IMG/VR virus record: IMGVR_UViG_3300032225_001090
Coordinates: 1-42,769 of that record
DNA: 42,769 nt
Reading direction: 5' to 3' (one strand)
Source: a virus
Taxonomy: Duplodnaviria; Caudoviricetes
Shown here: in pieces, positions 1-42,769 of the stretch
Position numbering within the stretch: position 1 is the first letter of the stretch
Layout of the letters: every line of letters starts with the position of its first letter
Notes under the pieces: generated by a model
The model's input: the letters and a program-made list of their open reading frames with translations, nothing else
Told to the model about the DNA's origin: nothing
Databases searched by the model: none
Position numbers and translations under genes: made by a program

Positions 1-148
1 ACTGTATTCCGAATGGTGTAAAGTGTCTTATCATTTTTGATTCACATTCTTTGCATAAATAACCTGGATCATCTTCAGATATAGATCTAGTTATAGAAAG
101 TGTTGCATGTAAATCATCTTCTACACACTTATACTCGTACACTGGCAT
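1..148 (-). CDS. FmdB-family zinc-ribbon protein (runs off left edge)
   Basis: Not in ORF track; manual translation from ATG at 148: MPVYEYKCVEDDLH...YLCKECESKMIRHFTPFGIQ; MPxYEYxC is the FmdB/CxxC_CxxC_SSSS start motif. Confidence 0.8.
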   Translation of the reverse strand, partial: MPVYEYKCVEDDLHATLSITRSISEDDPGYLCKECESKMIRHFTPFGIQ

Positions 149-555
149 TATTTGCCGCTCTTTTTTCTTGCTTTAGCTAAAGCATCAAAGTCTTTAACTT
201 TAGTTTCTCCTAAATATCCCCATGCATAACCATCTTTAATCATTTTTTCATTCAAAGATACTATCGAGCCATCTAAAAATACCCATCCTAAAATTCTTCC
301 ATACTTTTCAGATGAATCCATTTTTTCTGTTTTAATAACGACAGACTTAGCAGATTCAATTTCATGCTTTAAATAAGCCTTTGCTTCAAGACCAAGAAAT
401 TTCTCCATCTTATCCGTTGTTCTGCTTTCTGGAGTATCTATTCCAGCAAGTCTTACTCTGGAACTAAATGAGATATCAAATCCTAAATCTATGTCTACAT
501 CGATTGTATCTCCGTCCACAATCTTTGTAACTTTTTTAACATAATATTCAAACAT
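148..555 (-). CDS. Thermonuclease (SNase-like) family nuclease
   Basis: VDGDT, RVRLAGIDTPE and KYGRILG motifs; AAGGAG RBS. Confidence 0.9.
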   Translation of the reverse strand: MFEYYVKKVTKIVDGDTIDVDIDLGFDISFSSRVRLAGIDTPESRTTDKMEKFLGLEAKAYLKHEIESAKSVVIKTEKMDSSEKYGRILGWVFLDGSIVSLNEKMIKDGYAWGYLGETKVKDFDALAKARKKSGK

Positions 556-559
556 GATT

Positions 560-600
560 CTCCTTTAATAAAGGAGCAGTTTTAGGACTTGCTCAGGTCT
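560..600 (-). promoter_or_regulatory. Candidate RNA switch: pseudoknot/hairpin competing with an RBS-sequestering hairpin
   Basis: Minus strand GAC-CT-GAGCA-A-GTC-CTAAAAC-TGCTC overlaps CTCCTTT-ATT-AAAGGAG, a 7-bp stem over the nuclease Shine-Dalgarno. Confidence 0.45.
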
Positions 601-608
601 CTGATTGT

Positions 609-1052
609 TTACTTAATTTTGATTGTTTTTGGCTTTTTCTCTTCTGGAACTTCACGCTTTACAATAACGTAAAGCATTCCATCATTTAAATCAGCTTTAT
701 CAACATACATATATTCACTTAGTGCAAATGTGCGAGTAAACTTCCTACCAGCAATTCCTTTATGAAGATATGTTTCTGCATCTTCTGGACGCTCACCTTT
801 AATGGTAAGTGTTCCTTCGTGCTCTGTTACTTCTAATGATTCCCTATTATAACCTGCCACCGCAAGTTCTACTACAAATGTATCTTCATCAATTTTACGA
901 ACATTGTATGGAGGGAATCCACTTGTATTTGAATGTGCATGAGATAGTCTATCTGCTAAACTATCAAATCCAATAAAAAATGGATCATTAAACATAGAAT
1001 TCCATGCTGAATTAAATGTATTAGGTACTGCTGTATATGTTATATTTGTCAT
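609..1052 (-). CDS. hsp20: Small heat shock protein (Hsp20/IbpA-like)
   Basis: FPPYNV, ELAVAG, YLHKGIAGRKFTRTF, ADLNDGML and PEEKKPKTIKI alpha-crystallin motifs. Confidence 0.97.
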   Translation of the reverse strand: MTNITYTAVPNTFNSAWNSMFNDPFFIGFDSLADRLSHAHSNTSGFPPYNVRKIDEDTFVVELAVAGYNRESLEVTEHEGTLTIKGERPEDAETYLHKGIAGRKFTRTFALSEYMYVDKADLNDGMLYVIVKREVPEEKKPKTIKIK

Positions 1053-1059
1053 TTGTTTG

Positions 1060-1113
1060 CTCCTTTTAAGCGAGTTGAATTAGTAATACGGGCCCCGTTA
1101 GGCAACCCGTATT
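1060..1113 (-). promoter_or_regulatory. hsp20 5' leader with ROSE-like thermometer hairpin
   Basis: CUCGCU-UAAA-AGGAG pairs a UCGCU motif against the SD with a bulged G; upstream GC-rich hairpin AATACGGG...CCCGTATT (1085-1113). Confidence 0.6.
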
Positions 1114-1115
1114 CT

Positions 1116-1124
1116 ATTATATCA
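1116..1124 (-). promoter_or_regulatory. Extended -10 promoter for hsp20
   Basis: Minus strand TGATATAAT. Confidence 0.6.
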
Positions 1125-1132
1125 AATATTTT

Positions 1133-1657
1133 TTAAACTGTCTTGAATTCTGGACGACCAAATCCAACAATTGATACGGCCTGAGATTTACGTAATTTAG
1201 ATCCATTCTTCTTTTTATAAGCACGAACCTTTAAGCAACATTCTCCACCGTTACGCTGATCTCCCTTTTTATCTGAAGCAGTATTTCCCTCTACGGTTGT
1301 TACTGTTCCATCCCCATTGTCTTTTACAACAATTCCAACATGTGAAATTCTATCCACACCGTCGTTTGGAAAGTCAAAATAGACTATATCTCCAGGTTGT
1401 GGGGTTGCTTTTTCTGCATATTGCCAGGCTTTATTATCAATAAAAGCTTTTGCTCCTCCTGGAGTATAAACAGTATTAGGAATTTTAACTCCAGCCTGTA
1501 TTGCACACCAATTTACAAAACTTCCGCACCATGGTGCAAAGTTTGCTTTCATGGTCTTACCATACTTTGTTTCATTTTCTTTTGGACCTTCAATGGTTCC
1601 AACTTCTGCTAATGCTATTTCTACTAATTTTTCTGCGGTACCTTTTGCTGCTGCCAC
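1133..1657 (-). CDS. CHAP-domain peptidoglycan hydrolase (endolysin)
   Basis: PWCGSFV (catalytic Cys), PGDIVYF, SHVGIV (His), VEGNT; GTG start with GGAG RBS. Confidence 0.9.
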   Translation of the reverse strand: MAAAKGTAEKLVEIALAEVGTIEGPKENETKYGKTMKANFAPWCGSFVNWCAIQAGVKIPNTVYTPGGAKAFIDNKAWQYAEKATPQPGDIVYFDFPNDGVDRISHVGIVVKDNGDGTVTTVEGNTASDKKGDQRNGGECCLKVRAYKKKNGSKLRKSQAVSIVGFGRPEFKTV

Positions 1658-1667
1658 TTATTTTCTC

Positions 1668-2111
1668 CTAATTGACTGTTGTTTTAGCAGTTGATGTTAA
1701 CTGCCAATTCCAAAATTGATGTTGATCTATTCTTTCTGCAATAAAATTAGCTAAACCCTGTTGATCTGCTTCAGTAGCTAATTTAAATCCAATATTTAAA
1801 TCATTTAAAATAATTAAATTTGAATCTATTAAATTCCTAACCATTTCTAGTGGGGAATTTGTTGTTAAATCATACTTAACATTAGACATTAATAATATTT
1901 CATCTATTTGAAATGGAGCATACTGCCCTAATTTTCTAGACCATTCTGCGTAAGTATCAATTGACTCAAATACATCTTCATAAATTTCTAGAAAGAACGC
2001 ATGAAGTTCTTTAAATAAAACTCCTTCTACATTCCAGTGATAACCGTGTGCTTTTGTATAAAATACAGACGCATTTGCCTGCATCATTTTTAAATGTGCT
2101 AATATATTCAT
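1668..2111 (-). CDS. dps: Dps / ferritin-like DNA protection protein
   Basis: KAHGYHWNVEG, LHAFF and DTYAE ferroxidase motifs; 147 aa. Confidence 0.92.
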   Translation of the reverse strand: MNILAHLKMMQANASVFYTKAHGYHWNVEGVLFKELHAFFLEIYEDVFESIDTYAEWSRKLGQYAPFQIDEILLMSNVKYDLTTNSPLEMVRNLIDSNLIILNDLNIGFKLATEADQQGLANFIAERIDQHQFWNWQLTSTAKTTVN

Positions 2112-2117
2112 ATTCTT

Positions 2118-2126
2118 ATTATACCA
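2118..2126 (-). promoter_or_regulatory. Extended -10 promoter giving a leaderless dps mRNA
   Basis: TGGTATAAT exactly 6 nt before the ATG at 2111; no SD. Confidence 0.65.
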
Positions 2127-2137
2127 TTTCTATTTTG

Positions 2138-2210
2138 TGCCCTCGGCAGGAGTCGAACCTGCGACCAAGACCTTAGAAGAGTCCTGCTCTATCCTCTGAG
2201 CTACGAAGGC
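2138..2210 (-). tRNA. tRNA-Arg(TCT)
   Basis: GCCTTCG acceptor, TAGCTCAG D arm, GGACT-CTTCTAA-GGTCT anticodon arm, GGTTCGACTCC T arm; CCA not encoded. Confidence 0.95.
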
Positions 2211-2241
2211 AAAACAAAGGCTATCCGAAGATAGCCTTTGT
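2211..2241 (-). terminator. 12-bp cUUCGg hairpin with short U tract (intrinsic terminator or 3' stabiliser)
   Basis: ACAAAGGCTATC-TTCG-GATAGCCTTTGT-TTT immediately 5' of tRNA-Arg. Confidence 0.8.
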
Positions 2242-2304
2242 AGTAACCATGATCATCCTAAGGTAGCGAAGCCCGAATGGTAAAGGGGGTTAGCCTTACT
2301 ATCT
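2211..2304 (-). ncRNA. Candidate small RNA antisense to 23S rRNA H69-H71 region
   Basis: TATAAT at 2311-2316, 3' hairpin at 2214-2241, no ORF; plus strand 2243-2280 reads GTAACCATGATCATCCTAAGGTAGCGAA-GCCCGAATGG, resembling 23S ~1910-1937 and ~1964-1973 (E. coli numbering, from memory). Confidence 0.7.
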
Positions 2305-2347
2305 TAGTATATTATAGTTTTATTAAAAATATGCTCTATTTAATTAT

Positions 2348-2644
2348 TTATATTTCATTTTGGTCAACAGTTATAATGCCAAGTTCTCTGGCAGTCTTTT
2401 TGCCATCTTCAGACAATTCAATTATTGCATTTAAATCATCGTCATATGTTACATTAACATAACCTTTATTATATAAATCTATTAATGATTCATCAATATG
2501 TTTTGTATGCGCTTCCCATAAATCTGGAGCAAGCAATTCTGCTTTATCTGTAACTCTAAAAATTAATTCGCCAAATTCATCAACGCCAACTACTTCTACG
2601 GCACCGATTTCCATATAATAATCTAATCCGCTATCTTCGTTCAT
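2348..2644 (-). CDS. Hypothetical acidic phage protein
   Basis: Track ORF 2348..2665; start moved to MNEDS (2644) because the longer start overlaps the tRNA. Confidence 0.75.
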   Translation of the reverse strand: MNEDSGLDYYMEIGAVEVVGVDEFGELIFRVTDKAELLAPDLWEAHTKHIDESLIDLYNKGYVNVTYDDDLNAIIELSEDGKKTARELGIITVDQNEI

Positions 2645-2657
2645 ATTAACCCTTCTG

Positions 2658-2731
2658 TGCAACAAGTAGGACTCGAACCTACGACGACCAAATTATGAGT
2701 TTGGGGCTCTAACCAACTGAGCTATTGTTGC
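2658..2731 (-). tRNA. tRNA with CAT anticodon (Ile2 or elongator Met)
   Basis: GCAACAA/TTGTTGC acceptor, CCAAA-CTCATAA-TTTGG anticodon arm, GGTTCGAGTCC T arm; lacks initiator features. Confidence 0.93.
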
Positions 2732-2742
2732 TCATTAATTAT

Positions 2743-2772
2743 ATTATAACGTGCCATCGTCGTTTTTGTCAA
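2743..2772 (-). promoter_or_regulatory. sigma70-type promoter upstream of tRNA(CAT)
   Basis: TTGACA (2767-2772)-N18-TATAAT (2743-2748). Confidence 0.6.
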
Positions 2773-2992
2773 TGGATTCTTCTACAATCTGTTGAACATA
2801 TTCAGAAAAATGTTTTCTAATACTACCAGATGGTCTATGTCCTGCAACTTTCCAAATTCTAGTATATTCAGCTATATTGGCAAATGTGGTTGGACAAACT
2901 GGTGTGCCATGATAATCTTTTAATACTGTAGGAAGCGGAACATGCTTTCCACAACATTTACATTCTTTAGCTTTTTCTTGATATATACTCAT
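2744..2992 (-). CDS. Small Cys-containing hypothetical protein
   Basis: CKCCGKH...VCPT; ATGA overlap with the terminase stop. Confidence 0.7.
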   Translation of the reverse strand: MSIYQEKAKECKCCGKHVPLPTVLKDYHGTPVCPTTFANIAEYTRIWKVAGHRPSGSIRKHFSEYVQQIVEESIDKNDDGTL

Positions 2993-4794
2993 ATTATTGT
3001 CATCCTATCCATAACGTCTTTTAAGTTTTCTGGTATTTTTGGTGCACGTACCATATTTTGTACGTATTCTTTTTCTCCATCAGGAGCTGTTCCAAAATCA
3101 TTATCATATGACATTGATTCATATGTATGTATATTTATTTCTTGATCATTATTAAATCGAGTTCTACTAATTGAATTAAAGATAGATCCACATACTGCAT
3201 CTGCAAGGTCTTTAGAACCCTTTCTTGGGTGATCAACTCTATCTCTCATAATTTTTAATTGAAGTAATTCATCTATAAGTAATGGTATATGTGGTCCATT
3301 TAATCTTTCTTCTAAAACAATCATAGCCATATCATCATAATGTTTTTTAGCAACAGAAAGAATTTCAGTATTAATACCATATTGCTTTAATTGCTGCATC
3401 ATATCATGAGAGTTCCATCTATCGAATGTACATACTCCAATATTGAATCCACGACTTTTTAATGAGATTATATAATCTTTTACCTCAGTAAAATCTACTG
3501 ATTTATCTGGTGTAGGAGTCCAATATCTAACTGCATCTACACTTACTATAGGTGCTGGCTGTGAATACTCATTAGTAATTTTTACATTTACCCACCTATC
3601 TACATGAGAAAGTGCTACAGCACAATGGTCGTGCTTTTGAGCCAAATCTACGTGAATATAGTATTTCTTATCTGGATCTGGCTTGAACCAATCTTCTAAT
3701 CTTCCAAATTGATCTACTGCTACATTGCCAATATTAAATGCCTTTTCAACTTTTTCTCGTGACTTAAAAAATGCATCAACAGCATCTGATGGCATACACG
3801 CAAATCTACCAAGTGCATCTACTGGATTTTTATAGAATGCTACCTTAAAATCATCTATCTTTCTTACTGGATTAATTTCCCATGTTGGTCTTTTAAGAGC
3901 AAACATCTTAGGATACTTATATGAAATGATATGATCTTCTTCCCATTCAACATCAAATTCATTCCCTTCCGTTCCATCTGGCAAATCTTCATCTAATTTA
4001 AAATGATGAGTTCTAACAATAACTTCTTTCTCCGCCACAACATCATCGTACCTTTGCTGAATATAATCATTTTTGTATCTAGGGAAAGAAAGCAAAATTA
4101 CTTTACCAAAGTCTGGAAAACGAGAATCTACTGATGCCCTATACATATCATATATTGCACTGCCAGTTTTTGCCTGCTCATGACCACTTGTATTTTCTGT
4201 AGCAAAACCTGAAATTTCATCGAGAATAATAACAATAACGTTATAACCTTCCCAAGCTTCTCTTTCAGAGTGACCAGAGTGTACTGTTATTGCCTTATCA
4301 AATTTAATCTCAGAGGCTTTTGGGTCATACCTGCCAACAAACCATGGAGACTTATCTATACGTGTCTTAAAACCCTTAAAGAAGACGTTATTAGCCTGCT
4401 GTGAGTTGATTGCAATGTTAATAATATCAATTGAATCTCCTGGAGGTTTTCCATAATAAGTAGCTGGATCTTTCAAGCACAATAGTAAATAAACTATATA
4501 GGCTACCGATATTGTGGAGCAATAATCTTTTCCAGATCCCTTACCTAATTGTGCAACAATTTCATTTGCAGTTTGTTTAAACATTCTTCTGCCTTCATCA
4601 TCGCCAAATAATTTGATGAGGGTTGATTCTTTATAAATTTGTGAGCTTTTTTCAATTAAAGTATACTGATATTCAGATAATGGAGGCAAGCCTAAATAAT
4701 CTGGGCTCTGAACAAATGTTCTAAGATCTACTGGCTTTTCTTCAAACTCTTCGCCATCCAATATGTCAATTAAATCATTAAAATCAAACGACAT
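2989..4794 (-). CDS. terL: Terminase large subunit
   Basis: Walker A LGKGSGKD, Walker B IILDE, RNase H-like HVDLA, TFDRW, KDLADA; likely start MSFDF at 4794. Confidence 0.93.
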   Translation of the reverse strand: MSFDFNDLIDILDGEEFEEKPVDLRTFVQSPDYLGLPPLSEYQYTLIEKSSQIYKESTLIKLFGDDEGRRMFKQTANEIVAQLGKGSGKDYCSTISVAYIVYLLLCLKDPATYYGKPPGDSIDIINIAINSQQANNVFFKGFKTRIDKSPWFVGRYDPKASEIKFDKAITVHSGHSEREAWEGYNVIVIILDEISGFATENTSGHEQAKTGSAIYDMYRASVDSRFPDFGKVILLSFPRYKNDYIQQRYDDVVAEKEVIVRTHHFKLDEDLPDGTEGNEFDVEWEEDHIISYKYPKMFALKRPTWEINPVRKIDDFKVAFYKNPVDALGRFACMPSDAVDAFFKSREKVEKAFNIGNVAVDQFGRLEDWFKPDPDKKYYIHVDLAQKHDHCAVALSHVDRWVNVKITNEYSQPAPIVSVDAVRYWTPTPDKSVDFTEVKDYIISLKSRGFNIGVCTFDRWNSHDMMQQLKQYGINTEILSVAKKHYDDMAMIVLEERLNGPHIPLLIDELLQLKIMRDRVDHPRKGSKDLADAVCGSIFNSISRTRFNNDQEINIHTYESMSYDNDFGTAPDGEKEYVQNMVRAPKIPENLKDVMDRMTII

Positions 4795-5320
4795 TGGCAT
4801 CCTCAATTACAACTGATTCAACTATACCAGTAATTTGTGAAAGCCTCTTAGCAACCTCCAGTTTACATTTTGGACATGTAGAAGTAACCTCTTTTAATAT
4901 CTTTACAAGCAGTTCTTGTTTGCGTTCTGTTTCTGCAATTTGAGAAGCAATCTCATTAGTTTCTAATACCCCAACAGACTGAAGCATAGAAATTCTTTTA
5001 GTTTCTATATCTGCAATTAACTTTAATGCTCCAGATTTAATTCCTAATTGACCAGATTGATCAGCATCTTCAACAGTTTTCCAAGCCTCTTTGATAAGCA
5101 TTGCGTAGTGTTGATCTGCACCAGAAATAGCTTCTTTAGCTCTATCTCTAATTGCATTATCATTATGAACTACCGATTTCCATTCATCAATAAAGGTAAC
5201 AACTTCTTTGCGGGAAAACCCTGTTATTGTAGCAATTTGGGTAGCACTATTCCCCTTAAGTAGTTCTTCAACTACTTTATTCATTCTATCAAAATGCTGT
5301 GTTAATTCTATTTCAGCCAT
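4784..5320 (-). CDS. Probable terminase small subunit (N-terminal HTH)
   Basis: SATQIATITGFSRKEV HTH plus helical body, directly upstream of terL. Confidence 0.65.
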   Translation of the reverse strand: MAEIELTQHFDRMNKVVEELLKGNSATQIATITGFSRKEVVTFIDEWKSVVHNDNAIRDRAKEAISGADQHYAMLIKEAWKTVEDADQSGQLGIKSGALKLIADIETKRISMLQSVGVLETNEIASQIAETERKQELLVKILKEVTSTCPKCKLEVAKRLSQITGIVESVVIEDANVV

Positions 5321-5326
5321 TGTTAT

Positions 5327-5355
5327 ATTATACTTTCTAGTCGACTAAAAGTCAA
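5327..5355 (-). promoter_or_regulatory. Leaderless sigma70 promoter of terminase operon with spacer palindrome
   Basis: TTGACT-N17-TATAAT-N6-ATG; palindrome TAGTCGACTA at 5338-5347. Confidence 0.7.
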
Positions 5356-5675
5356 TTAGAATTAGCTATTTTATATAGAACTAAATAACCAGTCATATCA
5401 TCAATATCATTATCTCCTGGAAACGAACCAGAATTTTTAATACGACTTAGCTTATCGTCAAGTCGCACCATTAATTGTTCTTTTGGATCCGCTTTGCTAA
5501 ATATTCTAACTGGATTTAAAGCTGAATTTCCATAAGAAACATTTTTATTAATAAGCATTTCTGCAATTTCAAGGCACTGATTTAAAATTACATTTCCTGA
5601 TGGTGCATCCAATGCAAGCATTTGTAAATCTGTAATCCAAGTTTGATATCCTTTATTCTTTACAATATTCATCAT
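5352..5675 (-). CDS. DUF1599 / nucleotide-modification-associated domain protein
   Basis: KNxxYGNS...RLDDKLSRI...DDMTGYLVL pattern. Confidence 0.7.
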   Translation of the reverse strand: MMNIVKNKGYQTWITDLQMLALDAPSGNVILNQCLEIAEMLINKNVSYGNSALNPVRIFSKADPKEQLMVRLDDKLSRIKNSGSFPGDNDIDDMTGYLVLYKIANSN

Positions 5676-5702
5676 TAAACCCCTTTTGTTTATTTAATCT
5701 GA

Positions 5703-6227
5703 TCACTTTTCCGCCTTATCAAACTTAGCCACAAAAACTCCAGTCTGTGGGAACTCTTTATATTCTACTATATAATTGAATTTTTGCAATACCCTTTCTG
5801 TAGACCAATCTTCTTCTACATGAACTTCATAAGGATTACCATTGATGGCATCTTGATGATAATGAATAATTGGTATTGATATAATTGCATACATTGCTTG
5901 CTTAGATACCTTATCCCATATCTTAAGCGCATCTTCTTCTGTCATATGCTCTAGAATGTCTCCAAAGATAACTAAATCGTAATTAAAATCTTCTACATTT
6001 CTTACATCGTCCTCAATAATTAAATCGTATCTTGATGTTAAATTAAACTGCTCTATGTATGGATGCCAAACTTCTACTCCAGCAACATACACTGCATCTC
6101 CAACATATTGTTTTACTATATCAAGATAAACACCTGCACCTGCTCCGCAATCCAGTACCGTACGTGGATCTATCTCCATTATCTTTTCAATTGTCCAAGG
6201 CTTGTTGGTTGGATCAGATGTCCCCAT
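5703..6227 (-). CDS. Class I SAM-dependent methyltransferase
   Basis: VLDCGAGAG, GVEVW, YDLVIFGDILEH. Confidence 0.9.
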   Translation of the reverse strand: MGTSDPTNKPWTIEKIMEIDPRTVLDCGAGAGVYLDIVKQYVGDAVYVAGVEVWHPYIEQFNLTSRYDLIIEDDVRNVEDFNYDLVIFGDILEHMTEEDALKIWDKVSKQAMYAIISIPIIHYHQDAINGNPYEVHVEEDWSTERVLQKFNYIVEYKEFPQTGVFVAKFDKAEK

Positions 6228-7008
6228 GTATTCCTACTCTCTGTTCTCTTTGTTGGAATGTTGATTCCAATGCATATAGTCCACAACCTTTTGTGGCTCT
6301 TGGTGATAATGTATATGAATTAAAATATTTATGTCTTTTATTAAATGCATACCAATCAATTGGTTGATCAATACCATCATGTAAAGCATTTTCAAGTATC
6401 TTCTTAGCTGAGTTTCTATTTACAACATAGCATAGCATGGACCAATCTTGATATGCTTTAACAACTTCTACTGAATCATCTCTATTATATTCAACTACTC
6501 CATCAAATAATTCATTTTGATTTTCTGCATCCAAAATACTATTGATTGAAATTCCAATATCAAATTCTTGAGTTGGCCTACTATAATATCTAGCATATTG
6601 ATTTGGATGAACATAGTAGCTAAAAATTTCCCAGTCTTCTGGGAGCATTTCCATATATTTTTTTAAAAGCATTAAAAACTCATCATTATCACGAGTAGTT
6701 ATATCATCTTCCATTAACATCAAGTACTCATAATCTGTATCTAAAAAATTCTTAAATGCTAATAAATTGCTTGCCCATATACCCATTTCACCCCATTTAA
6801 AATTAAACTTTGGGGTTAACTTAAAATGTTCTTCATTAAAATTATTATATTGTTCTAAATTACTAATTAAAATAGTATCTGTTTCTAATCTATCTATATG
6901 ATTGATTAAATAGCTATCTAGATGATGAAACAAATCGGAACGAGTCTGATGAGACTCTCCATATCCAGGAATATGGAATATCTTATAACACATTTTATCT
7001 AGGTTCAT
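6214..7008 (-). CDS. Glycosyltransferase, family 25-like
   Basis: GEMGIWASN, LMLMEDD, LPEDWE, CYVVNRNSAKK, PIDW. Confidence 0.85.
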   Translation of the reverse strand: MNLDKMCYKIFHIPGYGESHQTRSDLFHHLDSYLINHIDRLETDTILISNLEQYNNFNEEHFKLTPKFNFKWGEMGIWASNLLAFKNFLDTDYEYLMLMEDDITTRDNDEFLMLLKKYMEMLPEDWEIFSYYVHPNQYARYYSRPTQEFDIGISINSILDAENQNELFDGVVEYNRDDSVEVVKAYQDWSMLCYVVNRNSAKKILENALHDGIDQPIDWYAFNKRHKYFNSYTLSPRATKGCGLYALESTFQQREQRVGIHGDI

Positions 7009-7151
7009 CTTTTTTTAATCAATCCAAACTGATCTAAGTATCTCTGTATAGTCATTACAGAGACATCACATTCTTTAGCTATTTCGGTTATATTCTTTTT
7101 TTGAACTATATACCTTCTATATAACCAATCTTTGCTCTGATAAAATTTCAT
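7005..7151 (-). CDS. 48-aa helix-turn-helix protein
   Basis: Not in track; MKFYQSKDWLYRRYIVQKKNITEIAKECDVSVMTIQRYLDQFGLIKKR; ATGA overlaps at both ends. Confidence 0.85.
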   Translation of the reverse strand: MKFYQSKDWLYRRYIVQKKNITEIAKECDVSVMTIQRYLDQFGLIKKR

Positions 7152-7714
7152 CTTTCGGTCAATACCTTGTTAGAATAATGTGCAATTCCAAAAGCGTCTG
7201 CAACATCAAAATCATCTAAAGATAAATCATATTTAGAATTAAAGTAATCTACAGTGCGTTGTTTTCTCATGTTTCTTATTTTATTTTTATACCATGAATC
7301 AGCGTATCCTGGACTAGATAATCTAATAGCCGCCTTTTCTTCTTTTGTAGGATTTTTATTTCCTATATATGCCTGCCATGAAGTTGGAGAAATAGTAATT
7401 ACTTTAGCTCCCGTTGACATAAGTTCGGCTATAACCACACCATAAACATAAGAAAGTTTAATAACTGCATCTGGAGATCTAACTAAAATTGCTCCTTCTA
7501 CAACAATATAATCTGACTTTAATTCATCTAACATAATGTTCATTTTGCGTTTAGCATCATATATTTTTTCATATATATCTGATCCAACTATATTTACTTT
7601 CCCCCATTTTAATGGCTTATCATTTTCCATTAAACAGAAAGCAATTGAGTTAGTAGAAGCATCTATGCCAAGAACTCTGTGAGCTTTTGTTTTTACTAAT
7701 TCAGCTAATTTCAT
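7148..7714 (-). CDS. ruvC: RuvC-like Holliday junction resolvase
   Basis: VLGIDAS, IVVEG, PTSWQ, DVADAFGIA. Confidence 0.85.
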   Translation of the reverse strand: MKLAELVKTKAHRVLGIDASTNSIAFCLMENDKPLKWGKVNIVGSDIYEKIYDAKRKMNIMLDELKSDYIVVEGAILVRSPDAVIKLSYVYGVVIAELMSTGAKVITISPTSWQAYIGNKNPTKEEKAAIRLSSPGYADSWYKNKIRNMRKQRTVDYFNSKYDLSLDDFDVADAFGIAHYSNKVLTER

Positions 7715-7976
7715 CTAACATTCCTAATAATTTGCTGCGTGTTTTAATGCTCATATTTTTTTCACAACTAGAACAGAGGGCGTTTTGATTATACCGACTT
7801 AACTTAATGCCGCATTTACACACTCTGCTTGCTCCGTTTCTAATAGCTTTCTTTTCATAATACTTTTCCATGATTCTTTTGTTTGTTGCAACTCTGCAAC
7901 ATTCATCAGAACAATATTTTTGATTATGAGTTTTTGATTCAAAATCTTTATTGCATTCTTTATTTCCACATATCAT
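7701..7976 (-). CDS. Cys-rich zinc-finger protein
   Basis: CGNKEC, YCSDEC, CKC, CSSC. Confidence 0.75.
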   Translation of the reverse strand: MICGNKECNKDFESKTHNQKYCSDECCRVATNKRIMEKYYEKKAIRNGASRVCKCGIKLSRYNQNALCSSCEKNMSIKTRSKLLGMLDEIS

Positions 7977-8746
7977 AGTTTTGGAACCTTGAATGCTTCA
8001 ATTTGAACTGTACCAGTTTCCATTGACCAACATTCTTTTTTAATTGGACAATATTTACAGGTTGTAGTTGATTTAGTAAACATACGCATTGGAAGATCGC
8101 CATCTTGAAAGTTATCCCATACTTCACATAACCAAGTAAATGTGTCGTCAATAATCTTTTTGTTTCGCTCATTCATTTGTACTGGAATAATTAAAACTTC
8201 TTGAGTATTTTTGTTTTCGTATAAAAAGAATCCCTCTTTAGCATTCTTTAACTTCATATATGTAAGCAACTGAAGCATATGATTGCCAGAGCTTTTCATT
8301 TCTGATCTACGAGTATCCCAAACTTCCTGTTTTGCAGTTTTAATTTCACCAATAACTGGGCCATTATAATCCATGATCAAGTCAATGAATCCACGAATTG
8401 GAGGATACTCATTAATAATTTCTTCTTCTTCTGCAACAAAATTTGGCATAGTTCTAATCAAACCCTGTATTCTTTCATGAGCTTGAGTTCCTTGAGCCAT
8501 ATTAGCAATTGCAATAGAATCATTTTCATTAACAAACATCACTCCACTGAATGCCAGATACCAGTATCTTGGACAATTTCCATGTCCATAGCCCAAAGAA
8601 CTTGGGCTAAAAGATTTCTTTGTGGTAACTGCATCATCACGCTTTGTAGCTAAATAAGCATCGTCCAGCATTCTAGCAAATTCTTCTGGTTGAAAATCTC
8701 CAGTATGCTTTTTAAATTTTAAATTACTTACTATATCTCTACCCAT
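7973..8746 (-). CDS. Cas4-like PD-(D/E)XK exonuclease
   Basis: SPSS..CPRYWY, GTQAH, GFID, GEIKT, QLLTYM, CKYCPIKKEC Fe-S cysteines. Confidence 0.9.
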   Translation of the reverse strand: MGRDIVSNLKFKKHTGDFQPEEFARMLDDAYLATKRDDAVTTKKSFSPSSLGYGHGNCPRYWYLAFSGVMFVNENDSIAIANMAQGTQAHERIQGLIRTMPNFVAEEEEIINEYPPIRGFIDLIMDYNGPVIGEIKTAKQEVWDTRRSEMKSSGNHMLQLLTYMKLKNAKEGFFLYENKNTQEVLIIPVQMNERNKKIIDDTFTWLCEVWDNFQDGDLPMRMFTKSTTTCKYCPIKKECWSMETGTVQIEAFKVPKL

Positions 8747-9084
8747 TATGAATTATACCTAACGACATACTTAAGTGCATCTACAAGTTTGTCTATGGAC
8801 TCCTTTACTGAATAATATATATTCTTTTTATTATTGTTTTCCGTTCCAGCTTTATCTTTAGCAATAGTGGAATAAACTGAAGCAAGTACAGCAAACTTAG
8901 TTGACATTGCTTGCAATTCCATAATTAAATGAGGTGCCTTTGCGGAAGGAACATCTGGATTCATTAATAATTTTACCACAATAGCTAAAGCTTTATCTAA
9001 GTGCTCATCCTGCATAAAATTATGAAGATCATTGAATTCAGTGATATCACTTATTATCTCTAAAGTATTTTTATCTTGTGTCAT
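8746..9084 (-). CDS. Hypothetical helical phage protein
   Basis: Track ORF 8746..9120; start moved to MTQDK (9084), coupled to the upstream small ORF by ATGA. Confidence 0.75.
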   Translation of the reverse strand: MTQDKNTLEIISDITEFNDLHNFMQDEHLDKALAIVVKLLMNPDVPSAKAPHLIMELQAMSTKFAVLASVYSTIAKDKAGTENNNKKNIYYSVKESIDKLVDALKYVVRYNS

Positions 9085-9242
9085 GACAGTATCCTTTGAA
9101 CCAATCCGTATCCCATCCATAATCCAAATATGCCCATAAGACCAGCAAAAACTGGTGGTGCTGGAACTGGTAGCTTAAACAAACTAAATACGGCACCAAC
9201 GCCCATGCCAGTAAGTGTTGTTAAAAATATTTCTCTAACCAT
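9081..9242 (-). CDS. XapX / DUF1427-family small membrane protein (53 aa)
   Basis: Not in track; MVREIFLTTLTGMGVGAVFSLFKLPVPAPPVFAGLMGIFGLWMGYGLVQRILS; two hydrophobic helices around LPVPAPP; GAGGAG RBS. Confidence 0.8.
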   Translation of the reverse strand: MVREIFLTTLTGMGVGAVFSLFKLPVPAPPVFAGLMGIFGLWMGYGLVQRILS

Positions 9243-9540
9243 TATTCTCCTCATAAAATTGGATCAGCTCTTCTAAAACTGCCCACTCAATAATTCCAAG
9301 ACGAACCTTGGAATCCTCACCTATAATAATTTTTAATGCTGGATGCATATCTCTATTTACTTTAAATGTATCAGTACATATTTTAGACCATACATCTTTA
9401 TTTAAATTAAAAGACTTTGATGCTTCTTTATAATCAACTAAGAATTGATTCCACTGAGCGTCACCCTTTTGATAATCTCCACGGCCACTATTCTTTTGTG
9501 CTTTTGCTTTATCTCTTTTAACTTCTGCTCTTTCTGACAT
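9235..9540 (-). CDS. PD-(D/E)XK Holliday junction resolvase-like nuclease
   Basis: SE..E, NSG, KGDA, LVDYK pattern; 101 aa next to recA. Confidence 0.65.
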   Translation of the reverse strand: MSERAEVKRDKAKAQKNSGRGDYQKGDAQWNQFLVDYKEASKSFNLNKDVWSKICTDTFKVNRDMHPALKIIIGEDSKVRLGIIEWAVLEELIQFYEENNG

Positions 9541-9728
9541 TATTGTACCTTAAAAATAGTTTCGTGTCCTTTGGAACATCTCCAAGACATAACTAATTCT
9601 ATCGGATCCCAAAATGCTCCAGAAACATCTTCATCACACGTACTACATGCTCTAATACCAAAAAGTTTTTCTAGCTCATATTCCTTTTGAATATTTTTTT
9701 TCTTAAGAAATTCATTAAGATCTGGCAT
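9540..9728 (-). CDS. Small zinc-binding hypothetical protein
   Basis: CSTC...CSKGH. Confidence 0.7.
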   Translation of the reverse strand: MPDLNEFLKKKNIQKEYELEKLFGIRACSTCDEDVSGAFWDPIELVMSWRCSKGHETIFKVQ

Positions 9729-10719
9729 TTATTTCTCCTACTAAGTTGTCTACAACATCTGGATTTGCCCTTAAGTACCCTACAGCCTTTGCACGTCCTT
9801 GAAAACGTTCTCCATTCACTGTATACCATGCTCCACCCTTTTCAATAATGCCACACATTTCTGCAACGTCTAATGTTTCTCCAACACGATCTACTCCCAG
9901 AGACTCACCTTGATAATAAAAATCGTACTGCCCATTTAAATTTGGTGGACCTAGCTTATTATAATCTACAATCCAATTTACTGGTCTTCCGACCCTTTGT
10001 TCGATGATCTTATCTCCAACTTTAATGCCAGCTTTAATAGCATTAGCCTCAGCTTCGCTAGACCAAAGCTTGATGACTGTAGACGAGAAAAATTTAACCG
10101 CCATGCCACCCGTTGGAATATGACTTGCATGCATACTGCCAAATTGATTGCGTTGCTGAGAAATAAGAATAAGAAGCGTGTTCTTATTCGCATAGTTGAG
10201 CATTTTAACTGCATGTGTCATATCCTTTGCTTCTGCACCGATTTGCTTCGTATCTTGCAAATCTTTCATTTCATTTCCATCTTTTTCAAAATATATTGCT
10301 GGCAATAATGCGGAAATAGAGTCTACTACAATTAAATCAACTCCAGCATCCATTAACTTAGTAGCAACATCTACCATATCATTTACTGTTTTAGCAGGAG
10401 AATAAATTAACTTAGAAGAATCAACTCCTAAAGACTCCGCCCAAGACTGATCATATGATGCTTCAGCATCAATCCATGCACAAGTCTTTCCTTCTTTTTG
10501 TGCCAATGCTATTGTCTGTAAGCAGAAAGAAGACTTACCAGCAGATTTATTACCCCATACAAGAACCTGTCTGCCGTATCCAAATCCTCCACGCAATGCC
10601 ATATTTAAACCGATACTTGGAGTAAGTTGTTTTTCAACAACCACATCTTGTGCAGACTGAACTCTTGCTCTTGTTTTAGGATCTAATTTTGCTAATATAT
10701 TATCTATTGATATTGTCAT
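9715..10719 (-). CDS. recA: RecA/UvsX-like recombinase
   Basis: GNKSAGKS, WIDAE, IVVDSISAL, PTGGMAVKF, KGGAWY. Confidence 0.96.
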   Translation of the reverse strand: MTISIDNILAKLDPKTRARVQSAQDVVVEKQLTPSIGLNMALRGGFGYGRQVLVWGNKSAGKSSFCLQTIALAQKEGKTCAWIDAEASYDQSWAESLGVDSSKLIYSPAKTVNDMVDVATKLMDAGVDLIVVDSISALLPAIYFEKDGNEMKDLQDTKQIGAEAKDMTHAVKMLNYANKNTLLILISQQRNQFGSMHASHIPTGGMAVKFFSSTVIKLWSSEAEANAIKAGIKVGDKIIEQRVGRPVNWIVDYNKLGPPNLNGQYDFYYQGESLGVDRVGETLDVAEMCGIIEKGGAWYTVNGERFQGRAKAVGYLRANPDVVDNLVGEINARS

Positions 10720-10748
10720 GTTTACCTTTTCTTTCTACTAGTATAGCA

Positions 10749-11096
10749 TTAAAATAAATTGCCGTGAAGCTTTGGACGACTACTATTTATATTCATTTTT
10801 TTAAATAAGATTTCATCAAAACTATGAGTGATATCTTCTGAGTTCATCATTGCAGCATAAAGGTCTAGCAGTCTAATCAAAACATCAGCCATCTCTTCTA
10901 CAATTTCTTCAGACCCTTTATTTTTACGGATAGCTTCCAAAACTTCAGTAACTTCCGAATGTACAAGGGCAAGTTTATTACCAATTTTATCGTAATTAAT
11001 TTCGCCTTCCCAAAATCCTTTTTCAATTGCAGTTTCATAAAGAATAGCTGCCAATGCATCCAGTCCATAATCTGTAACTAACCTTGTCTCAATCAT
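10749..11096 (-). CDS. MazG-like NTP pyrophosphohydrolase
   Basis: SEVTEVLEA and EEMADV acidic motifs, KMxxNxxR. Confidence 0.85.
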   Translation of the reverse strand: MIETRLVTDYGLDALAAILYETAIEKGFWEGEINYDKIGNKLALVHSEVTEVLEAIRKNKGSEEIVEEMADVLIRLLDLYAAMMNSEDITHSFDEILFKKMNINSSRPKLHGNLF

Positions 11097-11099
11097 ATC

Positions 11100-11294
11100 T
11101 TATTCCTTATCTTTTAATTTAAACACAAATGATAGTGTTTCATCGTCATAATCAATTACTAACTCTTTATCTGTTATTGAGTTTTCTAAAAATACTAATG
11201 TTGGTACACGAACTTCTCCAACTGTTTCTAAAATTGATATTAAAACTTTATTAATATTTAATGAAGCAATAACTTCTTGGATATCTTCTGTCAT
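11100..11294 (-). CDS. Hypothetical protein
   Basis: 64-aa ORF coupled to dnaE stop by ATGA. Confidence 0.7.
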   Translation of the reverse strand: MTEDIQEVIASLNINKVLISILETVGEVRVPTLVFLENSITDKELVIDYDDETLSFVFKLKDKE

Positions 11295-14200
11295 TTTATT
11301 TCCTTTATCATTAATGTTCCATCATCTAATTTAGATAATGTTACTTTGCATTTCATTCCTTCACGCATTTTAGCTAAAGATATTTTGTACATTGTTGGGA
11401 AAACAATTGCTCTAGTCAATTCTTTTTCTTTATTGCTTAATACGATGTGGCTCATCATTTTCCCAGCCTTTGTTTTGTATGGATTAAAATTAACCACAAT
11501 ATACTCATCTTCTTCTAAATCATATTCTTTTCTATATAAATAATCTACAAATAAATCTGGTCCATTTGGATCCATTTCATTTACTTTAATGTATCTAGCA
11601 ATACGATTATCTCCTACAAGAATAAAGTACATCTGATTTGTTTCAATTTGAGTATCTTCATGATGAAATAGCCCAATTGTTCCAGTCTCATCCACTAACT
11701 CTACTCTTGCCCAGCCCGTTCCTCGTTTAATACTTTTAACCATACCAAACATAACAAACGAACCAAGATCGTCAAAATCCTCAATAGGTCTAGCCTGAGC
11801 TTTAATTCTAGGAGGGATACCAGCTAAATTAAAAGTAGGTATGCCAAGATACTCATAGTAGTTATCCTTTTCATTTCCAGATCTAGGATTATCTTCAAAT
11901 GCAGCACCACCAATTGAATTCAAAGCATCGATTGCTCTACTGTTGATTCCGCTTCCTTTTTTAGATGCCCTATCAATTAAATCAGCATAATTCTTAAATG
12001 GTCTTTGATCTAAAATCTTATTTGCAATGCTATCAGAAATAAACTTTACTTCCGCTAAACCAAACCTGATTCCATCTTCCTGTAATGAAAAGTATATATC
12101 CGATTCATTAATATGTGGAAGCATGATACGCAACCCTAGTCGCTTTGCTTCAATTAAATATTCTGTTCTCGCATCTTTATCATTTTCGTTCTTAAGAATT
12201 GAAAACATGAACTCAAGAGGATAATAGGACTTAAGCCAAGCAGTATAATAACTAAGCATAGAGTAAGCAACAGCATGGGAACGGTTAAAAGAATAACCAG
12301 CATGAGCTTCAAAGTCATGCCATAATTGCTCAGCCTTTTTCTCAGTAATGTGTTTTGAAGCCCCAGTAATAAACTGATCTTTGAATTGATCAAATTCTTT
12401 TGCATCTTTCTTCTTTCCAATAATTTTACGAACCTTGTCAGCTTCTGACCAAGACATTCCGCCCAAGTGCACACATGCTTGCATAACTTGTTCTTGATAA
12501 ATAATTACACCGTATGTATTTTCAGTAAACTCTTTCATTAAAACATGGCTGTAGTCTACCGCCTCTTTGCCATGCTTGCGATTAATATATGCAGCACCTA
12601 CTGTATTCATTGCACCTGGACGGACTAATGCATTAGATGCAACTAAATCTTCAAACTTATCGACACCCATTTTCATCAGCAAGTTTGTGTATGGGGTTGC
12701 TTCTGCTTGAAACACACCCTTGGTATATCCATCACTCAACATTTTATAAACTTTAGGGTCGTCTAAAGTTAATTCTGATAAATTAATATTCTTTTTAGTA
12801 CGCTTCTTAATTGAATCAAGCGTGTCCGTAATGACTGATAGAGTTTTTAATCCTAGTGCATCTAGTTTGATAAGACCAATATCTGCAACCTGATCCATAT
12901 CATATGCAACTACTGGGATACGTCCTGATACCTTATCCTGTGCATCTTCTCTAGATTCTACTGGAGCGTATTTTCTTAAATCATCCTTTGCAACAACTAC
13001 ACCTGCAGCATGCACTCCAACAGATCTAATTCTGCCACGAAGTCTATCTGCTAGCCAGACTACTTCTGGATACTTATTTCTAAACTCTTTAGTATTTGGT
13101 GAACTTAAAAAATCTTCAAAGGTATCTATTTGTTTAGTTGCACGATTAACTTCTTGAAGTGGAACCATAAATACACGTGCTGCATCTCTAATAACACCCT
13201 TATCTTTAAAATAAGTATATGTTGAAATAGAGGCAACGTGCTTAAATCTCTTCTTTAAATATTCTTTAACTTCTTTTCTGCGACGGTCTTCAAAGTCAGT
13301 ATCAATATCTGGAAAGTCATTTCGTTCTGGGTTAATAAATCTAAAGAACAATAGATTATATTTAATTGGATCTACATCTGTAATGCCCAATGCATAACAA
13401 ACTAAAGATCCAGCAGCCGAACCACGGCCTGGGCCAACTCGGATGCCTTCTGTTTTAGCCCAATTAATCATATCTCCAACAACAAGGAAATAGGAGGCAA
13501 AATTCTTTGAAGCAATAACGGAAAGCTCTTCCTCTAACCTAGCCATATAAATTGGGTCTGAAGCCTTCTGAAGGCTCTCTAAGCCCTTAACAGCCAGCTC
13601 CCTTAGTCTTTCATCGGCATCAGTTTTTGGGACTGGCAGAAGGTCTAGGTTTTGATTAAAGTCATATTCGCCAACTTTATTAGAAATCTCCATTGTATTC
13701 TCATAAATGTCTGTTCGATTAATTCCAGCTTTTTTAAAATCAACCTCAATTTGAGAACGACTTTGAATAAATAAATTCATATCTTGAAATGAAATTCTAC
13801 GGTCAGGATAAAGATAGTTAAACCTATCTAACATATTCTTCATGTTTCTAGACATATCAAAGTCCATCTCTTTATCTGCTTTAGGGGATGTTGATAGAAT
13901 AAGTAAAGCCTCTTCTAAAATTCTATCCTCTTCTTTAGCAAAGTGGGCATCCCCTGTTGCCACCGCCTTAATTTTTAATTCATCGGCTAGTTCTAATAAC
14001 CTTAAATTTATTTCTTGTGGATTGTGAGATTGTACCTCAATGTAAAAATCTTCACCAAAAGTTTTCTTGAAATCTTTGAGAATAATTTTCGCTTCCGATA
14101 ACTCTCCCTTTCCAATACATTTGCTAATAAGTCCGTTGAGGCATCCACTAAGTACAATAATACCTTCCGCATATTCTTTTAAAACCTCTCTATCAATACG

Positions 14201-14560
14201 TGGCTTATGATAAAAGCCTTCGTTCCATGCAAGTTCCTGTAAAATATTTATATTCTCTAAACCTTTTTTATTTTTAGCTAACAAAATAATATGGTTGTAT
14301 GCTTGAGTTGATTTGTCTGTTTTAGATGATCTATCAAATCTGTCTGTTGGAGAAATGTATGCTTCAACACCTAGAATTGGTTTAATGCCCAATTCTTTAG
14401 CAGCAATTTGCATTTCACGATGAGATGATAATGTTCCGTGATCCGTAATAGCAATTGCTGTTTGCCCAGCATCTAGTGCTGCCTGACATAATTCTTTTGG
14501 AGAATTAAGTCCGTCCATCAAACTATAATAGCTATGAACGTGAAGGTGTGTAAAGCTCAT
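11291..14560 (-). CDS. dnaE: DNA polymerase III alpha subunit (family C)
   Basis: PHP HLHVHS/ITDHG, GRGSAAGSLV, PDIDTDF, HAAGVV, YQEQVM, YSFNRSHA. Confidence 0.98.
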   Translation of the reverse strand: MSFTHLHVHSYYSLMDGLNSPKELCQAALDAGQTAIAITDHGTLSSHREMQIAAKELGIKPILGVEAYISPTDRFDRSSKTDKSTQAYNHIILLAKNKKGLENINILQELAWNEGFYHKPRIDREVLKEYAEGIIVLSGCLNGLISKCIGKGELSEAKIILKDFKKTFGEDFYIEVQSHNPQEINLRLLELADELKIKAVATGDAHFAKEEDRILEEALLILSTSPKADKEMDFDMSRNMKNMLDRFNYLYPDRRISFQDMNLFIQSRSQIEVDFKKAGINRTDIYENTMEISNKVGEYDFNQNLDLLPVPKTDADERLRELAVKGLESLQKASDPIYMARLEEELSVIASKNFASYFLVVGDMINWAKTEGIRVGPGRGSAAGSLVCYALGITDVDPIKYNLLFFRFINPERNDFPDIDTDFEDRRRKEVKEYLKKRFKHVASISTYTYFKDKGVIRDAARVFMVPLQEVNRATKQIDTFEDFLSSPNTKEFRNKYPEVVWLADRLRGRIRSVGVHAAGVVVAKDDLRKYAPVESREDAQDKVSGRIPVVAYDMDQVADIGLIKLDALGLKTLSVITDTLDSIKKRTKKNINLSELTLDDPKVYKMLSDGYTKGVFQAEATPYTNLLMKMGVDKFEDLVASNALVRPGAMNTVGAAYINRKHGKEAVDYSHVLMKEFTENTYGVIIYQEQVMQACVHLGGMSWSEADKVRKIIGKKKDAKEFDQFKDQFITGASKHITEKKAEQLWHDFEAHAGYSFNRSHAVAYSMLSYYTAWLKSYYPLEFMFSILKNENDKDARTEYLIEAKRLGLRIMLPHINESDIYFSLQEDGIRFGLAEVKFISDSIANKILDQRPFKNYADLIDRASKKGSGINSRAIDALNSIGGAAFEDNPRSGNEKDNYYEYLGIPTFNLAGIPPRIKAQARPIEDFDDLGSFVMFGMVKSIKRGTGWARVELVDETGTIGLFHHEDTQIETNQMYFILVGDNRIARYIKVNEMDPNGPDLFVDYLYRKEYDLEEDEYIVVNFNPYKTKAGKMMSHIVLSNKEKELTRAIVFPTMYKISLAKMREGMKCKVTLSKLDDGTLMIKEIK

Positions 14561-14584
14561 TTATTTCCGCCATTTCTTTTCATG

Positions 14585-14657
14585 TACCCAAGGTGGGATT
14601 CGAACCCACGCTGTATAAATTTTAAGTCTATTGCCTCTGCCACTGGGCTACTTGGGC
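14585..14657 (-). tRNA. tRNA-Leu(TAA), short variable arm
   Basis: GCCCAAG/CTTGGGT acceptor, ATAGA-CTTAAAA-TTTAT anticodon arm, variable ACAGC, GGTTCGAATCC. Confidence 0.92.
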
Positions 14658-14662
14658 TAGTA

Positions 14663-14686
14663 GGGGAGCAGATTGCTCTGCTCCCC
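14663..14686 (-). other. 10-bp GNRA hairpin between ssb and tRNA-Leu
   Basis: GGGGAGCAGA-GCAA-TCTGCTCCCC with no U tract. Confidence 0.7.
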
Positions 14687-14694
14687 CATTCCAA

Positions 14695-15366
14695 TTACCA
14701 GTCTAAGCTGCTGCTAGTTGCAGACGGCTCTTCTTGTCCGCCACCTTCTCCTGCAAAGAAGGCTTCCTGCTCTGTGTAAGGTAGGTCACGCACAGCAGTT
14801 GTTTCTAAATCATATAACTCTAAAGAAGAATAGTCAAATGCTGTTTCATCTTTAGCGAGTGGAATGATTGTATAACTTGTGTCTGTTTTTGTACCAGTAC
14901 GTTTAATGCGCCACATTAGATTACTAATGCTGCCCATCTCTCCTGCATATTCAATTAGTGTAGGTGTGACAGTCTTTCCGCTGCTTCCCTGTGATAGAAT
15001 TGCGACATAAGGATCTTCCTTGCCATCATCTACTAGAACATTAATGTAAAGTCGTGAACGACCCTTCCATCCAGCCTTATAGTCCTTACGATGTTGTTCG
15101 CAACCATAGCACTTACCCTGGTCATCCATAGAGCAGAGTGCTTTGCGTCGATAATCTTTTGGATTTGTATGCTCTACGGCAATAAAGCCTAGACCATTTT
15201 TTTCATTGTATGTTGGTGAATCTGGATCTAGCTCCTGAAGAAAACGAATCTTAACGCTTTCTGCATCTTCCAATTTGGCCCAACGTGCCTTTGTTCCTTC
15301 GCCACCTGAATGCTGTGGCTTGTCCATAACTTGATTTAGTCCTTTGAGTCCTTTAACGATACCCAT
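14695..15366 (-). CDS. Single-stranded DNA-binding protein (gp32-like)
   Basis: VKIRFL, H..C..CYGC Zn ligands, IKRTGTKTDTSY, acidic tail ending in W; sits between primase and polymerase. Confidence 0.8.
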   Translation of the reverse strand: MGIVKGLKGLNQVMDKPQHSGGEGTKARWAKLEDAESVKIRFLQELDPDSPTYNEKNGLGFIAVEHTNPKDYRRKALCSMDDQGKCYGCEQHRKDYKAGWKGRSRLYINVLVDDGKEDPYVAILSQGSSGKTVTPTLIEYAGEMGSISNLMWRIKRTGTKTDTSYTIIPLAKDETAFDYSSLELYDLETTAVRDLPYTEQEAFFAGEGGGQEEPSATSSSLDW

Positions 15367-15423
15367 ATTTATATCCTCTTTTCATGTAGTTGATGGTATA
15401 TATCCATCTGTATTACTATTATA

Positions 15424-16422
15424 TCACGAGTTCCAAGATCTGTATTCTATATCGGATACAGAATTTTTTATGCAAGTCTTTATTTCTTCATCAGTCATAT
15501 CGCCTGCATCTTTTGCATCATGTGGATATATCTTACCATAAGAATACGAAGCCCACAAGATATTTTTCATTCTGAGTTTATTAGCTATGCTTAAACCCAA
15601 TTCTCTTCCTGCTAAATCTGCATCAGTCATAATAGTTATCTTATTAAAATATCTATTTAATAAATGATGTTGCTCTTTAGATAAAAACCCGCCCAAAGTT
15701 GCAACTACATTTGGAAATCCAGCCTGATGAATTCTTATTGCATCAAAGCTAGATTCGACAACAATAACATGGTCTCCAATTTTCTTTGCACGATGTACGT
15801 TAAATAAAGTTTTGCTCTTTGGAAGGTTAGTACTATTTTTAAATGACTTACCCTCTATTGATCTTCCAACAATTCCTATGGCCATACCATCTGGACTATG
15901 AACTGGAACTGTTACCATACCCATATTCTTTGAATAGCCTAGACCAAAATAGGTTGCTGCTTCTTGATAAATATTTCTAGATTTAAAATAATTTAATCCT
16001 TCTTCTGTAGATACTAATTCCGTGTGAAGCTTTTTTAATGTATCTATTGAAAATTCTTGAAAGATAGGCTTATCTTCCATTGCCTCATTAAGTAACTCAT
16101 CAAAATTTTCTAAAGCTTCCGTTTCTTTTGCAGAAATAAATCTCATAGACTCAAAGTCATTTTTATGCATTACACGTTTTACTAATTCCAGTAATGTCCC
16201 AGCCTCACCGCATGAAGGATTAAAACAAATGAATGCACCCTTTTCACGACTTATACTAAAGCTAGAAGTATGTCTATTTGAATGGAATGGACAATAGCAA
16301 AGGAAATCGTTAGATGTTTCACCAACAATCTCTAAACCAATTGATTTAATTATTGACTTGATATGGTTGGGCGAATAATGCGTGGGATCAACTTCCCTTG
16401 TGTTATACCCTCTGATTGCCAT
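15424..16422 (-). CDS. dnaG: DNA primase (CHC2 Zn finger + Toprim)
   Basis: CPFH...CFNPSC, GRS, VVESSFDA, MTDADLAG; likely start MAIRG at 16422. Confidence 0.92.
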   Translation of the reverse strand: MAIRGYNTREVDPTHYSPNHIKSIIKSIGLEIVGETSNDFLCYCPFHSNRHTSSFSISREKGAFICFNPSCGEAGTLLELVKRVMHKNDFESMRFISAKETEALENFDELLNEAMEDKPIFQEFSIDTLKKLHTELVSTEEGLNYFKSRNIYQEAATYFGLGYSKNMGMVTVPVHSPDGMAIGIVGRSIEGKSFKNSTNLPKSKTLFNVHRAKKIGDHVIVVESSFDAIRIHQAGFPNVVATLGGFLSKEQHHLLNRYFNKITIMTDADLAGRELGLSIANKLRMKNILWASYSYGKIYPHDAKDAGDMTDEEIKTCIKNSVSDIEYRSWNS

Positions 16423-16649
16423 GCCTTCTTCTTTCCCACGTATACTCCATAAAGTGTCATTAAGAACACCCATGTCTCACCATTAAATTCTATCGAAAAG
16501 TTAGTGTCTATGTCAAGTACTCTTGCATATCCTTTGCTACGCATATCATGCGTAAGCATACTTTCGTATTGATATCTAAGTCTTGGTATTCCTGAATCAT
16601 CTGCAAATTCTACTTTGATAGGAAACCTTTTAATTGGCTTATGATTCAT
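16350..16649 (-). CDS. Hypothetical phage protein
   Basis: 99-aa ORF between helicase and primase. Confidence 0.7.
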   Translation of the reverse strand: MNHKPIKRFPIKVEFADDSGIPRLRYQYESMLTHDMRSKGYARVLDIDTNFSIEFNGETWVFLMTLYGVYVGKKKAWQSEGITQGKLIPRIIRPTISSQ

Positions 16650-17877
16650 TCTTTGCTAAAGGATTTTCATAAATTTCTTTAACGATACCACGGTTGATAT
16701 CCCAGTCTAGGAATACATTAAAGTTATTTCCAAAACGATTCTTGCGGCTCACAACTTCAATCATGTTAGTATCTGTGTATCTATGAATAGCAATAGCCAT
16801 ATCAGCATCGTATTCAATTGCCTTAGACCATGCAACCTGATTTAACATAGGTGGATTATCTTGATCTGTAATATCGTCAGCAGTTGCTGCAGTAATATCA
16901 ATAATTGGAATATTATTTGATAATGCCAGCATTTTAAATTCACGAGATACATTCATGTTTCGTTCAGTTGCACCAGTGCTTCTTTTATTATCTGAAAATA
17001 GCTGATGATAATCAAGGATAACTAGGTCGGGTTTATGCTGATCAATTTTTCCTTGTACTGTTGCAGGTGTTACATCTCCTGCACCCTCATTTGAAATAAG
17101 AACAAAGCCATTCTTGTTATTAAATCTTTTATTACTCCATGAACGGAAGTCATCAATATTAACATCACCCTTTGAAAAATCAGAAGCCTTAAACAAACCA
17201 GAGCCTAGCATTGTATAAATACGATTACGCATATCTTCTGGAGACATTTCAAGAGAAATGATCATGGGCTTAAAGCCTTGCTCCCAAGCTTTGCAGGCAA
17301 GGTAGGATGTAAACCATGTCTTACCACGTCCTGGCCAGCCAATAGCCACGATAAGGTGTCCTGGAGCCATTCCTGTTGGGTATGCCTTATCAATAGCATC
17401 AAAGCCTGTAAGAATTCCTGGGCTACCTCCCATTTCAGCAGAACGTGCTTGAACATTTTGAAAGTGTCTAATTGCACTTTCAGCATCAGTAATATCTAAG
17501 TCACGCACATTGTTAGTAAATCTATTAAGTGTTGCTAGTTGACTTTGCATTTCTGCAAGCACTCTGGAAGCAGCATCTTCTTTTAACATAGATCCGCTTT
17601 TGATAAGTATATTCTTTAGGCGATTAGATATAAACTCATTGCGTAACTTATCTAAATAATAACCAGTCTCACCCTTTACTTCTACTGGCTCAAAGTCTTT
17701 AAACTTTTCAATTAAAATTCCTGGTTCTGGAACTGCCTTAAACTTATAGTAATAATTCTTAAGCCCCTCCCAAATATCTCTATGTGAAGTAAATAACTCA
17801 TCCACATTGTCTGCTAGCAATGTACTGATGTCTTTATTCTTACATACTGCAGAGATTAATATTGCTTCTGTATTCAT
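16639..17877 (-). CDS. dnaB: DnaB-like replicative helicase
   Basis: GWPGRGKT, ISLEM, ILDYHQL, IEYDAD, KNRFG. Confidence 0.95.
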   Translation of the reverse strand: MNTEAILISAVCKNKDISTLLADNVDELFTSHRDIWEGLKNYYYKFKAVPEPGILIEKFKDFEPVEVKGETGYYLDKLRNEFISNRLKNILIKSGSMLKEDAASRVLAEMQSQLATLNRFTNNVRDLDITDAESAIRHFQNVQARSAEMGGSPGILTGFDAIDKAYPTGMAPGHLIVAIGWPGRGKTWFTSYLACKAWEQGFKPMIISLEMSPEDMRNRIYTMLGSGLFKASDFSKGDVNIDDFRSWSNKRFNNKNGFVLISNEGAGDVTPATVQGKIDQHKPDLVILDYHQLFSDNKRSTGATERNMNVSREFKMLALSNNIPIIDITAATADDITDQDNPPMLNQVAWSKAIEYDADMAIAIHRYTDTNMIEVVSRKNRFGNNFNVFLDWDINRGIVKEIYENPLAKNES

Positions 17878-18197
17878 TACATTCCGCCTTCTTCAACCAT
17901 CTTTTTCGTTTCTTGTAATAATAAACGACGACTTACTTTATCTTTTTCAATCTCTTTATGCATCTGATCCATCTTATCAAAATTATAATAAAAGAACTGT
18001 AGTGGGTGTCCACTCTTATTTATCTTAAAGTAATAAGTTAAAAGATCTTTAGCCCTTTCAAATCCTACACTATCAATAACATCTTGCATAGCCCACTTTT
18101 CACGAAACTTATTCATGGTTGGAACTCTATTATACTTTTCTTTATAAAGTAATTGATATAATCCAATTAGAACGTACGGCTCTTTCTCACTTGTCAC
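17877..18197 (-). CDS. Hypothetical protein
   Basis: 106-aa ORF coupled to dnaB. Confidence 0.7.
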   Translation of the reverse strand: MTSEKEPYVLIGLYQLLYKEKYNRVPTMNKFREKWAMQDVIDSVGFERAKDLLTYYFKINKSGHPLQFFYYNFDKMDQMHKEIEKDKVSRRLLLQETKKMVEEGGM

Positions 18198-18393
18198 GCT
18201 TTAACTCTTCTTCTACCTCACGAGTTTTATCAATTAGCTTGTTTTCAACAAACTTATAAACTCTTTCCGTGGCGGTATCAACCGTCTCACCCTGTCGAAC
18301 AGAATCTTCAATTCCAATTCCAATCTTAATACTCTCATAATTACCAAGGTTACGTGTGAACGATAAGTCTATCTTAACTTTTGTGGGTTCCAT
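18187..18393 (-). CDS. Hypothetical phage protein
   Basis: TRNLGNYESIKI motif; start MEPTK at 18393. Confidence 0.75.
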   Translation of the reverse strand: MEPTKVKIDLSFTRNLGNYESIKIGIGIEDSVRQGETVDTATERVYKFVENKLIDKTREVEEELKRDK

Positions 18394-18875
18394 TACTCCG
18401 CCTTCCATACTGGGACAAACTTGCCCTCTTCTGTTTTAGTATACAATATAATGTTGTGTTTGAGAAGAGCTAATAATTCCGTTTTTGACGGAAGCTCTAA
18501 TGAATGTCCAGCATCTAAAATAAATTGATGAAGATCTAATATGTCTTTTTGATTAAACATATATTTGCACCATTTAGAATCTGGATTACTAATTGGATAA
18601 ACTCTTTGAGGGCTTTTAATTTTGCCCTCTAAAATATAATCTTCAATAGTAACCTTATGCTTATTTAACATTAGTGCTACCTGAGTGGTAGTAAAAGCAT
18701 TTTCCATATACTTATTTACTTGAGAATAAGCATACAATACTCTTTTCCTATCAGGATAGCACCATGCTATTAATTCATCCTTTGATCGAGATGCTTTAAG
18801 AACCTTATGGATCTTATCGTTTAAGAAGAAATAGATGAATTTTTTTTGAACAGTACGTCTTTTGCGTCCAGCCAT
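18393..18875 (-). CDS. Putative DNA-binding protein (MerR/Xis-like HTH)
   Basis: FTTTQVALMLNKHKVTIEDYILEGKI. Confidence 0.65.
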   Translation of the reverse strand: MAGRKRRTVQKKFIYFFLNDKIHKVLKASRSKDELIAWCYPDRKRVLYAYSQVNKYMENAFTTTQVALMLNKHKVTIEDYILEGKIKSPQRVYPISNPDSKWCKYMFNQKDILDLHQFILDAGHSLELPSKTELLALLKHNIILYTKTEEGKFVPVWKAE

Positions 18876-19006
18876 TTTCCTAAAGCACTCGTTTCTTTAT
18901 TGATCATCCATCGTTTTCCGCACATTACGCAAAACAATTCCATATGTAGCTTTTGAGAAAATACTCTATCTACAAATACTCTGCCGTTACATTTTTTGCA
19001 CCACAT
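18821..19006 (-). CDS. Zinc-ribbon protein
   Basis: CKKCNG...CVMCG; start MWCKK at 19006 (TAATG coupling). Confidence 0.75.
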   Translation of the reverse strand: MWCKKCNGRVFVDRVFSQKLHMELFCVMCGKRWMINKETSALGKWLDAKDVLFKKNSSISS

Positions 19007-19806
19007 TATAAAGTAAACAGCTTTCCATCTACAACACATGTATAGTCAGGAGATACATGGATCATTTGAATATGAGGATAATCATTTACAATATGTGCAA
19101 TTGCAAATCCCTTTTGCCAATCATGGTGCTGCATGTATTTCATTCCTGGACCCTTTTCATCACACATGTGACCAAGTTCATACCCACGAAGAGTTTCTCC
19201 TTCGCCATTGTTTCTTAATTCATATGTAACCAAATGTGAAGCAATTCTATGTGAATGTCCTCTAATTAAAGATACCTGTAGGTCTTCCATGTCTTTTCTT
19301 ACCGACCCAGTTGCTGCAATTGAAAGTCCATGGTGTACGTGAATATCTCCAAAGCGGCGTTTTGGCAATTCATTATAATGAATATACTCATAGCCCAATG
19401 AATCAAGTCCCCAAAGTGCTTCTGGTGTTACTTCATTAATATAATCAGGTAACTTTGCATCCACATAATTAAAAATTCTAACATCGTGATTTCCTAATGC
19501 TGAAAATAATTGTGCATCTGGAAGCATCTCACGAGTTTTAGTATAAAAATCTCTTGCACCCTTTGCTTCATGTCGCATCATGGGAACAATAAGATCTCGA
19601 CTATCTGTTTTATGTAAATTTAAAAACTCTGCTGAGCGACCTTCTGTATATTTACTATAGCAAGCTTGATCGTCTGTATCGCCCAAATAATCTACAACAT
19701 CTGGTTTAAACCATTTCATTACCTTAAACCAAAGAGCAATCATTTTATCATCTTGATAAGGGAATTGCTGGTCGGATGATAGCATCCACTTTAAATCATT
19801 ACTCAT
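19006..19806 (-). CDS. Calcineurin-like metallophosphoesterase
   Basis: SDQQ, LGDxxD, GNHD, HHG, GHSH. Confidence 0.9.
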   Translation of the reverse strand: MSNDLKWMLSSDQQFPYQDDKMIALWFKVMKWFKPDVVDYLGDTDDQACYSKYTEGRSAEFLNLHKTDSRDLIVPMMRHEAKGARDFYTKTREMLPDAQLFSALGNHDVRIFNYVDAKLPDYINEVTPEALWGLDSLGYEYIHYNELPKRRFGDIHVHHGLSIAATGSVRKDMEDLQVSLIRGHSHRIASHLVTYELRNNGEGETLRGYELGHMCDEKGPGMKYMQHHDWQKGFAIAHIVNDYPHIQMIHVSPDYTCVVDGKLFTL

Positions 19807-19821
19807 TTATCTACCTCTATA

Positions 19822-19848
19822 TGAAAAAAGTCACGAGTGCGTGACTTT
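19822..19848 (-). terminator. Intrinsic terminator-like hairpin between tail and replication blocks
   Basis: AAAGTCACG-CACT-CGTGACTTT-TTT. Confidence 0.7.
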
Positions 19849-19849
19849 G

Positions 19850-19890
19850 ATGTTACACCTTAAGTGTAACATATTAATTTATACTGTCAA
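19850..19890 (-). promoter_or_regulatory. Promoter overlapped by 9-bp inverted repeat (operator-like)
   Basis: TTGACA-N16-TACACT with TG extension; ATGTTACAC-N5-GTGTAACAT at 19850-19872. Confidence 0.6.
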
Positions 19891-19892
19891 TG

Positions 19893-20309
19893 CTACGCAG
19901 TTACAATTCTTGCGTAATGTGCTATCCAGGAAACATATATCTTTTTAGATCCTGTGTAACCTGTTGCTTTAATTTGAATCTGTGGAGACTTACTAACATT
20001 AATAACTTGTACAGAAACATCAACTGTTTTAGATATACCAGATCTAACGCATGCTACAACATCTGGAATTTCATTTTCTGCATAAACGGTACCAAAATTA
20101 ATATCCTGTGTATATATTGTACCTGCAGTTACATCAACACTAAATGTTCCGCCTGTAACAATTGGAATTCTTGTTGTTTGAGTTCCATCTCCACTATTAA
20201 TTTGTGTTTGAAGTCTATTTGTAATGCTTCTAATTTCAGTAATCTGTGTTTGCAGATCATTTAATTTAATTGGATCTACTGGTTCACCGTCTTGAAATGT
20301 AACTGCCAT
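19893..20309 (-). CDS. Small tail-associated beta-rich protein
   Basis: FQDGEP..KLN N-terminus, coiled coil, INFG..Y..PDVV..VSWIA (H-lectin/gp53-like pattern). Confidence 0.55.
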   Translation of the reverse strand: MAVTFQDGEPVDPIKLNDLQTQITEIRSITNRLQTQINSGDGTQTTRIPIVTGGTFSVDVTAGTIYTQDINFGTVYAENEIPDVVACVRSGISKTVDVSVQVINVSKSPQIQIKATGYTGSKKIYVSWIAHYARIVTA

Positions 20310-20707
20310 TATAAATTATCTCCTATGTTGTGCATATTAGTTTCAATATCACTAACCTCTATAATCTTTGATCGATCAAGACCAAATTTATTAAAGATAT
20401 CTGGATCAGATATATGCCTTCTTTTATTTTGTGATATTAAATACATTTTACCATCTGCTATATTTTTTATCAAGGTTCCATCTCTAAAACCTAGTTTGCC
20501 TACAAGCTTAGTTGTAGATAAAGCAGATTCTGTAGCATTAACGGTTGGAAATGACCAACTATCTGCTGCTCTATCTGAGATCAACTTATATCGCTTACCA
20601 TCTTTAATCCAATATACGGCTTTTTCAGTTTTAACTGCTAAGCCAGATGGAAAATTAGTCGGCGATGTTACTGATTGAATCGGAGTATTCTTGAACCGCT
20701 TTATCAC
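20309..20707 (-). CDS. Hypothetical protein with two internal repeats
   Basis: GLAVK..VYWIKDGKRYKL vs GTLIK..MYLISQNKRRHI. Confidence 0.7.
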   Translation of the reverse strand: MIKRFKNTPIQSVTSPTNFPSGLAVKTEKAVYWIKDGKRYKLISDRAADSWSFPTVNATESALSTTKLVGKLGFRDGTLIKNIADGKMYLISQNKRRHISDPDIFNKFGLDRSKIIEVSDIETNMHNIGDNL

Positions 20708-20834
20708 GAGTGTCCTTTTCCTCAGTTAGTTGTGTTAATTCAGCACGAAGTATAGCTACCTGTGTCTCATAATTTGAGACAATTTCACCAATACGTTGCT
20801 GTAATGCAGTAATAATTAATTCTGCTTTTTCCAT
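20655..20834 (-). CDS. 59-aa coiled-coil protein
   Basis: Not in track; MEKAELIITALQQRIGEIVSNYETQVAILRAELTQLTEEKDTRDKAVQEYSDSISNIAD. Confidence 0.75.
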   Translation of the reverse strand: MEKAELIITALQQRIGEIVSNYETQVAILRAELTQLTEEKDTRDKAVQEYSDSISNIAD

Positions 20835-20851
20835 GCTTTAAACCGTTTCTA

Positions 20852-21067
20852 TTAAGCTAGTACTGATTTTTCAGATACTAGTGCTGCTCTTTTATCATTT
20901 AGATTTTCAAGCTTTTCATCTAGTGATGCAATAAGATCTGTATCTACTAATGATACAGCTTCGGCTTCAATTTTGTCAAGCTGTGCTCCGTATATAGAGT
21001 AGTCTAACCCTCTGATATGCTGATCGATAATAGCAATCTTTTCTTCATTTGTTAATATTGATGTCAT
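20852..21067 (-). CDS. Small coiled-coil protein
   Basis: 71 aa; AGGAGG RBS; TGCTATAAT upstream. Confidence 0.8.
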   Translation of the reverse strand: MTSILTNEEKIAIIDQHIRGLDYSIYGAQLDKIEAEAVSLVDTDLIASLDEKLENLNDKRAALVSEKSVLA

Positions 21068-21094
21068 TTTGTTCCTCCTTTCATATTATAGCAT

Positions 21095-21250
21095 TTATGT
21101 GTTTAATTTGTCTATTTCTTGTTCTAAAAAAGATATTCTTAAATTCATATCTTCAAAATTTACTTGCCCATTTGCAAGAGATTTTAAATGTAATTCAATT
21201 TTATCTTTTATTATATTTATTTTTTCTTCATTATTTAATTCATTTAACAT
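21095..21250 (-). CDS. 51-aa helical protein, paralogue-like to 20852..21067
   Basis: Not in track; MLNELNNEEKINIIKDKIELHLKSL...; AAGGAG RBS. Confidence 0.7.
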   Translation of the reverse strand: MLNELNNEEKINIIKDKIELHLKSLANGQVNFEDMNLRISFLEQEIDKLNT

Positions 21251-21258
21251 ATTTCTCC

Positions 21259-24200
21259 TTAACTCATATATGTAGTCAATGATGCTACAGATGAATCTCC
21301 ATTTGCATTATGAGCATAAACATAAATTGAATAATTTCCTGCTCCCGCCCAGGTTCCGTCATAACCTGGTCTCCAACTTGTTGTTGCTACATAAGATCCA
21401 TAGGTTGAATAGTTAACTGTACCACTTGGATTATAAACTGTAAATGCATAACCTGTTGCTCCAGTTGAACTCCAGCTAAAGGTTCCTCCTACTGCTAAAG
21501 AGTTATTTCCACTAACTGTTGGTGTTGATGGTGCAGATCCTCCACCGCCACCAGTATTGGTAATTGGACCTAATTCTGTTCCCGCTACAACTGATGATGT
21601 ACCAGCTGAATTTGTTGCACTTGCAAATGCTCTATAATATTTTCTATTATTTGCATCATTATAATCAGATAAAGGAATTGTATAAGTTGAGCTTGTTGCA
21701 TTTAATGGACCCGCAACAAGAGTTTCAGATGTTGCAACAAATTGAGTTCCACGATATAAATATAGAGCATAACTTGTAGGTGTGTTATTCCATGTACCTA
21801 CAGTAAATGTAAATGAACTACCTACATTAAGCCCTCCAGTAAGTGTAGGTGCTGTAGCATTTGTTGGTATTGAAACTGTTACTGGAGCAGCTAAAGTGAT
21901 TGCAGTTCTAGCATCATCAACACCGTCATTTGTTGTAAGTGATGTTGAGGCTGTTGAAATCATTGTGCTTGAATTTGTTCCAGACCAAGTATTAATGGCA
22001 ACTCCGTTATTATATAAAACTGTGTCAGAGGCACTATTATTCATAGTATTTTGAATAATATAGACTTCCGCTGCTGTTGAGCCAAATGTAAAATTAATTT
22101 CGTATTCTATTTTTTGATTAACATCACTTAATAATGCTCCTAAATATCTAATTGAATATGTAGTTGCAGTAGCATTAGTAAATAAAGATGTTTGTCTTAA
22201 ATCAGCTTCATATATGTTTAAATATCTTCCAGTAGTTGGAATTGAAATTGCACTAGATGGATCACTATTTAATCCTATAAAACCATTGGTTGATACATAT
22301 GCAATTGTTGATCCGCTAGTTACAGTAAAGCCTAATGGAATAATTCTTTTAGTTCCCGCTGCCTTTGGTCCTGTAGCAGTAGAATGAGTTGTTAAATTTG
22401 CATTACCAGATTGCCCCATACTATTTGCTGGGGTTAAAGTTAAATAATATGTTGTAGATGAAGATAATCCAGTATTGATAACTATTGGATTTGCCGTTTG
22501 TCCAGTTGCGGAAGCAATAACTGTTCCAAAATAAGATCCAGACCTTAAATCATAAGAATATGTATTGTAATCGGCTCCACCTGTTGTAAAAGGAATAGAT
22601 AAACTTGTTGCTGTTGTTGTTGCTGTTCCAGCAGTAATTGTTGACAAAACATACTGATTAGCGCTTGATATCATCTTAGTCCAACCATCATCCAATGAAC
22701 CTGAAGTAGTTCCTGCAGAATTATTTGTTGTATTAATAGCTTGTGCAGATATCATTAATGAATCTGGAATCCTATATTGTTTACCAGCTTGTCTAGAAGG
22801 CCACGGAACAATAGATAAAGATCCTTGAGTTCCATCAAAGTTTAATCTATATGTATATGCATTAGCAGTATCTCCTTCATCTACTGTATCTGTTGGTATC
22901 GTATATGATGGTAAACCATTTATACCATTTAACCATTGTGATCCAGTTAAATACATTCCTGGCATTGATGAATTTGGTAGGCTTCCACCTCTTCTGATAA
23001 TAGATACATCTGCATAAGAATTTGCTGTATTAAATTTAACTTGATAATCCATAGCTACCTGAGTGGTCAATTGTGGAGAAGTATATCCATAACTTCTAAA
23101 CTGCAAAACATAATTAGATGAATCAGACCAATATTTTAATCCAACAACATCTCCAGTTGGTTGTCCCTGAACTAAATCTGTTGGATATATTCCTAAAACT
23201 TTACCATTAGTAGATTGGATAACAGTAGTGCTGTTACCTTGATCAAAAGAAATATAGCCGTTTGTTCCAACATACATTGTATTTCCAAATGAAAATGAGT
23301 ATGCAGTTGGTGCAGTTATTGTTATATTAGATCTAGTTAAAACTTTACTATAAGATCCTCCATATGATCCAGTATTTGTAACTGTTAAAACAAAATTATA
23401 TGTTCCAGGAGCTATATATCCAGATGTTTGTGTAGATGCACTACTAGTAACATTTAATGATCCAGTTGCAGTTCCAGTCCATGATATAACTGCGGTGTAT
23501 GTTGGATCATATGCAATAAAATCTGATACGTATGTAAATTTATTTTGTCCAGCAGTTACAGTAAATGTATTAATAATAGGTTCTTTATAATTAACTAAAA
23601 TATTTGATCCAGATATTCCGCCAGCAGTAGATGTAATTGGACTAGAACCTGAAGCATTAGCAGAATTAAGTCCATATCCAGCTACAGATTCTCCATTTGC
23701 ATTTGATGCCCAAACAACTACATTTATAGCATAAACTGTAGTTGAAGTTGGGGCAAGATTTACTGCGTCATATGAGGCAGTTGTTGCACCAGTAATTAAA
23801 TTCCATGAATACCCAGAAGAGTTAGCAATTAAGACATACCATTGATATCTATATGAGGTTGGAGTACCTGTCCATGTTCCAGTATTTGTAACTGTATGAA
23901 CATAGCTTGATGCAGTTCTTGTAACTACTACTGTTCCCGCCGTTCCAACTGGAACTGCCCCTATAACTTTATTGAAACAAGAGTATCCTGTTTTTCTTCC
24001 AAATCCTTCTCCTGGTCCAGTAATTGTAGATGAATCCCATTTAAATGAAGCAAAGTCATTATCGCTACCGCTATTAAATACTTCTTGATTACAATATATA
24101 TAATTTCCTATATCTGCTGTTTGAACTGTATATGTAAGTCCAGCTCCAATATATGTTGCTCCAGTAGTATCATTATAATATCCGCCTGCTGATCTACTAT

Positions 24201-24927
24201 CAGAAATAGAAGCTGGAAGCGTAGATTTACGGTACCATTTTGTTAATGTTCTAGAAGATTCAATACTTTTATCTGAAGCAGTATCCCAAGTATTAGAGTA
24301 AGTTAAAACTTCCCCTACGCTTGGAGTAATAGTAAGAGCTGAACCTCTAGATCCTACTTGAATATCTGGATAACCAGTCACTAAAAGATCTGGTAAATTT
24401 TTTGCTACATATATTCTTCCATCAAATGAATCACCGCTTTCAACTTCTCCAAAATATGTAGGACTTGATACTGCAGTGCCTCTTATTCTAAAACTTAAAT
24501 ATTTTTTATCTAACCCTGAAGTTATAGCTAATTCCTGTGATGGAGATACAAAAGTTCCAGTACTTGATTGTCCTTCTCCAGTTGTATCTGCAGCAGATTG
24601 GACTCCATAGTATTTCCAAAAGTAAGTAAATGAAAGTGTGCCCCACCCATTAGCATCCCAGTCTAAAGTGCTAAATCTTCCAAATACTGATGTGCCAATT
24701 CTACGAACATTGGCTGAAGTTAAATGAGTAGATCCGCTAACCGTAGATACAATATATGGGTAGTCATTTGCAAAAGGACCTGATGTAGGCCAAATTCTTG
24801 TCCATCCGCTTAGAAGCTTCATCCAAATAGATTTAGGTTGTACCCAACCAGTATTTTTTTTAACATAGGCTTTTGTTGCAGTAGACCACCCACTTGCACT
24901 AGTTTTTACTTTAATAAAATTAGCCAT
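21259..24927 (-). CDS. Tail fibre / adhesin with Ig-like and repeated beta-sandwich domains
   Basis: 1222 aa, S/T/G-rich; GTWTGTPTSYRYQW and GTWNNTPTSY Ig-like repeats; two YV(G/S)TNG(Y/F)I domains. Confidence 0.8.
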   Translation of the reverse strand: MANFIKVKTSASGWSTATKAYVKKNTGWVQPKSIWMKLLSGWTRIWPTSGPFANDYPYIVSTVSGSTHLTSANVRRIGTSVFGRFSTLDWDANGWGTLSFTYFWKYYGVQSAADTTGEGQSSTGTFVSPSQELAITSGLDKKYLSFRIRGTAVSSPTYFGEVESGDSFDGRIYVAKNLPDLLVTGYPDIQVGSRGSALTITPSVGEVLTYSNTWDTASDKSIESSRTLTKWYRKSTLPASISDSRSAGGYYNDTTGATYIGAGLTYTVQTADIGNYIYCNQEVFNSGSDNDFASFKWDSSTITGPGEGFGRKTGYSCFNKVIGAVPVGTAGTVVVTRTASSYVHTVTNTGTWTGTPTSYRYQWYVLIANSSGYSWNLITGATTASYDAVNLAPTSTTVYAINVVVWASNANGESVAGYGLNSANASGSSPITSTAGGISGSNILVNYKEPIINTFTVTAGQNKFTYVSDFIAYDPTYTAVISWTGTATGSLNVTSSASTQTSGYIAPGTYNFVLTVTNTGSYGGSYSKVLTRSNITITAPTAYSFSFGNTMYVGTNGYISFDQGNSTTVIQSTNGKVLGIYPTDLVQGQPTGDVVGLKYWSDSSNYVLQFRSYGYTSPQLTTQVAMDYQVKFNTANSYADVSIIRRGGSLPNSSMPGMYLTGSQWLNGINGLPSYTIPTDTVDEGDTANAYTYRLNFDGTQGSLSIVPWPSRQAGKQYRIPDSLMISAQAINTTNNSAGTTSGSLDDGWTKMISSANQYVLSTITAGTATTTATSLSIPFTTGGADYNTYSYDLRSGSYFGTVIASATGQTANPIVINTGLSSSTTYYLTLTPANSMGQSGNANLTTHSTATGPKAAGTKRIIPLGFTVTSGSTIAYVSTNGFIGLNSDPSSAISIPTTGRYLNIYEADLRQTSLFTNATATTYSIRYLGALLSDVNQKIEYEINFTFGSTAAEVYIIQNTMNNSASDTVLYNNGVAINTWSGTNSSTMISTASTSLTTNDGVDDARTAITLAAPVTVSIPTNATAPTLTGGLNVGSSFTFTVGTWNNTPTSYALYLYRGTQFVATSETLVAGPLNATSSTYTIPLSDYNDANNRKYYRAFASATNSAGTSSVVAGTELGPITNTGGGGGSAPSTPTVSGNNSLAVGGTFSWSSTGATGYAFTVYNPSGTVNYSTYGSYVATTSWRPGYDGTWAGAGNYSIYVYAHNANGDSSVASLTTYMS

Positions 24928-24930
24928 ATT

Positions 24931-27900
24931 TTAACCTATTTGAAAATAGATACTTCCTTCTTTGCCCATTGTAGAACTTGGAGTTGCTGTCCCTGCTGAA
25001 ATCATTCTAACCGCCTGTGTAAGGTAATCAAACCCATTAAGAAGTTCTACATATCCCCGCATTCTTGTCCATGTAGCATTTATTTCCATGACTCCACCTG
25101 AAGGAGAATTTGACATTGCTATTTTAGCAGGATATGCAGTTGCTCCAGATGTAGTAACAGTTGGAGCAGACATTGTTAAACTTGGAAATGCATTAGTAAA
25201 AGTAGTTCCATCTGGGGATGGATCACTACTATTTAATGTAAGTCCAAAACCTACAGATATTCTACCATCACCAGTTGTTGCATCTGATGCTATTCCTTTA
25301 AACAAAATAGCATCTTTAGATAAAGTGCTATCAATTACAATTTTTCTTTCGGAAGCAGAAGAGCTAGTTTGAATTATTCCACCACTTATTGTTGTACCTG
25401 TTATACTTCCGCCAGTTATTGCTCCAGTTGTTCCATTAATTACTAATGATCCAGTACTTGACGATAGTTGACCAGAAGTTAAAGTAAATCCTGAAGTTAA
25501 ATTTCCGCTAGTATCATATGTTCCAAATCCACCAGACTCTGCTTTTATTGTTCCTCTGATTGTTGCACTATTTGCAACTATTGCTCCAGCATGTGTAACT
25601 GTAAATGGTGCAGCTGCTATTTGCAATGAAGTACTTGTACCAGATGTTGCTGCTGCTCCAGCCCAAAAAGCATAAGTATCACTTGCGGACATTCCAGTTG
25701 TTGATGATGCAGCAGCTGGAGAAACTGTAATTCTTGCATTTGAAGTAGATGACTCTAGCTTAACGCTTCCACCACCTGCAGCATTTTCTATTGTGTTTGT
25801 TTTAACTGTCCATCCTTGTCCTGATGAACCAAGTCTGGCTGCTTCTGTGGCAAATGTTATACCGCCAGCGGCAGCAGTTGAAATAATTTGTGTTGTAAGC
25901 AGTGGTGTTGCACTGTTATCATATGCAAATATTCCAGATGTATTCATTACAACTCTATTACCAGATGTTGCCGATGATCCAGAATAAATTGTTCCAGTTA
26001 CTCCAAGATTTCCAGTTATCGATGATGTCCCAGTAATTGTAACTGAAGATGTTATACTTACATTGGTTCCATCAGAAGTAATTCCAGTTCCTGAACCACC
26101 TGCTCTAAAAAGACCACTAGAATACCAATAGTTATTAGCATTAATATAAATACCATCATTTGTTGATTGAACAGCTTTACCAATTTTCATTGTTCCACTA
26201 TTTACTGTTAATGCTCCTTTAAGATCTCCGCTGTCTGCATTTATAACTCCATTAACAGTTAGAACGCCTCCAGTAGTAAATGATAGTTTATCTTTTAATG
26301 AGAATTGCCCAGCTGAATCCAAATAAAATCCAGTATTAGCATTATTAAATACAGCACCAGTACCGCTATATATAATTCCACCAGTTCCAACTTGAAATGA
26401 TTTACTTACAAATAAACTTGTTCCATTTATTTCATTTCCAGTAATTGTTCCTGCTTGAATAACATTTGCACGAATTGCATTTGCTGCAATGTCTCCGTTA
26501 TCAATTGCAGACGGTGCACCAGAACCCTGTGATCCAGCTGTTGCAGATCCATCTACATCTTTAGCAATTAGTTTTACATAGTAAGTTGTTCCATATGTTA
26601 ATGCAGTTCCGCCAATTGTTTTTATAATAGCAAAAGTTCCAGTGACTTCAAGTATTTTTGTAGACAATGACGGAGTAAATCCACTTGTTGTAGAGGCATG
26701 CACTTCATATGTTACTGTGTCAGCATTTGTTACACCAGTCCATCTTACTTCAAGTGCTCCATAGAGTGGTGTTACGGTTGGAGTTGGCGATGAAGATGGC
26801 GCTAATCCATCACTTAATCCTCCAGCAGTATTTGTAGTAAAATTAGAACTTGATGCAGATGAAGCAAATATGCCAAATTCGTCTTGCGAATAAACTAAAA
26901 CTTTATATACAGTTGATGCCGATAATCCACTAAAAGATATATTAGTGCTAAATGAATATTGAGTTTGCTGTAATGTATTAGTGCCTGCTGGGTCTTTATA
27001 CAACTCAACCTTGTATTTTGTAATTAAGGTTGGGCTTGATGCTGGAGCTGTCCATGAAGCCAAAATTCCAACTCCGCTATTTAATGCAGATACTGTAACA
27101 GATGTTGCTACTCCAGGAACTGATACAGCAGTAGTAGAATTAATATCTGTACTATATGCCGAATAATTAGAAAAAGAATCTCCTCCAGAAACTGCAATAT
27201 TATATTGAGTATTTGGTAACAATCCTTTAATTGTATAAGAATTTGATCCAGATACAACTGGAAGATTATAGTATGTATAAATAGATTCAATTGATTTTTT
27301 ATATCTTACATATACAGCTTTGGTATCTGCATCTGTTACTGTTATTGTTAATGGAATAGAATTATAAGTTGTTGTGCCTGCTGAAACAGATGGAACTCCT
27401 GGTGGTGTAGTATCTGTAATATCAGCAGATTTTGGAGTAACTGTTGCAACATTAGAATATAATGGAGACTGATCTGGATTTTTAGGATATCCGCCTACAT
27501 TATCATAAACTAATGCTCTTACCCATCTTTGAGCAATACTAGTTCCAGTTGATATTGTTGTTGGATTTGTAGACCCAAAAGATACTCTGCTGAATCCAGA
27601 TGTTGAACTAGTTAAAGATTCTTCTATGCTTATGTTATTAAAAACTAATTTTGCTTGATCTGTTAATTGATCAGTGTAGGCAACTTTATATCCTCCAACT
27701 AATTGTGTCAATGTTATAGTCGGAGCTGTTAATGGAGAAGTGTATCCAAGAGAAGTAAAACTGGAATGCAGACTTTCTATACCAAATATATCAACTGACC
27801 AAACTTCTCCAGAATATGAAAGAGAAGTTTGTGGACCAAAAAATGTATTTCCATCACTTGCGCTTAAAGAAAATTTTTGAGATGTAGTAGGCTGAACTGC

Positions 27901-28578
27901 AAAATCTATTATTTTTTCAACATTTGTAGACGAAACTAATTTAATTTTATGATAAGATAAAAATTCATTCCCAGAAGCAGAAGGGCTTTGATCAAATGTT
28001 ACAACAAAAGAATCTCCATCCCACGCTCTTGTTACATTTGTAGGTTGATTTGGACCAGAACCAATTAATTGAATTGATTGAATTTCGCTATCAGCAGAAG
28101 ATTTGCCTAAAGTAGAGTATGCAACTAACTTAACATTATAAGTTAACTTGGGTGTTCCTGGAATTAATATTGATCCTGCTTTTTTTAATATTCCTGCAGA
28201 TGCCCATGTTGAATCAGAAGATTTTTTATAAAGAACATCTATATAATCTAAATTAGCAGCATACGGAGTACTTGTATTATCCGTACCTTGCCAATTAACT
28301 TTTATTTTTCCTTGATAAATTGTTAAATCAGAACTAACAAATTTTGGCGGATTTAATGTTTCAAAAGGTAGGGGTATTCTAATTGGTGTTGAATATGGAC
28401 TGATACCATTTCCATCTGGCCCTTTTGTTATATCTTTGTAAAGCCAAGCAAGTTGTATATCTAAATACAATTCAGTAGTAACTGATGGATCTAAATCAAG
28501 TATTGTTACATTATAATAATTGTTATCAATTGGATCTGGCTTAGCGGTATCTTGAAGATCTCCTGGTTTTGCTACCAT
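24931..28578 (-). CDS. FN3-repeat tail fibre / host-specificity protein
   Basis: GLLPNTQYNIAV, GLSASTVYKV, YGTTYYVKL FN3 signatures; G/T-rich shaft. Confidence 0.85.
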   Translation of the reverse strand: MVAKPGDLQDTAKPDPIDNNYYNVTILDLDPSVTTELYLDIQLAWLYKDITKGPDGNGISPYSTPIRIPLPFETLNPPKFVSSDLTIYQGKIKVNWQGTDNTSTPYAANLDYIDVLYKKSSDSTWASAGILKKAGSILIPGTPKLTYNVKLVAYSTLGKSSADSEIQSIQLIGSGPNQPTNVTRAWDGDSFVVTFDQSPSASGNEFLSYHKIKLVSSTNVEKIIDFAVQPTTSQKFSLSASDGNTFFGPQTSLSYSGEVWSVDIFGIESLHSSFTSLGYTSPLTAPTITLTQLVGGYKVAYTDQLTDQAKLVFNNISIEESLTSSTSGFSRVSFGSTNPTTISTGTSIAQRWVRALVYDNVGGYPKNPDQSPLYSNVATVTPKSADITDTTPPGVPSVSAGTTTYNSIPLTITVTDADTKAVYVRYKKSIESIYTYYNLPVVSGSNSYTIKGLLPNTQYNIAVSGGDSFSNYSAYSTDINSTTAVSVPGVATSVTVSALNSGVGILASWTAPASSPTLITKYKVELYKDPAGTNTLQQTQYSFSTNISFSGLSASTVYKVLVYSQDEFGIFASSASSSNFTTNTAGGLSDGLAPSSSPTPTVTPLYGALEVRWTGVTNADTVTYEVHASTTSGFTPSLSTKILEVTGTFAIIKTIGGTALTYGTTYYVKLIAKDVDGSATAGSQGSGAPSAIDNGDIAANAIRANVIQAGTITGNEINGTSLFVSKSFQVGTGGIIYSGTGAVFNNANTGFYLDSAGQFSLKDKLSFTTGGVLTVNGVINADSGDLKGALTVNSGTMKIGKAVQSTNDGIYINANNYWYSSGLFRAGGSGTGITSDGTNVSITSSVTITGTSSITGNLGVTGTIYSGSSATSGNRVVMNTSGIFAYDNSATPLLTTQIISTAAAGGITFATEAARLGSSGQGWTVKTNTIENAAGGGSVKLESSTSNARITVSPAAASSTTGMSASDTYAFWAGAAATSGTSTSLQIAAAPFTVTHAGAIVANSATIRGTIKAESGGFGTYDTSGNLTSGFTLTSGQLSSSTGSLVINGTTGAITGGSITGTTISGGIIQTSSSASERKIVIDSTLSKDAILFKGIASDATTGDGRISVGFGLTLNSSDPSPDGTTFTNAFPSLTMSAPTVTTSGATAYPAKIAMSNSPSGGVMEINATWTRMRGYVELLNGFDYLTQAVRMISAGTATPSSTMGKEGSIYFQIG

Positions 28579-28579
28579 A

Positions 28580-29533
28580 TTAGAAACTCAAATCTAATCT
28601 ATATTGTACTTTAACCTGCCTTCCAGCTAATTTAACTAATTCGCTGGAAAGAACTGATCTACTAATAAGACCAAAATTAGGGTCGAATGTATCCTCATCA
28701 TTTATTCTGAGTGCATCCATATATACTGTTGATTCCGCTGATAATGGGTTAATGATAATTCCAATTGCATTTATTTGAGATAAGTCTGGAGATCCAATTG
28801 GATCACTAAGCATTGCTGATAAATTTATACTATGAATTTTATTACCAGTGCCAGCTGTTGGTGAAAATGTAGCATAATAATATGCAGTATCTGAGCTATA
28901 AAATCTAACTGTAATTGCTTCTAGATTAGAGTCTGCTTTATAATAAGATAAAGATAAAGTATCGTTAATGCTATATCCAGACATATCTATGGTTGAGGTA
29001 GATGTTTTATACTCTCTATTTGATGTTCCATTTGATTTCATTGTTAATACTGTATTTCCAACTCTTGAATAGTCAGAGGTTAATATAACTGGATTTGGAG
29101 ACCAGTCTAATTGATTATCAAAGTAGGTTATAAATTTGCTATCGAAGTCATTTTTAGATGCTCTGGTATTTGGGTATAATCCAATTTCACTAATTCTTCC
29201 AGATATGTCCTGAGGAATTGTAGTGGTATATATTACTGTATAAGAATAAATAGGATTTCCTAGTCCATCCGTTCCACTTTGTTGAATATCAATGCTTCCA
29301 AATTCTACTGGAAGACGATAAAATTCAAAATCTAATCTAGTGCTTTGATTGGTTGGCGTTGTTCCACCACTAATATTTTGTCCACCTACACCAATTGCAA
29401 TATCTTTATTATTAAAATTAACATTTCCTGCCAAAAAATTAGCTATAAATCTTTTACCAAATTGGGTGATGATATTTTTGGAACGACAAATTTCTTTATC
29501 TCCGTCATAGAATACATATGTACCCTTTATCAT
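28580..29533 (-). CDS. Minor tail protein
   Basis: NIITQFG, IAIGVG, LDFEFYR, ISEIGLY; tail operon position. Confidence 0.7.
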   Translation of the reverse strand: MIKGTYVFYDGDKEICRSKNIITQFGKRFIANFLAGNVNFNNKDIAIGVGGQNISGGTTPTNQSTRLDFEFYRLPVEFGSIDIQQSGTDGLGNPIYSYTVIYTTTIPQDISGRISEIGLYPNTRASKNDFDSKFITYFDNQLDWSPNPVILTSDYSRVGNTVLTMKSNGTSNREYKTSTSTIDMSGYSINDTLSLSYYKADSNLEAITVRFYSSDTAYYYATFSPTAGTGNKIHSINLSAMLSDPIGSPDLSQINAIGIIINPLSAESTVYMDALRINDEDTFDPNFGLISRSVLSSELVKLAGRQVKVQYRLDLSF

Positions 29534-29892
29534 GCTGTCCCCTGGCTTCTAATTGCATCAAACCCTGTATCTGATAGGATATCTCCGCTATTATTTTTTA
29601 TTTTAATAACAATTTTAACTCTGGTCTTTCCTGCTAAAGTATATAAAGTTTTGGTAATTGATGCTATGTCATCTGGCTGTGGTCTATCTTTTAAAACTGG
29701 ATCTCCTGGATCACCAACATTTCCAATATCATATGGATTGTATGAAAATGCTCCATTTAAATTCTTTTTTGGCGTTGAAGATCTTATAAATTTAGGATCA
29801 ATATCATAAGCATCTTCTGAAGTATCCCCTAAAACTAAGGGGGCACCATAAGTTATGCTTAAATCACTAACTCTATTTGGATCGTTTACCAT
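29530..29892 (-). CDS. Hypothetical tail-region protein (leaderless promoter)
   Basis: 120 aa; TGGTATAAT-N6-ATG. Confidence 0.7.
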   Translation of the reverse strand: MVNDPNRVSDLSITYGAPLVLGDTSEDAYDIDPKFIRSSTPKKNLNGAFSYNPYDIGNVGDPGDPVLKDRPQPDDIASITKTLYTLAGKTRVKIVIKIKNNSGDILSDTGFDAIRSQGTA

Positions 29893-29911
29893 TTTATCAT
29901 TATACCATTTA

Positions 29912-31645
29912 CTATGCTAAAGATCGACATGTAATTGAGGTCTCCAATCCTTCTGAATAATTATGCCTAATTGATGTTATTATAAACTTTTCGGTACCCG
30001 CCGTCAGCCCTTGGTACGGATAAACAATATTAATTATATCTCCAACGGAAATCAATGGATTGCCAAATACATTTAAATCAATTATACGTCCTTTATTTAA
30101 TGCAGTTCCTTTAATCCAGTTAGCAAGTGATTTAGCATCTTCTTCTGTTTGAATCCAATTAGTTGTAAAGGTTATTGGCTCTTTAGATTTAGAGTCTACT
30201 ACATCTTCTGTAGAGTATTCTAAGTCTCCAGATTTACTTATAGTGTTTCCAAAAGCATAGTAACTTGAATATTGAGAGTCATCTAATGCCACATAAGCAG
30301 AAGAATTATTTAAAACGTATGCCTCTCCGCCAAATGGTGAAAGCTTTGACCCCAATACTTTAACATACTGATTATCTCCAACTGAGAATTTAATTGGCTT
30401 AGCTGGTCTGCTATCAAACTTTACCTTCGTCTTTCTTATTTCTCTGGCCACAGTTCCAAATTCTTCTACTGAGCCAGCCTTTAAAGTAAGTTGATCATTT
30501 GTTAAATTTTGATTATATAACATATCTCCGTATAAAAATGAAAGGGTGTCATTTGAAAATTGTCCTTGGTAAACATTTAATTTACTAGATGTACTTGTTA
30601 TATATTGATTTTCAGTTATTGTCATTGCATATACATAATCAAAATAACTTGAGCCAGCGCCTGATCCCAATGCTACCGTTTTAGTAATTGGAATAAGAGG
30701 ATTACCTTTAGTATTAGAAGTTGAAGGAAATGCAAAAGTATCTACGGCGGTTATTTTAAATCCATTTATATAAGCAACTATTTTTACTTCTGATCCAGAT
30801 ACCTTTACCTTTGCATCTATTGCATAAGCTCTTCCGCCATAAACTCCATTTAAAGAATTTAATACTGTAGTTTGGCTATTTTTAATTTCAGTCATATCTG
30901 AACCAGATACTCTAACAATTCTTACTTCTCTTTTATTAGCTTTGGCAGCAGATGCAGTTGTGTCAATTAAAATATAATAACCAGTATTTCCTTTATCTGA
31001 AATAAAAAATCCAAAACCAGCTGCTTGAACTGGGTTAGTTATAATTTCATCCATATATAAAGTTGTTCCAAATGAATACCATTGAGTTGAAGCATACGAT
31101 GGCTGTTGAACGGTTACACCATTTGGTCCAGCAATTGGAACAGATGTTTGTCCAACTAATGATATATTTGCAAAATCTTTATAGGCCAAAGAGTATGTGT
31201 ATTTTGTTTTGCTAGAATTACTTAATTTTAAAAATGATTTACCAACTGATAAATCTTGAATTCCAACTACAGAATTATTAGCCAATGAAGCAGTTTTAGA
31301 TGCAATTGGTAAAGTATATTCTACTGTAATTGATGATCCATATTTATCTACTGATGATATTGTTCTATGTGCTGTTAATGTAATTAAATAAGTTCCGCCA
31401 GCTGTTAATGAACTTATTGTAATTGGAGTGCTAGCAGATTGAATTTCTGTATATGTTGGAGTTACTGAATTAGATCCAACTCTAATTAATCCATAAGAAA
31501 CTACATAATTTGTAGGAGCAATAGACATATTATAAATATTAGGTTCAATTGAAATTGAATTAAAAGTTGGTTGAGATATTACTGGATTATATATAAAATC
31601 TAATCCTGGATAAGTTCCGCTTTGAATTATGTCTGGTGGATACAT
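29912..31645 (-). CDS. Minor tail protein (tail-tip hub C-terminal part with lectin-like insert)
   Basis: C-terminal WIQTEEDA..FGNPLISVGDII pattern; likely start MYPPD at 31645. Confidence 0.7.
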   Translation of the reverse strand: MYPPDIIQSGTYPGLDFIYNPVISQPTFNSISIEPNIYNMSIAPTNYVVSYGLIRVGSNSVTPTYTEIQSASTPITISSLTAGGTYLITLTAHRTISSVDKYGSSITVEYTLPIASKTASLANNSVVGIQDLSVGKSFLKLSNSSKTKYTYSLAYKDFANISLVGQTSVPIAGPNGVTVQQPSYASTQWYSFGTTLYMDEIITNPVQAAGFGFFISDKGNTGYYILIDTTASAAKANKREVRIVRVSGSDMTEIKNSQTTVLNSLNGVYGGRAYAIDAKVKVSGSEVKIVAYINGFKITAVDTFAFPSTSNTKGNPLIPITKTVALGSGAGSSYFDYVYAMTITENQYITSTSSKLNVYQGQFSNDTLSFLYGDMLYNQNLTNDQLTLKAGSVEEFGTVAREIRKTKVKFDSRPAKPIKFSVGDNQYVKVLGSKLSPFGGEAYVLNNSSAYVALDDSQYSSYYAFGNTISKSGDLEYSTEDVVDSKSKEPITFTTNWIQTEEDAKSLANWIKGTALNKGRIIDLNVFGNPLISVGDIINIVYPYQGLTAGTEKFIITSIRHNYSEGLETSITCRSLA

Positions 31646-33555
31646 TAATACCAACTCACATCGTTTTGCTGCCAGCTAGATAATACATCGTTTGGAGCTT
31701 TACTATGAGGTGCTGGAGTAGTTCCAAACATTCCTCTGCCTTTAATTCTATATCTGCCCGTAGGTTGAAAATATGCAGATGTTGGATCAGTTAAATTTCT
31801 ATATCCAGGCTTAGATAAATACCTATACTTATTTACATCTGATGGAGATGTTATCCAAACATTATATTTTATATTAGATGTGTTTGGATTTCCGCCTACT
31901 AATATTGGTTCGTAAGAATATTCCATTGCATCAAACTCAATTACTTCAGAATCAATTAACAAAAATCCATTATAACTATACAATGCAGTTACATTAGCAT
32001 AATAATCAACTACACTTGGGTTTAAAACAATTTCCATACTAGTATTAGTTATTGTTGCAGCTAGCGCACCTGCACCAAGGTAGGTGGTATCTGATTTCCA
32101 TAATGGACTTGCAGTGCCATAATATTCAGAACTTACTGGAGCATTCCAAATTACAGTTACATAGTTACCAGAGGGTATTTCTCTTTGATTTAATGAAATT
32201 ATATTTGAAAGGTCTGAGCCATCTGTTTCAGATCTAAATGTCCATACAGAATTTTGAGAATACATTTTTTCTCTACTATAAAATTGAAGAATATTATTTT
32301 CATCAAAAAATGCGTTCATTTGAATATCTTGACATAATTCTTGTAAACACTGCCATACAGTTTTTGTATCATCTGTCCACCAGTATTTAATAAATGGTAC
32401 TGATGCATCTTCGGTATTTAAATTAAAATTATAATTAGAAAATCCAACTGCATCTAAAAGTCTTCTTATTACTGCGGTAGCTAAATAGTTATCACATAAT
32501 ATTTCTGGGGCAAAGGTCTCCTGTAAATATTTAGCGCCATCTAGTCCACTTATATTTACTTCATCAAATTCTCCAAGTACCCAAGAACTCATATAAAAAT
32601 TTCCTTGAGGCAAAGAATATGTTGATGCTCCGACAACATTAAAATATGTTTTTATTTCAGCATTTTTAAATAGATATAAAGCATTTTGATCTATTGCATC
32701 TGATCTATTATATTCTTTTATTGTCTTAGATGTATAATTATATTTTGCAATATCCATGGATAATGAATTTGATGTTATGCTTCCAACTGGAATAATTGAT
32801 TCTGCATCTGCACTAGATTCTTTTACAATATCTATTGTTACTATGTCTGAAGTAATATCTTTTACCCATCTAGGAGAAACTTCTATTACTCCTAATACTT
32901 TTCCTCCGCCTGGATTTACTGCAGTAACAGCAAGCTGTCTTATGAGGCTTTGAGAAGTGTATGTAGCAGGCTCTGTAGTAGACCATGTTGATCCATTATA
33001 ATATATTACTGCCTCACCATTTGAATTTAATACGCTATCTGTAACTGTAAATACTGTTGTTCCAGTAGATGTCTTGCCAGTTATTGTGCAAGATGTGGGG
33101 GTGGAATGAAATGTTTCAAATCTAACAATAACTTTATTAGTATAAATATCTTTTGAATAAACTATATTGATTGAAGCATTAGTATTTTTAGGAGTTATCC
33201 AATATTTATAAACAGAATCTTCTCCAGGCAAATAAACTCTTGGCTGGTTGGTTGGATAATTTAATGCTCTAATTGATGAAAAAGATTGGCTAGGAGTATC
33301 TGTATTTCCAGTAGTATATACTAAATATTTAATTCCAGGCTTAATTGGTCTAAATGGTTTAAGCACAGATTTTACTGGAAATGATTTTGAATAAGCATTT
33401 ACACCATTGATAACTGGATAAGAAATTCCTGGAGTTGTTATTACAATATCATCTACCATTGAATTTAGATTATATTCAATAGTCGCAGAGGTATTCATTG
33501 ATATATTATAATTAGATTTAAGAAGTGATTGAAGCGTGGTATCTGTTGAAATCAT
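31645..33555 (-). CDS. Minor tail protein (tail-tip hub N-terminal part)
   Basis: TVWQCLQELC..FFDENNILQF hub-type motif; second gene after tape measure. Confidence 0.7.
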   Translation of the reverse strand: MISTDTTLQSLLKSNYNISMNTSATIEYNLNSMVDDIVITTPGISYPVINGVNAYSKSFPVKSVLKPFRPIKPGIKYLVYTTGNTDTPSQSFSSIRALNYPTNQPRVYLPGEDSVYKYWITPKNTNASINIVYSKDIYTNKVIVRFETFHSTPTSCTITGKTSTGTTVFTVTDSVLNSNGEAVIYYNGSTWSTTEPATYTSQSLIRQLAVTAVNPGGGKVLGVIEVSPRWVKDITSDIVTIDIVKESSADAESIIPVGSITSNSLSMDIAKYNYTSKTIKEYNRSDAIDQNALYLFKNAEIKTYFNVVGASTYSLPQGNFYMSSWVLGEFDEVNISGLDGAKYLQETFAPEILCDNYLATAVIRRLLDAVGFSNYNFNLNTEDASVPFIKYWWTDDTKTVWQCLQELCQDIQMNAFFDENNILQFYSREKMYSQNSVWTFRSETDGSDLSNIISLNQREIPSGNYVTVIWNAPVSSEYYGTASPLWKSDTTYLGAGALAATITNTSMEIVLNPSVVDYYANVTALYSYNGFLLIDSEVIEFDAMEYSYEPILVGGNPNTSNIKYNVWITSPSDVNKYRYLSKPGYRNLTDPTSAYFQPTGRYRIKGRGMFGTTPAPHSKAPNDVLSSWQQNDVSWY

Positions 33556-33556
33556 A

Positions 33557-34030
33557 TTAAACCTCTACCATTGTTAAAGACACATTCCAGTGTGGTTGCT
33601 CTCCTCTTTTTACCACAGTAAAAGAGCAGTTGCTAAACATCACATTGTATTCTTCATAGCCAGAAGATTCCTGGCTTGTTCCATTCTTTGCAAAGTTTAT
33701 TCTAATCTTAAATGCGGTGCGGCCTTCTGTGCTATTATAAAATGATCTTAAATCTTCTGCTCCCCAGGCTCCGTCTACCGTGTATGTCCTATATGATGGT
33801 ATTAAAGTCCATGACAAATCAAAAGATTTTTTGTCCGCTACAAAATACTTTCTTAATGTTCCATTAGCCATTCTTTGAGACTTTTCAATTCTTTCATTAC
33901 TTAAATTAAATTCAGATCTATTGTGCTCTGTAACCTTATTCCAAATTAATGTGGTGCCAGCCGTGGGAGTTGCTAAAAGATCTTTTGCTTCTATAAGGAG
34001 AATGGATCCTTTAGGTAATGTTAATGCCAT
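33557..34030 (-). CDS. Distal tail (Dit-like) protein
   Basis: RMANGTLR, LSW, VSLTMVEV; immediately after tape measure. Confidence 0.7.
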   Translation of the reverse strand: MALTLPKGSILLIEAKDLLATPTAGTTLIWNKVTEHNRSEFNLSNERIEKSQRMANGTLRKYFVADKKSFDLSWTLIPSYRTYTVDGAWGAEDLRSFYNSTEGRTAFKIRINFAKNGTSQESSGYEEYNVMFSNCSFTVVKRGEQPHWNVSLTMVEV

Positions 34031-37000
34031 TATTGTCCACCCCCAAAGGTTCTCTGTACGCCGTTACGTGAATCACGTAATCTCATTTCTCTTGATATTG
34101 CTTGTGCTACATCATTTGGATTTAAATCAGAACCATTAAGAGTAACATTTATATTATACAAAGAATTGCTTGATGTTGCAAGACCGCCAGTTTCAAATTT
34201 CATTCTTGAATTAGATGATCCTGGCACATCAAATCTTGCTGCTAATCCACCTTGAGCCATTCTATTAATTCTATCTAGCATTGGAATACCAGCTGCCTGA
34301 ACAGATTTAGCATTTATAACATATTCACCATTTGAAAGCATTGCTGGAATTGAATCTGATGTTCCATTTCCTGCTCCAAATACTGCACCACCTGAAGCCA
34401 TTTTAACTCTTGCACCTAATTTTTTATTTTTTGAATCATAATAATATGTTCCGCCAACATCATCTACTGCATAATCTTTCCCTCCAAAGGAGAATAGTCT
34501 ATAGTTGGTATCTAGTCCAGCTGGCTGGAATCTACTACGTGATTCAACTGCAGCATTTTTTGAAGCGGCTGCTAGATTTTTACCAGATATAACTGGAATA
34601 CCAGATTGTCCAAATGTAGTTCCTGTTGCTGCATTTGGTCTAGCTGCTGGAGTTCCATCAAGTTTTTTGCCATTAATAATAATATTACCACTGCCCATAA
34701 TAATTCCTTTATCGGACAATGCTTTTGTAATAGCATCACTTGTTTTTGTAGCCAAATCTAATCCAATGTCTGCTGGATTAGTTCCTTTAAAATTATTATA
34801 AAAAGCAGGCGCTACAACTTTAGGAACTGTCACTCCTGCTGTTTTTGAAGTAGATGTTACTAGTGCTGCTCCGCCCCTACCTTCTGCAGTTTTAATATAG
34901 TCTCCTGCAGTTTTATTAGCGTTTTCTGGAAGAGAAAGCCATGCACGTAAATTAAGATTAAATGCAGATATTGCATTATTCACAGCATCAATTTTATCTT
35001 TTTGTGCTTGAATTGCTGGTGCAAGATTAGTTAATTTTTCTCCAGCTAATGCTGCTGCATCTGATAATGCTTGATTAGCTTTATCAAGTGCTTTTAATCT
35101 TTTTTCTAATGGAGCAACATCTGCTGCTCTTTTTTCTTCAATTGCATTTAATCCCGCTTGTTGTTGCTGCTGATTGACAAGGCCCTTTATATCTAATTGA
35201 GCTTGTGCTGCTCCAGATAAATTACCAGAAGCCATCGCATCAGAATACTCAAATTGCTTCTTTTTAATTTGAAGATTCACATCTTCTAGAGAAGCTTGAT
35301 CCTGAAGAGCTTTGCTTCTTGCAGCAGCCTCTTTATTAATTGCATCAATTTTTGCATTAATTGATTCTACTTCTTTGCGAGAATTAATTTGTGCTTGAAC
35401 AGATTGGCCTTTAACAGCTTTATCATATTTTGCTTGTAGGGCTGTTAATCTATCTAATTCTTTATATTGCCCCTTAAGAAGTCCATTTTTATTTTGAGAA
35501 ATTACGCTCTTTTCAATAATTACTGAAGCTTTATATAACGCATCTGTTTGTGCAGAAGTTAATGAGGCAAGGTCTCCAGAGTAACCTTTAGTCTGTAATC
35601 TAATTTTTTGCCATAGGCTAACAACAGTATCTTGTGTATTTGCAAATTCTTTAATAAGAGGATTTTCTTTTGCTAGCTCATTAATTGTTGCTTGAGTTAT
35701 TTTAGTTCCAGCCTGCTTTGAATTATTAATTCTTTCTAATTGTGTTTTTTCAGCATCATACATAGATATAATTTCAGTTTTATGTGTTTTATCTGCTTTA
35801 GCAGCTTTTTCGCTTTTTGCTATTATCTCAGATATACCAGAGTCAATGGCTGTCATGGCAGTGTTTAAAGCCGCTGCTTGTGCCTGTCCGCCCTCTGTAG
35901 TAGTAGACTTACCATAAGAGCTAACTGCACCTATTGCGGCTGTCTGAACGTCTGTTATGCGGTTAAATGATTTATTGCCTACAGTAGCAGAAAGAGCAGA
36001 TGATCCTTTATTAGATAATTTAAACATTGTATAAATCTTTTTAGTTGCATCTTCTGCTGACATACCAGCAGCAATTAATTCTTCCTTTAATCTAGTAGCA
36101 ACCTCACCAGTTTTGTTATCTTTTGTCTGATTAATTAATTTAATCTGATCTCCATAAACTGATTTAACTTCTTTTTTAAGAGCCTTATATTGTTCAATAG
36201 TTAAATTAAGAGGAGTACCTGATGAAGCCATGCTCTCATAAACTAATTGATTTCTTTCTTTAAGTGCCTTCATATTTTCAACAACATCTTTAATCTTTGA
36301 ATTATAGTCAGTATATTTTAGTCCCGCTTTTTGAGCAGCATCTGCTGTTAACCCAAAACCTAATGCATTTAATCTATGCTGTTCCTGAAGATCTTTATAT
36401 CTTTTATAAATTAAAGTAGCAGCAATTGTTCCAGCTCCAACAACTAAGTTTAGTCTAGTCATTCCAAGTGCAAGTCTGCCAAGGACCATTCTCCATTTAC
36501 TTCCGCTTGTAACAGCTTTTTCAACTGCCACTCCATAAGAAGATAATAATTTACCATCAGTGCCTTTTGCTGTAGTACCAATTGCTCTAGTCATTGTATC
36601 TGGAAGTTTAGACATAAGTTTTCCAGATCCCATGCTTCTTCCTCCGCCAAGTACTGCACTAGTAGCTGATTGCCCAATTGGGAAACCAATTAGCATTGAT
36701 ATTATATCTCCACCAGGAACTCCGCTTAATAATTTTGAAAGTAATGCCTGTGCTCCAAATCCTCCAGCCATACTTGCAGCACCTCTTGCTAATCCACCAA
36801 ATCTGTACTTAGGAATTATTCCACCAGAATTGCGTGGTACAAATAGCTCTGGACCTTTCTCTCCAACAACATATGGTTGTCCAGCATTTACTGGTCCACC
36901 CTTTTCTCTTCCCTCAAGTTTAAAAATAAGTTTTTTTAATGAATCTGTTACTGGAGTATCTTTTTTAGATTCCCAATTTAAATATTTTTTCCTTAATATA

Positions 37001-40000
37001 TCTTTATCAATTGGAGACAATTGCTTTAATGTATTTCTATCTGAAATAAGATTTGATGCAGCTAATCTTATAACGGCATCTAATGACTCTGGCTCTAATG
37101 CATTTTTTAATGCACCCTTTGAATCTTTAATATAGCCATAAGGTTTTTCTTGTGCAAGTGCTGCAGCAAATTTATCATACAATAACTTTTGAGTATTCTT
37201 TCTCAATCCACTATTTGCAAATAGCTTGTCTGCCATTTCAATTGATAATGAATTTACTCCCCATGGTGCTGATTCATACATGCTAGCTTTTGGAGCACCT
37301 GTTGGACCAAATCCTGCTCCTATGCGACTCATTGCTTTTCCTTTAAATACATTTCCAATTAGTCCGCCAAGATTAAATCCATTTGCCTCTGTTTTAAAGC
37401 TCATATCTCCTAATGATGCTGCATGACCTTTTTGACGTTTTCTTAATGCTTCTGTTTCTTTCATTTTTTGAATAGCCGCTAAGGTCATTGCTTTTTCTGG
37501 AGAAATTTTAACCTGAGAATGAATGCCATGGAACTCTTGCCACTTAACTCCCCTTGCTTCTTCAAGTCTATTTATCATTGAAGCGTACAAAGTTTTTTCT
37601 TCTTTATTTAATTGCATTGATGCAATTGTTGCTTTTAATTTTGGAAGAACAGTATCAATTTCTTTCATCATTGAATTATGATATTCATCAGCAGTCATAT
37701 TCTTGGCAATTCCCACTGTTGATTCCGCAAAGAATTTACGTGCTCCGCCTTTAACTCCTAGTAAATTAATACGTGCTTGATCTGCCATTGATGGCATATT
37801 TTTTTCATATGCTCTAGCTCCTGATGCACGACCAAATACTCCTGCGGGGCCTACGTCTGCAAGAACATTGCCAAATAAATTTGCTTGTTGTAAATCTTTA
37901 TCTCCTCTTAAATTGGCTGCTACTAATTGTCTAAAGTATTCATCTTTTGTAAATCCGCCACTAGGATTAGCAAACCTTGGATCATATGGGGATTCAAGAA
38001 CTAATATTCTTCTACGTCCATGAGGATCTGTTGGATCCATCATTGTTTTAATTGTTTGTTCTGGAGAATGTAGACCATGTGCTTCTCTAGCAATTTTTGT
38101 TGCTCTCATTTCAGCAAGTGCTGCATTGTCATCTAAGACTGGTTTAACAAATACTCTAGTTCCATCTGGTTTTTGATAAAGTCCGCCAATTCCTGGAACA
38201 GGAAAACTATGTCCAGATGTAGGACTTATTTGTTTGCCAAAATTTGTTGGATCAACCTTAGAAAATCTGCCTGACATAACTGCTTTATGTGCATTCTCTA
38301 ATGCTTCTTTTTCTGCTCTTGCTGCCTGTACTTGTTTAAAGTTTTTAATCATTCCTAAGAATAATTTGCCTCCGCCATTAAATCCTGGAACTCTTCCGCC
38401 TTTATTAAATGGCATCATATGAGCTAACCCAGTTGGCTCACCATTAATTCTATAGTTTCTAGGCACATCATAAGTTCTATATGAGCCCATATAGTTTGTT
38501 CCATGTTGTGCATTTAGTGCAATTAATTTATCTATATCAGCAACATTATATGGCTGTAATGGAGTTTCTCCTCTAAAGCCAGATGAATTGCCCTCAAAAT
38601 GCTTGCGTCTTTGTCCAGGGACATTTAGACTACTTAAGTATTGTTGACGAAGCTTTAAACTTTTTGCAATTTTCAAATACTCATCGTGTTGCACCTTAGA
38701 CCAAAGCTGTTCTCCAACTCTATCTTTTCCATTTAATTTTGCAATAATATTATTTCTTGCATTATTTAAAATTTCTTTTGCTTGCGAATCAGGTATATTG
38801 TTTACCTTTAAAAATCTTGCTAATGAAGGTAATGCATGTCCAGGATCTCCATAGCTAAGGTCTGCAATTAGTTCAGAACCTCTAGCGGCACCTCTAGCTA
38901 AAGCTGAGTTATTTCCTGTTCTAAGTGTTGCTCCCCAATTACCTACATAATAATATTCTTGTCCTGTATCCTTTACATTCATTGGTCTCTGATGTGAGCC
39001 AAATGATCTGGCTTGGAATGCAGCTGCTTCTTCAGGAGTTAATCTTAAATTTCTTCCGCCTAATAATTCTGGACTATACTGGCCTCTTCCCATTATTCTG
39101 GCAATTAATTTTTGAATAACTCCACCAACTGCATATCTTCCATTGAAAGATTGTCTATTGCTATTTATAGATTGAAGTAAAGGTAAGTTCTTTGCTGTTG
39201 CTTCTCTATTTACAACAAATTCTCCTGGAGTAAGCATTGCTGGAACTACATCTTTATTTACATTTGGACCAGGAACAGTTGCACTAGATCCATCATTATA
39301 ATAAATTGCTCCGCCAGAATTTCTTCTTTGAATAGGTCTTGTTGTTTCTGTGCTGTAACCTCCGCCAGAAGTCTTTACTCCAAGTGAACGTGCAATCTTG
39401 TCAACTAAACTTGCAGTTGTTCCCTTATGGAACATTTCCTTCATGTTTGATTTTCCAGTCGCTGGATCAATTACAGGTTGATTAGTTAATGGAACAGTTG
39501 TTATATTAGCAACTCTACCCTGACTTGCTGCAACCATAGAAGTTGTTTCTGCAATCATTACCTCAACCTGTGCATTTAATGCTACTATCTTTGCTCTTGC
39601 TGCTTCTACTGTAAGTTTTCCAGCCTGAGTTTGTTTAACAATTGCTTCTGCTTCAGTTGCAGCCATAGATGTTATTTCTGTAATTTGTGGAAGCAATGCT
39701 TTATATGATGTTGTTAATTCATGAGTTACTGTTCCAGCAGATGATACTTCTAACTTTAATGCTTTTAATTCCGCTTCTGACTGCATAGAAAGAGCACCAG
39801 TCATTGCATGCCATTTAGCTGCTTCAGCAGCTACAATACCTGTTGATGCTCCACCAATTGATGTAAGTCCAGGAATTTTTGGAAGATCTCCCTGCATGTA
39901 CATTTGTGGGTTAGGACCAATTTTTCTATTTACTGGAATTGGTCCAGGAACCATGCCAAACATTGTTTGTGCATTTCGTTCTTGTTCATTCATTTTTGAA

Positions 40001-42039
40001 ACTGGATTCATGTGCGAACTAGCTCTTGTTCCATATTCTCCAATTAATGGATGATTTGGATCTGCCATTCTTGAGCCACCAGGCATAACTATTCCGCCAG
40101 CAACTGTAGATAATGTTGGTTGTACTGATATTGGTCCTTTAGCAGTTGATTGTAAATCAACTAAATCTCTTTTTAAATTCTTTAATGCTGCACTTAAAAT
40201 AGATGCTGCTTCAGCATCACTATAAAATGTTTTTTCAATGAATTGTCCAGCTTCATTTGCTGCCATTATTTCTGGAGTTAATAGTTTAAATCCTTGTCCA
40301 CCCTTGAATAGATTTTTAAAGGCATAAACACCCTTTACAATATATCCAAAGAAGTTAGCAAGTACACCAGTTAACATAATAATTGGTCCAGCTAATGCTG
40401 TAAATCCAGCAAATATTCCAACAAGTTGTTTTACTGGTCCAGGCAATTTATTTACAAACTTTAATATTCCATCTACAAAGTTAATAAGTTGAGTATTAAT
40501 ATTAAGGAATTGTTCTCCAACTCCAGCTAAATCTGCCTTTAATCCTTCTAATGCTCTACGATATTTACCTGAAGCAGACTCTGTAACCTGACTTAATTCT
40601 CGTCCAGCAACACTAGCTAAATCTTGACTACTAGCTTTCATTAAATCCATAACTTTTAATGTCTGACTTCCTTGTTTTCCAAGATTCTGGAATAAGGCAT
40701 TCATTCTTGCAAATTGAAATTTACCAAACAATTGCTCAATAGCTTTTTGTTTTTGCAATGGATTTAATGTATCTAATGCTGATTGAAGTTCTAATATTGT
40801 TCCTGTTAGATTACCCGCATTTTTTGTTACTATTCCGCCTAAATCAATTCCAAATCCTTTAAACATTTCTGTAGCAACTTTAGTTGGGTTAATAAGAGAT
40901 GCTAATGAAGATTTAATAGCATTTGCACCTTGTGATGCATCTACTCCACCTTCTTTCATTGCTGTAAGATAAAGTGCTAAATCTTTTACAGATCCACCCA
41001 TACCTTGAACAACAGTTCCAGCTTTTGGAATAGCTTCAATTAAATCTGCAAGGCTAGTTGATGTCTGGTTTTCAACTGCGTTAAGAAAATTAATAGATTC
41101 AGAAAGCTGATCAGTGTTTTGTTTAAATGCTGTTTGAATTGCAAGAGTAGCTTTCATTGCTTCTTGCTTATCAACTTCTCCAAGAACAGAAAGTCTTGTA
41201 GTTTCCTTAATTGAATTAATTAAATCTTTACCAGTTTTACCTGTAGCTGCAATATCTGCAGATAAAGCTAATGTATCATTATAAGATGTTCCATATGCAG
41301 TTGCTAATTCTTTTGCAGTTGCTGCAACTTCTTTTCTTACCTTACCAAGCTCTGCAGTAGATGTGCCAGCAATGTCTCCATAAACCTTTGTTAATCTTAC
41401 AAGTTGTTCGTCTGCAGTTTTAAATGCATTTGCTGCAGCCCTACCAAATGCTGCAATTGGTACGGTTAATCCTACTGTTAATTGACGACCAGCCCATTGA
41501 GTATTTTTACCCCAGTTAATAAGTTGTGCTCCGCCATCTTGAATCACCTTATTATAAATTTGCATCTCTTGTCTTGCTAATGCAGTTTTATTTTTAGTTA
41601 ATTCTAAGCCTCTTGGGATATGAACTGTATATTGCATAATACCCTGGGCATTTTTGCCCAGGGGTTGCACAATTGAATTTTGCATTTGAACCTGCTGTTT
41701 AGCAAGTTCACGAATCATACCACCAGTTGTTTTAGTATGATCCTGCCATGTTCTAAAATAATCTTTTAGTTTTAATTTTCCAGAATCTAAACTCTTGCCG
41801 AATTTATCTACATCTGAACCAAGACTTACAAAGTGGCTAGAATACTGTCCTGTACTTCTTAATACATCTCCAAAAGATTTATTTACCTTCGCTATATTGG
41901 ATGTTAATGCTCTATCTAATCCGCCACTTGCTGCTTGAAGTTGAGTTAGTGCTGCTGTAGCTTTACGCACATTTGCGATAAGACCTGAAAAGTCAGCGTT
42001 AGCTACTATGTTAGTATATATATTTTGTTCTGCAGCCAT
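34030..42039 (-). CDS. Tape measure protein with embedded cargo domains (kinase-like)
   Basis: 2669 aa; TP901-type TMP core at N-terminus, hydrophobic segments, D(V/I)PAML..GE(F/Y)V.N modules; follows tail chaperones. Confidence 0.95.
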   Translation of the reverse strand: MAAEQNIYTNIVANADFSGLIANVRKATAALTQLQAASGGLDRALTSNIAKVNKSFGDVLRSTGQYSSHFVSLGSDVDKFGKSLDSGKLKLKDYFRTWQDHTKTTGGMIRELAKQQVQMQNSIVQPLGKNAQGIMQYTVHIPRGLELTKNKTALARQEMQIYNKVIQDGGAQLINWGKNTQWAGRQLTVGLTVPIAAFGRAAANAFKTADEQLVRLTKVYGDIAGTSTAELGKVRKEVAATAKELATAYGTSYNDTLALSADIAATGKTGKDLINSIKETTRLSVLGEVDKQEAMKATLAIQTAFKQNTDQLSESINFLNAVENQTSTSLADLIEAIPKAGTVVQGMGGSVKDLALYLTAMKEGGVDASQGANAIKSSLASLINPTKVATEMFKGFGIDLGGIVTKNAGNLTGTILELQSALDTLNPLQKQKAIEQLFGKFQFARMNALFQNLGKQGSQTLKVMDLMKASSQDLASVAGRELSQVTESASGKYRRALEGLKADLAGVGEQFLNINTQLINFVDGILKFVNKLPGPVKQLVGIFAGFTALAGPIIMLTGVLANFFGYIVKGVYAFKNLFKGGQGFKLLTPEIMAANEAGQFIEKTFYSDAEAASILSAALKNLKRDLVDLQSTAKGPISVQPTLSTVAGGIVMPGGSRMADPNHPLIGEYGTRASSHMNPVSKMNEQERNAQTMFGMVPGPIPVNRKIGPNPQMYMQGDLPKIPGLTSIGGASTGIVAAEAAKWHAMTGALSMQSEAELKALKLEVSSAGTVTHELTTSYKALLPQITEITSMAATEAEAIVKQTQAGKLTVEAARAKIVALNAQVEVMIAETTSMVAASQGRVANITTVPLTNQPVIDPATGKSNMKEMFHKGTTASLVDKIARSLGVKTSGGGYSTETTRPIQRRNSGGAIYYNDGSSATVPGPNVNKDVVPAMLTPGEFVVNREATAKNLPLLQSINSNRQSFNGRYAVGGVIQKLIARIMGRGQYSPELLGGRNLRLTPEEAAAFQARSFGSHQRPMNVKDTGQEYYYVGNWGATLRTGNNSALARGAARGSELIADLSYGDPGHALPSLARFLKVNNIPDSQAKEILNNARNNIIAKLNGKDRVGEQLWSKVQHDEYLKIAKSLKLRQQYLSSLNVPGQRRKHFEGNSSGFRGETPLQPYNVADIDKLIALNAQHGTNYMGSYRTYDVPRNYRINGEPTGLAHMMPFNKGGRVPGFNGGGKLFLGMIKNFKQVQAARAEKEALENAHKAVMSGRFSKVDPTNFGKQISPTSGHSFPVPGIGGLYQKPDGTRVFVKPVLDDNAALAEMRATKIAREAHGLHSPEQTIKTMMDPTDPHGRRRILVLESPYDPRFANPSGGFTKDEYFRQLVAANLRGDKDLQQANLFGNVLADVGPAGVFGRASGARAYEKNMPSMADQARINLLGVKGGARKFFAESTVGIAKNMTADEYHNSMMKEIDTVLPKLKATIASMQLNKEEKTLYASMINRLEEARGVKWQEFHGIHSQVKISPEKAMTLAAIQKMKETEALRKRQKGHAASLGDMSFKTEANGFNLGGLIGNVFKGKAMSRIGAGFGPTGAPKASMYESAPWGVNSLSIEMADKLFANSGLRKNTQKLLYDKFAAALAQEKPYGYIKDSKGALKNALEPESLDAVIRLAASNLISDRNTLKQLSPIDKDILRKKYLNWESKKDTPVTDSLKKLIFKLEGREKGGPVNAGQPYVVGEKGPELFVPRNSGGIIPKYRFGGLARGAASMAGGFGAQALLSKLLSGVPGGDIISMLIGFPIGQSATSAVLGGGRSMGSGKLMSKLPDTMTRAIGTTAKGTDGKLLSSYGVAVEKAVTSGSKWRMVLGRLALGMTRLNLVVGAGTIAATLIYKRYKDLQEQHRLNALGFGLTADAAQKAGLKYTDYNSKIKDVVENMKALKERNQLVYESMASSGTPLNLTIEQYKALKKEVKSVYGDQIKLINQTKDNKTGEVATRLKEELIAAGMSAEDATKKIYTMFKLSNKGSSALSATVGNKSFNRITDVQTAAIGAVSSYGKSTTTEGGQAQAAALNTAMTAIDSGISEIIAKSEKAAKADKTHKTEIISMYDAEKTQLERINNSKQAGTKITQATINELAKENPLIKEFANTQDTVVSLWQKIRLQTKGYSGDLASLTSAQTDALYKASVIIEKSVISQNKNGLLKGQYKELDRLTALQAKYDKAVKGQSVQAQINSRKEVESINAKIDAINKEAAARSKALQDQASLEDVNLQIKKKQFEYSDAMASGNLSGAAQAQLDIKGLVNQQQQQAGLNAIEEKRAADVAPLEKRLKALDKANQALSDAAALAGEKLTNLAPAIQAQKDKIDAVNNAISAFNLNLRAWLSLPENANKTAGDYIKTAEGRGGAALVTSTSKTAGVTVPKVVAPAFYNNFKGTNPADIGLDLATKTSDAITKALSDKGIIMGSGNIIINGKKLDGTPAARPNAATGTTFGQSGIPVISGKNLAAASKNAAVESRSRFQPAGLDTNYRLFSFGGKDYAVDDVGGTYYYDSKNKKLGARVKMASGGAVFGAGNGTSDSIPAMLSNGEYVINAKSVQAAGIPMLDRINRMAQGGLAARFDVPGSSNSRMKFETGGLATSSNSLYNINVTLNGSDLNPNDVAQAISREMRLRDSRNGVQRTFGGGQ

Positions 42040-42050
42040 TTAGATAGATG

Positions 42051-42419
42051 TTACTCCTTTGAGTATCCTAATCCCATTCCGATTCCAAATCCTGCACTTG
42101 CTGCTAATGATCCTTGTAGAGCGACTACATCATCACCACTAGCATTTATTCCAAGTGCCCTTCTTTGAACATCTTCAAAAGATGGACCATTTTTTTCTTC
42201 CGTACTATTTAAATCAATGCCTTGAATTGCTGCTAAGAATTTTCTTTTATCCTCTTCAGTTTTTTGCATTGCTTTAAATGTGTGAATCAACTCTGGCATT
42301 GAAAGATTTTCTTCTAAGTCTTCGTAATTTCTCCAATGACCTAACAAGAAAACTTCACCTTCTAATGCGGCAAGGTCTAGTTCTGACCAGCCAGAACCGC
42401 CGCCGCTAGGAGGTTTGGG
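42051..42419 (-). CDS. Tail assembly chaperone, -1 frame extension (gpGT-like)
   Basis: -1 frame is open from just before the slip site: PPSGGGSGWSELDLAALEGEVFLLGHWRNYEDLEE... Confidence 0.8.
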   Translation of the reverse strand, partial: PKPPSGGGSGWSELDLAALEGEVFLLGHWRNYEDLEENLSMPELIHTFKAMQKTEEDKRKFLAAIQGIDLNSTEEKNGPSFEDVQRRALGINASGDDVVALQGSLAASAGFGIGMGLGYSKE

Positions 42420-42709
42420 TCGTCCATTTTAATTCCTCCGCAAACTTCTAGAATGCGATTGATTGTTGGAACGTCCAAAGCATCTTCTAATGCATCTCTA
42501 TCTTTTACCAAATCTGGAAGCTGCTTTTCTAGTGCAACTGCACATGCATCAATTAAAATTGTTAATGTTGCATCTTCTGTTTCTGCTTCTGCTGTCTGTG
42601 CGATAGCTATCATAAACTTTCTAAGCTCTTTAATTGTAAGAGGCTTAAGTTTTACCTTTGCCCCATTTTGTAATTCAATTTCTTCTACGTCGTATACTGT
42701 AGTTGCCAA
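42377..42709 (-). CDS. Tail assembly chaperone (gpG-like)
   Basis: 110 aa, LKPLTIKELR; AGGAGG RBS; upstream of TMP. Confidence 0.85.
   Translation of the reverse strand: MATTVYDVEEIELQNGAKVKLKPLTIKELRKFMIAIAQTAEAETEDATLTILIDACAVALEKQLPDLVKDRDALEDALDVPTINRILEVCGGIKMDDPNLLAAAVLAGQN
42413..42419 (-). other. Programmed -1 frameshift slippery site C CCA AAC
   Basis: In-frame X XXY YYZ heptamer; downstream GTTCTG/CAGAAC and GCGGC/GCCGC stems. Confidence 0.8.
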
Positions 42710-42769
42710 TTTATCCTCCTAGGATGTCTTTATTATTATACTAAAAGAAATATACTAATACAAGCAGAA

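Follow-up and report, generated by a model that had tools for sequence, protein, structure and literature searches.

The small RNAs of bacteria and phages that are encoded in trans and act by base pairing, like RybB and OmrA/B, resemble the phage unit described here in several respects. They are short and intergenic, expose a loop-borne or single-stranded seed, end in an intrinsic terminator and use imperfect pairing with G-U pairs. Their targets are mRNAs, whereas the best target found for the phage unit is the core of the 23S rRNA. It would be bound by 27 + 9 pairs, and the two or three arms leave out folded helices that lie between them. Hfq is not known from actinobacteria, and the known control of translation by phages proceeds via proteins or mRNA-binding small RNAs. 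Ribosome-associated noncoding RNAs, such as the rancRNA of Haloferax, are likewise proposed to act on the ribosome itself. Unlike the phage unit they are host-encoded, and they are not known to have long complementarity to 23S H69-H71. The box C/D and H/ACA guide RNAs of archaea and eukaryotes also carry two antisense elements, directed at rRNA stretches close to each other and separated by a gap where the rRNA can be modified or cleaved. Bacteria lack the partner proteins. The predicted phage RNA differs from box C/D guides in having no box D (CUGA); it contains one 6/7 box-C-like word and gives no Rfam match over threshold.

Antisense inhibition at the same helix has been achieved with a synthetic PNA against H69, which blocks translation (Kulik et al., 2017, cited in the review PMC12828698). 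This compound is man-made and has a single arm, and no natural counterpart is named in the accessible part of that review. One group of gut phages has the abiF RNA (RF03085) fused 5' to the same anti-23S core, but its motif is missing from the unit described here. A description of a phage RNA antisense to 23S rRNA was not found in the literature, with incomplete coverage of subscription journals and bioRxiv supplements, and no Rfam family matches the unit (2211-2316) at E up to 10. The first-pass annotation, which knew of no described phage anti-rRNA RNA, is borne out within this coverage. The Grad-seq paper on phage phiKZ names phage noncoding RNAs, and none of those in its accessible part is an rRNA complement (PMC8545117).

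Anatomy and surroundings of the unit

The window is the whole analysed stretch of 42,769 nucleotides, a viral record that is 39% complete. Nearly all of its long ORFs lie on the minus strand, in the order terminase, 82-aa ORF, tRNA-Met, 105-aa ORF, antisense unit, tRNA-Arg, ferritin-like gene, CHAP gene, HSP20 and a staphylococcal-nuclease-family gene. The terminase shares 61-63% identity with its counterparts in Streptomyces phages, so the host is likely an actinobacterium. A small-genome freshwater host is plausible, with a window GC content of ~34%. Upstream of the unit lies the 105-aa ORF (2348-2665, minus strand), which has no Pfam or PHROG family and marks the insertion site; the 3' end of the unit adjoins the gene for tRNA-Arg(TCT) (2137-2210, minus strand). 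The staphylococcal-nuclease-family gene and the ferritin/Dps-like gene (148-555 and 1668-2111) are located downstream on the same strand, and the Dps-like gene is present in only 4 of 80 relative loci. The leader of the HSP20 gene (1047-1124) contains a hairpin with a weak match to the ROSE_3 thermometer (25.3 bits, below the family threshold of 43), and similar leaders recur in relatives. An origin as a CRISPR spacer or att-site relic was rejected, since no repeat pair flanks the unit within 1900-2900 and no cas or integrase family was found among the ORFs scanned, which are a subset of those in the 39% complete record.

All parts of the unit are read on the minus strand. The putative promoter (2306-2316) consists of two overlapping -10-like hexamers, TATAAT at 2316-2311 and TATACT at 2311-2306, and shares TAATATACT with the homolog on contig L477. 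It has neither a TG extension nor a -35 element and was not among the predictions of a sigma-70 promoter scan. A 12/12 promoter is located upstream at 2772-2743, and read-through from it is an alternative source of transcripts. The second hexamer, common to the homolog, sits 6-7 nt ahead of the 5' hairpin; the predicted RNA may therefore start near 2299 and be ~88 nt long. The 5' hairpin (2280-2299) occurs in the MFE folds of both homologs with differing outer pairs, and its CUAACCC loop could pair with GGUUA within the RNA or with 23S H68 (~1851-1868). It is followed by arm B (2271-2280), a 9/10 complement of 23S 1964-1973 with a mismatch opposite A1966 in both homologs. The core of arm A (2254-2270) is a perfect 17-nt complement of Actinomycetia-type 23S 1921-1937 and is predicted to lie partly in the loop of an internal stem. 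Its extension over H69 (2240-2253, against 23S 1907-1920) contains two G-U pairs and mismatches opposite A1918 and C1920. At the 3' end, a 12-bp hairpin (2241-2214) with a cUUCGg loop and a U tail (2211-2241 in all) is called intrinsic-terminator-like by prediction. The 5' end of the unit can pair with the 3' arm of this terminator (inverted repeat I16), and a 7-bp version of this pairing is kept in L477, as judged by eye. The positions given before for TATAAT (2311-2316), the hairpin (2214-2241) and the adjacent tRNA-Arg all hold. Of the earlier picture of an ORF-free unit with its own promoter and a ~94-nt RNA, the terminator-like hairpin stands. A 61-aa plus-strand ORF (2277-2462), which we regard as a chance ORF, reaches into the 5' part, the promoter scan is silent and the RNA may be the shorter one.

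Complementarity to 23S rRNA and the homolog L477

Window 2243-2270 is identical to E. coli rrlB 23S 1910-1937 at 23 of 28 positions, among them an uninterrupted run of 15 nt (2256-2270 = 1923-1937). Nowhere else does the window share so long a run with E. coli 23S or 16S rRNA, the next being 12 nt. With the commonest Actinomycetota 23S type, found in 18 of 31 rows and in all 14 loci of a second set (11 closed genomes of 1.3-1.5 Mb and 3 other loci), the identity is 25/28 over 1910-1937 and 27/31 over 1907-1937 (window 2240-2270), with 17 nt exact. The rRNA alignment places window 2271-2280 on 1964-1973 (9/10), and the intervening 26 nt of 1938-1963 (loop 70 and H71) are absent from the window copy. 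Both the match and its split form, as proposed in the first-pass annotation, are thereby confirmed. The number of exact 17-mers expected by chance is 0.02 when the whole window is compared with 4.5 kb of rRNA, and 5e-5 when the comparison is made for one given unit of 95 nt. The window carries the CAUC version of H69, as in Actinomycetia, and the elements of marine podovirus-like and Vibrio phages follow the GGUC version. Its substitutions relative to 23S comprise two that are wobble-compatible and three that are not. Variant host sequences in which the two mismatches near the H69 loop would disappear are rare or missing: G1918 occurs in 1 record of the species collection, and none of 151 genomes from the small-genome order has U1920. 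These mismatches have no explanation in host variants and count against the explanation that we prefer below.

The duplex energy is -43.1 kcal/mol compared with a mean of -33.7 for the best sites of shuffled sequences, and 0 of 40 shuffles reached as low a value. Cofolding with 23S 1825-1983 places the RNA on both flanks of H71, which stays folded. The gain is -31.9 kcal/mol, compared with a mean of -4.3 for shuffles and -15.6 for the best of 100. The clamp on both flanks of H71 suggested earlier is thus predicted, in a model of naked RNA and not of the ribosome. A third arm against H68 is weakly supported by modelling. H68, 74 nt from the core, is the best operon-wide site for the 5' part of the unit, and the duplex of the 5' hairpin with it (-21.8 kcal/mol) was equalled by 32 of 1000 shuffles locally and by 20 of 40 operon-wide, so that the energy is marginal locally and ordinary operon-wide. 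The sense copy folds at -3.8 kcal/mol, compared with -16.5 for the corresponding host stretch, which agrees with the poor H69 stem noted before.

Relatives of the phage were used to define the insertion site. Among 651 terminase relatives, none of the best 80 carries the core within 5 kb (best 14/17). In 50 relatives the 105-aa ORF is present with sufficient flanking sequence; tRNA-Arg starts 0-7 nt past the ORF stop in 11 of them and at 200 nt in one, and in the window the distance is 137 nt. Because 11 of 50 relatives show this direct junction, the unit represents an insertion at a known empty site, and as judged from these comparisons it is confirmed as an inserted cassette of ~90 bases ahead of tRNA-Arg. 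A scan with the 15-nt actinobacterial core gave 10 matches with one true homolog, on contig L477, and this contig was also the sole homolog among 36 matches to the 5' hairpin motif. The 105-aa ORF as a search query found no locus, and blastn of window 2240-2290 found no match in cultured phages. Since the best 80 of the 651 terminase relatives are without the core within 5 kb and only one homolog was found, the unit is dispensable.

The L477 copy is located at the identical site, between the corresponding 105-aa ORF and tRNA-Arg. The 105-aa ORFs are identical at 50 of 99 amino acids, and in four neighbouring genes 59 of 120 four-fold sites (49%) agree. The antisense arms are identical at 34 of 38 positions (9/10, 16/17 and 9/11), and at 19 of 23 outside the search seed (binomial ~0.001 against the four-fold sites). 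The complementarity of the arms is kept above neutral conservation between the two homologs compared. Conserved complementarity in related phages, which the first-pass annotation proposed to look for, is seen in L477 but not within 5 kb in the best 80 terminase relatives. The terminator of L477 differs by one compensatory change (C-G/U-A) and one G-C/G-U change. The G-U pair of L477 would be a mismatch on the plus strand and so fits the minus strand only. The antisense orientation proposed at first is in line with this and with the genes, tRNAs and terminator on the minus strand. Both RNAs fold into a 5' hairpin, an inner stem with anti-1931-1937 in its loop, and the terminator. Common to both are CAUUC/GGAUG with GGG/CCU, UAACC/GGUUA, the 5' hairpin and the terminator; the stems ACCAU/AUGGU and UAGUAA/UUACUA named in the first-pass annotation do not appear in the two-homolog consensus. 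The base that faces A1966 as a mismatch is itself paired in the modelled inner stem, and the mismatch may be retained because of this pairing. Pair counts compared with shuffles gave 249/500, two sequences providing no power.

Antisense pieces in other phage lineages

Searches for a wider class used a gapped pattern (78 matches) and a core pattern that excluded the next base of the rRNA (64 matches). Intergenic antisense pieces against 23S 1905-1978 were found in about a dozen phage lineages that are unrelated to one another, among them cultured phages of E. coli, Vibrio and Staphylococcus. Altogether 155 matches fall into 50 clusters, and 18 intergenic clusters score 36 or more; the rRNA-like fragments L343 and L289 were left out before these counts, and several of the 18 belong to one lineage, with about a dozen being independent. 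A long ORF on the antisense strand lies upstream in 16 of the 18; in the remaining two, that strand carries an annotated endolysin or tRNAs. Strong terminators are located 3' of the antisense strand in 9 of the 18 clusters and 3' of the sense strand in 1. Among 62 substitutions, G>A exceeds A>G (16:4), but T>C does not exceed C>T (10:12), and the window itself has two compatible and three incompatible changes. The G-U bias anticipated in the first-pass annotation thus stands for the former pair of substitutions only. Predicted pairing declines from 19-23 of 23 rows at 1924-1937 to 8-11 of 22 rows at 1938-1942, in permissive alignments that include split and H71-covering forms; the design of the searches accounts for part of the high level at 1924-1937.

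The position relative to genes varies among lineages, being 5' of capsid genes, 3' of capsid genes or among tRNAs. In T4-like phages the piece follows the major capsid gene, within its 3' UTR and ahead of its terminator; neither arm differs among the 8 of 8 rows aligned, whereas the linker and flanks do. Podovirus-like phages have a longer form that also matches 1827-1838, skips H68 and resembles a shortened H67-H71 junction. A possible fourth arm comes from the 5' block at L161:3001-3030 and in related podovirus-like loci, where 12 of 15 rows have a further match to 23S 1686-1697. In temperate gut phages (~32 loci) an orphan Rfam abiF RNA is located directly 5' of the anti-23S piece, with no AbiF gene adjoining. 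At L125:2962-3017, L135 and ~30 similar loci, the abiF RNA and the core follow a Q-like gene and precede the terminase genes. Similar abiF-like RNAs without an anti-23S tail occur in cultured cyanophages and a roseophage (L388:1001-1037, L389:1005-1041 and L390:1001-1030), two of them among tRNA genes. An Rfam scan of 27 related loci matched only tRNA and abiF.

Cultured carriers include the Vibrio phages 1.031.O and 150E35-1. With 23S 1904-1979 as the blastn query, Arya, HeidiAbel_Bas97, a Sextaecvirus, two Guernseyvirinae and Vibrio PWH3a-P1 were found as well. In the two Guernseyvirinae the piece lies directly 3' of the endolysin gene, and several cultured carriers cover H71 rather than skip it. 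A hypothetical ORF is annotated across the site in HeidiAbel_Bas97, and the strand is less clear in Arya. The tRNA-Arg of phage Arya (L383:2017-2095) is annotated on one strand and placed on the other by the covariance model. At L347 (~2388-2440) a small hairpin of the linker between the arms occupies the position that H71 would have. Weak split matches in large AT-rich phages (L122, L137 and L196 at 3001-3029), between a prohead-protease-like gene and a terminator, score no better than chance. A junction-specific pattern scan gave 119 loci with L057 as the class member among the matches listed. A metagenome scan for short-gap versions gave 3 matches, two from the T4-like group and one inside a gene. 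In five pelagiphage and roseophage isolates, including HTVC027P, the core is absent at up to 2 mismatches.

As controls for the blastn search, 23S 2490-2565 and 2560-2635 gave 8 and 3 partial matches, all in coding genes, compared with 23 for the test region, of which 19 are without an annotated feature. A matched 16-mer control scan gave 46 matches; a score of 40 or more was reached by 3 of 26 control and 8 of 24 test clusters, counts that include 1 and 2 rRNA fragments, respectively. The contrast between test and control is real but moderate. One control cluster (L414:301-325, also L422, L435, L442, L451 and L455) is an intergenic match to 23S 2587-2610 between two ORFs, with the gene strand corresponding to the rRNA sense. 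Among the Actinomycetota loci, L352, L353, L361, L393-L395 and L403 have intron-like insertions in the 23S gene, at ~1917, 1923 and 1951.

Possible roles during infection

The explanation we prefer, at a probability of about 0.5, is that the predicted RNA would pair with H69-H70 where these are exposed, in 50S subunits that are free or immature, block subunit joining and leave loop 70 open to decay. In the 70S ribosome, the H69-H71 face of the 23S rRNA is buried. H68, H69 and H71 are described as the last parts to mature during assembly (PMC9638911). Unfinished or free 50S subunits would thus be the accessible targets. An RNA of ~88-94 nt would be transcribed from its own -10 element or by read-through, and its 3' end would be set by the terminator or by 5' processing of the tRNA. 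The loop of the internal stem (anti-1931-1937) is predicted to nucleate on the host 23S rRNA, upon which arm A would open H69 and H70 and arm B would take the strand after H71, with loop 70 and H71 looped out. With H69 and both strands of H70 taken up in the duplex, the normal interface would be out of reach for a bound subunit. Working 70S ribosomes would be spared, and idle or unfinished 50S subunits would fail to join the 30S subunit. In E. coli, RNase E cuts 23S rRNA after 1942 and thereby starts its decay (PMC4931109). Exposed 50S subunits may be cut near 1942 by a host nuclease, yielding nucleotides for the phage, or host translation may be curbed. Late expression would coincide with the need of the phage for ribosomes, which we count against this explanation, together with the rarity of the unit in its own family and the partial wobble bias. 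Phage-infected SAR11 cells lose rRNA, for which the authors favour phage-driven recycling; the accessible part of the paper names no mechanism (PMC11066056), and pelagiphage HTVC027P, one of its phages, is without the core at up to 2 mismatches. For the class as a whole, we propose more tentatively, and with slightly less confidence than for the window, that unrelated phages converged on anti-rRNA RNAs which invade the H68-H71 junction and leave loop 70 open, leading to an RNA-guided culling of idle or unfinished ribosomes.

The RNA might instead serve against host defence by pairing with 23S rRNA or its fragments, either to hide a defence trigger or to shield or splint H69-H71 against a ribosome-cutting nuclease. 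Patchy presence beside tRNAs is typical of counter-defence cargo, and the unit fits this pattern. The orphan abiF RNAs at the ~32 gut-phage loci point in the same direction, AbiF RNA being described as an antitoxin (review PMC12737573). Loop 70 is a target of MazF (review PMC5408214), and the H71-covering variants pair across part of it. We nevertheless consider such a role unlikely: pairing over H69-H70 should itself inactivate the subunit, and our searches gave no defence system keyed to an H69-H71 rRNA piece. The shield against loop-70 nucleases raised in the first-pass annotation is the weaker option, because the RNA of the window leaves 1938-1963, and with it loop 70, unpaired. Still less probable is a cis-acting switch or tether, in which binding of free 50S or pre-rRNA alters termination, stability or translation of the carrier transcript. 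The window unit is a free-standing insertion with its own putative -10, placement relative to genes differs among lineages, and the cofold predicts that pairing with rRNA frees the terminator rather than alters it. These points outweigh, in our estimate, the terminators that follow in many lineages, the frequent location in UTRs of capsid or lysis operons and the I16 pairing of the 5' end with the terminator arm, including its 7-bp version in L477.

The 23S H69-H71 region is a known intron hot spot. A sense-strand rRNA mimic or a site acting at the DNA level, like a protein decoy or a homing-endonuclease-type target, would agree with the intron-like insertions at 1917, 1923 and 1951 in several Actinomycetota loci and with the junction-like long podovirus version. 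This is very improbable, as the sense copy folds poorly, the antisense strand is the one that carries genes, tRNAs and U tails, the G-U changes of L477 fit the minus strand only, and the skipping of whole hairpins follows a logic at the RNA level. We give just as little credence to a captured scrap of rDNA or a chance match within an ordinary terminator cassette, the complementarity being functionless. The single homolog and the absence from the best 80 of 651 terminase relatives would be expected then, but not the conservation of the arms well above neutral sites, the recurrence in unrelated lineages with consistent strand, or the contrast to the control regions (8 and 3 partial matches, all coding, compared with 23, of which 19 are without a feature).

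If the preferred explanation, pairing of the RNA with exposed H69-H70, is true, phages would have a natural RNA directed at the part of the 23S rRNA core where the subunits join, and with it a previously unknown way of host takeover or counter-defence. Escape of the host by mutation would be hard, because the target is nearly invariant across bacteria. Such an RNA would also be a candidate cause of the rRNA loss in phage-infected marine bacteria, which is left open in the accessible part of PMC11066056. With cultured carriers, including the E. coli phage HeidiAbel_Bas97, the question is open to laboratory study.

Follow-up and report, generated by a model that had tools for sequence, protein, structure and literature searches.

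A siphophage tape measure protein with three exchangeable cassettes between recurring GG joints, one of them a predicted kinase

The window analysed here, the whole 42,769-nucleotide stretch of the virus record IMGVR_UViG_3300032225_001090, has as its longest ORF a reading frame on the minus strand (34030-42039) that encodes 2669 amino acids without a single cysteine. This ORF is a siphophage tape measure protein (TMP): residues 241-439 match PF10145 (E 1.5e-25, 90.7 bits vs a cut-off of 33.2), a PHROG search returned TMP-family matches (phrog_10030, E 1e-119), and residues 5-654 are 34% identical to annotated TMPs of Streptomyces phages. Its gene precedes those for distal and minor tail proteins, with ORFs downstream of it matching the minor tail protein family phrog_10359, and the Streptomyces relatives have the same order. 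In siphophages, the length of the TMP sets the length of the tail; among relatives of the present protein, TMP length ranges from 2254 to more than 3800 residues. The lack of cysteine is general, with only 5 in 225,346 residues across 79 TMPs, cargo included.

All parts of the gene are read from the minus strand. The N-terminal backbone (residues 1-905; 39325-42039) contains PF10145 and hydrophobic segments at residues 536-568, and is colinear in relatives. It is followed by joint module 1 (residues 906-973; 39121-39324), which runs from RNSGG through DVVPAMLTPGEFVVN to YAVGG and is of a type also present in lambda gpH and Douge gp16. Then comes cassette A (residues 974-1210; 38410-39120), a hypervariable slot, and a short double joint, FNKGG/FNGGG (residues 1211-1224; 38368-38409), at which the homology of relatives resumes. 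Cassette B (residues 1225-1554; 37378-38367), with a predicted atypical kinase fold, is separated by the short joint FNLGG (residues 1555-1559; 37363-37377), where the B-less relatives L038 and P0022 resume, from cassette C (residues 1560-1710; 36910-37362), which is highly conserved (59-85% identity). The cassette lengths of 237, 330 and 151 residues are those described in the initial annotation. Joint module 2 (residues 1711-1749; 36793-36909) has the order REKGG, VGEKGPELFVP, RNSGG, YRFGG and matches the T5 pb2 cut site without gaps. The middle section (residues 1750-2546; 34402-36792) begins with a Gly-rich hydrophobic zone and continues as helical TMP body; hydrophobic zones at residues 536-568 and 1779-1797 thus flank the cassette array. 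Joint module 3 (residues 2547-2619; 34183-34401), the usual C-terminal copy, reads MASGG, DSIPAMLSNGEYVIN, MAQGG and FETGG, and precedes a C-terminal end (residues 2620-2669; 34030-34182) that by analogy may be a tail-tip plug.

The ten GG motifs on which the initial annotation was built are all in place, at residues 906, 969, 1211, 1220, 1555, 1711, 1745, 2547, 2594 and 2615, and an eleventh that it had missed, RNSGG, lies at residue 1736; its interval 36793-39324 corresponds to residues 906-1749. The D-x-[V/I]-PAML module is, as it had noted, both internal and terminal (residues 930 and 2562), and a second, related module type starts at residue 1711 (RxxGG-PV-x2-G-x2-Y-x-VGE-x-GPE-LFVP). In the 42.8-kb record, a profile of the modules matches at exactly 3 places, every one in the TMP ORF; the three short joints have five residues each and no module body. 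Plain GG occurs 38 times in the TMP vs 24.7 expected, so most of its GG pairs are no joints. The pattern [FYM][ANE]xGG, picked after the motifs had been seen, is found 7 times vs 0.46 in shuffles, and none of 5000 shuffles reaches 7. Conservation across TMPs is a better control than this shuffle count: the 17 TMPs listed, out of 70 distinct sequences, have these motifs at the corresponding boundaries. The second Gly of the joints can vary, as in YSEG and FAGGT of L125 and L159. The architecture of three cassettes between [R/F/Y]xxGG joints is confirmed, and an artefact or chimeric assembly is ruled out because the order A, B, C is also that of four relatives (L077, L078, L091, L104).

Exchange of the cassettes can be followed at the level of DNA. 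Five pairs of relatives share 73-97% identity in flanking DNA, and in these the similarity breaks and resumes no more than 6 codons from a joint at all ten ends; in L043/L064, 95% DNA identity extends up to codon 997 (joint at 997) and resumes at 1306 (joint at 1303), and L036/L019, L069/L028, L001/L003 and L038/L075 behave in the same way. The other five pairs compared are less sharp: one is 14-18 codons off, two are single-ended and two are patchy. Among 19 representative TMPs, 436 of 634 alignment ends fall within 15 residues of a joint vs 156 expected, a figure to be read with the caution that ends are not independent and that conserved motifs attract them. Of 69 relatives, 53 were scored as spanning the array, and these carry kinase and C (36), kinase only (8), an ART-like domain (3), C only (1) or neither (5), states found dispersed across the backbone tree. 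In L125 and L159 the backbone is just 45-46% identical but the kinase 61-62%, and in a quick tree both kinases group with the cassette B kinase of the studied phage (SH-aLRT 86). The L125 kinase sits between two module copies with 129 of 174 bases identical; that of L159 begins ~350 residues past the nearest joint-like motif. Cassettes are thus exchanged at joints, and the kinase has moved between distant TMP backbones. The initial annotation had proposed aligning related TMPs and had read the GG motifs as recombination junctions of a swappable carrier; the breakpoints, the losses of single cassettes at joints and the replacement of kinase by ART-like domain bear this out. The joints would also serve as stretches of homology for recombination, which explains why exchange stays in frame.

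The three segments had also been described as globular-looking. This holds for cassette B, modelled as an alpha/beta domain (mean pLDDT 77); cassette A is compact and mainly helical in a model of low confidence only (mean pLDDT 59). A structure search with the cassette B model found CotH (5jda) at Z 10.7 (rmsd 4.2 Å, 215 residues aligned) and CtkA at Z 9.8, and all 50 structural matches listed are kinase-like. Foldseek matches are likewise kinase-like, but every one has an E above 1e-3, and comparison with the Atlas gave 0.90-0.91 to LepB_N, HipA_2 and PI3_PI4 clusters on fewer than 170 shared features. A Pfam scan of cassette B found no family at E up to 0.05, and the thresholds of CotH, HipA_C, HipA_2 and PI3_PI4_kinase were not reached. 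All 18 of the aligned sequences share K1299, E1310, D1382, N1387 and D1395; from the kinase consensus we take these to be the Lys, the helix-C Glu, the D-x4-N catalytic loop and the metal-binding Asp. The strict catalytic pattern is matched by 75 of 80 kinases, the other five deviating mainly beside the last Asp and two of them also at the Glu. Cassette B is therefore predicted, from its model, to have a kinase fold of CotH/CtkA/HipA type with intact catalytic residues. It is like the atypical kinases CotH (5jda), CtkA (3akj), MavQ, PI4K-II and HipA in fold (Z 8.7-10.7, the top matches tied or nearly so) and in its pattern of catalytic residues, but shares only 9-15% identity with them and no Pfam match.

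In three relatives (L005, L016, L058) an ART-like domain stands in place of B and C. L-[HY]-RG, SSWS and E-x-E, candidates for the R, S-x-S and E motifs of R-S-E ADP-ribosyltransferases, are present in all three, PF03496 matches one of them at E 0.071, and a PDB sequence search with the ART-like cassette gave no match. Domains typical of polyvalent phage proteins, as reportedly set out by Iyer and colleagues in 2017, include MPTase, ArdC-N and LPD families; no such domain turned up when the whole TMP and its cassettes were scanned with Pfam, and ART-PolyVal matches one relative below threshold (E 0.027). The proposal that the cassettes are effectors survives as a prediction for B and for its ART-like alternative, while no function can be assigned to A or C.

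Cassette A has one homologue in the protein database and nothing in Pfam, PHROGs, PDB sequences or a single-sequence viral scan; the best structural match to its model is at Z 3.8, with only generic helical and ATP-cone-like proteins returned. Some slot-A families are remotely related, and for near-identical pairs the sharp DNA breakpoints rule out that their slot-A differences are all plain divergence. Slot A holds 21 families among 77 segments, and many of these show, by eye, an H...N pattern recalling His-Me finger nucleases. Such hypervariability would suit cassettes that are selfish or neutral insertions, e.g. nuclease-driven mobile elements, tolerated as length filler. We give this explanation little credence, as no HNH family in Pfam matches any of the 23 slot-A segments scanned, the kinase retains its catalytic residues, and cassette C is conserved above the level of the backbone in many relatives. 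In cassette A itself, N1044 and H1207 are invariant in five of five sequences, at a spot where the model is weak. A seeded motif test placed the best site elsewhere, and an unseeded search blended two motifs (246 bits vs 202-212 in 4 shuffles). The by-eye idea of a circularly permuted HNH nuclease is therefore unsupported, given the seeded result and the lack of any structural match reaching Z 5. Cassette C has no match in Pfam, PHROGs or PDB sequences and Atlas scores below 0.8; the matches inspected are long proteins, mostly unnamed, three of them with a TMP domain.

The initial annotation had further proposed that the GG motifs are cleavage junctions. According to the accessible text of PMC12617516, T5 and lambda are the sole phages whose TMPs are known to be cut in particles, once each and near the C-terminus. 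Cleavage of T5 pb2 takes place after R1127 and yields pb2* and a 92-residue pb2C, the site having been mapped by mass spectrometry (PMC10038345, accessible text). Module 2 aligns gaplessly with pb2 from R1127, with 10 of 25 residues identical. An ungapped profile of this second module type, built from 29 phage modules that all come from the group studied here, has residue 1127 as its best site in pb2 (2.7 bits, the next at -21; 0 of 300 shuffles), and it was this profile only that found the match, pb2 going undetected with the joint HMM. A two-sequence search found one copy of the first module type in lambda gpH (733-782, E 1e-4), and a cut there would give a computed 79.8 + 12.5 kDa, vs ~78 + 14 reported; gpH is matured to gpH* and gpHC only after tail assembly, and neither the exact cut site nor the catalyst of TMP cleavage is known as of this 2025 paper (PMC12617516, accessible text). 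Homology at residue 1711 to the T5 site is thus what speaks for cleavage, and the position has to be moved: since the T5 cut lies after R1127, the joint's first residue, we predict cutting after R/F/Y, three residues before the GG, and drop a ubiquitin-like cut at the GG as best guess. By comparison with these sequences, cuts are likely at the three full modules (residues 906, 1711/1736 and 2547); at the short joints (969, 1211/1220 and 1555) they are plausible, with the odds slightly against. By analogy with pb2C and gpHC, which it resembles, we infer that the 122-residue, 12.6-kDa piece made of module 3 and the C-terminal end is a tail-tip plug (accessible texts of PMC10038345 and PMC12617516).

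Joints might instead be flexible linkers and recombination points only, with the TMP cut once near the C-terminus or never, and the cassettes acting while tethered to the membrane-inserted channel. DNA homology alone would suffice for exchange at joints, the array between its two hydrophobic zones could loop on one side of the membrane, the T5 and lambda cuts are single, and the literature examined, in its accessible parts, showed no internal or multiple TMP cuts. The RNA polymerase fused to the Thermus phage P23-45 TMP also occurs in virions as full-size gp96 (PMC10770324, accessible text), and TMP cargo therefore need not be released. However, a module search of gp96 gave no match, the internal module at residue 1711 of the present protein is the very copy that matches the T5 site, and in 454 of 633 motif matches the first joint residue is R, F, Y or L, a bias that fits a recognised site and not a plain linker. 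We thus regard tethering as unlikely, albeit the most serious rival.

We favour, at roughly 55%, a siphophage TMP whose three exchangeable, joint-fenced cassettes are part of a precursor cut after R/F/Y and leave the tail as separate pieces, including a predicted active kinase. The precursor would be stored extended in the tail tube and cut at the joints during tail maturation, which would free A, B and C as pieces of ~27, ~37 and ~17 kDa. In the tube, unfolded cargo might add ~110 nm (742 residues at 0.15 nm) to a tail of ~400 nm. In mycobacteriophage TM4, deletion of a 114-residue enzyme motif from the TMP shortens the tail by ~20 nm, in proportion (PMC1796659, accessible text), and cassette cargo therefore likely counts toward tail length; by this analogy, the earlier expectation that tail length equals TMP length minus cargo probably points the wrong way. 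On ejection, the flanking helical, membrane-spanning parts would form the DNA channel and the cargo would pass into the cytoplasm, where the kinase would act on the host ahead of any phage gene expression. We speculate that the slots serve counter-defence or host takeover, because slot B holds a kinase or an ART-like domain and turnover is fastest in slot A.

A folded 37-kDa kinase would seem too big for a channel of 3-4 nm, the width given for the lambda lumen in the accessible text of PMC12617516. This, and the range of TMP lengths among relatives, could mean that the cassettes are excised no later than tail assembly, or travel on the outside of the tube, and exert their effect late in the cell that makes the phage, with the TMP gene as no more than a convenient place for expression. 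Such a scheme appears very improbable to us: the TM4 enzyme motif does count toward tail length, lambda gpH is cut only after assembly, and the cargo shares the lack of cysteine with the TMP body.

A broader form of the favoured reading, which we put forward tentatively, is that the GG-fenced module may be a general siphophage tail processing tag, shared with T5 and probably lambda. Its multiplication here would have made a polyprotein magazine of exchangeable enzymes (kinase, ADP-ribosyltransferase, nuclease-like and cell-wall domains), loaded unfolded, separated by cuts that the module itself may make, and injected before the DNA. If true, this would name the long-sought TMP cleavage signal and show, as a simple rule, how proteins of choice can be loaded into phage tails. 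Where and how TMPs are cut has been an open question since the early lambda and T5 work, and the joint offers exact cut-site predictions also for cultured phages, i.e. lambda (F733), Douge and the Streptomyces phages. Cutting at the internal joints would make the tail tube a route by which several pre-made enzymes are delivered, and would make the hypervariable slots a list of candidate counter-defence proteins. Whether or not cutting occurs, whole predicted enzyme domains are swapped at a fixed peptide tag within an essential structural gene, with evidence at the DNA level.

Neither the joint nor cassette arrays of this kind were found described in the literature, in a search that was thin on subscription papers. 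The closest processing parallels, as far as the accessible text of PMC12617516 goes for lambda, differ in layout: T5 pb2 has a single module near its C-terminus and lambda gpH (853 residues) has one cut and no enzymatic cargo, vs three modules here, along with short joints and swappable cassettes of enzyme size that form an internal array. Douge gp16 (PDB 8zdo) has two module copies (964-1027 and 1411-1471). The nearest cultured relatives by N-terminal similarity (30-34%) are the Stanwilliamsviridae (Streptomyces phages Anedea, Yaboi, Muntaha, Tomas and Blueeyedbeauty), which share the gene order; their TMPs of ~2090 residues have two weak module copies, at about residues 1630 and 2000 in one of them, around a C-terminal segment of 300-380 residues, but they have no internal array, and none of cassettes A, B and C matches them. 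TM4 gp17 (mt3) likewise embeds an enzyme domain, which there counts toward tail length. The cargo known from mycobacteriophage TMPs is a cell-wall hydrolase, unlike the predicted cytoplasmic kind here (kinase; ART-like in relatives), and the accessible part of PMC1796659 describes no joint motif or exchange rule for them. P23-45 gp96 is a TMP that brings a cytoplasm-acting enzyme, the virion RNA polymerase, into the cell, but as a fixed N-terminal fusion that stays full-size in virions (PMC10770324, accessible text). The Streptomyces contractile injection effectors Tme and Sle1 belong to bacterial nanomachines and have a single C-terminal domain, with no word starting in 'cleav' in the accessible main texts of PMC11126660 and PMC13277306; like the present TMP, they combine a TMP-like body with a variable, exchangeable domain that is loaded in the tube.

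The TMP (tape measure protein) gene lies at 34030-42039(-) in a linear virus record of 42,769 bases, estimated to be 39% complete, in which nearly all long genes are borne by the minus strand. It encodes 2669 aa, with PF10145 at aa 241-439. In a search of 50,697 phage records, the top matches were annotated Streptomyces phage TMPs, at ~34% identity and over the N-terminal 650 aa only; because the closest annotated TMPs belong to Streptomyces phages, we infer that the host is probably actinobacterial. The protein has no cysteine at all, and only 5 are found in 225,346 aa when 79 related TMPs are included. Elsewhere in the record, one family of minor tail proteins, phrog_10359, with a profile of 1081 positions, is divided between the overlapping ORFs 31645-33555(-) and 29912-31654(-), which match positions 47-611 and 672-1077, respectively. 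The ORF at 2989-4806(-), 605 aa, has terminase large subunit matches confined to aa 300-496 and no Pfam match.

All ten xxxGG motifs listed for the TMP in the initial annotation lie at the residues given there, and an eleventh lies at aa 1736. The pattern [FYM][ANE]xGG, picked post hoc, occurs 7 times vs 0.46 in shuffles (0/5000 reach 7), while most of the 38 GG pairs in the protein are not joints, that is, [R/F/Y]xxGG motifs fencing cassettes. Joints are of two kinds: full modules, 40-70 aa in length, at aa 906-973, 1711-1749 (module 2, of type 2) and 2547-2619, which are the sole three module-profile matches in the record, and five-residue joints at aa 1211, 1220 and 1555, all encoded on the minus strand. 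They bound cassettes A (aa 974-1210), B (aa 1225-1554) and C (aa 1560-1710).

Cassettes are exchanged at these joints, in line with the earlier proposal that the GG motifs are recombination junctions. The relatives compared come from the best 80 of 123 loci in a backbone scan, giving 70 distinct TMP sequences, this one included. Their similarity to the TMP usually stops at aa 958-975 and restarts near 1200-1227, 1553 or 1704-1733. For 19 representatives with backbone identity <90%, 436/634 alignment ends in the array region fall ≤15 aa from a joint vs 156 expected, a count made on ends that lack independence and are drawn to conserved motifs. DNA comparison of 10 close pairs is a sharper test, and in 5 of these both breakpoints are ≤6 codons from a joint: identity of 95% runs through codon 997 and restarts at 1306 in L043/L064 (L-numbers denote related TMP-bearing loci), 97% runs through codon 993 and restarts at 1254 in L036/L019, and L069/L028, L001/L003 and L038/L075 break likewise, L038 being without the kinase. 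The breakpoints of L104/L092 are 14-18 codons away, L020/L058 and L101/L133 have a left breakpoint only (≤4 codons from a joint), and similarity is patchy in L066/L028 and L077/L091.

Cassette content was scored in the 53 of 69 relatives from these loci that span the array, the other 16 being too short: 36 have the kinase-fold cassette B and C, 8 the kinase alone (one of them, L062, truncated and doubtful), 3 an ART-like cassette, 1 C alone and 5 neither. The type of A present here recurs in 2 of the 36. These states are scattered over a tree of 34 backbones, in which the TMP's nearest neighbour, L004, is without both B and C; in P0022, a related protein from a short contig, an A-type cassette is joined directly to C with no kinase between. 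In a comparison of L004, L001 and L003 vs L016 and L020, the TMP's N-terminal portion is nearest L004 and L001 and its middle section nearer L016 and L020, and these different closest relatives suggest recombination across the array. Many relatives, whose TMPs reach 3,815 aa, have further arrays close to the C-terminus (C-terminal thirds of L001, L019, L021, L038, L051, L003 and L077), with matches to OmpA (L019), CHAP+LysM (L021), an APH/ABC1-like kinase (L051) and, weakly, ART-PolyVal (L003); most of the 47 segments scanned from relatives gave no match.

The globular appearance noted earlier for the segments is borne out for cassette B, which as modelled (pLDDT 77) is a kinase-fold domain outside any named family. 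The best structural match is CotH (Z 10.7, rmsd 4.2 Å, 215 residues), followed by CtkA (Z 9.8), MavQ (9.1), PI4K-II and HipA (8.7), and all 50 structural matches listed are kinase-like; Foldseek gave the same kind of match at E >1e-3, and a Pfam scan of the cassette gave none. K1299, E1310, D1382, N1387 and D1395 are invariant in an 18-row alignment, and 75 of the 80 kinase-bearing TMPs match a strict pattern. Among the best 80 of 251 relatives from a kinase-alignment scan, two distant TMPs, L125 and L159, have backbones 45-46% and kinases 61-62% identical to those here, and their kinases cluster with this one in a 26-row tree (SH-aLRT 86, by a quick method without a one-clade test). Two direct module copies flank the kinase of L125 (aa 615-1055 of a TMP that starts at 5979); they are identical at 129/174 bases (74%), as expected if it was inserted by recombination at the module; the L159 kinase has no joint directly before it.

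Cassette A, aligned with five relatives, gave a weak model (pLDDT 59), and a structure search with it returned nothing above Z 3.8. The corresponding slot holds 21 families in 77 segments, some remotely related, and a common motif lies in register in six families. Slot A of L007, L016, L020, L027, L043, L058, L080, L096, L132 and L144 shows His ... G-x-A ... Asn, by eye like the pattern of His-Me finger nucleases, and a Pfam scan of 23 slot-A segments gave no HNH match. Motif searches gave no support for cassette A as a permuted HNH nuclease. Cassette C is 59-85% identical across 12 rows and had no match in Pfam, PHROGs, PDB sequences or the Atlas. The ART-like cassettes replace the kinase and C at L016:9900-10634, L058:9963-10709 and L005:9675-10475; all three contain R, S-x-S and E-x-E, which we take to be ADP-ribosyltransferase motifs, in the order of those enzymes, and Pfam gave a weak match (E 0.071) for 1/3 sequences.

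In T5 pb2 a cut was mapped after R1127 by mass spectrometry (PMC10038345), and from this residue pb2 aligns without gaps to module 2 (10/25 identical). An ungapped profile of 29 distinct type-2 modules from these phages scores highest on pb2 at residue 1127 (2.7 bits; next -21.2), exceeding 300/300 shuffles, and has no match in lambda gpH. A mixed module HMM matches gpH at 733-782 and the TMPs of PDB 8zdo (two copies), 8rk3 and, weakly, 8vjh, with no match in pb2. Cutting gpH after F733 gives computed pieces of 79.8 + 12.5 kDa, close to the reported 78 and 14 kDa (PMC12617516). Since R1127 matches module 2 and the F733 sizes fit, we predict that the TMP is cut between the first and second residues of [R/F/Y]xxGG. 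According to PMC12617516, T5 and lambda have the only TMPs known to be cut in particles, by an unknown catalyst. A metallopeptidase motif immediately follows the pb2 cut (PMC10038345); it appears to overlap the joint module, and its His is apparently absent here.

The architecture, the exchange at joints and the match to the T5 cut site are observed here. The boldest reading, to which we give a probability of a little under 40%, is that the module is a general siphophage processing tag, multiplied here to make a polyprotein whose enzymes are loaded unfolded, cut apart and injected ahead of the DNA. In our main reading, which we hold slightly more likely than not, and by analogy with TM4, where loss of 114 aa left the tail ~20 nm shorter (PMC1796659), the TMP and its cargo would be stored extended in the tail tube; at 0.15 nm per residue, the tail would be near 400 nm long, with a cargo share of ~110 nm. 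The joints would be cut once the tail is assembled, and on infection the C-terminal plug would leave first, the membrane-spanning helical parts might form the channel, and pieces of ~27, 37 and 17 kDa would refold inside the cell. The large predicted pieces are all basic (pI 9.5-9.8). Since one slot accommodates either a kinase or an ART-like domain, its cargo may modify proteins of the host, with the blunting of defence as the likeliest purpose. In the leading alternative, cargo would remain tethered to the TMP, as in P23-45, where the polymerase occurs in full-size gp96 (PMC10770324); gp96 is without the module.

Precedents exist for TMPs that carry cargo, for cleavage of TMPs and for contractile-system effectors that resemble TMPs (PMC13277306, PMC11126660). 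The available part of the Douge paper (PMC13033339) contains no word beginning 'cleav', and a literature search in which few subscription journals were covered turned up no description of exchangeable cassettes bounded by a repeated joint. The TMPs of five cultured Stanwilliamsviridae differ from the one described here in having no internal array, and their two weak modules lie near the C-terminus.
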